NCBI GenBank assembly: GCA_951406725.2
Contig: OX597816.1
Span: forward strand, 167,710,001 to 167,774,000
DNA length: 64,000 nt
Source of the DNA: Octopus vulgaris
Taxonomy: Eukaryota
Reading direction: 5' to 3'
The notes beneath the pieces were generated by a model. The model was not told where the DNA came from, did no database searches, and saw only the letters and a program-made list of their open reading frames with translations. Both the position numbers and the translations under genes were made by a program. The number at the start of each line of letters is the position of its first letter. Within the stretch, counting starts at the first letter, position 1. This document shows, piece after piece, positions 1 through 64,000 of the stretch.

Positions 1-490
1 CCTGTGCGGGTGGCACGTAAAAAGCACCCACTACACTCACGGAGTGGTTGGCGTTAGGAAGGGCATCCAGCCATAGAAACACTGCCAGATCAGACTGGGC
101 CTGATGCAGCCTTCTGGCTTCACAGACCCCAGTTGAACCGTCCAACCCATGCTAGCATGGAAAGCAGATGCTAAATGTTGATGATGATGATGATGATGAT
201 GAGTGTCTCAACAACTCCATCAGGAGTTGAGAGCTCAAGGCAAACCAAGATAAATATATATTTACATGTTGTACATGTGGTTGCCCAATTTTGGGGTGTG
301 CAAACAGTCATGTGATGAAGTAGTTTGCTTCACAAAATAGGTGCATTAATCAAAAATATCCAGTTGTATTTAGTTCTGTCCAAACTACAACCATTCACAC
401 TGAGACTGACTTTACAAATAAAACCAATAAAATATACAAGACAACAATTGCTGCAGATAAAATTCCCAGGTGATCTGGTACCTATTCATG

Positions 491-1202
491 TAAAATGCCC
501 AGTCTCTTTTACAATCTCTTGTACAAGCCTCAAATTGTGTAGGTCTTTACCTCAATGAGTCCAAGATTGAATATATAAACAAGTGTCTGTCCAACAGTGA
601 TTTCATCATCCATACTCTCGACAATACACTCTTAAATATGGTTTCTGATTACAAATATCTTGGGTCATACATATCATCATCTGAAAAAGATTTTCTAACT
701 AGAAAGGGTATGGCCTGGTCAGCCTGTAATGATATGCATAAGATCTGGTCATCAAATCTAAGTAGAGATTTCAAACTTAAAATCTTCAAAGCCACAGTCG
801 AACCAATTCTACTATATGGCTCAGAAACATGGATGTTATCAAAGAAGCTTGAGAGGCAGTCGGATGGAACTTACACTCGCCTCCTTATGAGAGCTCAAAA
901 TCTCTCGTGGAAGCGTCATCCAACCAAAGTACAAATATATGGGAAACTACCACCTGTATCATCTCTTGTGAACGGTAGAAGAGTCCTGTTTGCTGGACAT
1001 TGTTGTAGAGCTGAAAACGAGGTAATTTCTGCTCTTCTCCTCTGGAAGCCATCTACTTGTGATACCAGAGGGCGCACACTCTCCTACCCTGATGTAATCT
1101 CCAGGGATACAGGCATCCAGCAACAGGACCTCCGTAATGCTATGATGTCTGGTGTAACATAGTAAATTCCATTGTCTCGACCACGGTCAAACAATGATGA
1201 TG
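491..1202 (+). mobile_element. 5'-truncated LINE, second RTE-like family, with target-site duplication
   Basis: YKYLGSYI..ILLYGSETW..FAGHC. TSD acctattcatg at 480-490 and 1203-1213; (GAT) tail. Confidence 0.9.
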
Positions 1203-2032
1203 ACCTATTCATGATAGTCATGTGAATTGACACAATGCAGTATAAAGTGCTTGACCCAGGTTCGTAACAAAACATCTTATGCCATTCCTTCATAAGTTTA
1301 CCAACAGAGGGTCACTGTCGATCATCTGGTGCTAGTACATCTTGGGGCATCCCCTGCATCATTGCCCCTCAGGGTGCCACTTAAGGACTTAATTAGCAAA
1401 TCTGTTTGTTGAGAGTCTTACAACAAGCCTCAGCAAACTCAGGGTTAACACATACTGATGGACACTGAGCATTGGTCTGTTCTTCTTCTGACCTCATCAC
1501 TGTTGATAAAGTTATTCCATTTGATGGCTGAAAAAATTTGCAGTACTCTTTTACTTGTTTCAGTCATCTGACTGTGGCCATGCTGGAGCACTGCCTTTAA
1601 AAAAATAAATGCGCCCTTTTAAAGCCTTGCCAGGCTCATGGGCCCGGTTTCCCGGTTTCTATGGCGTATGTGTTCCCCAGCTGGATGGGATGCCAGTCCA
1701 TCGCAGCGGTACTCATTTTTGCCAGCTGAGCGGACTGGAGCAACGTGAAATGTGGTGTTTTGCTCATGAACACAACGCGTCGCCCGGTCCAGGAATCGAA
1801 ACCACATTCTTACAATCATGATGCTGACACCCTAACCACTAAGCCACGCGCCTCCAGTATTTGGTCTTTTTTTTTTTCAAAATCATAATTTATGGGAAGA
1901 TTATGAGCCTAATTCTTGAATATTCCTCCATTTACATCTAGTAATCTATAAAAATACTCTTGTACATTAGTTCACTGTTCTCCCTTAGTTAAAGTATTGA
2001 ATATAAAGAAAACTTTCACAAAATAAACTTAC

Positions 2033-2301
2033 CAAATTTATCAGGTTTCAGCATTTGGCTCATTTTACTACTTTTGATATGTTCCAAAAGATTTATAATG
2101 GAAGGAAATGCTTCTTTATATTTCTTTTGAGAATAATCAATGGTTTCATACAATATTTCTTCCTCATTTGCATTTCTGCTGTTAAATTTTGGGTTAAAAC
2201 AAGCAATATGGTAAAGAAATGGGTGGACAACATTCCATTGAATGAGATAACATCCAGGTTGATGACATTTTTTCCGAAGAATATCAGTAATGTATTTTTT
2301 G
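2033..2301 (-). CDS. JAK: JAK SH2-like domain exon
   Basis: KKYITDILRKKCHQPGCYLIQW..FPSIINLLEH resembles the JAK SH2 (KLKKAGNQTGLYVLR..FSSLKDLL). Phase 2 acceptor matches the previous exon; G|gtaagt donor. Confidence 0.85.
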
Positions 2302-3243
2302 CTGTATAAACAAGACAGAAACAAAATTGTAATTTGAAAGTTCTAACATGTAAAATAAATTCTTGTACAATCTGAATTATAACGCAAGTAGAATGTGTGT
2401 GTGTGTGTGTGTGTGTGTGGTGAAAATAATAATAAGTATGATGAGATAGCATTTGATGAATTCAATTTACACTTTGATTTAAATACTGCCAGTACCGCTG
2501 GACTGACTCCTGTGCAGGTGGCAAGTAAAGCAACACCGTTTCGACCCTGCGCTTGAGGAGACCTATTGAGTCAAGTACACCAACATCAAAATCAATGGAA
2601 ATTGTAGTTGTGATCCCTGTGCTGGTGGCACGTAAAAAGCACCATGTGAATGTGGCCGATGCTAGCGCCGCCTTGACTGGCTTCCGTGCCGGTGGCACGT
2701 AAAAAGCACCAACCGATCGTGGCTGTTGCCAGCCTCGCCTGGCACCTGTACCACATAAAGAGCACCCACTACACTCACGGAGTGGTTGGCATTAGGAAGG
2801 GCATCCAGCTGTAGAAACACTGCCAGATCAGGCTGGTGCCTGGTGCAGCCTTCTGGCTTCCCAGATCTCGGTCGAACCGTTCCAACCCATGCTAGCATGG
2901 AAAACGGATGTTAAACAATGATGATGACAGCTTATTAATGATGTACATGTTTCCACTACATCAGTTATCAACTGTTGCATTAACAGCTTTGCCATAACAC
3001 ATGTTTCATCCTTATATATTATAATTTATCAAATCCACTAGACCACTGGTAGAAAAAATTTCTATAATTTTTCCTACCCTATATAAATTTTAAGAAATGA
3101 TTTTAGCAATTTCTGAAGTTTAATAGGAATTTTTAGTTGCTGTCAATTGAGACTGCTATGCGCAGTGGATTTGAAAAATTATAATATGTAAGGATGAGAT
3201 GTGTTATTTGGTCTCTAATTTATATGTTAATGTTTTGGTGTAC

Positions 3244-3311
3244 CCGCTGATGAGAACTTCGCCTTGCAAATTATATTATTTGCTAATTAAAGCTTGAAAC
3301 CTGAGGTCTGG
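3244..3311 (+). ncRNA. Type I hammerhead ribozyme motif in a Penelope-like pLTR relic
   Basis: ccg-CTGATGA-[stem II with long loop]-GAAA-cctgagg-TC-tgg, followed by AATAAA. Confidence 0.65.
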
Positions 3312-3592
3312 CAATAAAACATGGTAAATGTTGCTATTTTCTATTCCCTTCGAAATTGCTCTTAGCTGTGGTTTGGACTTTTTGACTATTCTTTCTAGTA
3401 TGTTAGGCATGAATACATATGTAAATATGTAGGCATGTAAATATATATATATATATGTGTGTGTGTGTGTTTGTACATGTATGTTCTAATGGTAATATTT
3501 TAGAACTGTTTAATTTTTAATAAAAGAGGGAGAACAATGGATGAGGTTTGGTTTTTTTTTAAACATAAAGAGAACAACTTAAAGAAACATAC

Positions 3593-3750
3593 TCAATATT
3601 TCCATGGAAACCATGTTCTCGCATATATTTGATACTAGGTGGCTCCACTTGTTCACATAAGCTATTGTAGAAGTCATAAGAAAGCCGAAAATATCCATCT
3701 ATACATGATACAAATGACACTGCTGATTCTTCATCATCAAAGGATAACAC
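3593..3750 (-). CDS. JAK: JAK FERM C-terminus / SH2 linker exon
   Basis: SAVSFVSCIDGYFRL..LCEQVEPP..FHGNI matches the JAK signature SFVSLIDGYYRL..LCKEVAPP..CHGPI. Canonical splice sites, phase 0-2. Confidence 0.93.
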
Positions 3751-4374
3751 CTGAAAAAAATTGATAACATTTCGTTTAAATCTTTTGTTACCATATTTTC
3801 GTTGAAATACATCCTCTTTAATTTAATTAATCTTTAAGTGGCAGAAATCATCAATTTATGCTTCATTAGAGAACAGCAAACATCATCAACTGACATTTCA
3901 AAAATTGTACAAATTGTACAGTGGTCGTGTGGAAAGATGGTTCTGGGTTCAGTCCCACTGTGTGGCACCTTGGGCAAGTGTCTTCTACTATAGCCTCAGG
4001 CAACTAATGCCTTGTGAGCGGATTTGACAGACAGAAACTGAAAGAAGCCCACCATGTGTGTGTGGGTCTTTGTTTGTCCCCCAGCCACCGCTTGCCAACT
4101 GATGTTGGTGTGTTTATGTCCCTGTAATTTAGCAGTTCAGTAAAAGAGACCAATAGAATAAGTACTAGAGTTTAAAAAATTAAGACACGGTGTCGAGTTG
4201 TTTGACTAAAACCCTTCAAAGTAGTGCCCCAGCATGGCCATAGTCAAATGACTGAAACAAGTAAAAGATAAAAATTGAAAGGTACAGCCATCATCAACTG
4301 GCGCCCAAGTGTCTATGCCATCAAATACTCCTAAGCATAAGTAACCCTCATCAATGGGAGAAATGAAGTCACAA

Positions 4375-4860
4375 AGACATACATCATCTCGAAAGAGTTC
4401 AGAAGCTGGCTACCCGCATGGTTCTTGGTTTCAAGCATTTGTCTTATGAAGAAAGGCTGAAGACGCTCGACCTTTATTCTCTAGAAAAACGCCAATGCCG
4501 TGGTGATCTCATTCTTGCTCACAACATTATAAGCGGAAAGTGTAACCTCTTGAAAGAGCTGTTCTTCACTCCTGCTCCAGAACATGGGCTGCGGGGTCAC
4601 TCCAAAAAGCTCTATCTACGACGATTTCATCTCAGTCGAAGGAGAGGGGCTTTCTCTGTCCGGGTTGCGGATCCATGGAATAAGCTGCCGGACGAGATAG
4701 TGAAGATGCCGACGACCGCTCGGTTCAAAGTCTCTCTTGACCAGAAATGGCCTGAACTCTTTGTATGACCACCCTCCCTGTACATAACTCCCGGTCCCCC
4801 TACATGGCCTTGCTTTTGCTTTTTGAGTCAATAAAATTGAATTTGAATTTGAAAATTTGA
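4375..4860 (+). mobile_element. CR1/L2-group LINE 3' fragment
   Basis: LERVQKLATRMV..LSYEERL..L..RGDLI..RGH..FSVRV..WNKLP. Confidence 0.85.
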
Positions 4861-5755
4861 AACTGAATTTGGATCAAACATTTAGCAGCATCTCTTTTAG
4901 ATATTTACATTCTGAACTCAAATACCACCAAGTTTGACCTTTCAGGACAATAAAATAACTAAGGTGGTGAGCTGACAGGATCGTTAGCACACTGGGTGAA
5001 ATCCTTAGCGGTATTTCACCTGTCACTATGTTCTGAGTTCTGAGTTCAAATTCCGCCAAGGTCATCTCTGCCTTTTATCCTATCAGAGGTCAATAAATTA
5101 AGTACCAGTTGCATACTGGAGTTGATGTAATCGACTATCCCTCTCCCCCAAATTTCAGGTCTTGTGCCTATAATAGAAAGGTCAATAAAACAAGTACCAG
5201 TTCAAATGGGGTTGGTATAAATGGTTTCACCCTCTCCTCAAATCTGCTGGTTTTGTGCCAAAATCAAAAAGGAAAATCAAAAATATAGTAAAAAAAACAA
5301 CTTTATTCTTATTTAGCTCATTTTTGGAATGTAAATTAATTTGAAATATTATGGAAAAATTTTAATTAATATCACTTAAAAAGATGAAGTTCGAAAGATG
5401 GAACAAAGAGCAATCTTATGCAGATTAGTATCGAAAGGATTAATACGTGTAATAAATGTATATAAATATAAACAAACTAATATTCATTTTTTTGTAAGCA
5501 TTGAAATGTGTATTGTAAGATACAAATAAAATGATAATTTATTTTCAAATATAGAAACATCATTATAACAGCAGAAATATTGGGTAAATCACATTTACAA
5601 GGCAGAAAAATTTGCCAACAAACAGCCATAGGACTCAAACTCACACCTCTCAAAGACTCCAGTCGACTGCTTTACTATTAAGCTAAATTGCCCATTGGCA
5701 AATTAATCTGCAAATTTAGACGCTATAAAGCTAAATGCAAAATAATACAACTTAC

Positions 5756-5842
5756 TATTGGTGGACTTCGTTTAAAGTTCAACTGTACACTGTTATTAGA
5801 CTTGATTTCAATCCATCTTAAACTACTTATAAAATAGGCACT
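5756..5842 (-). CDS. JAK: JAK FERM F3 exon (SAYFISSLRWIEIKSNNSVQLNFKRSPPI), not in the ORF track
   Basis: 87 bp open exon, tttcag acceptor and gtaagt donor. Phase 0-0 matches both neighbours. Confidence 0.8.
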
Positions 5843-6178
5843 CTGAAACAAATAAGATAGAAGTTAAAAATGAAATAATAATAGATGTAATTATAATTGA
5901 TGTTAGTTATTATCTTTAAAATATGTGTCTGAAAAGCTGAAGATAGTGAAAGCACTTACACAAAATTTTCTTTCATCAGATTTTTGTTAATCTGTTGCTT
6001 TTTAAACATATTTTTATATAGATTTTAACTTTAAAAACTGTTATACATACATATATACATACATACATATAAGTGTATTCAGATTACTGTCAAATTTGGG
6101 CAAATGACTTCTATTATAGCCTCGGACTGAACAAAGCCTTGTGAAAGGATTTGGTAGACAGAAACTGAAAGAAGCCTG

Positions 6179-6895
<717 letters not shown>

Positions 6896-6896
6896 T

Positions 6897-7700
6897 ACAA
6901 ATGCTTCTGCATGTTACCGAGAAATTTATAGAGAACAAAAAAGCTTCTTCTAAGCAAATAACTCTAGATTTGTTTTTTAAAAAGAAGTGTAAAAGTCTGT
7001 TTACGAGTGCTCGTGAATCAGCAATTGTGACTACAAGTGATTGTGTGCGTGAGTCTAGTGCTAGTGAAAGTGATTCAGAAAATGCTTATAATAATAATAA
7101 TATATTTTATTATAAATGATTTTGACATTCCTTTTATTTTACATAGAATATTCTTTACATTATACTGTTGTTTTATTGCCATTTATTTATGAGTATTAGC
7201 ACCATCCGAGCAGGATCGTCGCCATAGCAGCAAACTGGCTTCTATGCTGGTGGCATGTAAAAAAACATTCGAGCAAGGTTGTTGCCAGTGCTGCTGGACT
7301 GGCTCCTGTGCAGGTGACATGTAAAAAATACCTTTGAGTGTGGCCATTACCAGTACTGCCTGACTGGCCCTTGTGCCGGTGGCACATAAAAGCACCCACT
7401 ACACTCTCAGAGTGGTTGGCGTTAGGAAGAGCATCCAGCTGTAGAATCTCTGCCAGATCAAGATTGGAGCCTGGTGCAGCCATCTGGTTCACCAGTCCTC
7501 AGTCAAATCATCCAACCTATGCCAGCATGGAAAGCGGACGTTTAATGAACGACGACTGATATAAATTTTATAGGTAAAATATTTTTCTGGGAATTAATTA
7601 AAATTTACTATGATGGGAAATTATTGCTCTGCTTTACAAGTTTTTGCTTTACGAGTGACCTCTGGGAACAAATTAATTTGTATATTGAGACAATATTGTA
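6897..7700 (+). mobile_element. Tigger/pogo-like 3' relic interrupted by an RTE 3'UTR (about 7200-7558)
   Basis: ACYREIY / [17 protein letters not shown]-terminal motif; terminal tttacaag..tttacgag..attgta repeats. Confidence 0.55.
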
Positions 7701-7892
7701 ATAGATTTTATTCAAACACTGTGACTACATTAGCTAATGTAGTTACAGTGCCTGAATAAAATCAGGAATGGTCAAAGCTAGAATGTTTGAACAATCAAAG
7801 CTACTTTGCAGTTAAACATCAACTAAAACAAAAATATCACAGATGAAATTTTAAAAAATACACATTAATGAGAAAATATAATTCATACTAAC

Positions 7893-8619
7893 ATTTCCTA
7901 AGGCAATACACATTTCATTAGTATTGTCATTTCTTTGGACAGATACTGTGACTTGATGATTCAGATTCCTGCATTCAAATGTTTCTTTACACATATGATC
8001 ACGGAACATATTATACACACCCTCAACAAAGGTCTTACGAAGTCCTTCTAAGGAGTTTATTCTTATTACTTCCCTCCTAGTTTCATCTCCTATTCTATTC
8101 TTTAACAAGACTTTTTTAAGCCATTTAACATTTTTGAAAATTTGTTTGGGAAAGAACTGACATAAATTGCTAGGCATTCTAAAAGGACCATCGTTTCTCT
8201 CATTGTAATCAATAGTGATATCAGTAACGCCAAATCCCAAAATTTTAGGCTCATCCTTTTCATGAAATGGGTAAATGCCACTTCTGAAATCATTCCGAAA
8301 CTGTTTATGTAAATAATTTATTAAATCACTTTCTCGAAGAATTGATGATGAATAGTAACGTAGTCGGAAGATGTATTTGTTCGAATTCTTTACACCAGGC
8401 TCCAGAGTTTTTGCCATGTTCAGCCAAGTTTTGCCATCTGTTTTCACAAGACCAAACAAATAGATATTGTTGGAAACAATAGAAAGCTGTTTTGCACATT
8501 GTATGCAAATATTTTCAACAGTTAGTGCAACATCTGTTTCAATACAAAACTTCTGCTTTTCATCATAACCCAAAATGCAGATACAGTTCTCCTTATTACA
8601 GTCATGTATAGGCAGCTCT
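7893..8619 (-). CDS. JAK: JAK FERM domain F1/F2 exon (727 bp)
   Basis: Motifs TVENICIQCAK..LFGL..W..YIFRLRYY..NYLHKQFRNDF..ILGFGVTDI align to the JAK FERM (JAK2 EEICIAASK..MFAL..YRIRFY..YLFAQWRHDF..CLGMAVLDM). Poly-T cag acceptor and gttagt donor. Confidence 0.88.
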
Positions 8620-9899
8620 CTGAAAAAAAAAGAAAAACAGAGAACATAAAATAATAAATGATAAAATGCTTTAGCGATTATGATGAAATAAATTTACATA
8701 CATATTTACATGTGTGTGTGTGTGTGTGTAAAATCTATATAACATAAGTTTGGATTTTTGTATGTTTTATTAAATGTTGTAGATAGATAATCATGAATTA
8801 TTTCCTTTCACTTAACTTGCACATGTACAGCTAATTATGAGAATTTATTGTTTACGTTTAATAATTTGAAAGTGAATTTAACGATGTACATTGTAATATC
8901 CGGAGATAAATACTGTATATCTATTTATTACACATTTTAGTTACTAAGAAAATATACATTAAAAAATTACATAGTTTTTACAAAAAGTAGAATATAATAT
9001 TATATAACTTTACGGTTTGTTATTACATAGGTTAGTACATACATGTATGTGGTTATTACATAGGTTAATACATGCATGTATATATGTATATGAGTGTATA
9101 TTTCCATAGGCTGAAACAGCTGTAAGTGATTTTAATGATTCTAACAATTTATATTAATGTTTTTTAATAACTACTTGTATTCTTATCCTAAATGTATTGA
9201 ATTTTATACTGTATATATGTATGTTATTATGGTTGTAGTTTTGATAATTAAATAAGTCAACATTCTAATATCCTAAAGCTGATAAACCAACTAATGTGTT
9301 TCTCCATTTTCTTATTTGTAATAATGGTAAAATATTGTAAAAAATTGTAATAATAGTAAAATATTTCTTTACCTTCACCCATTTAATACAATTGAGTTTA
9401 TTACAATAAAAAACTTGTGTATTAATAATTTGGGTACCAACAGTATACTGGATAAGTATTATCCCTTAGAGGGTTGATCCACAACCCCTAACTTACTTAT
9501 GGTATACTCTTTTACTCTCTTTTACTTTACTTGTCAGTCATTTTGAATCACCGCCTTTAGTCGAGCAAATCGACCCGGGACTTATTCTTTGTAAGCCCAG
9601 TGCTTATTCTATCGGTCTCTTTTGCCGAACCGCTAATGACGGGGTGAACACACCAGCATCGGTTGTCAAGCAACTAGGGGACAAACACAGACACACAAAC
9701 ACACACACACACACATATATACATATATACGACAGGCTTCTTTCAGTTTCCGTCTACCAAATCCACTCACAAGGCATCGGTTGGCCCAGGGCTATAGCAG
9801 AAGACACTTGCCCAAGATGCCACGCAGTGGGACTGAACCCAGAACCATGTGGTTGGTTAGCAAGCTACTTACCACACAGCCACTCCTGCGCCTATGTTA

Positions 9900-9963
<64 letters not shown>

Positions 9964-10193
9964 ATAATAATAAAGGGTAAAATTAATTTATCAATTAATA
10001 ATTTTACCAAGTAGTTTGGTATGTTAAAAGAATCATTATCAGTAACCTTATACAAAAATTCTATAATTATAACCATAATTATAATTAGGGTTAAGCAAAA
10101 TTTGCTTTACCACATAACGAAATTTAGAAATAGCAGTATGTGGTGAAGCAATTTTTGCTGAACCCTAATTATAATTATGCTTATAATTATAGA

Positions 10194-10233
<40 letters not shown>

Positions 10234-10965
10234 TGCCGGTGGTACGTAAGAGAACCATACAAACGTGGCCGTTACCAGCGCCACCCCGACTGGCCTTGTG
10301 CCGGTGGCACGTAAAAAGCACCAATCCGATCGTGGCTGTTTACCAGCCTCGTCTGGCACCTGTGCTGGTGGCACATAAAAATCACCCTCTACACTCACGG
10401 AGTGGTTGGTGTTAGGAAAGGCATCCAGCTGTAGAAACATTGCCAGATCAGAAAGGGCCTGGTGCAGCCTTCTGGCTTCCCAGACCCCAGTTGAACCGTC
10501 CAACCCATCCTAGCATGGAAAGCGGATGCTAAACAATGATAATGATATATATATATCAGTAGGTCATATAACTGAAAAAGAAGCATACTCTAAAACATTA
10601 GAGCAGTCATATATTTTTTTTAGGAAGTTAAATATTATGGCCATAGGGTGACCAATAGACACTCTATTACTGGCCATAGAATTTAACTTCCTAATATATA
10701 TTATATATATATAAAATACTGCAATACAAATGTATTACTTTCCAGTAAAATAAAGCACCGTAAAGGTAGAAGTATAAATATAGAATAGTGGTACAAGGCA
10801 CCAATATTAACAGGAAACAGCATTTGATACATTTATAATGCTATAGTATACTAGCATTGATGTAGCAACATTTGAAATATTGTCCAGGTGAATCCAGCTG
10901 ATGAAGACAATCGATTTTACATTATTTACAATTGATGGATATTTGTCCTCATCTTGTTTGTTGTT

Positions 10966-11011
10966 AACACAATGTTTCGGCTGATATACCCTCCAGCCTT
11001 CATCAGGTGTC
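10966..11011 (-). ncRNA. Minimal type I hammerhead motif, left arm of the inverted element
   Basis: gacac-CTGATGA-a-ggctg/cagcc-GAAA-ca-TT-gtgtt. Confidence 0.7.
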
Positions 11012-11058
11012 TTGGAGAAATTTTGAACCTGGGTTCTCATTCCTATGGTATTTTTCGA

Positions 11059-11093
<35 letters not shown>

Positions 11094-11300
11094 TCACTGC
11101 CTGGAAATGAACTCAGAATCTTGGGGTTAGTAGACTGCGCCCTTAACCACTACGCCATATGCCCATGGAAGTTAGGAGCGCGGGCTACTAACCCCAAGAT
11201 TCCGAGTTCGATTCCAGGCAGTGACCTGAATAATAATAATAATAATAATAATATCGAAAAATACCTTAGGAAGGAAAACCCAGGTTCAAAATTTCCCCAA

Positions 11301-11346
11301 GATTCATGATGAAGGCTGGAGGGTATATCAGCCGAAACGTTGTGTT
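11301..11346 (+). ncRNA. Minimal hammerhead motif, right arm, core mutated to ATGATGA
   Basis: ggctg/cagcc stem II, GAAACGTT palindromic stem III, gtgtt. Confidence 0.55.
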
Positions 11347-12064
11347 AACAACAAACAAGATGAGGACAAATATCTGTCAATTGTAAATAATGTAAATAAT
11401 GTACATAATTCCTCATCTCTTAAATATAGAACTGTAATCAATTTTATGTTGACAAATGTATTTGAAGAGTCCGAAACCTAGGTACTGGATTATCCAATTC
11501 TGGGTTGTTCATTTATCTAATGTTCTTCCTAGAGGTAACACAAAATTTTTCATGGTTGCTGCACTCACACGTCTTTGCCAGTATATACACAGTGAAGCTT
11601 TACTATAGCATCGTAAATGTATCAACTGCTATTTCCAGTAAATATTGGTGTCTTGTTGTACCACTGCTCTATATTTTTATATATATATAGGATACATCAA
11701 CATCATAATTAAAATCAAATGGAAATTGCAGTTGTGATACCCGTACTAGTGGCATATAAAAAACACCATCCGAACATGACCGATGTCAGCGCCGCCTTGA
11801 CTGGCTTCCATGCCGGTGACACATAAAAAGCAACAACTAATCATGGCTGTTACCAGCCTCCTCTGGCCCCTGTGCCAGTGGCACGTAAAAAGCACCCACT
11901 ACACACATGGAGTGATTGGCGATAGGAAGGGCATCCAGCTGTAGAAAAACTGCCAGATCAGACTGGAGCCTGGTGCAGCCTCTTGGCTTCCCAGACCACG
12001 GTCGAACCATCCAACCCATGCTAGCATAGAAAATGGATGTTAAACGATGATGATGATGATGATA

Positions 12065-13915
12065 TATAGGATACAGGTATACATAGCCAAGAGAGTAGCA
12101 GAAAAGAAGTTTGTCAATGTTCAGCAACGTGAGGACCAAAGAACTGATGGTGTGTGAGAGAAAACCATGATGTTGTAGGAGAGAAATGTGTCCACATGGA
12201 TGATGGTGCCCTTGTATTTAATGATTCTGCAAAGAAAGAGGCTTGGAGATGCCATTATGAATGACTGCTGAATGCGGAGAATGAATAGAAAGAGAGTCTG
12301 CCAAAGGTTGACCCAATTGAGGGACCAGCTACCCGAATCAACAGTACTCTGGTAGATAAAGCAATTAAGGATATGAAGACAAGGAAAGCACCTGGTCCAT
12401 CAGGACTCACCGCTGAGATGTTTAAAATATCAGGCAGTGTGTGTTATGTCTAGTCACTCGCAACATAAATCAGGTAGTTCATGAAGGAATCATACCCAAT
12501 GACTGGTGTAGCAGCACCATAGTCAACTGCTACAAAGATAAAGGCGATGCTTTAGATAGAAATAACTACAAGAGTATCAAATTATTGGATCAGGTGATAA
12601 AAGCTACAAAGAGGATCATAGTCCAACTAATTAGGGAGAGAGTTAAGCTAGATGAGATGCAGTTTGGTTTTGTGCCAGGCAGAAGCACCACTGATACTAT
12701 ATTTCTGGTAAGGCAACTGCAGGAGAAATACCTAGCCAAAGATAAACCTCTGTACTTGGCTTTTGTTGACTTGGAGAAAGCCTTTGACAGGGTCCCCCAA
12801 TCCCTTATCTGGTGATCAATGCAGAAACTGGAGATAAATGAGTGGTTGTTAAGAGCTGTACAAGCCCTGTACAGAGATGCTGTCAGTAAGGCTGGCAATG
12901 AGTATAGTAAAGAATTTTGAGTAGAAGTAAGGGTTCACCAAGGATCAGTCTTCAGCCCCCTCTTATTCATTATAGTCCTCCAGGCAATAACAGAGTAATT
13001 CAAGATGGGCTAACCCTGGGAGCTCCCCTATGCTGACGACCTTACTCTAATAGCTGAGTCGCTGCCAGAACTAGAGATGAAATTTAGGGTGTGGAAGCAA
13101 GGTCTAGAATCAAAGGGCCTTAGGGTTAACCTAGCAAAATCCAAAATCTTCAGATAGATGGCCCTGCTTGATCTGTAGAAAAGGTGTGGGTAGAAACTCC
13201 ATAAGATGTACCCAGTGTAAGCTATGGACACATAAAAGGTACAGTAATATGAAAGGAAGGTTAACCGGGAAGATAGTTTTTGTGCGTGGCAGACGTACAG
13301 GGGCAATAAACACTGAAGATTTACAGAAAATAGATTCCATCAAATGCTGGGAGGGAAAACTAGAAGTAGTTAATAGCTTCCGCTACCTAGGCGACCAATG
13401 CTCTGAGAATGTAGCAGCTAGAGTAAAAATAGCCTGGGAAAAGTTTAGGGAGCTCCTACCTCTGCTGGCACCTAAGGGCCTCTCGCTCAGGATGAAAGGT
13501 AGACTGTATGGTGCATGTGTGTGAACTGCCATGCTACACAGCAGTGAAACATAGGTCATGACTGCTGAGGACATGGGTAGGCTTGAAAGAAATGAAGCTA
13601 GTATGATATGCTGGATGTGTAATGTCAGTGTGCATACACAACAGAGAGTAAGTGCCCTGAGAGGAAAGTTGGGCATAGGAGGCATCAAACGTGGTGTGCA
13701 AAAGACGACTGCACTGGTATGGTCATGTGTTATGTATGGAGGAAGACAGCTGTGTGAGGAAGTTCCACGCCTTAACTGTGGAAGAGGTAGACTCAGGAAG
13801 ACATGGGATGAGGTGGTGAAGCAAGACCTTTGAACATCGGGCCTCACAGAGGCAATGACAGGAGACCAAGACCTTTGGGGATATGCTATGATTGAAAAGT
13901 TCCAGCAATTAAAGT
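12065..13915 (+). mobile_element. Older decayed RTE LINE copy (RT region)
   Basis: Colinear with 17210-19150, with many stops and deletions. Confidence 0.9.
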
Positions 13916-14058
13916 GAGATTGCATTGTATTAAAGTACAAGTGAAGATATATAAACCTCAGAGGGATAGAAATATCCAAGATTAGACTGGTTGAATACCT
14001 TATAATATAGGCATATACATAGATTATTATTATAAGAATCAAGAGAGAAGATGGAGAT

Positions 14059-14848
14059 CATCATCATCATCATTGTTCGAACATGGTCAAGACAATGGAA
14101 TTTACTATGCTACACCAGCTTCACGGTCCATCATAGCATTACGGAGGTCGTGTTGCTGGATGCCTGTATCCCTGGAGATTACATCAGGGTAGGAGAGTGT
14201 GCGCCCTCTGGTAACACAAATAGATGGCTTCCAGAGGAGAATAGCAGAAATTACCTCGTTTTCAGCTCTACAACAATGTCCAGCAAACTGGACTCTTCTA
14301 CCTTTCACAAGAGATGATACAGGTGGTAGTTTCCCATATATTTGTACTTTGGTTGGATGACGCTTCCACAAGAGATTTTGAGCTCTCATAAGGAGGTGAG
14401 TGTAAGTTCCATCCAACCGCCTCTCAAGCTTCTTCGATAACATCCAGGTTTCTGAGCCATATAGTAGAATTGGTTCGACTGTGGCTTTGAAGATTTTAAG
14501 TTTGAAATCTCTACTTAGATTTGATGACCAGATCTTATGCATATCATTACAGGCTGACCAGGCCATACCCTTTCTAGTTAGAAAATCTTTTTCAGATGAT
14601 GATATGTATGACCCAAGATATTTGTAATCAGAAACCATATTTAAGAGCGTATTGTCGAGAGTATGGATGATGAAATCACTGTTGGACAGACACTTGTTTA
14701 TATATTTTGAGCTCTCATAAGGAGGTGAGTGTAAGTTCCATCCAACCGCCTCTCAAGCTTCTTCGATAACGTCCAGGTTTCTGAGCCATATAGTAGAATT
14801 GGTTCGACTGTGGCTTTGAAGATTTTAAGTTTGAAATCTCTACTTAAG
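14059..14848 (-). mobile_element. Second copy of that RTE-like family, with an internally duplicated block at its 5' end
   Basis: Near-identical to 570-1200. TSD gatggagat at 14050-14058 and 14849-14857. About 14705-14846 repeats about 14376-14517. Confidence 0.9.
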
Positions 14849-15080
14849 GATGGAGATAAGATTAATAAAAATGTATTAATACACTGACAAGACCTACAAT
14901 TGTTTCGACTGATTCAAAACATCAATATGAATTGACAATATGAAATAACTCTTTTGGACTGATAAGGGACATTACAAGGTCTACCTAATGGTTAGTTTTT
15001 AAAAGTCTTAACCAAAACAAGCAACAGTGAAGAAGACAAAAAAGATGAAGGGGAAAGGAGGATTTAATTACAATACTGAC

Positions 15081-15139
15081 CCATTTGGTTTATGCTTCTT
15101 GAAAATGCTATTAACACAATTTCTTATATGTTCAGCCAT
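15081..15139 (-). CDS. JAK: JAK, first coding exon (MAEHIRNCVNSIFKKHKPN-G); exon spans 15081-15143
   Basis: ttctatttcag acceptor, ATG at 15139, GG|gtcagt donor. Phase 2 joins in frame to the 8619 exon. Confidence 0.7.
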
Positions 15140-15559
15140 ATTTCTGAAATAGAATATTGATAATATAGAGATTGTGACTGAAACAAGTAAAAGATAAAAT
15201 ATAAAAAGATGCATAAATACATACATATAGACCAGTGGTTGCCAAACTTTTTGGACCATCTACCCCCTTTAGCCACTTCTTCCGCATTGACCACCCTCCT
15301 CAGTTAAAATATCTTAACTCAAGTTATGTTGTACTGATTTTAAACCGATGTTAAACGATGATGATATATATATCATCATATATATACATATATATATACA
15401 CACACACACACACATATATATATTATACATATATATATATATATATATATATATTGATAGTAATAGTATGACAACAAAAGAGTGAATGAGACCTCAATAT
15501 TATGTAAATAGAGGAATTTGTCTGTAATATAATGTGACAATTATTCGGTTGCTACTGAA

Positions 15560-18500
15560 TAATTGTCACACTGTTCTCACCATCTACACCGGATACGCCC
15601 TACTCCCTCCTCCTCCCCCCCCTTCCTACCCCTTCTCCTCATATGCTTTCACTGTGAAAAGACAAGCTGCTAGCGCCACAGCTCATCAACTGCCCACTGA
15701 TCTTACGCTTCCTCCTGACACTGCCTCAATCCGACTATCTCCTCCCAGTCCCCTCCGTAATATCCTACATTTTTATTTCTTACGAACCTACACCAACCCT
15801 TCCTGCCATCGTTCCTCCTTACCCCAACCTTCCCCACTGGTGCTCCCCTATATTGACCGCACCCCCTCTACTATCTCTCCCTCTCTTTTCACTGGTAAAA
15901 CCTTTCTCAGCTGGACCCCCCCAACTCAACTCTAGAATATCTGTATTTTTCCTCCTTACTACGCTACCTAATTACGTTACTCAGTGACGATAACGAATGT
16001 CCACTGCTAACACCAGCTCCTGTCCACGGTGTGGACAGGTCGGAAGAGAGATCAAAAGAAAAATGCTACGAAAACTATCACCACCACAACAACCCTCCTC
16101 TTCTCAGGCGCTGAATTCCCCCCTCCCCCCCACATCTCCTTCCCAGTTTTCAGAGTTGGCACTATCAATGTTGGTACATTGACAGGCAAATCTAGTGAGA
16201 TTGTAGAGAAGACAGGTTGATGTATGCTGCATACAAGAGGTAAGATGGAGAGGTGCTTCGGCTAGGGTCCTCACGGGCAAGGCACTTAGGTACAAACTCT
16301 TCTGGCAAGGTAACGTGGAAGGTGTAGGGGGTGTAGGCATTCTCCTTGCGGAGAAATGGGTGGATGAGGTCATAGAGGTTGTCAGGGTTTGCGATAGAGT
16401 GCTTAAGCTCAGGTTGGTCCTACAGAGTGGCACAGCTATGATTATCTCCGCCTATGCCCCACAAGCGGGACTACCAAATGATCAGAAGGACAACTTTTAT
16501 GATAGCCTTCTGCAGGCTACTTCAAAGACTAGTAGCAAGGACCTCATCTTTGTAGGTGGAGATTTTAATGGGCATGTTGGGCGGGAATCGGGTATCTTCA
16601 CTGGGGTACATGGTGGCTATGGTATTGGCACCAGAAATGATGAGGGAACTAGACTGCTGGAATTCTGTGATGCATGTAACCTTTCAATCTGCAACACTAA
16701 CTTCAAGAAGCCAGTCTGTCACCTTATAACTTATCAGTCAGGAGACTCCGCTAGCCAAATAGACTTCATCCTCACCAGACAGCAGGATGCAGGGTTGCTC
16801 TTGAATACAAAGACCCTCCCGGGTGAAGAATGTATCCCTCAGCATAGACTAATCATCAGTGACTTTAAGCTTGAGGCCAGAAGGACTCCAAGAAACAAAC
16901 CAATCCAGAAAAGAAGGATTTGGAGGCTAAAGAACCCTTCACATGGTCAGAAATTTAGGGACATACTCATCAAGAAATTTGATGAGAGGGAGGAGCTTCA
17001 GACGTCAGACATAGAAGGTAGCTGGGAATTCCTACGGGACAGCTTGCTGAGTGCCACAGACCGAGTCTGTGGATGGTGCAAAGTCCCTTCCAGACCTAGA
17101 ATTACGTGGTGGTGGAATAGTGCAGTAGATAAAGCCATCTGTAAAAAAGACGGGCCTGGGCCTGGAAGGATGGGGGCAGCAGGGAACTGTACCAGATAGC
17201 CAAAAGGGAGGCTGGGCGGCAGGTATACATAGCCAAAGACGTAGCAGAAAAGAAGAAGTTTGCCAATGTCCAGCGACGCGAGGATCAAAGAGCTGAAGTA
17301 TTTCGGATTGCCAGACAGTGTGTCAGAGAAAATAGTGATGTTATAGGAGAGAAATGTGTCCGCATGGATGATGGGGCACTTGCTTTTACTGCTAGTGAAA
17401 AGAAAGAGGCTTGGAGAAGCCATTATGAAAGACTACTGAATGAGGAGAATGAATGGGAGGAGGAGAGCCTGCCAAAAGTTGACCCAGTAGAGGGACCAGC
17501 TACCCGAATAGACAGCTCCCTTGTAGATAAGGCAATTAAGGATATGAAACCAGGCAAAGCCCCTGGCCTATCAGGAATCACTGCTGAGATGCTTAAAACA
17601 GCTGGCTATGTGGGCTATACCATAGTCACCCGCATTGTAAACCAGGTAGTTCACAATGGAGTCATACCCAATGACTGGTGCAACAGCACCATAGTCAACT
17701 GCTACAAGGGTAAGGGTGATGCTCTAGATAGAAATAACTACAGAGGTATCAAACTGTTGGACCAGGTGATGAAGGTCTCAGAGAAGGTCATAACCCATCT
17801 CATTAGGGAGAGAATTTGTTTAGATGAAATGCAGTTCGGTTTTGTACCAGGTAGAAGCACCACTGATGCTATATTCCTGGTCTGACAACTGCAGGAGAAG
17901 TACCTAGCTAAAGATAAACCCCTCTACATAGCTTTTGTAGACTTGGAGAAAGCCTTTGACAGGGTTCCCCGTTCCCTCATCTGGTGGTCGATGCGGAAAC
18001 TGGAGATTGAAGAATGGCTAATAAGGGCTGTACAGGCTCTATACAGAGAGGCTGTCAGCAAGGTTAGGATTGGCAACGAATATAGTGAAGAATTCCGGGT
18101 AGAAGTAGGTGCGCACCAGGGCTCAGCCCTCAGTCCCCTTTTATTCATCATAGTCCTTCAGGCAATAACAGAGGAATTCAAAACGGGATGCCCCTGGGAG
18201 CTCCTCTATGCTGATGACCTAGCTCTCATAGCAGAATCACTACCGGAACTGGAAAAGAAATTTCGGGTGTGGAAGCAAGGGTTGGAATCAAAGGGCCTTA
18301 GAATAAATGTAGCAAAGACCAAAGTATTAGTAAGCAGCAAGAGGTACTCAGCACACACACCCTCGGGTAGGTGGCCCTGCTCAATCTGTAGGAAAGGTAC
18401 AGGTAGAAACTCCATAAGATGCACCCAATGTAAGTTATGGACACATAAGAGGCGCAGCAACATTAAAGGGAAATTAACAGATAAGATAGCTTTCATGTGC

Positions 18501-19497
18501 AGCAGATGCACAGGGACAATAGACACAACAGACACTCAGAAAACAGATTCCATCACACTCCAGGGAGAGAAACTAGAAGTAGTTGATAGTTTCCGCTACC
18601 TGGGTGACCAAGTTAGTAGCGGAGGTGGATGCACAGAGAGTATCACCACTAGAATACGAATAGCCTGGGCAAAGTTCAGAAAGCTCCTACCCCTACTGGC
18701 AACAAAAGGTCTCTCCCTCAGAGCGAAAGGTAGATTGTATGATGCATGTGTGCGAACTGCCATGCTTCACGGTAGTGAAACATGGGCAGTGACTGCAGAG
18801 GACATGCGTAGACTTGAAAGAAATGAAGCTAGCATGATCCGCTGGATGTGTAGTGTCAGTGTGCACGCAAGACAGAGTGTAAGCATCCTAAGAGAAATGC
18901 TGGATATAAGAAGCATCAGATGTGGTGTGCAAGAGCGACGCTTGCAATGGTATGGTCATGTGATGCGGATGGATGAAGAGAGATGTGTGAAGAAGTGCCA
19001 CTCCCAAACAGTTGAAGGTATCAGGGGTAGAGGTAGACCCAGGAAGACATGGGATGAGGTAGTCAAGCATGACCTCAGAGCATTGGGCCTCACTGAGGCA
19101 ATGGCGAAAGACCGAGATCTCTGGAGATATGCTGTGACTGCAAAGACCCGGGCTGCTTTCTGCAGCAATTCCACATACCCCCTACCCATTCAAAGTACCC
19201 CGGATCCCCAAAGTACCCCGGACCCAGTTGCCCCCGTGCTGCTGGCACGTTAAAAGCTCGAACCGATCGCGACCAATGCCGGACGCCCCGGCCCCTGTGC
19301 AGGTGGCACGTAAAAAGCACCCAATCCACTCACGTAGTGGCTGGCGTTAGGAAGGGCATCCAGCCGTAGAAACTCTGCCAAATCAGACTGGAGCCTGGAG
19401 CGGCCCCTGGCTTCCAAGACCCCGGTCGAACCGTCCAACCCGTGCTAGCGCGGAAAACGGACGTTAAACGATGATGATGATGATGATGATGATGATT
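15560..19497 (+). mobile_element. Near full-length RTE-clade LINE (APE endonuclease + RT + PHD insert + 3'UTR + (GAT)n tail), inactivated
   Basis: VGTINVG, IQE, GDFNGH, SQIDFIL, QHR (APE); QFGF, DLEKAFD, QGS, YADD, YLG, LHGSETW (RT). Frameshifts near 16210 and 17150 and a TGA at 17883. 5' boundary approximate. Confidence 0.92.
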
Positions 19498-19747
19498 CAT
19501 GTAACAGGTTATGTTGCACTTAAATTGTTCAAACTCTGAGACAGTATAATAATCAATATGGAAAAGAAAATTATTGCTTACAGATTTTATTTGCACATAG
19601 GATCAATATACAGGGCTAGGGTAGTAGTCAGCTGTTTAGTGGTACAAGCAGAATGAGAGAAATGAAGCTCACAGTACCCTCAGATGTCTGTTAGGCAAAG
19701 CTGCTTGCTAGAAGGTGAAACACGTACAACATATGGAAACAAAAAAA

Positions 19748-20169
19748 GGATCTTTCCGGTTTGAACAACAGTTTTTTCTAGCTGTGTCATATGAAATTGT
19801 CACCCATAATTATGACCCTAGTATCGATCTATTGCATTTCAATCTGTTTTAGGGTTAGTTAGAGTTAGGGGTGGGGGAAGGGAATCTTTTTTTCTTCACA
19901 AATGTAAATAAACCCAATCTGTATCTTAAACGAGGGACATATTCATACAGCACAGAATGTTTTTTACCGCAATAGACGTCAGTGATTGGTTGAAATTGCA
20001 GAAATTGAAAGAAAAAAAAACAACAAATATCTTACAAACTATAGAATTTTCTCAATAAAGCCAAGAGAAAAAGATGTTTTATAAACACATTCTACCAGTA
20101 TATGAAGTTTAAAATGTTTTAGTTACCTAGAAATTATGTTAAAAACTGCCGTTCAAACCGAAAAGATCC
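19748..20169. mobile_element. MITE, sister copy of 33074-33476 in opposite orientation
   Basis: Same TIRs and internal sequence. Confidence 0.85.
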
Positions 20170-20779
20170 CCAAAAAATACTGACTGTAGATATTCCCTGT
20201 GGGTTCTTATTTATACCTATGGCAAAAGCTGAATGCATGTTGGCCAATAAAAGAATGTGATTTGTCTTATCTATGTTAGTCTCCAGTTGGCCAAAAAATG
20301 CTCAATTAACTAAGATAAGAGTGACAGGTGACCTCATAAATTTCCTAGTACTAATGCCGAAAACAAAAGAAAGTATCTCTCATGAAAATCCAAGGCTAAG
20401 GTTTTGATTCTTGGCTAAAAATCCAAGAAATGTTTCTTATAAACACCTAAGTGCTTATGCATGTGTGGGTGTGTATGAGTATATATGTTTATGTGCACGA
20501 GTATGTATGTATATATACCCACTACACTCACGAGTATGTATGTATATATACCCACTACACTCACGGAGTGGTTGGCGTTAGGAAGGGCATCCAGCCGTAG
20601 AAACACTGCCAGATCTGACTAGGCCTGATGAAGCCTTCCGGCTTCACAGACCCCAGTTGAACCGTCCAACCCATGCTAGCATGGAAAACGGACGCTAAAC
20701 GATGATGATGATGATAGGATCTGCACTTATGGTGAGTACTTAGGTTAAAGCAACAAATACGTTTTACTTTTATCTTTTA

Positions 20780-21157
20780 CTAGCAGTATTGCCTGGCGTT
20801 GCTCGGGTTTGTTTCGACCCTTTAGAATTGGAATTTTTGAAAAGTAAAAATTTTGCATTATGTAGCTTGTTATTCTCTTTCAGTGAACATTTTTCTGAAA
20901 AATGGTGACACAGCAGTCAAAAAATCGTGAAAAATAGGGATTTTCATAGAAAAAAAGCACCTTTTTGATGTAAATAATTTTTGGTGTTAACATGGTCTGA
21001 TTTGAATTTTTTCTTCTACGGAAGGAAGAGCAAGCCTTCTTCTATCATACTCTCAATTTTGGTCCACTTGCGCCACAGGGTCTCGGAGAAGATAGTGTTA
21101 GTTGAAGGCTACCAAACCTGCCATACACAGACAACTTCAGCTTTATATAGAGAGAGA
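20780..21157 (-). mobile_element. Non-autonomous Helitron, same termini as 28648
   Basis: actagcagtattgcctggcgttgctcggg ... tatagagagagat. Confidence 0.8.
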
Positions 21158-21158
21158 T

Positions 21159-21457
21159 TAGGTTGAGTAAAAAGTTTGTGCGCCATGTTAAAATAATGCT
21201 TTTTTATATATTTTCGTGGTCTGTGTTCATTCAGTTCATGTCATGTTCAATGGTGATTCACTGCGTTTGTCAAAAACATGCTTTATTTTAACAAGACAAT
21301 GCAAAGCCACACACCGCCAGAAAGACCAGCAACAAGATTGAAGAATTGGATGGTGTGGAAGTTTTGCTGCAACCAGCCTATAGCCCAGACGTTGCTCCAT
21401 CTGACTATGGTCTCTTCTGATCAATGTAGCACTTTATGAAAGGTCGCCAATTTGAGC
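21159..21457 (+). mobile_element. Mariner transposase relic
   Basis: QDNAKPHTA..AYSPDVAPSDYGLF (mariner HDNARPH / YSPDLAPSDY), with stops; ttaggttg TIR start. Confidence 0.85.
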
Positions 21458-21901
21458 CATTTGATAAAACTACAAGGGATAGCACACATTTTTGTCTGTC
21501 TCCTGTCAAAGCTTATTTCTCCAGTGTTCACCACTTCAACTTATTATGGCTTAACAGCCCTTACTGTTTGTTTAAACTGTCCCGTCTTTGTTACCAACTT
21601 CAACCCTCTGCAAATCCCAAATTTCATTTAATTTGCTTTGTGGGAGCAACTGTTTTGATGAAGACGCATATTTTTCCGAACACTCGAAATGTGGAATAGA
21701 TAAAACAGGGGACAACTGATGAAGAGATTCTTCTTTATGTTGCCTGTCTCGTTTTTCTATTTGTTTCTTTCGTTGTTTGCAAAAAAAGTTCATTTTCCAT
21801 GTTTTTGTATTTCATGTTCTCGTTTTTCATGTTGTTTGCATTTTCTGACGTTCTGTACCCATATATGCATGTGTATATATATTTATATGTAAGTAGGTAC
21901 A

Positions 21902-21932
<31 letters not shown>

Positions 21933-22044
21933 TTCACTAATTTTGTCACAGATTGGCTGACTGAAAATTCTTAGATTTTTCAATTCTATTTCAATATTAT
22001 CAGCATTAAATTACAGCTTCTGTTACATTCTTGGGAGAAAAATT

Positions 22045-23317
22045 ATAAGTAGTTGATAGCTTCCATTACCTGGGGGACCAAGTCAGTAGCAGGGGTGGAT
22101 GCTCTGATAGTGTAGCTGCTAGAATAAGAATAGCCTGGGCAAAGTTCAGAGAGCTCCTACTTCTGCTGGTGACAAAGAGCCTCTCACTCAGAGTAAAAGT
22201 TAGACTGTATGACGCATGTGAATGAACAGCCATGCTACATGGCAGTGAAACATGGACTGTGACTGCAGAGGACATGTATAAGCTTGCAAAGGAATGAAGA
22301 GAGTATGCTCCACTGGATGTGTAATGTCAGTGTGCATACACGACACAGTGTAAGTGCCCTGAGAGAAAAGTTGGATTTAAGAAGCATCAGCTGTGGTGTG
22401 CAAGAGAGATGACTGCACTGGTATGGCCATGTGTTGCAAGTGAACCAGGACAGCTGTGTGAAAAAGTGTCACACCCTAGCAGTTGAGGGAAACTGTGGAA
22501 GAGGTAGACCTAGGAAAACCTTGGATGAGGTGGTAAAGCATGACCTTCGAACATTGGGCCTTACTGAGGCAATGACTAGTGACCGGGACCTTTGGAGATA
22601 TGGTGTGCTTGAGAAGATATGAGAAGCCAGTGGGTGTAACCAGCCCATTTATGAATACCCCTCATTCATTGGACAATAAACCTTGTTTGTTAAGACCTAT
22701 TGAGGCAAGTGAAATCAATATCAAAATTGCTGCCATGGCCAATGACAGTGCCGCCTGATTGGCACTCGGGCCAGTAGAATGTTAAAAGCACATCCAAACG
22801 TGGGGTGTAACTGGCCCACATATGAGTATCCCTCATTTATTGGACAATGAACTTTGCTTGCGAAGACCTATTGAGGCAAGTGTAAAGAAATCAAAATCGC
22901 TGATGTGGCCGATGACAGTGCCTCCTGATTGGCACACATGCCAGTGGAACGTTAAAAGAACATCCAAGCATGATCGCTGCCAGGGCCATAGATTGGTTCC
23001 CATGCCAATGACACGTAAAAAGCACTATTTGAGCGTGGTCGTTGCCAGTGCCGCCGGACAGGTTCCCGTGCAGGTAGCATGTAAAATACCTTTTGAGAGT
23101 AGTTGTTGCCAGTACTGCCTGGTTGACCCTCGTACCAGTGGCACATAAAAGCACCCACTACACTTTCTGAGTGGTTGGCGTTAGGAAGGGCATCCAGCTG
23201 TAGAAACTTTGCCAGATCAGAGTGAGCCTGGTGCGGCCTCTGACTCACTAGTCCTCAGTCAAACCATCAAACCCATGCCAGCATGGAAAGCGGAAGTAAA
23301 ACGATGATGATGATGAT
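22045..23317 (+). mobile_element. 5'-truncated RTE copy with 3'UTR
   Basis: YLGDQVSS..GSETW..GRGRPRKT followed by the shared 3'UTR and (GAT)n. Confidence 0.85.
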
Positions 23318-24116
23318 ATATACTAGCTGGCATATACTAGTAATACCCAGAAAAGTGGGGGATATTTCCAGTTCCTATTCCCATAACACTGTTTCATGTT
23401 CTCTTCCATTCCCTGTCCCCAATGCTATGTCAATATATAAATTTTAGAATCATTTAGGTGTAACTAAGCCATTAAATATTTTATTAACCTTTATGGTAAT
23501 AGTTTATTGCTAAAAATAGGCATTACAAACTAATAGTACAATTAGGGGGTTCTTGCTGTTGTTTGTTCCTTCTCGAGCCATGCCTGGCTCATAAGGGCCG
23601 GTTTCCCAGTTTCTTGGCATATAGGTTCCCCACCTGGACGGGACGCCGGTCCATCGCAGGTGAGCTGCAAGATGCAGGAGGAAAGAGTGAGAGAAAGTTG
23701 TGGCGAAAGAGTCAGCAGAAGTTCGCCATTAACTTCTGCCGGAGCCACGTGGAGCTTAGGTGTTTTCGCTCATAAACACACACATCGCCTGGTTTGAGAT
23801 TCGAACCCGCGATCCCTCGACCGCGAGTCCACTGCTCTAACCACTAGGCCATGTGCCTCCTCACAATTAGTGGGTGAATAAAGAAGGTCTATATATCATT
23901 TTTATCAAAAAAATATGCATCTGAGTAAAATAAATTCGATAAATAAAGGCGCAGGAGTAGCTGTGTGGTAAGTAGCTTGCTAACCAACCACATGGTTCTG
24001 GGTTCAGTCCCACTGCGTGGCATCTTAGGCAAGTGCCTTCTGCTATAGCCTCGGGCCAACCAAAGCCTTGTGAGTGGATTTGGTAGACGGAAACTGAAAG
24101 AAGCCTGTCATATATA

Positions 24117-25802
24117 TCATCATCATTCATCGTTTAACGTCCGTTTTCCGCGCTAGCACAGGTTGGACGGTTCGAAGGGGTCTGGGAAGCCAGGGGCTGC
24201 TCCAGGCTCCAGTCTGATCTGGCAGAGTTTCTATGGCTGGATGCCCTTCCTAACGCCAACCACTCCGCGAGTGTAGTGGGTGCTTTTTACATGCCACCTG
24301 CACAGGTGCCGGGGGGGGGGGGGTCCGGCTTCGGTCACGATCGGTTGGAGCTTTTAACGTGCCAGCGGCATGGAAACCAGCCAAGGCGGCGCTGGCAACG
24401 TTCGGATGGTCTTTTTATGTGCCACCGGCACAGGAGCCAGTCGGGGGGGCACTGGCATCGGCCACATTTGGATAGTGCTTTTTATGTGCCACCGGCACAG
24501 GCATCACAACTACTATTTCCATTGATATTTATTTCAACGTTCATGTTCATGTACTTGACTCAACAGGTCTCCTCAAGCACAGCGGGACGTTCTGGGATCC
24601 GGGGTACTTTGAATGGGTAGGGGCTATGCGGAACTGATGCTGAAAGCAGCCCAGGTCTTTGCAGTCACAGCATATCTCCAGAGATCTCGGTCCTTCGCCA
24701 TTGCCTCAGTGAGGCCCAACGCTCTGAGGTCATGCTTGACTACCTCATCCCATGTCTTCCTGGGTCTACCTCTCCCCCTGATACCTTCAACTGTTTGGGA
24801 GTGGCACTTCTTCATACATCTCTCCTCATCCATCCGCAGCACATGACCATACCATCGCAAGCGTCGCTCTTGCACACCACATCTGATGCTTCTTATATCC
24901 AGCATTTCTCTCAGGGTGCTTACACTCTGTCGTGCGTGCACACTGACATTACACATCCAGCGGATCATGCTAGCTTCATTTCTTTCAAGTCTACGCATGT
25001 CCTCTGCAGTCACAGCCCATGTTTCACTACCGTGAAGCATGGCAGTTCGCACACATGCATCATACAATCTACCTTTCGCTCTGAGGGAGAGACCCTTTGT
25101 CGCCAGTAGGGGTAGGAGCTTTCTGAACTTTGCCCAGGCTATTCGTATTCTAGTGGTGATACTCTCTGTGCATCCACCTCCACTGCTAACTTGGTCACCC
25201 AGGTAGCGGAAACTATCAACTACTTCTAGTTTCTCTCCCTGGAGTGTGATGGAATCTGTTTTCTGAGTGTCTGTGGTGTCTATTGTCCCTGTGCATCTGC
25301 CGCACATGAAAGCTATCTTATCTGTTAATTTCCCTTTAATGTTGCTGCACCTCTTGTGCGTCCATAGCTTACATTGAGTGCATCTTATGGAGTTTCTACC
25401 TACACCTTTCCTACAGATCGAGCAGGGCCACCTGCCCAAGGGGGTGTGTGCTGAGTTCGCCTTTCTGCTTACTATAACTTTGGTCTTTGCTACAATTACT
25501 CTAAGGCCCTTTGATTCTAACCCTTGCTTCCACACCCGAAATTTCTTTTCTAGTTCCGGTAGTGATTCTGCTATGAGAGCCAGGTCATCAGCATAGAGGA
25601 GCTCCCAGGGGCATCCTGTTTTGAATTCCTCTGTTATTGCCTGGAGGACTATGATGAATAAAAGGGAACTGAGGGCTGGGCCTTGGTGCACACCTACTTC
25701 TACCCGGAATTCTTCACTATATTCGTTGCCAATCCTAACCTTGCTGACAGACTCTCTGTATAGAGCCTGTACAGCCCTTATTAGCCATTCGTCAATCTCC
25801 AG
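24117..25802 (-). mobile_element. 5'-truncated young copy of the same RTE, inserted in the (TA)n of a SINE
   Basis: 355-aa ORF nearly identical to 17943-19253; (CAT)n tail at 24117. SINE halves flank it at 23946-24115 and 25805-26060. Confidence 0.93.
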
Positions 25803-25821
25803 TTATATACATATATATATG

Positions 25822-25852
<31 letters not shown>

Positions 25853-26829
25853 GTTTGTGTGTCTGTGTTTGTCCCTCCAGCATTGCTTGACAACCGATGC
25901 TGGTGTGTTTACGTCCCCGTCACTTAGCGGTTCGGCAAAAGAGACCGATAGAATAAGTACTGGGCTTACAAAAGAATAAGTCCCGGGGTCGATTTGCTCG
26001 ACTAAAGGCGGTGCTCCAGCATGGCCGCAGTCAAATGACTGAAACAAGTAAAAGAGTAAATAGATTTACAAATACATTGACAAATAGTCTGCATATTGCA
26101 GCTGGCCCTGTCACGTTTTTAGCTTTTTATAGCTGATTTTAAACATGTAACGCCCCCACCACTCCCTAGAGGGCCCATTATAGATTTTTATTGAAATCCC
26201 AATCGCCTATAATTCAACTGGATGTTAGGAACAAATAAATAACAAAATCAGATTTAATAAGGAAAATTATTTCAATATATTACATTTATATTCTCTTTAC
26301 TTGTTTCAGTCATTTGACTGCGGCCATGCTGGAGCACCGCCTTTAGTCGAGCAAATCGACCCCGGGACTTATTCTTTGTAAGCCCAGTACTTATTCTATT
26401 GGTCTCTTTTGCCGAATCGCTAAGTGACGGGGACGTAAACACACCAGCATCGATTGTCAAGCAATGCTAGGGGGACAAACACACACACACATACATATAT
26501 ACGATAGGCTTCTTTCAGTTTCCGTCTACCAAATTCACTCACAAGGCATTGGTCGGCCCGAGGCTATAGCAGAAGACACTTGCCCGAGATGCCACGCAGT
26601 GGGACTGAACCTGGAACCATGTGGTTGGTTAGCAAGCTACTTACCACACAGCCACTCCTGCGCCTATATATTTGTTTTGCAAGATTTTTGATGTGAAATC
26701 ATGTGTTGAAACAGATATTGTTGTATTTAGGAATGGTCATTTTGCCAGTTTAGCCAATAAATACAAAATACAAAATGGCTGACCGTTAGTAAGGTGAGAC
26801 ACACAAATAAGAAAGAAGAAAGCAAAGGA

Positions 26830-26869
26830 CCACTGATGCGGTCACAGGAGTGTGACGAAAGAACTCTGG
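26830..26869 (+). ncRNA. Degenerate minimal hammerhead within an inverted-repeat element (about 26670-26995)
   Basis: cca-CTGATGC-g-gtcac/gtgac-GAAA-gaac-TC-tgg; one core change, A to C. Confidence 0.55.
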
Positions 26870-28074
26870 CTGAAATAAGATTAAGATTAATGTAAAAAAT
26901 AAATAATGCTGAAGCAAAGTAACACCAAATATATAGTGCATGTATTTTTATTGGCTAAACTGGCAAAATGACCATTCCTAAATACAACAATATTTCAATA
27001 TACCAAATTTGAAAATTTTGACATACTTTTAAAATCTCACAATATGTGACAGCATCAGGGAAGACCCTACAAAACTAGAGAGAAAGAAAGTTATAGGAAG
27101 TGATACACACACACACACATACACACACATGCAAATTTACAAATGCATACACAGGTAATCACAAGTTTAAAATAGTAGACATATGTAGGTATGTATGAAT
27201 GTAAGCATATATATGTATGTGTGTGTGTCTGTGTGTGAGAGTTTCTTGCAATGGACAGCAAAAAAGCCACCTACCCCTCTCTCTTTAAAGCTATGTATAT
27301 TTCTTCACTACCCACAAGGGGCTAAACATAGAGGGGACAAACAAGGACAGACAAAGGGATTAAGTCGATTACATCGACCCCAGTGCGAAACTGGTACTTT
27401 ATTTATCGACCCCGAAAGGATGAAAGGTAAAGTCGACCTCGGCGGAATTTGAACTCAGAATGTAGCGGCAGACGAAATACCGCTAAGCATTTCGCCCAGC
27501 GCGCTAACGTTTCTGCCAGCTCACTGCCTTTTAAAGTTATGTATTCCTTACACCCACCCGTGTGTGTGTGTACATGTTGTATCTATGTATTTACAAAAGT
27601 ATGTACGCAGCATCAAGTGTGTATGACAGCTTTCTTTAACATTACCATCGTATTCTCAATACTGTTCTCGCCTTCACTGATATAAGTCACTCACTCTCTG
27701 TTACCACCTCAGACTTATACTTTTTGCAACTTTCTCATATTATATAATCAGCTCAGTGCCCCTGGAGGGGCAGGAGGCACATTATAGATTTTTATTGAAT
27801 TGATGTGTCATATGTATGCAAAGTTTCGTGAATATTGGTTCGGTGGTTTAAACACTAAGATGGTAACAGACAGACAGAAATTGCCAAATTTATATAGATA
27901 CGACAGGCTTCTTTCAGTTTCCATCTACCAAATCCATTCACAAGGCTTTGGTTGGCCCAAGGCTATAGCAAGAGACACTTGCCAAGGTGCTGTGCAGTGG
28001 GACTGAACAGGGAATCACGTGGTTGGGAAGCAAGCTTCTTACCACACATGCACAATTCATGAATATACAACATC

Positions 28075-28191
28075 AGTTTCACTTTCATGAAAGTGAAAGT
28101 GAAACAAATTCATCTTATAGATCTTCAATGAAGACCATGAAATGTTTTTTGCTTTCACTTCTCACATGATCTGTTTTTTGTGTTTCACTTT
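28075..28191. promoter_or_regulatory. Putative ISRE/IRF-binding cluster (duplicated at 29491-29610)
   Basis: AGTTTCACTTTC followed by GAAAGTGAAAGTGAAAC, plus CTTTCACTTC and GTTTCACTTT. Confidence 0.45.
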
Positions 28192-28647
28192 TGTCATGAC
28201 TGTAGTGATGTAACAGAGATTGGGTGGATCAGACAGGATAGCCATATTATATGCATGTGCGTGTGGTTGTGAAAGGGGAGACAGGAAAAAAAAGGTCATG
28301 TTAAAATAAGTGTGAAGTCTTATACAGGGAAAGAACTTGGCTTAGGAGATGTAAACACAGGACTGAAATTTTTTACAAGGTCGATTTTTAAGATTGATTA
28401 ATATTCTTTTCTACTCTCAGCACAAGGCCTGAAATTATTGGGGAGGGGGCCAGTTGATTAGATCAACCCCAGTACCCGACTGGTACTTAATTTATCGACA
28501 CCAAAAGGATGAAAGACAAGGCTGACCTATTCGGAATTTGAACTCAGAACGTAAAGACAAATGAAATACTGCTAAGCATTTCACCCAGCATGCTAACACT
28601 GCTGCCAGCTTGCTGCCTTAAAACAAACAGGTATAATTATTATAATA

Positions 28648-29021
28648 CTAGCAGTATCGCCCGGCGTTGCTCAGGTTTGTAAGGGAAATAACTATAAAGC
28701 ATTTTCAGAGAGTTATAGCCAAAAAATAGGAAAAAAATGATGGTAAATTTTTTTTTGAGAGTTAAAAGGATGGAGTTGCGTCCCCTAGACAGTTTGTGGT
28801 TCGTGTTTCTGATTCTCGACCCCATGTCGAATTTATCGATTTTTTTCAGAACTGGGGGAACTTTTCAAAATTTTGGCTGCGTTAGTTTTGAATTATGACA
28901 TTGGGCTATGTGTGTGTCAAGTTTCATCAGCATCGGTTGAAAGCCGTGGTCAGGGTGAGGGTACAAGCAAACAGACACACAGAAACACGCACAGACAAAC
29001 TGCCGTTTATATATAGAGAGA
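28648..29021 (-). mobile_element. Non-autonomous Helitron
   Basis: On the minus strand: 5'-TC ... subterminal hairpin ... CTAG-3', inserted between A and T with no TSD. The empty site tataata|tttaggatgg is present in the paralogous segment at about 30242. Confidence 0.88.
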
Positions 29022-29287
29022 TTTAGGATGGTGAACTGGCTAAACTTAGCATGCTTGGCAGAATGCTTAGTGGCCTTTCTCTTTTACTCTTTTGCTTGTT
29101 TCAGTCATTTGACAGCAGCCATGCTGGAGCACTGCCTTTAGTCGAGCAAGTCGACCCCAGAACTTATTCTTTGGAAGCCTAGTACTTATTCTATCAGACT
29201 CTTTTGCCAAACCTCTAAGTTACGGGGACATAAACACACCACCATCAGTTGTCAAGCGATGTTGGGGGGACAAACACAGACACCCAT

Positions 29288-29319
<32 letters not shown>

Positions 29320-30508
29320 GACGGGCTTCTTTCAGTTTCCGTCTACCAAATCCACTCACAAGGCTTTGGTTGGCCCAAGGCTATAGCAAGAGACACTTGC
29401 CCAAGGTGCTGTGCAGTGGGACTGAACAGGGAATCACATGGTTGGGAAGCAAGCTTCTTACCACACATGCACAATTCAGGAATATACATCAGTCTCACTT
29501 TCATGAAAGTGAAAGTGAAACAAATTCATCTTATAGATCTTCAATGAAGACCATGAAATGTTTTTTACTTTCACTTCTCACATGATCTGTTTTTTGTGTT
29601 TCACTTTTGTCATGACTGTAGTGATGTAACAGAGAGTGGGTGGATCAGACAGGATAGCCATATTATATGCATGTGCGTGTGGTTGTGAAAGGGGAGACAG
29701 GAAAAAAAGGTCATGTTAAAATAAGTGTGAAGTCTTATACAGGGAAAGAACTTGGCTTAGGAGATGTAAACACAGGACTGAAATTTTTTTACAAGGTCGA
29801 TTTTTAAGATTGATTAATATTCTTTTCTACTCTCAGCACAAGGCCTGAAATTATTGGGGAGGGGGCCAGATGATTAGATCAACCCCAGTACGCGACTGGT
29901 ACTTAATTTATCGACACCAAAAGGATGAAAGACAAGGTTGACCTAGGTGGAATTTGAACTCAGAACGTAGACAAATGAAATACCTATTTCTTTACTACAC
30001 ACAAGGGGCTAAACAGAGAGAGGACAAACGGATTAAGTTGATTATATCAACCCCAGTGCACAACTGGTACTTATTTAATCGACCCCAAAAGGATGAAAGA
30101 CAAGGCTGACCTATTCGGAATTTGAACTCAGAACGTAAAGACAAATGAAATACCGCTAAGCATTTCACCCAGCATGCTAACACTGCTGCCAGCTTGCTGC
30201 CTTAGATTAATATTAAAACAAACAGGTATAATTATTATAATATTTAGGATGGTGAACTGGCAAAACTTAGCATGCTTGGCAGAATGCTTAGTGGCCTTTC
30301 TCTTTTACTCTTTTGCTTGTTTCAGTCATTTGACAGCAGCCATGCTGGAGCACCGCCTTTAGTCGAGCAAATCGACCCCAGAACTTATTCTTTGGAAGCC
30401 TAGTACTTATTTTATCAGACTCTTTTGCCAAACCGCTAAGTTACGGGGACATAAACACACCACCATCGGTTGTCAAGCGATGTTGGGGGGACAAACACAG
30501 ACACCCAT

Positions 30509-30540
<32 letters not shown>

Positions 30541-31249
30541 GACGGGCTTCTTTCAGTTTCCGTCTACCAAATCCACTCACAAGGCTTTGGTCAGCCTGAG
30601 GCTATAGTAGAAGACACTTGCCCAAGGTGCCATTCAGTGGGACTGAACCTGGAACCATGTGGTTCGTAAGCAAGCTACTTATCACACAGCCACTCCTACG
30701 CCTATAGCTACTTATTTCTTTATTGCCCGCAAAGGGCTAAACAAAGAGGGGACAAACAAGGACAAAGGGATTAAGTCGATTACATCGGCCCCAGTGCGTA
30801 ACTGATACTTAATTTATCGACCCCAAAAGGATGAAAGGCAAAGTCGACCTCGGCAGAATTTGAACTCAGAACGTAACCGGGAGACGAAATACCTATTTCT
30901 TTACTACTCACAGAGGGGACAAACAAGGACAGACAGACGGTATTTCGTCTGCCGTTACTTATTTAATCGACCCCGAAAGGATAAAAGACAAAGTCGGCCT
31001 CAGTGGAATTTGAACTCAGAACATAACAGCAGACGAAATACGGCTATGCATTTCGCTCAGCGTGCTAACGTTTCTGCCAGCTCACCGCCTTTGTGAAATT
31101 TTATACTTGACTAGCACTATGACCCAGCAACGCCTGGTCATAATGCTAGTGCATGCATATACAGCTGCATGTGTGTGTGCACATACATACGAGTACTGTC
31201 CAAATCTCCGACCAATTACATACAGCTAGCTGGCATTCAATTGGCGTAT

Positions 31250-31460
31250 CAAGTTTCAGGTATTTTGATTGGATAAACGAATGTTGAGGTGGTTTGGCCA
31301 CATGGAGAGGATGGATGAGGAGCAGATGGTAAGGAGGATGATGAAAGCAGAAGTGGTAGGCAGCAGAACCAGAGGCAGACGTCGGTTTATGTAGACGGAT
31401 GGAGTGAGGAAAACTTTGGTGGTCAGAGGTATTGGAGTGAGAGAGGCAAGAGAGTTAATA
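31250..31460 (+). mobile_element. RTE-type LINE 3' fragment
   Basis: VLRWFGHMERMDEEQMVRRMMKAEVVGSRTRGR. Confidence 0.7.
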
Positions 31461-31636
31461 AACAGGTTATCTTTCGTTTTCCACCACTGAAAGTCACTTA
31501 AAGGTCAGAGGTAGTTAGACCGGGTAATAATATACCCAAGACCTAGGTTACGCCGCAACACATAGATGGCTTATTTTCCTACTTCCGTGTGCGAAGATTG
31601 ACTTCGCATCTCTTCAAACTACAACGAGAGAATTAA

Positions 31637-31855
31637 CCCTTTAGTATTTAAACCGGCCATATCCGGCCAAAATAGCTAATCCATTTTATGTTCAAACTGG
31701 CCAGATCCAGGCTCTCACACCTACCCTACAATGTTATTCTACATTAAGTAATTACACCATCAAGATCTTGAAGATATGAGATAATGCATGATTAATTCAA
31801 ATCAATGGGAATCAATAGGCATTATGTTTGATAGAATAATCTGAACACTAAAGGG
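31637..31855. mobile_element. piggyBac-type MITE
   Basis: TTAA-CCCTTTAGT ... ACTAAAGGG-TTAA. Confidence 0.8.
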
Positions 31856-33073
31856 TTAAATAAGATGAATTAATGCATTCAGGCAGTGATGTTTTAAGCC
31901 ATGGACACACAGGCTGTCGGCCAGGACCCCCTAGGCCCAATACTAATCTACTTAATACCTAGTTGTTGTATAGGCAACGACCCTTGTACACTGCTTTGCC
32001 GGGGGTGGTGGTGATGCTGTAATAATGTTAGGACGGCTCTAAATTCAAGTTAAGTATAACTATCGTTGCTGTTTAGCCCCTAGATCAATTTTGATCAAGT
32101 AGGCTTATGATGAATGGTATCAACGGAGGTAAAGAATACGTACACCACCCGTTTTCGGCGTAACAACCCTAAACACCGAGTGTACGCATTCTTTACTTTC
32201 GCCAAGGTATCATCATCTGGAGTTTTGTTGTTGCTTTATTCAGACGATATGATGTAAATTGAAGGATAGGGTACTTGGCTGCTATTTCTAACAAATCAAA
32301 AAGCAATATAGAGGCTCCGTCGTTGGCCCGTTATGATTGTATAGGGGTCATTTGATGTGTTAGCATTGTTTCAAGGGTTATTCTGTTCCGTTACTTCAAA
32401 TATTGTTTTTAAATTAGATATAAATTTGAACGACAAGATGTAATTTGAGGAGCATTTTGGCTACTATTTCTAGCAGAGCGAAGGGACATGTAGACACCTT
32501 GTGGTTTGTTGGCACTGTGGTTTAGCCATTTACTGTTAGTTAATAAACGACGAAAATGTTTAATTACTGTTAACTATTATCTATGGTATGTAAATGAAAC
32601 GTGACCGTTTTTCTGCAACTTTTTTGACTTTTCAATCTTTATTTTCCTTGATCCAAAACTAACCACTGGTTACTCAAAACCAACGAGGGATCTGCAAATT
32701 CGTTCAACCTGCTAGAAATAACAGCCAAAAAGCCTTCGGGTTACATCTCATAGTCTTAAAACGACGATTCTTTATATTTACAACCATAAACTTGCATGAA
32801 AATATAAACAGGAACCAGAATACAATACAAAACATGAACATCATTAAATTTACTAAAGAAACAAATTAAAATGCTCCAAATATGTTATGTTCAATAAGAT
32901 ATTTTAAAAGTTAAACTTTGAATTGTACTGACTGACTGACATAAACTCAAGCATCGCAGAATATAAAATATACATTTAGCAAAGATAATATTGTGAGATC
33001 CTATAAGGAATTAAAACTAGATTCTTTTAGAAATTTACATGCAGGGTTCCTTGTAATGTCACTTATAGAAGAA

Positions 33074-33476
33074 GGATCTTTTCGGTTTGAACAGTAGTTT
33101 TTAAAATAATTTCTAGGTAACTAAAAAAATTTAAACTTCGTATACTGGTAGAATGTGTTTATAAAACATCTTTTTCGCTTGGCTGTCTTGAGAAAATTCT
33201 ATAGTTGGTAAGATATTTGTCGTTGTTTTTTCTGCAATTTCAACCAATCAATGATGTCTATTGAGGTGAAAACATTCTGTGCCGTATGAATATGTCCCTC
33301 GTTTAAGAAACAGATTGGGTTTATTAACATTTCTGAAGAAAAAAAAGATACCTTTCCCCCCACCCCTAACCCTAAAACAGATTGAAATGCAATAGATCGA
33401 TACTAGGGTCATAATTATGGGTGACAATTTCATATGAGACCGCTAGAAAAAACTGCCGTTCAAAGCGAAAAGATCC
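33074..33476. mobile_element. MITE with GGATC TIRs and 8-bp TSD (Merlin-like)
   Basis: TIRs ggatcttttcggtttgaac / gttcaaagcgaaaagatcc; TSD tagaagaa on both sides. Inverted sister copy at 19748-20169. Confidence 0.85.
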
Positions 33477-34689
33477 TAGAAGAATTTGGCAGAGTCATTC
33501 GATCCGTTAGAAATGGTTTGACTCGTCTCCTAACCAAAATAGGAAGCCCCCAAAATAATATAAAGTCGACCTTTGTACGGGAAATAAAACAAAAAAGCCA
33601 GACTCTTTTTACGCTATCTCAGTATTATCTCTTCCTGCTGAATTTTAACAATTTAAGAGATAATACCCAACTTGTTACCTAGTTTAACACCGCTGCTTGG
33701 CTCCTGGGTGGCTTTAAAAACTTGACCGAATTTACTGTTACAAGCATTCAAGAACAGGTTTACGAATTGTGGTTCTTACCATCTATTCCCCCAACTGTCC
33801 GGGAGACCCTTCAAAACGTTTATGGACCCTGCCCGTCTCTTATGACAACGCCATAAAGAGAAATAAAGGATTAAATAATATCAGTTGATTTTATTGTATC
33901 TGGGGAGAGTCATTCTCTTTTAGTGCCTTATTACTTAACACACTCGCCAGTTCGATTTCCACAGATAAAAATAAGTGAATGGAAATCGAACTGGTGAGTG
34001 TGTTAAGTAATAAGGCACTAAAAGAGAATGACTCTCCCCAGACACGATAAAATATATTTCAACACACGAATTCACATAAAGAATCTTGCAAACCAAATAC
34101 AAAAACAAAATTAATGAACGTAAATATTTAAATTGGCAATCTTTCGTTTTGACTCGAGGTCGTGTTCGAAACAGCCTTTAAAACTTTGGTGTTTAGAAAA
34201 ATTGAATGTTCGTGTTTATAATTCTATTTTAGCTACCTTTTCTTATTTATTACAGAGGCAATACATTTACATTAGACAATGTAATGCACTGTACAATTCC
34301 ATTATCGAATACTTTCGTTAATCAAATACTTTTAAAACGAACTCATATCATGTAAAGCGGGAAGGGTTTGCTTTGTTTTTATTATCACAGATTCATTCGA
34401 TCCCATCGATACACTTTCCATTATCGAATACTTTAATTGCACAAGTTTTTCAAATCGACTATCAACTTGTTGTTAATTACTAAAAGGATGTAATAACATC
34501 AAGTATGGTCCAAAATAGCAACAAAGTGCTTCAAGCACACTCCTATAATTGACTAAACCAAGTTAAATGATCGAAACATTAAATCGCACATATATATATC
34601 TATCTGTCTGTCTGTCTCTCTTTTTTCTCCCACACATTATTATTATTGTGTAAGTATTATGCAAATAACATAACATTAAAAAAATAAAG

Positions 34690-35290
34690 AAATTACCACA
34701 TACCAATATAATTCTCATGAAGAAAGCAGGGTCATTGATTGTAACTTCAATAAATATTCAAATTATAACAGGTCCAATTGGCAGTCTCTTATTGTATATA
34801 TGACAAAAAGTTCCCGGGAAAGAAGCTTTTGCGTCGTTGTTCGACCTGCTAAAAATAACAGTTGAATCTCGCTCCAACCACACCCTAACGTCTTAAACAA
34901 AGAAAAGAGTACCTTAAATAATGTTGTCTTGGATAGATTGAAAAAAAAAAACCCCAGCCAACTCACATAATGTATAATTTACTTGTCTGCCTATATCTTG
35001 ATATCTATATAGGCCTATATATCTACTATTTTTACCTTATCTATTTGTATTTTGTTTGTTTGTTTTTTCCACAAATGCAATTACAGTAATGAGTTGATTA
35101 AAGTTTCAGTAATAAGCTTAAGCTACAATATAACTATTTTTTTAAAAAATTGGTATTCGGAAGGCTACCAAGATAATAATGCGGTAAATCTACACATCAC
35201 AAGTATGTTTTATACATACGTGACTACAGTTGAAGTTAGTCTTCGCACTAAAAAGCTTCTTATGAAATTACGGGAATCGAAGCTCTGCTC
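34690..35290 (-). promoter_or_regulatory. Candidate JAK promoter / non-coding first exon with STAT (GAS) motifs
   Basis: Repeat-poor, CpG-richer island. Minus-strand gtatgt donor at 34703. TTCTCATGAA at 34712, TTCCCGGGAA at 34811, TTCTTATGAA at 35257, TTACGGGAA at 35268. Confidence 0.35.
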
Positions 35291-35307
35291 GTTATACAGA
35301 GGAGTAG

Positions 35308-35342
<35 letters not shown>

Positions 35343-35564
35343 CGGAGGAGGGGGAGAGAGAGATTACATGTACCTGGCTGCTGTATACATCCGGGAGGAT
35401 CTTTCATAATTCGTCTAATATGTAAACTCGTTCCTAGTTACGTTATTTTGTCGTCTTCTCTTATTTGACGAATAAATTTCAACCCCAGTCCAATTTATCC
35501 ATTTACGACGATCTCAGCGAACATTTTAGAAGCTCAGAATGTTTTTAAAATCCACATAAGGATA

Positions 35565-35735
35565 CGCGCAGGAGTGGCTGTGTGGTAAGTAGCTTGCTAA
35601 CCAACCACATGGTTTCGGGTTCAGTCCCACTGCGTGGCATCTTGGGCAAGTGTCTTCTGCTATAGCCCCGGGCCGACCAATGCCTTGTGAGTGAATTTGG
35701 TAGACGGAAACTGAAAGAAGCCCGTCGTATATATG

Positions 35736-35768
<33 letters not shown>

Positions 35769-35980
35769 ATATGTGTTTGTGTGTATGTGTTTGTCCCCTT
35801 AGCATTGCTTGACAACCGATGCTGGTGTGTTTACGTCCCCGTCACTTAGCGGTTCGGCGGAAGAGACCGATAGAATAAGTACTGGGCTTACAAAGAATAA
35901 GTCCGGGGTCGATTTGCTCGACTAAAGGCGGTGCTCCAGCATGGCCGCAGTCAAATGACAGAAACAAGTAAAAAGAGAAT
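35565..35980 (+). mobile_element. Full-length tRNA-derived SINE with CORE-like block and internal (TA/TG)n. Similar copies at about 9507-9895, 26293-26667, 29080-29465, 30300-30706, 42195-42580, 44865-45235, 47300-47690, 56710-57035 and 63285-63733 (all minus) and 3920-4270 (plus)
   Basis: A box tggctgtgtgg, B box gggttcagtccc, cttgggcaagtg CORE-like motif, tail gactgaaacaagtaaaag. Confidence 0.88.
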
Positions 35981-36070
35981 AAGAAACAGCAATGAAGTGG
36001 GGAAAATCAAATAAAATACATGTGAAAATATGTACAAATCATTTATTAAAACAAATATAAACTTTTAAAA

Positions 36071-36256
36071 GGCGATCCTTCGGTATAGGTACCGTAAGTG
36101 CGGGAAGTGATATTGTTTACATTTCTGAAGATAACAGAAACCCTTTTCTCCCACCCCTAACACAAACACAAACCCTAACCCTACCTCCCCATATATATAT
36201 ATATAAAAACACTTTTAGGTATCCGGTATTTCCGGTACCTATACCGAAGTTACGCC
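36071..36256. mobile_element. Small TIR element (MITE)
   Basis: ggcgatccttcggtataggtaccg / cggtacctataccgaagttacgcc; internal ccctaac motifs as in the 33074 family. Confidence 0.7.
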
Positions 36257-36507
36257 AAAAAATTTTTCGGAGTTTTTTTGCCCCCCCCCCCCCCCCCTCC
36301 ATCTTTTAAATCGTTTTTCAAGTTATAGTTTTTTCTTGTTACATCGGTTTTCAAGTGAAGTCGCACATGCTTTGATGCTGATTACTGATGTTAGTTGAGT
36401 TATGTCTGTACTCGCTAAGATATGTTTTATTAAATGGTGTAACACTGTTGGATTTAGGCATTAGCTAGGCAAGTTGCATGTTAGAACTATACAATACTAG
36501 CGGACGT

Positions 36508-36760
36508 GGAGGCGCGTGGCTTAGTGGTTAGGGTGTCAGCATCATGATCCTAAGATTGCGGTTTCGATTCCTGGACCGGGCGATGCGTTGTGTTCTTGAG
36601 TAAAACACTTCATTTCACATTGCTTCAGTCCACTCAGCTGGCAAAAATGAGTGACGCTGCGATGGACTGGCATCCCATCCAGCTGGGGAAGACATACGCC
36701 ATAGAAACCGGGAAACCGGGCCCAGGAGCCTGGCAAGGCTTTAAAAAGGGCACATTTATT
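36508..36760 (+). mobile_element. Third tRNA-SINE family (ggaggcgc.tggcttagtggttagg head). Relatives at about 1600-1855(-), 23545-23860(-), 38308-38605, 43908-44280 and 58714-59075
   Basis: A/B boxes TGGCTTAGTGG and GGTTTCGATTCC, with recurring bodies. Confidence 0.8.
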
Positions 36761-36764
36761 AAAA

Positions 36765-36992
36765 GCGGCGAGCTGGCAGAAACGTTAGCACACTGGGCGA
36801 AATGCGTAGCCGTATTTCGTCTGCCGTTACGTTCTGGTTCAAATTCCGCCGAGGTCGACTTTGCCTTTCATCCTTTCGGGGTTGATAAATAAAGTACCAA
36901 GTACGCACTGGGGTCGATATAATCGACTTAATCCCTTTGTCTGTCCTTGTTTGTCCCCTCTGTGTTTAGCCCCTTGTGAGTAGTAAAGAAAT
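36765..36992 (+). mobile_element. Monomeric tRNA-SINE of that family (Meta/MESC-like central domain). Other copies at about 27299-27530, 45270-45475 and 58414-58635; multimers at 29822-30203, 30712-31092, 39030-39400 and 43245-43815
   Basis: A box TGGCAGAAACG, B box GTTCAAATTCC, core gcctttcatcctttcggggtcgataaa. Confidence 0.85.
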
Positions 36993-39900
36993 ATATACAA
37001 TACTAGCGGAGGGGGTCACGAATTAATTTGAAAACACATTTTGCCTTAACCTTTTTTTTTTTGCATGCTAAAATAAGATTTAAACTTCTCAAGTCTAAAT
37101 CCGACCCTGAGATAAGTAAGCTAATTATTGCCCATATAATGCCACTGCTGGGGCGCATAGCTTAGTAGTTAGGGTAATCGGCTTGCTGTGCTCATGCCTT
37201 AAGGCAGCACTGCTCAATTTAGTGGTTAGCATATTCGGTTCACAATCATGAGGTTGTGAGTTCGATACCTGGCAGCACGTTGTGTTCTAGAACAAGACGC
37301 TATCTCATGTTACTCCAGTTAGAAATGTATTCAAAGGACCGGCCTTGTCACACTCTGTGTCATGCTGAATCTCCTGAGAATTATATTAAGGGTACACATG
37401 TCAGTGGAGTGCTCAGCCACTTGCACGTTAGTTTCACAAGCAGGCTATTCCGTTGATCAGATCAACTTGAACCCATGTCGTCGTAACCGTGGGAGTATCA
37501 GTTTTATAGTGAAGGCGCATGGCTCAGTGGTTTGGCTCACAATCCTGAGGTAGTGAGTTCGATTTCCGGACTAAGGTATGTGTTGTGTGTCTGAGCAAGA
37601 CACTTTATCTCACGTAGCTCCAGTTCACTCAGCTATAGAGATGAGGTGCAATGTCACTGGTGCCAAGCTGTATCGACCTTTGCCTTTCCCTTGGATAACA
37701 TCGGTGGTGTGGAGAGGAGAGGTTTGTATGCATGGGCGACTGTTGGTCTTCCATAGACAACCTTGCCTGGACTTATGCCTCGGAAGGGAACTTTCTAGGT
37801 GCAATCCCTTGGTTATTCATGACCAAATTGGGTGTTTAACCAATGCTACTACTTTTAACTAGAACTATCTAACTAGCTAGCAGCATGAGTTATGATAAAT
37901 ATCAGATGGATATATTATGTTCACAGTTATTCAGATTTACTAATGGGGTGGGGTGTTTAGTTCCAATTTATAGACTAGTTTATCAAGTCTAATGGAAACT
38001 AAAATCTATCTTTTATGGATAGGGTAAACAGACAGTTTAAGTGGCAGAGTCATAAATCAAGATTTCTTTGAAGTAAAACCATTTTTGTTCAGTAAGAATA
38101 TATTTCAGCCAAATTTGCAGGCTAAAGCTGATGGGGTAGGGAGAGTAAAATTTATGATACTTAACTATTTGACAACCATAAACTCAGTGTTAATTTGATA
38201 TACATAGGTACATTTTAAAGAATGTTATTCACACGCACAAAAAAATCGTACTGCATTACCTGTAGATATCCTTGTTGCTTATTTTGATTATATATACATA
38301 CATATGTGGAGGTGCAATGGTCCTGTGGTTAGAGCACTGGACTCGCAGTCGTAGGATCGCGGTTTCGATTCCCAGACCGGGCGTTGTGAGTGTTTCTTGA
38401 GTGAAAACACCTAAAATTCCACGAGGCTCCGGCAGTGGGGGGTGATCCCTGCTGTACTCTTTCACCACAACTTTCTCTCACTCTTTCTTCTGTTGGCCTA
38501 CTCGCTTAGCCAGCAGGGTGGCGTCATTTGAAGGCTAAATCAATGCAAAGCGCATTGTGACCAGCGACGTGTAGCAACATCTGATAGCCTGGTTGGTCAC
38601 GGTGATATATATACATATATATATATATATGTTAGTGTCATGCTGTTCCTGTTTGAAAATTATTTTGAGAGTTCATTTGTCCGCAATTCTCAGTCATGAT
38701 TACTCGTTCTTGAATGAACAGGTAACTCAGTTAATCAAACATGCATAGTAATTTTGCACACCCAAAAAAGAAAAGGATCTGTTCATGTCTTCACGTGTGC
38801 AAGTGCTAGTCGTGACATGATGTATTAATATGTATGACATAATACTGTGTCAACAGTCATGATGTACAATAAGAATTAAGAAAGTACATCTTATTACTAG
38901 GTCAATGGGTTTAAAGATATTTTGATAAAAGAAAATGCTTGCTTACACTCAAACACACACATACATATGTATTAGACATACACACACACCCCCATATATA
39001 TATATATATATGACAGGCTTCTTTCAGTTTCTTATTTCTTTACTGCCCACAAGGGGCTACACACAGAGGGGACAAACGGATTAAGTCGATTATATCAACC
39101 CCAGTGCATAACTGGTACTTATTTAATCGACCCTGAAAGGATGAAAGGCAAAGTCGACCTCGGCCGAATTTGAACTCAGAACGTAGCGGCAGACGAAATA
39201 CCTATTTCTTTACTACCCACAAGGGGCTAAACACAGAGAGAACAAACGGATTAAGTCAATTAGATCAACCCCAGTGCATAACTGGTACTTATTTAATGGA
39301 CCCTGAAAGGATGAAAGGCAAAGTTGACCTCGGCGGAATTTGAACTCAGAACGTAGCGGCAGACGAAATACCGCTGAGCATTTCGCCTGGCATGCAAACG
39401 TTTCTGTCTACCAAATCCACGCACAAGGCTTTGGTCAGCCCGAGGCTAATATAGAAATCACCTTTCTGAAGTGGAACTGAACTTGGAATCATGCGGTTGG
39501 TAAGAAAGCTACTTACTACGCAGCCACTCCTGAGCATGCACACACACACACATACAGAGGTGGGCACCGTTAACCGAAAAGTTAACTTCGTTAATTCTTT
39601 GAAAATGTAACGGAAGTAACTTTAACTTTTATTGAAAAAAAGCATATCTACAGTTTGATACCCCATCGACTTCGTTGCCTCAACATGCCATGTTTGAGGA
39701 GACTTATTGAGTCAAGTACATCAACATCAGCAATATCAAAATGAAGTCAAATAGAGATTATAGTGGTGAGCCCCATGCCGGTAGCACATAAAAAGCCCCA
39801 TCAGAACATGGTCGATGCCAGCTCCTCTGGCCCCTGTGCCAGTGGACATAAAAAGCACCCGCTACACTTTCAGAGTGGTTGGCGTTAGGAAGAGCATCCA

Positions 39901-41736
39901 GCTGTAGAAAGTGCCAGATCAGATTGGGGCCTGGTGCAACCTCCTTGCTTCCCAGACCCCAGTCGAACCGTCCAACACACACACGTACACATGCACATAC
40001 ATATACAACAGGCTTCTTTCAGTTTCCATTTACCAAATCCACTCACAAGGTTTAGGTCAGTCCAAAGCTATAGTAGAAGACACTTGCCCAAGGTACCATG
40101 AGGTAGGACTGAACCCGGAACTATGTAGTTGAGAAGCAAGCTTCTTACCACATAGCCATGTTTAACATAACAGCAAAAATTCCTCAAATAACTCTTTCTG
40201 TAGACGGGAGATATTGTATAATGTAGTCATAGACAAATCATCATCATCATCGTTTAACGTCCGTTCTCCATGTTAGCATGGGTTGGATGGTTCGACCGGA
40301 ATCTGGGAAGCCAGGAGGCTGCACCAGGCTCCAGTCTGATCTGGCAGTGTTTCTACAGCTGGATGCCCTTCCTAATGCCAACCACTCCGTGAGTGTAGTG
40401 GGTGCTTTTTACATGCCACTGGCACAGGTGCCAGGCAAGGCTGGCAATGGCCACGATCGGATTGGTGCTTTTTACGTGCCATCGGCACGGAAGCCAGTCA
40501 AGGTGGCGCTGGCTAGCTGAAAAAAAGATAGGATTGTCATGGCTTGAATGCCAGATCAAATTCACTTGGTTGAGCCATCATATGTGGTGTTGAACAATTT
40601 ATAAGTACATAGGGTGTGACTGATGTAATCAACTATATTTTGGCTATAAGTGGCTGATACCTGTCATAGATTAAAAGAATGAATATTTACAGTCCACAAC
40701 ATATCTTACTCTTTATTGATTTCTGAGTATTGTACTAAAATGTTATATTTTCTCATTTCATATCCTTTTATATCAGGTTGCTTCTTTGATACAGACTAAG
40801 TATTACACCGAAGCTAATTTCAGTAATTGTAATGTAATTTGAGGCTTCGTTTGGAAGTAATTATATACACACTCTTCACTTCATTTGACAAAATACATTT
40901 CTTCATCATCATCATCGTTTAACGTCTGCTTTCCATGCTAGCATGAGTTGGATGAATGATTGAGGGCTGGCAAACCAGATGGCTGCAATCTTGATCTGGC
41001 AGAGTTTCTACAGCTGGATGCCCTTCCTAACGCCAACCAATCCGAGAGTGTAGTGGGTCCTTTTTACGTACCACCAGCACAGGGCCAGTCAGGTGGTACT
41101 GGCAACGACCTCGCTCGAATCTTTTACACATGCCACTGGCATAGGTGCCAGTAAGGCGATGCAGGTAACAATCACGCTTGATTGGTGTCTTTTACGTGCC
41201 GCCGGCATGGAGGCCAGATAGCTGCTCTGGCAACGATCACGCTTGGATGGTGCTCTTAATACCCTACTAGCACGGGGCTTGAGTGCCAGTAAAGCGACAC
41301 TGGTAACGATCACACTCGAATGGTGCTTTTTAAGTGCCACCGGTACTGAAGCCAGTTAGCCACTCCGTCAATAATCACACTCTTCTATTCTTTATTATTT
41401 TATTGGTTTTACTGTGAGTGGTGAATTAACAGAATTATTAGTGTTGGGGAAAAATGCTTATGGTATTCGTTTTCAGCTTTTTAGTTCTGAATTGCATTCA
41501 AATCCTGTTGAGGTCAACTTTGCTTTTCTTTCCTTGAGAACTGATGAAGTCAAGTACTAGGGGATGTATTGTGGATTGACTAACCTTCTCCTTTCAAAAC
41601 TGCTGGCCTTGTGCCTAAATTAGAAATCATTATTTTATTGGTTTCTATAATTTTTTTAATTTCAAAGTGGTGTTCTACTAATACTTAAGGTATTTGCAAA
41701 GGGAGGTCATCCTTCCCCCGTCAAACTAAGTGATAC

Positions 41737-41779
41737 GCACGGACTGCAATTTCTAGGTACTGACCTGTCATCAGCGTAC
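41737..41779 (-). ncRNA. Minimal hammerhead motif between 20-bp inverted repeats (41684-41848)
   Basis: gtacg-CTGATGA-c-aggt/acct-a-GAAA-ttgcag-TC-cgtgc. Confidence 0.65.
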
Positions 41780-44700
41780 GACAATCACCGGTTTTCAATG
41801 AAAGGGGTCCCAATGCAAATACTTATATCCCTTTGCAAATACCTTAAGGGCACAGAAAGTGTGCCTAAAGCCAGCTGGAGACGATGTTCTCCTGGGGCTA
41901 CAGGCTACAGTAACATCCACCCTTAGTGGTTAGCCATATTGAGATGGCAAATATACCTCACATTGTCCTGCAGTTACTATTTATACCTCGTTCAGAGATT
42001 TATTATTAAAAGTATTTAGTTTGCTCTGAATTTTTCCAAAGTATTTTCCAATATTTACTTCAGATCTTTGCTCGCCATGAAGCATAGGCCATTAATTATA
42101 TTTGTCCACAGTTCTCAATTCTGGGCTGTCTTTTTTAAGGCCTTCCATTTTCAGGTCTTGTTGGTTTTGAATAGTCATTGATGCTTATTCTTTTATTGTT
42201 TCACTCCTTTCAGTCATCTGACTGTGGCCATACTGGAGCAATGCCTTGAAGTGTGCTTTAGTCAAACAAATCAACCCTGGACTTTTTTTTTAAACCTAGT
42301 ACTTATTCTATCAGTCTTTTTTGCTGAACTTCTAATTTACAGGGATGTAAACACACTAACACCAGTTGTCAAGCATGATGGGGGGGGGGGGGTACAAACA
42401 CACACACACACACACGACAGGCTACTTTCAGTTTCTGTCTACAAATCCACTCACAAGGCTTTGGTTGGCCTAAGGCTATAGTAGAAGGCACTTACTTAAG
42501 GTGCCATGTAGTGAGACTGAACCCTGAACCATGTGATTGGGAAGCAAGCTTCTTACCACACAGCCACACCTGTGCCTATATCTTTGCTTTTTAGATAGGA
42601 ATGTCAGTCTGATGCAGACCAATTTTCACCTCTGGAAAATAGTGGTCCATATTACTCTGGCTTCTCTCTTTTGACCTGTCCAACATGGGAATCTCTAACA
42701 GAAGCTTGTGCTCCACTGGCACAACTCTTAGGGTCATTGAGGCACAGAAGCCTCCACACTGCAATAAGGACTGGACTTTGTGGTAGTATTTTCCAATAAC
42801 TTCTCAATTTGCAAACTAGCTCGTTAAGAAAATCTTAGTATCTATGTTGAAAAGTAATGTTTATCACCACGGACGCTGAAAGATGATGAGTATGTAGTGA
42901 ATACAAGAAATAGGAATCAATGCCAACACCAATTTTTTACTAGCATGCTAAAGGTAAAAATGGTTCATTTGATAAAACAACATTATGGTCAAAACTATTG
43001 AAAAGGTTGCAAGAAGCAACGAAAATTTTAGGAAAATAAAAATAAGAAAAAAGTGGAAATTTTACCCGTGAGTGTGTTATATTATAAGGCACAAAAAGAA
43101 AATGACTCACCCCAGACACAACAGAATATGCTTCAATACACGAACTCACATAAAGAATCTTGCAAAGCAAATCCCAAAACGAAACTTTATGGTAAATATC
43201 CTTTCAATACATTCACACAGCCCAACACTAAGGCAAATTATTCTTTCCTACTTTAGGCACAAGGCTCGAAATTGGGTGGGGGAGAGGCAGTCGATTAGAT
43301 TGATCCCAGTATGCAACTAGTACTTAATTTATCGCCCCTGAAAGGATGAAAGACAAAGTCAACCTCAGAGGAATTTGAACTCAGAACGTAAAGACAGAAA
43401 AAATACTTATTTCTTTACTGCCCACAAGAGGCTAAACATAGAGGGGACAAACAAACGGAACAAGTCGATTACATTTACCCCAGTGCGTCACTGGTACTTA
43501 ATTTATCGACCCCGAAAGGATGAAAGGCAAAGTCAACCTCAGAGGAATTTGAACTCAGAACGTAAAGACAGACAAAATACTTATTTCTTTATTGCCCACA
43601 AGGGGCTAAATATAGAAGGGACAAACTAAGACAGACAGAGGGATTAAGTCGATTACATTGACCCCAGTATGTAACTGGTACTTAATTTATCGACGCTGAA
43701 AGGATGAAAGGCAAAGTCAACCTCAGAGGAATTTGAACTCAGAACATAAAGACAGACAAAATACTGCTAAGCATTTCACCTGGCGTGCTAACATTTCTGC
43801 CAGCTCACTGCCTTTACACTAAGACAAATTATTGAAACAATATACATACCAGAGGCACAATTCATACACTCTCTTAACAGAAAGTATGAACGCAACAACA
43901 ACAGCAGTGGAGGCGCATTGGCCCAATGGTTAGGGCAGCGGACTCGCGGTTTCGATTCCCAGACCGGGCGTTGTGTGTGTTTATTGAGCGAAAACACCTA
44001 AAAGCTCCATGAGGCTCTGGCAGTGGGTGGTGGCGACCCCTGTTGTACTCTTTCACCCCAACTTTCTCTCACTCTTTCTTCTTGTTTCTTGTCCCCGACT
44101 TCCAACTCAACCACTGAGCCTGGATGCGCATTCATCCATCCGTCGATGCTCTCGGTGTTAGGGGTTGACCTGCTTTCTCTTCTGCGGGTCTTACGAATAG
44201 CAAAGGACCACGTTTCGGACTTCTCCCACTACAGAGGCGTGATGTTGCGAGCTCTGGGACGAAGACCGCTTCGCTCAACAGCAACAGCAACAACAACAAG
44301 AGCAGCAGTACCATCACCAGCACTGCCACCACCATCACCAGACGATGGTCTAGACATAATTAGCTCATTACTGCCTACACAAAAACATATAATTTCACAC
44401 GATTTAAGGCAGTATGACATTGACTATTATAATGTAATACAATATAAAAAAAACCAAACAAAATTAACCTATTAAACATAAGTGACAGTATGTGGCCTGG
44501 TTGTTAAGGTGTCACACTCAAGGTCATAATATCAGTTTCAATTCCTGGACAGGGTGGGGGTGCTGAGTATTTGAGCAAAACACTTCATTTCACATTGTTC
44601 CAGTCCACTCAGCTGTAAATGAGTCACTATGTATGTATGTATGAATTATCAACATCATGGGTTACGGGGACATAAACAAACCAACACCCCTTGGCAACTG

Positions 44701-45475
44701 GTGTTGGACAAACAGAAACAAAAACACACATACACACATATACAACAGGCTTCTTTCAGTCTGTGCAGGCTTTTGCCTGGCTGGCTCCTGTGATACCGTC
44801 CCACCCATGCTAGCATGGAAGGTGGAAGTTAAACAATGATGATGATGATGATGATATCTTTTATATTTTACTTGCTTTGGTCATTAGACTGCAGCCATGC
44901 TGGCGCACTGCCTTGAAGTTGTTTTAATAAAACAAATTGACCCCAAGACATTTTTTTAAGCTTGGGGCTTATTCTATTGTCTCTTTTGCCAAGCCACTAA
45001 GTTATGGGGGACATAAACCCACCAACAACAGTTGTCAAGCTGTGGTGGGAGACAAAGAGAAACAAACACACACACACACAACAGGCTTCTTTCAGTTTCC
45101 ATCTACCGAATCCACTCACAAGGTTTTGTTTGACCTGAGGCTATAGCAGAAGGCACTTACTGAAGGTGCCATGCAATGGAACTGAACCCAGAACCATGGG
45201 GTTGGGGAGTAAGCTTCTTACCACACAGCCACACTTATTAATATTATATATTAAAGTTTGATAGGCACCAAGCTGGCAGAAACGTTAGCATGCCGGGTGA
45301 AATGCATAGCCATATTTCGTCTGTCGCCACGTTCCGAGTTCAAATTCCGCCATGGTCGACTTTGCCTTTCATCCTTTCGGGGTCGATAAATTAAGTACCA
45401 GTTATGCACTGGGGTCGATGTAATCGACTTACTCCCTTTGTCTGTCCTTGTTTGTCCCCTCTTTGTTTAGCCCCT

Positions 45476-46045
45476 TCATCATCATCATTATCATCGTTTA
45501 ACGTCCGTTTTCCGCGCTAGCACGGGTTGGACAGTTCGACCGGGGTCTGGGAAGCCAGGGGCTTCACCAGGCTCCAGTCTGATCTGGCAGTGTTTCTACA
45601 GCTGGATGCCCTTCCTAACGCTAACCACTCCGCGAGTGTAGTGGGTGCTTTTTACGTGCCACCTGCACAGGTGCCAGGGGCGTCTGGCATCGGCCACGAT
45701 CGGTTGGTGCTTTTAACGTGCCACCGTCACGGAAGCCAGCCAAGGCGGTGCTGGTGTCGGCCACGTTCAGATGGTGCTTTTTATGCGCCACAGGCACAGA
45801 AGCCAGTCGAGGCGGCGCTGGCATCGGCCACGTTCGGATGGTGCTTTTCATGTGCCACCGGCAAAGAAGCCAGTCGAGGCGGCGCTGGCATCGGCCACGT
45901 TCGGATGGTGCTTTTTATGTGCCACCAGCACAGAAGCCAGTCGAGGCGGCGCTGGCAACGGCCACGTTTGGATGGTGCTTTTTATGTGCCACCCTTCATC
46001 ATCATCGTTTAACATCCGCTTTCCATGCTAGCATGGGTTGGACCC
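45476..46045 (-). mobile_element. RTE 3'UTR-only insertion with ~60-bp internal tandem repeats. Many similar copies (1-200, 2480-2927, 10233-10545, 11695-12062, 20520-20714, 39690-39975, 40238-40517, 40903-41385, 49240-49567, 50007-50545, 59700-60487, 61957-62347, 62745-63225)
   Basis: Shares the 3' end of the 15560-19497 LINE (ttggcgttaggaagggcatccag...ccatgctagcatgg...gttaaacgatgatg). Confidence 0.88.
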
Positions 46046-46494
46046 TTGTGGGTAGTAAAGAAATATATATATTAAAGTTTGTTTTCATATCAAATCATAT
46101 TCAAAGACAGTTTAACATTAAACTGAAAATTTACTGTTAAATATTTTTTACTCAGTATTTTTCAGTAGAGTAAACATTTATTAAATTTTGTTGACAGCAT
46201 CTTCAAAATTTTGGCTTGCTTGTCTTCATCAGACAGTCTATGGAGGCAGGCAATCCAAAACTTTGAAGTCACTGCCAGTAAGTTCTTTGAAAAATTCATC
46301 CATAAATAAGTGTGTGTATGTGTAGGCGATATCCTTGTAGATATCACAAATCATAAACAGGATTTGACTTCAACCCCAGAAACTTTTCTACTTGAAGATG
46401 TTTGGATCATCTGCAAAGCCGGATTTTCCAGTTCATAGGAGATCTTATCACAGGATATATTAATTCTTCTGTAAAAGAGTGGCAATCACAATTT

Positions 46495-46660
46495 ATGTAT
46501 GTATGTATGTATGTATGTATGTATGTATGTATGTATGTATGTATGTATGTATGTATGTATGCATGCATGTATGTATGTATGTATGTATGTATGTATGTAT
46601 GTATGTATGTATGTATGCATGCATGTATGCATGCATGTATGTTTGTATGCATGCATTTGT
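46495..46660. repeat. (ATGT)n tetranucleotide microsatellite
   Basis: Direct inspection. Confidence 0.95.
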
Positions 46661-47702
46661 ATATATTACATATGTGGTGGTGACGATGATGATGATAATT
46701 AATACATCTATGCATGCATGAATATATATACATACATACAATGTATGCAAACATGAATGCATGAGTGTGTGTGTGGGTGGGTACTTGTATGTAAACATAT
46801 GTATAAAAATAGCTTGGATAAATATTTGTAATGAGACATGATAATTAGTGCTGTCAACATACATGAGTGTGTGTATATGTCTGTGTGTAAATAAATGTCA
46901 AGTCACAAAATTAAGCTAAACACAACACACACACACACACACACACATCTGACCTAAAATGGTGATCATATGTTGAAATTCTCAGTTAACATATTTCCTT
47001 GCAACTCTGCACTTTAGAAGGCAAGTGGAATAAAAGAATTCCTTACTTGAAAAACAAGCATTGGTTAACAATAATGGCTTAGAAATAAGTATTCATCCAA
47101 CCCTTACTGACATGGAAAACCAGATGTAAAACAAACCAACAACTACAAAAAAGTAGACTAACTAGACCGTGTGTATGTGTGTGTGTGTGTGTTAGCTGAA
47201 ATTTATAGAAAAACAAAACACGAAGATAGGTTTATGAACAACAGCCAAGTGTATCAATTTGACACTCGGGAAAAACGAATATATATTCTTTTCTTTTTAT
47301 TCTTTTATTTGTTTCAGTCAATTGACTGTGGCCATGCTGGAGCACCGCCTGTAGTCGAGAAAATCGACCCCAGGACTTATTCTTTGTAAGCCTAGTACTT
47401 ATTCTATTGGTCTCTCTTGCCGAACCACTAAGTGACGGGGAAGTAAACACACCAGCATCGTTTGACAAGTGACGTTGGAGGGCAAGCACAAACATACACA
47501 CATACACACACACATATATATACGAAGGGCTTCTTTCAGTTTCCCTCTACGAAATCTGCTCACAAGACTTTGGTCAGCCCGAGGCTATAGTAGAAGACAC
47601 TTGCCCAAGGGGTCACACAGTGGGACTGAACCCAGAACCATGTGGTTGGTAAGCAAGCTACTTACCACACAGCCACTCCTGCGCCTATATATATATATAT
47701 AC

Positions 47703-47733
<31 letters not shown>

Positions 47734-47739
47734 ACATGT

Positions 47740-48310
47740 ATCCGGTGTAAGCTATAGACACATAAGAGGTGCAACAATATCAAAGGAAGGCTACTGGGAA
47801 GATAGTTTTTGTGTGTGGCTTCCATTACATACCATGGGGAAAAACTAGAAGTAGTTGATAGCGTCTGTTACCTAGGTGACCAAGTCAGTAGTGGGGGTGG
47901 GTGCTCTGAGAGTGTAGCTGCTACAATGAGAATAACCTGGGCAAAGTTCAGAGAGTTCCTATCTCTGCTGGTGACAAAGGGCCTCCCACTCAGAGTAAAA
48001 GGTAGACTGTATGACGCATGTGTGCAAACAGCCATGCTACACAGCAGTGAATCATTGGCTGTGACTGCTGAGGACATGCATAAGCTTGCTAGAAATGAAG
48101 CTAGTAAGCTCTGCTGGATGAGTAATGTCAGTGTGCATACACGAAAGAGTGTAAGCGACCCGAGAGAAAAGTTGGAGATAAGAAGCATCAGATGTGGTGT
48201 GCAAGAGAGATGACTGTGCTGGTATGATTGTGTGTTGCATATGGATGAGGAGACCCAGCAAGCCACGTGAGACCGTAACCGTGGCTTATACCAGTGCAGC
48301 ATAACCGGCC
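47740..48310 (+). mobile_element. RTE RT fragment
   Basis: KLEVVDSVCYLGDQVSSGGG..RLYDACV. Confidence 0.85.
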
Positions 48311-48505
48311 CAATCTGTAAATATGTGTGTGTATGTGTAGGCAATATGCTAGTACACACCACATATCATAAACAGGATCTGACTTCAATCCCAGACACTT
48401 TTCTACTTGAAGATGTTTGGATCATCTGCAAAGCCGGATTTCCCAGTTCATAGGAGATCTTATCACAGGATATACTAATTCTTCTGTAAAAGAGTGGCAA
48501 TCACC

Positions 48506-49026
48506 ATATATGTAAGTATGTGTGTATGTGTATGTATATATTTGTGTATGTGTGTGTGAGGATGTATGCATGTATGTGGAGTGTGTGTGTGAGAATGTGC
48601 ATGTATGTGTGTGTGTGTGTGTGTGAGAGAGAGAATGTATGCATGTATGTGGAGTGTGTGTGTGTGTGTGTGAGAAGATGCATGCATGTGGAGAATGTGC
48701 ATATGTGTGTGTGTGAGGATGTGTACATGTATGTGGAGAGGATGTATGCATGTGTTTGGAGAGTGTGTGTGTGTGTGTATGTGTGTGTGTGCAGATGTAA
48801 GCATCTATGTCTATGTGGAGAGTGTGTATGTGTGCGTGTGTGTTTCTGAGGATGCAGGCATGTGTGTGTGTGAGAGAGCGGATGTATGCATTTATGTAGA
48901 GAGTGTGTGTGTGTGTGTGTGTGTGTGTGAGGACGTAAGCATGTATGTGGAAAGTGTGTGTGTGAGAGAGAGGAAGCATGGATGTATGTGGAGAGTGTAC
49001 ATTAATGTGTGTTGCGTGTGTGTGTG
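48506..49026. repeat. Degenerate (GT/GA)n minisatellite immediately 3' of the IFT27 stop codon
   Basis: Recurring gcatgtatgtggagagtgtgtg units. Confidence 0.9.
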
Positions 49027-49027
49027 C

Positions 49028-49126
49028 TTAAGTGAGACTACTGAAATGTTCTAAAGAAGCTTCATATTTCTTGGTGAAACTCAACGCCAGATGCTGGAAT
49101 GGGTTGTCGATGTTAACCATGTCTTT
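49028..49126 (-). CDS. IFT27: IFT27 terminal exon (KDMVNIDNPFQHLALSFTKKYEASLEHFSSLT*), 99 bp
   Basis: Matches KEMENFEAPFHCLAKQF. No C-terminal prenylation Cys, as expected for RABL4/IFT27. Pyrimidine tract plus ccag acceptor. Confidence 0.9.
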   Translation of the reverse strand, partial: KDMVNIDNPFQHLALSFTKKYEASLEHFSSLT

Positions 49127-51738
49127 CTGGAAGAAGAAGGAGAAGAAATGAAGGAAACAATGGATGAATGAAAGAGTGAAGAAGAACAAGAACTTCATAT
49201 AAATAAATTCATAAATTTCCAGTGACGAGTTTCGTATTGTCTGGCACCTGTGTCGGTGGTACATAAGAAAACACCATCCGAGCGTGGCCGTCTGCCAGCC
49301 TCGTCTGGCACCTGTGTTGGTGGCACATAAAAACACCATCCGAGCGTGGCCGTCTGCCAGCCTCGTCTGGCACCTGTGTCGGTGGCACATAAAATCACCC
49401 ACTACACCCTCGGAGTGGTTGGCGTTAGGAAGAGCATCCAGCTGTAGAAACACTGCCAGATCTGACTGGCCTGGTGCAGCCTTCGAGCTCGCCAGACCCC
49501 AGTTGAACCGTCCAACCCATGCTAGCATGGAAGGCGGACGTTAAACGATGATGATGATGATGATGATTACTGGTAATTTCATGTAAAATACTGATTTGAT
49601 GACCTCATGATGCTGAACCTTTCACATAAGATGACAAAGGACCGAGATATCTGGCCCCTTGCTGTACTCCAGAAGACACTTGTACATGGTGCCATGCAGT
49701 AGGACTGAACTTGAAACTACATGGTCGCAAAGCAAGCTTCTTCACCACACAGCCATGCCTGCGCTTATCAGGGTTTTTTTTTCCCTTTCTTTTCTTCTAT
49801 ATTGTATATTTGTGTTATAGGCTCAAATCCTGCAGAGGACAGCTTTGCTGTTCACCTTTTCCAAGCCGATAAGAGGTGATAAGGCCGCTTCTCCTGGTGA
49901 GGAGGAATGGCCAGCAAGACTCCTGTGCTAGTGCCATGTAAAAAGCACTCATGCCAGTGCCATGCTAAAGCGCTCATGCTTGGTGCCACATTAAAAGCAC
50001 TCAGCACATCATCATCATCATCGTTTAACGTCCGCTTTCCATGCTAGCATGGGTTGGACGATTTTGACTGAGGGCTGGCGAACCAGACGGCTGCACCAGG
50101 CTCAAATCTTGATCTGGCAGAGTTTCTACAGCTGGATGCCCTTCCTAACCCCAACCACTTCCGAGAGTGTAGTGGGTGCTTTTTACGTACCAGTTAGGCG
50201 GTACTGGCAATGACCTCACTCGAATCTTTCTACACATGCCACCGGCACAGGTGCCAGTAAGGCGACGTTGGTAACGATCACGCTCAAATGGTGCCCTTTT
50301 ACGTGCCACTGGCACGGAGCCAGTTGGCTGCTCTGGCAATGATCACGCTTGGATGGTGCTCTTGGCACCCTACTAGCACGGGCACAAGTGCCAGTAAGGC
50401 GATACTGGTAACGATCACACTCGAATGGTGCCCTTTTATGTGCCACTGGCACGGAAGCCGGTTAGCCGCTCTGTCAACGATCACCCTCGTATAGTGCTCT
50501 TTGCACCCTGCTAGCATGGATGCCAGTCATCGAATTTGACTTTGATCACTCTGTAAAGTGGTTGGCATTAGGAAGAACAGCCACCTGTAGAAACCAAGCA
50601 AAATCAGACTGGAACCAGCTCCAGTCAAACGGTCCAACCTAATCCAGTATGGATAATGGACGCTAAAGGATGATGACGGACACTGATAAATGGTCAAAAA
50701 TGTTGGCTGAGGGAAATGGTATGGTTGCTTAAACTAATATCAGGAATTACTCTGTGTTAATTTGATTGGCTTGGAAAAGGTGAACAGCAAAGCTGTCCTC
50801 TGCAGGATTTGAGCCTATAACACAAATATACAATATAGAAGAAAGAAAAGAAAAAAAAACCCTGATAGGCGCAGGGATGGCTGTATGGTTAAGAAGCGAT
50901 CCCTGCTGTACTCTTTCGCCACAACTTTCTCTCACTCTTTCTTCTGTTGGCCTGCTTGCTTAGCCAGCAGGGTAGCATCATTCGATAGCTAAAACAATGT
51001 GAAGCACATTGTGACCAGCGATGTGTAGCAACATCTGATAACCTGGTCGGTCACGGTGATATATATATATATCTACGATGGACTGGAGTCCCGTCCAGCT
51101 GGGGGGAACACATATGCCACAGAAACTGGGCCCATGAGCCTGGCTAGGCTTGAAAAGGGCGACGTTTATCATTATATATATATAAATATATAATATTTAT
51201 AATTTTCTTATTGTTAAATAAAATTTCATTAAACTAATTTTCTGTCATTTACGACTTTATATCTTTATATATATAAACACACACACACACACATATATTT
51301 GTAGTACACTGTGGACTGGTTGCTGTTAGGAGGGGTGTCCAACAATGGAAACCATAATAATCTTATGTGATATTCTACATAAGTAATTCAAGTTTTAGAA
51401 TAATTGTTATTGTTTAGCTTGAATGTCACCCTAGTCAAATAGATTTATGATAAAAGTCATTCCAGCCTTGCCCATCCCCCCTTTTTGGAAGATATACACA
51501 ATTAATTCTCTTATGTGTGTTCTTCAATTTTTTTTTTATTTTTACGGGAGTGATCTGATGGAAATTTAGCTGCTATTTCTTGCATTTCTATCTGGCCAAA
51601 TGACCACACACAGATCTCTGCTGAATCAGCTCTGGTGTTAATTTGTCAAAGATCAGATACAAGATATACAGGCCAAGTAATTAACGGCTGATGTAAAGGG
51701 CAGATGAAGTTGGGGAGAACAGGTTAGAAAATACTTAC

Positions 51739-51848
51739 CACAGAGCATTCACAGAATTCAGCTTCATATTTCCTGGCAAGTCCTTCACCTTCCTCTTTAG
51801 ATATTTTCCGCTGCTCTTCCAGGTCAGTCTTATTGCCAACTACAAAAC
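51739..51848 (-). CDS. IFT27: IFT27 exon with G4 NKxD and G5 (CFVVGNKTDLEEQRKISKEEGEGLARKYEAEFCECSV), 110 bp
   Basis: GNKTDL and the IFT27-type xSV-K motif; ctgcag/gtaagt sites, phase 1-0. Confidence 0.92.
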
Positions 51849-51887
51849 CTGCAGTTAAGGAACAGACAAGATAGAAATGAAACATTA

Positions 51888-52490
51888 AGGCGGCGTGCTG
51901 GCAGAAACGTTAACATACAAATATACAAATAGAAACATTAGCACGCCGGGCGAAATGCTTGGCAGTATTTCATCTATCTTTACGTTCTGAGTTCAAATTC
52001 CGCCGAGGTCGACGTTGCCTTTCATCCTTTTGGGATCGATTAAATAAGTACCAGTTATGCACTGGGGTCGATATAATCGACTTAATCTGTTTGTACTCTC
52101 TGGGTTTAGCCCCTTGTGGATAGTAAAGAAATAGGTATTTCGTCTGCTTTTACGTTCTGAGTTCAAATTCCACTGAGGTCAACTTTGCCTTTCATCCTTT
52201 TGGGGTCGATTAAATAAGTACCAGTTATGCACTGGGGTCGATATAATCGACTTAATCTGTTTGTACTCTCTGGGTTTAGCCCCTTGTGGATAGTAAAGAA
52301 ATAGGTATTTCGTCTGCTTTTACGTTCTGAGTTCAAATTCCACTGAGGTCAACTTTGCCTTTCATCATTTCGGGGTCGATTAAATAAGTACCAGTTACAC
52401 ACTGAGGTCGATATAATCGACTTAATCCGTTTGTTTGTCATTGTTTGTCCCCTCTGTGTATAGCCCCTTGTGGGCAATAAAGAAATAAGA
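51888..52490 (+). mobile_element. Trimeric copy of the same SINE
   Basis: Head plus three bodies joined at gtaaagaaata-ggtatttcgtctg. Confidence 0.9.
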
Positions 52491-53333
52491 TAGAAATGAA
52501 ACAGTTTTGCAAAGCAGTTCCAGCCTCAGCTATTTGGCTTCAGTGATTAAACGCTGACTTATTCAACATCAGACGTTTTAATCTTTCTCATCTCCTCTTC
52601 CTCTCTCTCTCTGCATATTTCTCTGTATGTATAAGAGGAGGGTAGAAGTAATGTTTCTTTCTCTCTCCCACTCTCTCTGTTCATGTACATGAGCATCTAT
52701 GTATATATGCCTGCCTCACTTGCCTTCTCTTTGTTTATGTGTGTGAGCATATTTCCCTTTATGTATATGAGGAGAGGAAAAATGTTTATGTCAGTCATGT
52801 TCAATTAATAAATTATAATCTCCCTCTCTCCTTCCCTCCCTCTAATTCCCTCTCTTTCTCCCTCTTTCTCTCTTTCTAACTCTTCCTCTATGTGTGTGAG
52901 CATCTATATTTATATCTAATGTCTCTTTCTCTTCACTCTTGGAGAGAGTGTGTGTGAGAGAGAGAGTGTGTGTATGTGTGCGTGTGAGAGAGAGTGTGTG
53001 TATGTGTGCGTGTGAGAGAGAGTGTGTGTGAGAGAGAAAGAGAGAGAGAGGGAGAAAGAGAGAGACAGAGAGAGATAGTGTGTGTTTGCCTCTAGTGCCA
53101 AAATGTACTGTTGCCCAAACTTTTATTCAGGATGAGGTATTATAGTTTTTTTGTCCAGTTTATGCAAACTATCAGTTTTAGCCCTAACACACTGACAGGA
53201 TTCATGCCACACATTGCTAACTGATTACTATATTGTAACAAATTTCACAATGAGTACGATATGATGAGCCAGTGGAAAAGAAGCTACAAATAGTTACAGT
53301 TCTAACCAATATTCCAAATGTATGTTTACTTAC

Positions 53334-53451
53334 AAATAACAGATCCTTTGGGGTTTTTCTTAAGAATTTGTTCCAGATAGTTGTTACATTCTTCAAATGA
53401 TTTTGTGTCTGTAATGTCATAGAGTGCTATCACTAATGAGGCATTTGAATA
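53334..53451 (-). CDS. IFT27: IFT27 exon (YSNASLVIALYDITDTKSFEECNNYLEQILKKNPKGSVI), 118 bp
   Basis: Rab-like YD(I/V)T...SF motif; tttcag/gtaagt sites, phase 0-1. Confidence 0.9.
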
Positions 53452-53874
53452 CTGAAATAAATCAACACAAGAATTAATACAGTTAAAATAAAATAATTAC
53501 AATAATTGCTGTTATTATTATCATTATTTCTGAAGGTGGAGAGCTGGCAGAATTGTTAGCATACCAGTATTTCATCCATCCTTACATTCTGAGTTCAAAT
53601 TCTGCAAAGGTTGACTTTGCCTTTCATCCTTTCAGGGTTGATAAAATGAACACTGGAAGTGATGTAATCGACTCATCTCCTTCCCCGATTCAGATGTCTT
53701 TATGAAGCTGCTGGAGATTGTGGTCAAACATTGGCTGGAGAGGATTACTGCTGGATGGCTATATATGTGGTAGCTGAATTTGGCACCTTACCAAGATTCA
53801 TCCGAATTCCACAAATCATTTTCTTTTTAAACTGGGTATGATGAAACTCTTCTGCAAGGGGAGACAATAATTCG

Positions 53875-55932
53875 TTTCTTTATTGCCCACAAGGGGCTAA
53901 ACACAGAGGGGACAAACAAGGACAGACAAACGGATTAAGTCGATTACATCGACCCCAGTGCGTAACTGGTACTTAATTTATCGACCCCAAAAGGATGAAA
54001 GGCAAAGTCAACCTCGGCGGAATTTGAACTCAGAACGTAATGGCGGATGAAATACCTATTTCTTTACTACCCACAAGGGGCTAAACATAGAAGGGACAAA
54101 CAAGGACAGACAAACGGATTAAGTCGATTACATCGACCCCAGTGCGTAACTGGTACTTAATTTATCGACCCCAAAAGGATGAAAGGCAAAGTCGACCTCG
54201 GCGGAATTTGAACTCAGAACGTAATGGCGGATGAAATACCTATTTCTTTACTACCCACAAGGGGCTAAACATAGAAGGGACAAACAAGGACAAACAAACA
54301 GATTAAGTCGATTACATCGACCCCAGTGCGTAACTGGTACCTAATTTATCGACCCCAAAAGGATGAAAGGCAAAGTCGACCTCGGCGGAATTTGAACTCA
54401 GAATGTAATGGCGGATGAAATACCTATTTCTTTACTACCCACAAGGGGCTAAACATAGAAGGGACAAACAAGGACAAACAAACAGATTAAGTCGATTACA
54501 TCGACCCCAGTGCGTAACTGGTACTTAATTTATCGACCCCAAAAGGATGAAAGGCAAAGTCAACCTCGGCGGAATTTGAACTCAGAACGTAATGGCAGAT
54601 GAAATACCTATTTCTTTACTACCCACAAGGGGCTAAACATAGAAGGGACAAACAAGGACAAACAAACAGATTAAGTCGATTACATCGACCCCAGTGCGTA
54701 ACTGGTACTTAATTTATCGACCCCAAAAGGATAAAAGGCAAAGTCGACCTCGGCGGAATTTGAACTCAGAACGTAATGGCGGATGAAATACCTATTTCTT
54801 TACTACCCACAAGGGGCTAAACATAGAAGGGACAAACAAGGACAAACAAACAGATTAAGTCGATTACATCGACCCCAGTGCGTAACTGGTACTTAATTTA
54901 TCGACCCCAAAAGGATGAAAGGCAAAGTCGACCTCGGCGGAATTTGAACTCAGAACGTAATGGCGGATGAAATACCTATTTCTTTACTACCCACAAGGGG
55001 CTAAACATAGAAGGGACAAACAAGGACAGACAAACGGATTAAGTCGATTACATCGACCCCAGTGCGTAACTGGTACTTAATTTATCGACCCCAAAAGGAT
55101 GAAAGGCAAAGTCGACCTCGGCGGAATTTGAACTCAGAACGTAATGGCGATGAAATACCTATTTCTTTACTACCCACAAGGGGCTAAACATAGAAGGGAC
55201 AAACAAGGACAGACAAACGGATTAAGTCGATTACATCGACCCCAGTGCGTAACTGGTACTTAATTTATCGACCCCAAAAGGATGAAAGGCAAAGTCGACC
55301 TCGGCGGAATTTGAACTCAGAACGTAATGGCGGATGAAATACCTATTTCTTTACTACCCACAAGGGGCTAAACATAGAAGGGACAAACAAACAGATTAAG
55401 TCGATTACATCGACCCCAGTGCGTAACTGGTACTTAATTTATCGACCCCAAAAGGATGAAAGGCAAAGTCGACCTCGGCGGAATTTGAACTCAGAACGTA
55501 ATGGCGGATGAAATACCTATTTCTTTACTACCCACAAGGGGCTAAACATAGAAGGGACAAACAAGGACAAACAAACAGATTAAGTCGATTACATCGACCC
55601 CAGTGCGTAACTGGTACTTAATTTATCGACCCCAAAAGGATGAAAGGCAAAGTCGACCTTGGCGGAATTTGAACTCAGAACGTAATGGCGGATGAAATAC
55701 CTATTTCTTTACTACCCACAAGGGGCTAAACATAGAAGGGACAAACAAGGACAAACAAACAGATTAAGTCGATTACATCGACCCCAGTGCGTAACTGGTA
55801 CTTAATTTATCGACCCCAAAAGGATGAAAGGCAAAGTCGACCTCAGAGGAATTTGAACTCTGAATGTGGCGGCAGACGAAATACGGTTACGCATTTCACC
55901 CGGCGTGCTAACGTTTCTGCCAGCTCGCCGCC
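53875..55932 (-). repeat. Tandem array of 11 x ~184-bp units of a tRNA-derived SINE, with a single 5' head at the right end
   Basis: Unit starts at 53875, 54059, 54243, 54427, 54611, 54795, 54979, 55162, 55346, 55520 and 55704; head ggcggcgagctggcagaaacg at 55932. Confidence 0.95.
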
Positions 55933-57589
55933 CTCGGCAATAATCTCCCTGTCTCTCAAACAACAAACAACCCAATCATGTTTTAAGTGGAGAACTAGAA
56001 ACAAAGGACTGCACGTGATCTTTCACATTGTAATACTACTGCTAATATATGTGTTTCTATACTTACAAGTAGAACTAGTCTGGGTGACCATGATAGACAG
56101 CAAATCTTATGCAGTGCTACATTATCCTGGTAAACTGTGAAATTAAACTGCATCTATACAATTAAGTTGCTAAAAGCTAAGTAGCAGAAACATGCATTGT
56201 TACACAAATGCAATAAATTTTAAAGGAAGAACTACAAAAGGGCCAATGAGTGCAGCACTGTGTTCTTTAAGTAAAATACTTGACTTTCAATGACCTGCTT
56301 TTATTTTTACCATTTTAAATAATGAAGGATATATTAGATAATTTGGTCTGACGTGCATTGCTACTGTTGTCATTATCATTTTGACATTTACTTTCCTATC
56401 TTAGCATGAACCAGACAGAATTCATTGTAGAAGGTTTTTCTACAGCTAAATACTCTTCTTGTTGCCAGCTCTAGCTTGTTTTTAAGCAAGGTGATATTTC
56501 CCCAGGACTGGCTTTCACGACAAGGTTGGAAATGAATAATATTGTTCGAGTTACAGTGACAGCTGTTTGCAAATCTGGTGCAATGTAAAGACACACACAC
56601 GACAGGTGTCTTTCGGTTTCCACCTACCAAATCCATTCACAAGGGTCTAGTTGACCCAGGGCAATAGCAGGAGACACAAGCCCAAGGTACCATGCAGTGG
56701 AATTATTCTTTCTTTTATTCTTTTATGTGTTTTCAGTCATTTGACTGTGGCCCTGCTGGAGCACTGCTTTGGGGGATTTTAGTTAAACAAATCAACATCA
56801 AGAATTATTTTTTTTAATTTTTAAGCCTAGTACCTATTCTATCAGTCTCTTTTGCTGAACCACTAAGTCATGGGGACGTAAACACAGACACCAGTTATCA
56901 AGCAGTGATGGGGGAACAAAGACACTCATATATATATATATACGATGGACTACTTCCAGTTTCTGTCTACCAAATCCACTCATAAGGCTTTGGTCAGCCT
57001 GATGCTATAATAGAAGACACTTGCCCAAGATGTGACACAAGTCTGAACAAAAAAAAAACACAAAACAATGGGCAGTGTTCCATGACAAACTTTTTTTTAC
57101 CATTTGAAGCTGAACAACAAAAACTTCCCAAATCAAAGACTAGTAATTCATATGCTTTAACCATTGCCAATACTTAGAGGATTTTCATGTAGTCAGTTCA
57201 TGATTATATTTGATAGAAGCATCAAGAAGTGAAGAATATGACAGAAATAATAATCTAAGAGCTACATGGTTATTTTATCTTTCATTTTTCTTTTACTTGT
57301 TTTGGTCACTGAATGACGGCCATGCTAGGGCACTATATTGAAGGGCTTACTCAGAAAAATTGACTCTGGCACTTTTTTTAAAGTCAGGTACTGGTATATT
57401 ACTGTTGGTCTCTTTTGCCAAACTGCTAAGTTACAGGGATGTAAACAAACCAACACCAGTTGTCAAGCAGGAGAGGAGGAACAAACTCAAATACATGCGT
57501 GCACACACACAACAGGCTTCCTAACAGTTTCTGTTTAATGAATTTATTCTCAAGGCATTGATCAGCCACAGACTATAATAATAGTAATA

Positions 57590-57912
57590 ATAATAAAATA
57601 TTGTGTACAGTGCTCAGGCGCACTACAACTCATCTAAAGTGTATGTATAATCAGGTGTAGTTTCAGCGGATTTCGGAAAGCATGAGGGCCTTAAAGGATG
57701 CAGTGTCATGGCAGTCAACAACTGATGCAGGCAGTTTGTTCTATGCTTCAGCAACTCTGAGTGTGAAAAAATGTTTCCGAAAGTCATGGGAGCTGTGTTG
57801 TTTTCTGACTTTGTAGGTATGTCCATGTGTGTTGGACACATGGAGATCAAAAAGGTGTTCAGTGTTGTTGTTGGTGAGGTGGTTGATAACTTTGTGGGTG
57901 TTTACCAAGATA
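57590..57912 (-). mobile_element. CR1/L2-group LINE 3' fragment
   Basis: THGHTYKVRKQH..RKHFFTLRV..NKLP, with a (TTA)n tail. Confidence 0.75.
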
Positions 57913-58045
57913 CTTAATAATAGAAGATACTTGTCCAAGGTGCCACGCATTGAGACTGAGTCATTAAAAAAAAAATACAGAAAAGAAAAGTGAGAAAGTA
58001 ACATGGATGAAATTTAATGGAAAAAATTAAAATAAAACAACTTAC

Positions 58046-58105
58046 AAAGTTTTGTACAAATTCTGAATAACAATCTTTTGATGGAGTATCAAACATTATA
58101 AATTC
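58046..58105 (-). CDS. IFT27: IFT27 exon, G3 region (EFIMFDTPSKDCYSEFVQNF), 60 bp
   Basis: Matches [20 protein letters not shown]; ttacag/gtaagt splice sites, phase 0-0. Confidence 0.85.
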
Positions 58106-59486
58106 CTGTAAGATAAAGGAAAGCAAAATTCAGTGTTCAACCTTTCAATTCCAACCACATTGAAACTAGACTCATCCTTGATCCCATGCCATCGACACTT
58201 TCAAAACAGCTGCTATTAATATATTCGCATTTAAATTGAAATTTTAAATGAAATCTTGTAAGTACATGAATGTCAGCACAAAGATGTCATCAGATAAAAA
58301 ATTCTAGCTTAGTTTTGTATAATAATCTATTAAAAAAAAAATATTATTTTCAGTTTTATTCCTAATACCAAATTAATATACCAGTCATCATCACCATTGT
58401 CACCACCACCAACTATTTCTTTACTACCCACAAGGGGCTAAACATAGAGGGAACGAACAAGGACAGACAAATGGATTAAGTCAATTACATCGACCCCAGT
58501 GTGAAACTGGTACTTAATTTATCGACCCCGAAAGGATGAAAGGCAAAGTCAACCTCGGTGGAATTTGAACTCAGAACGTAACGGCAGACAAAATACGGCT
58601 ACGCATTTCGCCCGGCGTGCTAATGTTTCTGCCACCACCATCATCATTGACATCATTATCGTCACCATCATCATCATTATTGTCACCACCACCACCACCA
58701 TCATCATCATCAGTGGAGGCGCAATGGCCCAGTGGTTAGGGCAGCAGACTTGCGGTCGGAGGATCGCGGTTTCGATTCCCAGACCGGACGTTGTGTGTGT
58801 TTATTGAGCGAAAACACCTATAGCTCCACGAGGCTCCAGCAGGGGGTGGTGGCGACCCCTGTTGTACTCTTTCGCTCCAACTTTCTCTCACTCTTTCTTT
58901 CTGTTTCTTATCCCCGACTTCCGACGCAACCGCTGAGCCTGGATGCACATTCATCCCTCCGTCGATGCTCTCGGTGTCGGGGCTTGACCTGCTTTCTCTT
59001 CTGCGGGTCTTACGAATAGCAAAGGATCACGTTTCGGAATTCTCCCACTCTGGGACGAAGACCGCTTTGCTCAACAAACAAACAATCATCATCATCATCA
59101 TCAACCACTGCACCATCGTCATCATTGTTTAACATCTACTCTTCTGTGCATGCATGGGTCAGATGGAATTTTTCTTGAGGCAGATTTTCTACATCCAGAC
59201 AAACCATGCAATCTTGAGTTTAGTCTGAAGACCACAAGTTTCATCAGGAGGGGGCATCTGGCCAAAGAATATTCACCTCAAGCAATTCTGTCTGACCCAT
59301 GCAAACATGAAAATGTGAACATATGAATGATGATGATATCCAACTACAGTACAGACAATTCAAACTGGTGCTGAGCTTTCCATAAACAAAGCTTAAAACC
59401 ATTTTCTGATTCTTGTTTCAGTTATTTCATTATGTGTTTGTCTCATTATTGTACTAGAAGAGCATTAAAAAAAGGTGGGTACTTAC

Positions 59487-59546
59487 AACACTGTAACGGG
59501 TGCCTGGAACTCGGACAGATTTCACAACAATATCCACATTTGTCGT
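59487..59546 (-). CDS. IFT27: IFT27 exon (TTNVDIVVKSVRVPGTRYSV), 60 bp
   Basis: Matches human IFT27 [20 protein letters not shown]; tttttgtag acceptor and gtaagt donor. Confidence 0.88.
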
Positions 59547-61354
59547 CTACAAAAAGAAAAACATAAACTAAAAATAATTGAAGTGCAATGAAAAGAAATT
59601 TTGGTGCTACTTTGGTGTGTGATCTACAAATTAAAGGGCAATTACTTCGGGTTACTTTTTAGTTTACTTTTCAATTTCTAGTGAGATCACAGTTGTAGCC
59701 TATGTCAGTGTTGCATAACCAACCCACTCAAAATGTACCTTTGGAGCGTAGGGTGACATGCCATGCTTGAGAAGACTTATTGAGTCAAGTACTTTAACAT
59801 CAACATCAAAATTGAACCACACCACAATCAAATGGAAATTGTAGTTGTGGCTGATGCCATCACTGCCTGTCTGGCTCCCCGTGCCGATGACATGTAAAAA
59901 ATACTACCCAAAAGTGGTTGATTCCAGTCCCCTTGCCCCGACTGGCTCCCGTGCCAGTGGCACATAAAAGCACCCTCCAAACGTGGTCAATGCCAGTCCC
60001 CTCTGGCTCCTGTGCTGGTGGCCCATGAAAAGCACCATCCAAACGTGGTCAATGCCAGCCCCCTCTGGCCCTTGTGCGTAGGGTGACCTGCTGTGCTTGA
60101 GGAGACCTATTGAGTCAAGTACATCTACATCAAAATAAAAATCAATGGAAACTGTAGTCGTGATACCTGTACCAGCAGCACGTAAAAAGCAACATCCGAA
60201 CGTGGCTGATGCCAGTGCTGCCTTGACTGGCGTCCGTACCAGTGACACGTAAAAAGCACCATCCGATCGTGGCCATTTGCCAGCCTCCTCTGGCCCCTGT
60301 GCCAGTGGCATGTAAAAAGCACCCACTACACTCATGGAGTGGTTGGCATTAGGGAGGGCATCCAGCTGTAGAAACACTGCCAGATCAGACTGGAGCCTGG
60401 CGCAGCCTCCTGGCTTCCCAGAGCCTGGTCGTACTGTCCAACCCATGCTAGCAAGGAAAACGAACGTTAAACGATGACGATGATGATGGTGTTATTTTAG
60501 AGCTTTGTTATCACTGCTGTCCTCATCACCACCATAGCAATTCAATACCCACTTTCCCATGCTTGTATGGGTTAGACACAATTTGTCAAGGCACTTTTTC
60601 TATCAATCAGATGTCATTCCTGCAGTCGACCCTCACCTGTTTCCACTCAAGCTAGTATTTCCCCATGGCTGCACATGTTTTTCTTAGAAGATTAGAAATG
60701 AAGAACAACTGTATGATAACGATGCTTGTTTCTAACTATCAAACAATGTCAAGATAAGAAAATACAAACACACACTTAACAATATCAATTACGTAGCCAA
60801 TGATGAATGTCTAGGTTTGCTGACTGTGAACATTTTGTGTCTTGTATTGTCATGGTTCTAAGTTGTTCTTCATTGAATTTCTAGTTCTCATAAGGTGAAT
60901 CTTGTTTAGAGGGTTTTGGTTTATGATGGTTGTATTCATTATCATCATCAGCTGAAATCTGCTTTCCATGCTGACATGGGTGAGACAATTTAACTGGAAC
61001 TGATACCCTGGGTGCTGTACAAGGTTCAAGTCTGATTTGGCAGGGTTTCTACAGCTGGATGTCCTTCCTAATTCCAACCACTCCAAGAGTGTAACAGGAG
61101 CATTTTACATGCCACTGGCATGGGTTCAATTTACATGACACTGGTAATGGCCACAACTACAATTTCACCACAACTTCCATACACAGACACTGTATGATTG
61201 TCTTTCACATGGACTCTAATTATGGAGTTCTGGTAAGGGTAATACTTGTTTAACCCTTTTGTTATCAACCTGGCTGAAACCAGCTCTGGCTCTGTACTAC
61301 AAATGTCATATTTTCATAAGTTTTGAATTAAAATCTTCCACCAACTGTATAACC

Positions 61355-61790
61355 TACCTCTAATCCCATCTAGGAGTGATGGACAGTGATGTTTCGACAT
61401 TTTTGTGGCTTATCAACATCACTTACCAAACAAAATCATCTCCCTTCAACAAGTCATCCTAATGAGACGTCTGCATTGGTTGGGTCATGCCCTCCGTCGT
61501 CAGCCAGGAGAATTCATCTACGAAGCAACTACCCCAGCTCCCCTTCAGGGTTGGCGAAAGCAAAGTGGGGGACACCAAAAAGCTGGCTGATGACAGTCAA
61601 GGCTGATCTGGAACCCAACCTAGGCCCCCATATCTATGGCGTTCGCCGCTGGAATAAGGAGTGGTTGGAGATCACGCGGTCGTTAGCCTCAAATCGCCAG
61701 GTCTGGTTGGTGTTAGTGAGAGATGCAGCATTGAGGATGAATGAAGCCAGCTCAACCCACCCCGGGTGAATGCTGTCTCAAGACAAGACT
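61355..61790 (+). mobile_element. RTE-type LINE 3' fragment (third family)
   Basis: RRLHWLGHALRR..W...V..DL. Confidence 0.7.
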
Positions 61791-63221
61791 TGCCGAACAG
61801 GACTAGAGATGAATCATTTCAACAGTCCATAACTTATACGTATATAGTGAGCAAACTATATGTGAGTATGTCCGAACAGTGCATGTGTGAGAATGAATTC
61901 AAATATGAAATAGAAGAAGCACCAGTGTAATAAACATAGTCAAACATACACACACACATCATCATCATCATCAACTGTCCGTTTTCCATGCTAGCATGGG
62001 TTGGATGGTTCAACCGGGGTCTGGGAAGCCAGGAGGCTGCACCAGTCTCCAGTTTGATCTGGCAGTGTTTCTACAGCTGGATGCCCTTCCTAATGCCAAC
62101 CACTCTGAGAGTGTAGTGGGTGCTTTTTACATGCCACCGGCACAGGGGCCAGGCGAGGTTGGCAATGGCCATGATCGGTTGGTGCTTTATACATGCCACC
62201 GGCACAGAAGCCAGTCAAGGTGGCGCTGGCATCAGCCACTTTTGGATGGTGCTTTTTACGTAATACCGGCACAGGTATCGCAACTACAATTTCCATTTGA
62301 TTTTTTGATGTTGATGTACTTGACTCAATATGTCTCCTCAAGCACAGCAGTAATAGTAAAAATTGAAGTCAACAAGAAGGAGCAAGGTTGGACATTTATT
62401 CTTTAATCACTACAATTGTTACAGGTACTTGATTATGCAACCACTTCCATGCATCATGAGATTTATTTACATATCACTTGAGGAAACACAACTAGATCTC
62501 ATAATGCAGTAGAACGGTTGCATAATCAAGTACCTGCATGCCTGGAGAATTATATTGCTTGGAAACCATACTCCTTGTTGACTCCAATTTTTTCAATTAT
62601 CTATTCACACACGCCAAAAGCCCAAACACAAACGCAAAAATACATATAACACTACTACTGGTTCGCACAGGGTAAATCTGAAGGTGGACAAGTTTTACAC
62701 TGCACTATACTATGGTCTTAACACAATATACCATAACTATATATCGATCAGAATCGAAATCGATCAATGGAATTTGCGGATGTGTTACCAGTGCCGGTGG
62801 CATGTCGAAACTCTACTTGTGAAGACCCGTTGAGGCAAGTGAGGATCAGAATCGAAATCGATCAATGGAAATTGCAGATGTGTTACCAGTGCCGGTGTTA
62901 CCAGTGCCGGTGGCATGTAAGAGAACTTTCCGTTTCGCGACCGTTGCCAGCCTCGCCTGGCCCTCGTGCCGGTGGCACATAAAAAGCACCATCTGTTCGT
63001 GGCCGTTTGCCAGCTCTGTCTGGCACAAGTGCGGGTGGCACGTAAAAAGCACCCACTACACTCACGGAGTGGTTGGCGTTAGGAAGGGCATCCAGCCGTA
63101 GAAACACTGCCAGATTTGATTGGGCCTGATGAAGCCTTCTGGCTTCACAGACCCCAGTAGAACCGTCCAACCCATGCTAGCATGGAAAACGGACGCTAAA
63201 CGACGATGATGATGATGATGA

Positions 63222-63269
<48 letters not shown>

Positions 63270-63496
63270 ATTATTCTATTAAACTTTTATTTGTTTCAGT
63301 CATTTGACTGCAACCATGCTGGAGCAATGCCTTTAGTCGAACAAATTGGCCCCAGAACTTATTTTTGGAAGCTTAGTACTTATTCTGTCAGTCACTTTTT
63401 GCTGAACTGCTAAGTTACAGGGATGTAGACACACCAACATCGATTGTCAAGCAATGGTGGTGGAACAAAAACAGTGACACGAACACACACACACAC

Positions 63497-63568
<72 letters not shown>

Positions 63569-64000
63569 GACAGGATTCTTTAAGTTTCCGTCTCGTAAAT
63601 CCATTCACAAGGCTTTAGTCAGCCCGAGGCTATAGTAGAAGACTCTTGCCCAAGGTGCTATGCAGTGGGACTGAACCCAGAACCATGTGGTTGGTAAGCA
63701 AGCTACTTACCACGCAGCCACTCCTGCACCTATGTATGTATATGTATTTTTATATATACACACATACCTGCACACACACATATAACAGGCTTCCTTCAGT
63801 TTCCATTTACCAAATCCCTTCCCAAGGCTTTAGTTGGCCTAAGGTTATAGTAGAAAACAGTTGCCATGTAATGGGATTGAACCTGAAGCCATGTAGTTGG
63901 GAAGCAAACTTCTTAACCACTCAGCCAAGCCTGCACCTATTGTTACATTTCCTTATATTCCTCAAACTTAGTAAGCTTCCGCTGTACAAGTGTGGAGCTG

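What the first reader, a model, noticed from the sequence alone, without database searches (positions are those of the whole stretch)
10891..11491. A hammerhead ribozyme interrupted by another hammerhead element (nested ribozymes)
Removing 10920-11435 and one TSD copy rebuilds aatccag-CTGATGA-agac-(about 33-nt loop)-gtcc-GAAA-cctagg-TA-ctggatt. This has a perfect 7-bp stem I, an intact core and a palindromic ACCUAGGU stem III. The host is itself an inverted-repeat element (10777-10850 versus 11600-11680). Because the insert is a self-contained hairpin sitting in the stem II loop, the outer ribozyme could still fold. Inference: ribozyme elements may preferentially target each other. Also, the minus-strand hammerhead (10966-11011) is in the sense of the JAK pre-mRNA intron and could cut it.
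Basis: partly seen in the sequence, partly recalled or inferred. Interest (0 to 1): 0.75.

Follow-up and report, generated by a model that had tools for sequence, protein, structure and literature searches.

The report
Chance nesting of two ribozyme retroelements
The end piece of a common jumping gene sits inside the self-cutting RNA motif of an older repeat, in an intron of the JAK gene; the nesting is real, but it is most likely an ordinary chance landing in AT-rich DNA, and all three ribozymes there are predicted to be unable to cut.

Summary
The nesting is real. Uninterrupted copies of the host family join the two halves, and a 12-bp target-site duplication flanks the insert. The insert (10921-11434/5) is a back-to-back pair of the 3' end (pLTR) of a Penelope-like retrotransposon; longer relatives carry RT and GIY-YIG. 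It has about 15,000 insertions (estimate), AT-rich targets and a tail on one arm only. The host (about 10712-11680) is an older, retrozyme-like element with a roughly 430-bp unit and a covarying type I hammerhead. Both lie in a 6,461-nt JAK intron that is spliced in contigs of four runs. This junction occurs once in the genome; none of 66 other candidate junctions completes a split hammerhead; 0 of 90 sampled inserts sit in the host family. Chance alone predicts about 0.2 such events. The outer helix II is not predicted to form around the insert, and that ribozyme is antisense to JAK. The JAK-sense hammerhead has a broken helix III palindrome and is predicted to be buried in the insert's long hairpin (+62 kcal/mol). 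The scan described the inner family before, on other DNA.

The parts
10712..11680 (+). Host element: older non-coding, retrozyme-like hammerhead repeat (unit about 430 bp) inserted as an inverted arm plus forward copy, flanked by (TA)n on both sides
10712..10848 (-). Inverted arm of the host element (pairs with 11601-11679 over its inner part)
10891..10909 (+). 5' half of the host type I hammerhead: helix I 5' strand, CUGAUGA core, start of helix II
10909..10920 (+). Left copy of the 12-bp AT-rich target-site duplication
10921..11435 (.). Insert: back-to-back pair of the 3' end (pLTR) of a Penelope-like retrotransposon; folds as one long hairpin
10921..11170 (-). Left arm of the insert: tRNA-like head, (AAT)n, body, minimal hammerhead; no tail
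10966..11011 (-). Minimal hammerhead in JAK sense; G16.2 changed to A (helix III palindrome broken); predicted sequestered in the hairpin
11171..11435 (+). Right arm of the insert: 5'-truncated head, (AAT)n, body, minimal hammerhead, plus tail
11302..11347 (+). Second minimal hammerhead; C3 changed to A and two helix I changes
11397..11435 (+). Tail of about 38 nt, present on one arm only (Penelope-like signature)
   Evidence: PMC8557442 passage
11436..11447 (+). Right copy of the target-site duplication
11448..11491 (+). 3' part of the host hammerhead: rest of extended helix II, GAAA, palindromic helix III, cleavage triplet, helix I 3' strand
8620..15080 (-). JAK intron (6,461 nt, GT-AG) between the exon with the likely start codon (15081-15144) and the FERM F1 exon (7893-8619)

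Best explanation
A back-to-back pair of Penelope-like retrotransposon ends sits in helix II of an older retrozyme-like hammerhead element inside a JAK intron; it most likely landed there by chance in AT-rich DNA, and the three ribozymes at the site are predicted to be inactive. Shown: nesting, target-site duplication, family identities, intron position. Inferred mechanism: the element's GIY-YIG endonuclease made staggered nicks about 12 bp apart in AT-rich DNA; reverse transcription began at two sites in the RNA, which leaves one tailed and one untailed arm; the product was 5'-truncated and inverted. The host had inserted earlier, probably by the same kind of machinery, into a (TA)n run. Since then both have decayed as passive intron sequence.
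For: Empty sites exist. Longer relatives of the insert continue upstream into GIY-YIG (feature score 0.97) and RT (E 5.8e-8) coding sequence. Of 90 sampled insert loci 49 have an upstream inverted copy; in 46 of these exactly one arm has the tail, 1 has neither, 2 are unresolved (my count). 24 of 36 other resolved pairs have a duplication of 9 nt or more at the junction (my count). The 12 nt after the tail are 77% AT (61 ends) against 60% for the window. AT-rich cleavage and the two-start-site origin of the tail were shown in vitro for an anole element (PMC11167929, passages). The junction is unique; 0 of 66 other candidates complete a hammerhead while the test does recover this locus; 0 of 90 inserts lie in the host family. 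Chance expectation is about 0.17 inside this family's ribozyme and about 1.3 anywhere in the element (my arithmetic). Folding. The host arms are more diverged (83.5-88%) than the insert arms (92-93%), as expected for an older host.
Against: The searches see only ends with exact 14-19-nt motifs (about half of them), within a 31-nt range. The far end of roughly half of the candidates could not be resolved, so a split hammerhead of another family could be missed. For the host family alone the bound on preference is weak, because only about 0.01 further events were expected in the searched subset. Energy models ignore tertiary contacts and proteins, and they also give low probability to the full hammerhead fold in uninterrupted copies (+2.7 to +10.3 kcal/mol). 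No autonomous partner was found for the host family.
Confidence: 0.88

Rival explanations
1. Penelope-like machinery prefers the DNA of hammerhead-bearing elements, because elements that use the same endonuclease share recognition features, so ribozyme elements nest in each other more often than chance gives.
For: The insert sits inside the 60-70 nt of the ribozyme, where the chance expectation for this family is about 0.17 (my arithmetic). [quoted passage not shown]
Against: One junction genome-wide, this one. Tail followed by the reverse core word: 20 sites, against 17, 12 and 8 for three control words (my count) and about 25 expected from background. Tail followed by CYGAAAC: 19 sites against about 36 expected. 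None of 66 other candidates completes a split hammerhead or shows the inner family's own ribozyme in the near flank. 0 of 90 inserts in the host family.
Confidence: 0.06
2. The minus-strand hammerhead cuts the JAK pre-mRNA in its first coding intron and so tunes JAK expression.
For: The motif is in pre-mRNA sense inside a confirmed intron. Alone, or with only its own arm, it folds helices I and II (probabilities 0.7-0.95; +1.4 to +1.5 kcal/mol).
Against: In transcription order the complementary arm is made first; with it the fold costs 62 kcal/mol and the helix probabilities are 0.00. G16.2 is changed to A, which breaks the palindrome needed for the dimer form (the intact form is in 48 of 90 copies, this variant in 14 of 90). 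Minimal hammerheads showed no cleavage as single motifs and low cleavage as dimers (PMC4209133, parts 1-2). Contigs of four runs span the intron as a normal splice, which does not exclude partial cutting.
Confidence: 0.02
3. The outer ribozyme still folds around the 515-nt hairpin and cleaves an antisense transcript, making a natural ribozyme with a large inserted domain.
For: Helix I is perfect over 7 bp and forms in the 613-nt context (probabilities 0.81-1.00); a constrained fold with the insert as a side arm exists.
Against: Helix II is reduced to 3 bp above an A.C mismatch and has probability 0.00 (+8.0 to +11.5 kcal/mol for the whole fold, against +2.7 to +3.5 for three uninterrupted copies of the same subfamily with short flanks). 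Helix III is a short palindrome that needs a second copy. No evidence for a plus-strand transcript was obtainable.
Confidence: 0.04

Closest known systems
Penelope/Poseidon-type Penelope-like elements and their pLTRs (Craig et al. 2021, PMC8557442, passages; anole Poseidon, PMC11167929, passages)
   Same: RT followed by C-terminal GIY-YIG in longer relatives; 5' truncation; inverted 5'-truncated copy next to the element; 30-40-bp tail at one end only; hammerhead in the pLTR; AT-rich targets.
   Different: Only the non-coding end is present here. The repeat begins with a tRNA-like head and (AAT)n, which the passages I read do not describe. Clade placement was not tested with a tree.
Minimal type I hammerheads of animal PLEs (Cervera and De la Pena 2014, PMC4209133, parts 1-2 of 4)
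   Same: Inner family: short helix I (5 bp), an extra base between 9 and 10.1, G10.1-C11.1, palindromic 15.2-16.2, and two motifs 100-700 bp apart on opposite strands.
   Different: Helix II is 5-6 bp rather than 7-8. Both copies at this locus carry core changes.
Animal non-LTR retrozymes (Cervera and De la Pena 2020, PMC7229834, passages; Li, Clavereau and Pollet 2026, 10.64898/2026.07.22.740005, part 1 of 5 and passages)
   Same: Host family: short non-coding repeat with a type I hammerhead, palindromic helix III, partial tandem organisation, low GC; intronic copies are common (about 42-44% in Xenopus).
   Different: Unit about 430 bp (above the 170-400 nt reported), extended helix II, copies mostly under two units with inverted arms in (TA)n. 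Circular RNA and cleavage are not shown.
Ordinary nested transposon insertion (general knowledge, recalled)
   Same: A younger, high-copy element splits an older one and leaves a target-site duplication.
   Different: Both partners happen to carry hammerheads.

Membership tests
Penelope-like element pLTR (insert) | Linked to an ORF with RT and C-terminal GIY-YIG endonuclease | tested here: met
   10 of 70 head matches share upstream sequence that encodes a GIY-YIG-like protein (Pfam itself gave no hit); L210 continues into RVT_1, E 5.8e-8.
Penelope-like element pLTR (insert) | Inverted 5'-truncated copy adjacent to the element | tested here: met
   Present in the window and in 49 of 90 sampled loci.
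Penelope-like element pLTR (insert) | 30-40-bp tail at one end only | tested here: met
   11397-11435 in the window; 46 of 49 pairs have exactly one tailed arm (my count).
Penelope-like element pLTR (insert) | Insertion into AT-rich DNA | tested here: met
   77% AT after 61 tail ends against 60% in the window.
Penelope-like element pLTR (insert) | RT phylogeny within the Penelope/Poseidon clade | not tested
Minimal type I hammerhead (inner family) | Core, extra base at 9/10.1, G10.1-C11.1, palindromic 15.2-16.2 | tested here: met
   Met for the family: 2,166 exact core matches, palindrome in 48 of 90 sampled copies.
Minimal type I hammerhead (the two copies at this locus) | Intact core and helix III palindrome | tested here: not met
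   Left copy G16.2 to A; right copy C3 to A with two helix I changes.
Type I hammerhead (host family) | Three helices around the core, with compensatory changes | tested here: met
   89% of cells paired in 52 copies; 2 helix I pairs change on both sides (26 cells, a few events, mostly one subfamily split); the helix III palindrome is kept at two lengths; slid controls 17-37% paired.
Type I hammerhead (host family) | Paired 10.1-11.1 | tested here: inconclusive
   A-U or G-U in 26 of 52 copies, unpaired in 26 of 52; A.C at this locus.
Non-LTR retrozyme (host family) | Non-coding short unit in tandem | tested here: inconclusive
   Period 425-431 bp in L005, L016, L167; partial tandems only; no GIY-YIG upstream in the rows shown and no PLE-linked ORF.
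Non-LTR retrozyme (host family) | Two consecutive units with complete hammerheads, circular RNA, self-cleavage | not testable with these tools
   No array with two complete same-strand ribozymes was looked for genome-wide; only assembled contigs were available for RNA.

The most novel reading that the evidence does not exclude
Penelope-like endonucleases have a real preference for the AT-rich helix II DNA of other hammerhead retroelements, so ribozyme parasites disable each other, and this locus is one visible case; the tests here argue against a strong bias but cannot exclude a few-fold one.
Probability: 0.07. Interest if true: 0.5.

Novelty: new member of a known kind. Interest (0 to 1): 0.17.

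Why it matters
As it stands it matters little: it is a clean, datable example of one Penelope-mobilised element splitting another, and it orders the two families in time. It would matter if insertion into ribozyme DNA were preferred, because the target rules of Penelope-like elements are poorly known, or if an intronic hammerhead cut JAK pre-mRNA. Neither is supported here.

Tried and rejected
Rfam found no hammerhead at the locus; its only hammerhead match was a sub-threshold HH9 at 61359-61434. ARAGORN found no tRNA gene in the window, so the head is tRNA-like by eye only. My first reading of the insert as a stand-alone tRNA SINE was dropped. Search for an autonomous partner of the host: 54 ORFs from flanks gave only unrelated LINE and transposase pieces; no GIY-YIG upstream in the rows shown. 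One search used a mis-registered structure string and is void; one search replaces it. No holder was on record as RNA ('no RNA holder listed'; RNA status is a guess), and all runs were contigs, so transcript ends, strand and cleavage could not be read. No empty-site joint was among the joints listed, but 649 rows were not shown, so this says nothing about polymorphism. In one search, 7 of 59 host copies were left out (length variants and one with a divergent 3' end). Literature searches for nested or mutually targeting hammerhead elements gave nothing relevant; searches found no paper on these families; the library lacks most subscription papers, and supplements were not read. Look-ups of earlier findings by the host sequence and by words for nesting were empty.

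Full report
Observation. A search of the window's own genome with the left half returned many copies, and in most of the 29 other loci the left-half match runs directly into the right-half match. A strict pattern for the uninterrupted ribozyme finds 7 copies, and 0 for the reversed control. A 17-nt right-half motif occurs 222 times; of 41 such loci examined, 37 have the left half contiguous, 1 is a chance match, 3 lack it, and none carries the inner element in the loop. The duplication at the insert's ends is 10909-10920 versus 11436-11447, 12 bp with 2 mismatches.

The insert. It is a palindrome with arms 92-93% complementary. Each arm has a tRNA-like head (by eye; ARAGORN finds no tRNA), an (AAT)n run, a body and a minimal hammerhead. 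The 33-nt ribozyme core has 2,166 exact matches and the 18-nt tail end 6,214. Since 26 of 62 tailed loci have the exact 18-mer, I estimate about 15,000 tailed insertions. I first read it as a SINE. The insertion anatomy matches Penelope-like elements as described in PMC8557442 (passages): 49 of 90 sampled loci have an upstream inverted copy, and in 46 of these exactly one arm has the 30-40-nt tail, 1 has neither and 2 are unresolved (my count; two of the 90 are the two arms of one locus). 24 of 36 other resolved pairs have a duplication of 9 nt or more at the junction (my count). The 12 nt after the tail are 77% AT against 60% in the window. PMC11167929 (passages) shows AT-rich cleavage and two reverse-transcription start sites that define the tail. 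The ribozyme fits the minimal type of PMC4209133 (parts 1-2 read).

The host. It spans about 10712-11680, with an inverted left arm 10712-10848 and (TA)n on both sides. Its unit is 425-431 bp in three partial tandems. I found no coding partner. Its hammerhead is a real family feature: in 52 aligned copies (of 59 extracted) 89% of cells pair, two helix I pairs change on both sides, and the helix III palindrome is kept at two lengths; slid controls pair 17-37%. These changes reflect a few events, mainly one subfamily split. The '33-nt loop' is an extended helix II. Position 10.1-11.1 is unpaired in 26 of 52 copies and A.C here. The host works like an animal non-LTR retrozyme (PMC7229834, passages; 10.64898/2026.07.22.740005, part 1 and passages), but circular RNA and two-ribozyme arrays were not shown, so membership is open. 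Its arms are 83.5-88% alike, more diverged than the insert's, which fits an older host. If the calibration in PMC13282606 (passage: distance 0.09 = 25 My) applies to this genome, which I only infer to be an octopus, the insert is roughly 10 My old and the host roughly twice that.

Do ribozyme elements target each other? The exact junction type (tail, then the host's right half) occurs once in 2.8 Gb, at this locus. None of 90 sampled inserts has host sequence within about 700 nt. Tail followed by the reverse core word occurs at 20 sites, against 17, 12 and 8 for three control words (my count of 57 distinct sites) and about 25 expected from background. Tail followed by CYGAAAC occurs at 19 sites against about 36 expected. 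A core word just before an untailed arm occurs at 28 sites including this one (7,688 such arm motifs in all). I tested these 20 + 19 + 27 = 66 other candidates (one site appears in two sets) for a completing half with helix I and II pairing: none passed, and the test recovers this locus. Limits: only ends with exact motifs were seen, roughly half of the far ends were unresolved, and for the host family alone the bound is weak. A strong general preference is unlikely; a few-fold one is not excluded.

Can the ribozymes still work? For the outer one, helix I forms in the 613-nt native RNA (0.81-1.00) but not reliably with longer flanks (0.00-0.37); helix II has probability 0.00 in all three contexts, against 0.94-1.00 in six isolated uninterrupted copies. 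The full fold costs 8.0-11.5 kcal/mol here, 2.7-3.5 in three same-subfamily copies and 8.6-9.9 in three copies of the other subfamily, whose helix III cannot close as a monomer. It also needs a dimer partner and is antisense to JAK. For the minus-strand inner ribozyme, the isolated motif folds (+1.4 kcal/mol), but in the pre-mRNA the complementary arm is transcribed first and the fold costs 62 kcal/mol; G16.2 is changed to A, which breaks the palindrome. The plus-strand copy has C3 changed to A and costs 72 kcal/mol in context. Single minimal hammerheads did not cleave in PMC4209133. These are predictions, not assays.

JAK. Pfam finds FERM_F1, Jak1_Phl and a weak SH2 in minus-strand frames. 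Contigs of four runs from four studies, whose RNA status is a guess, join 15081 to 8619 across a GT-AG intron of 6,461 nt; the upstream exon holds an in-frame ATG.

Verdict. Observation confirmed; interpretation partly supported. This is most likely an ordinary nested insertion of a high-copy Penelope-like end into an older ribozyme repeat. I found no paper on nested or mutually targeting hammerhead elements, but one chance event does not make a system. Interest 0.17; new member of a known kind.

Noticed in passing
window 10921-11396: The insert forms a hairpin of about 230 bp in the JAK intron on either strand. Such double-stranded RNA is a likely A-to-I editing substrate (inference); contigs could not test it.
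   Followed up: no
   Followed up: partly
host family, alignment A1 (e.g. L003 versus L165): Two subfamilies differ by a compensatory helix I change and by the length of the helix III palindrome; one has A.C at 10.1-11.1 in most copies. The family was not found among earlier notes and has no identified coding partner.
   Followed up: partly
window 61359-61434 (-): Weak Rfam Hammerhead_HH9 match, 33.4 bits against a gathering score of 52; looks like a decayed motif.
   Followed up: no
window 16207-19250 (+) and 24627-25802 (-): LINE remnants with endonuclease, RT and a C-terminal PHD-like match.
   Followed up: no
window 10049-10204 and 10613-10701: Two further short hairpin elements next to the finding.
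   Followed up: no
window 10229-10556 and 11739-12067: Two same-orientation copies of a very abundant SINE-like repeat with about 65-nt subunits flank the host.
   Followed up: no
L196, just beyond the insert's tail: An unsplit hammerhead-like core of another sequence lies about 20 nt from an insert end.
   Followed up: no
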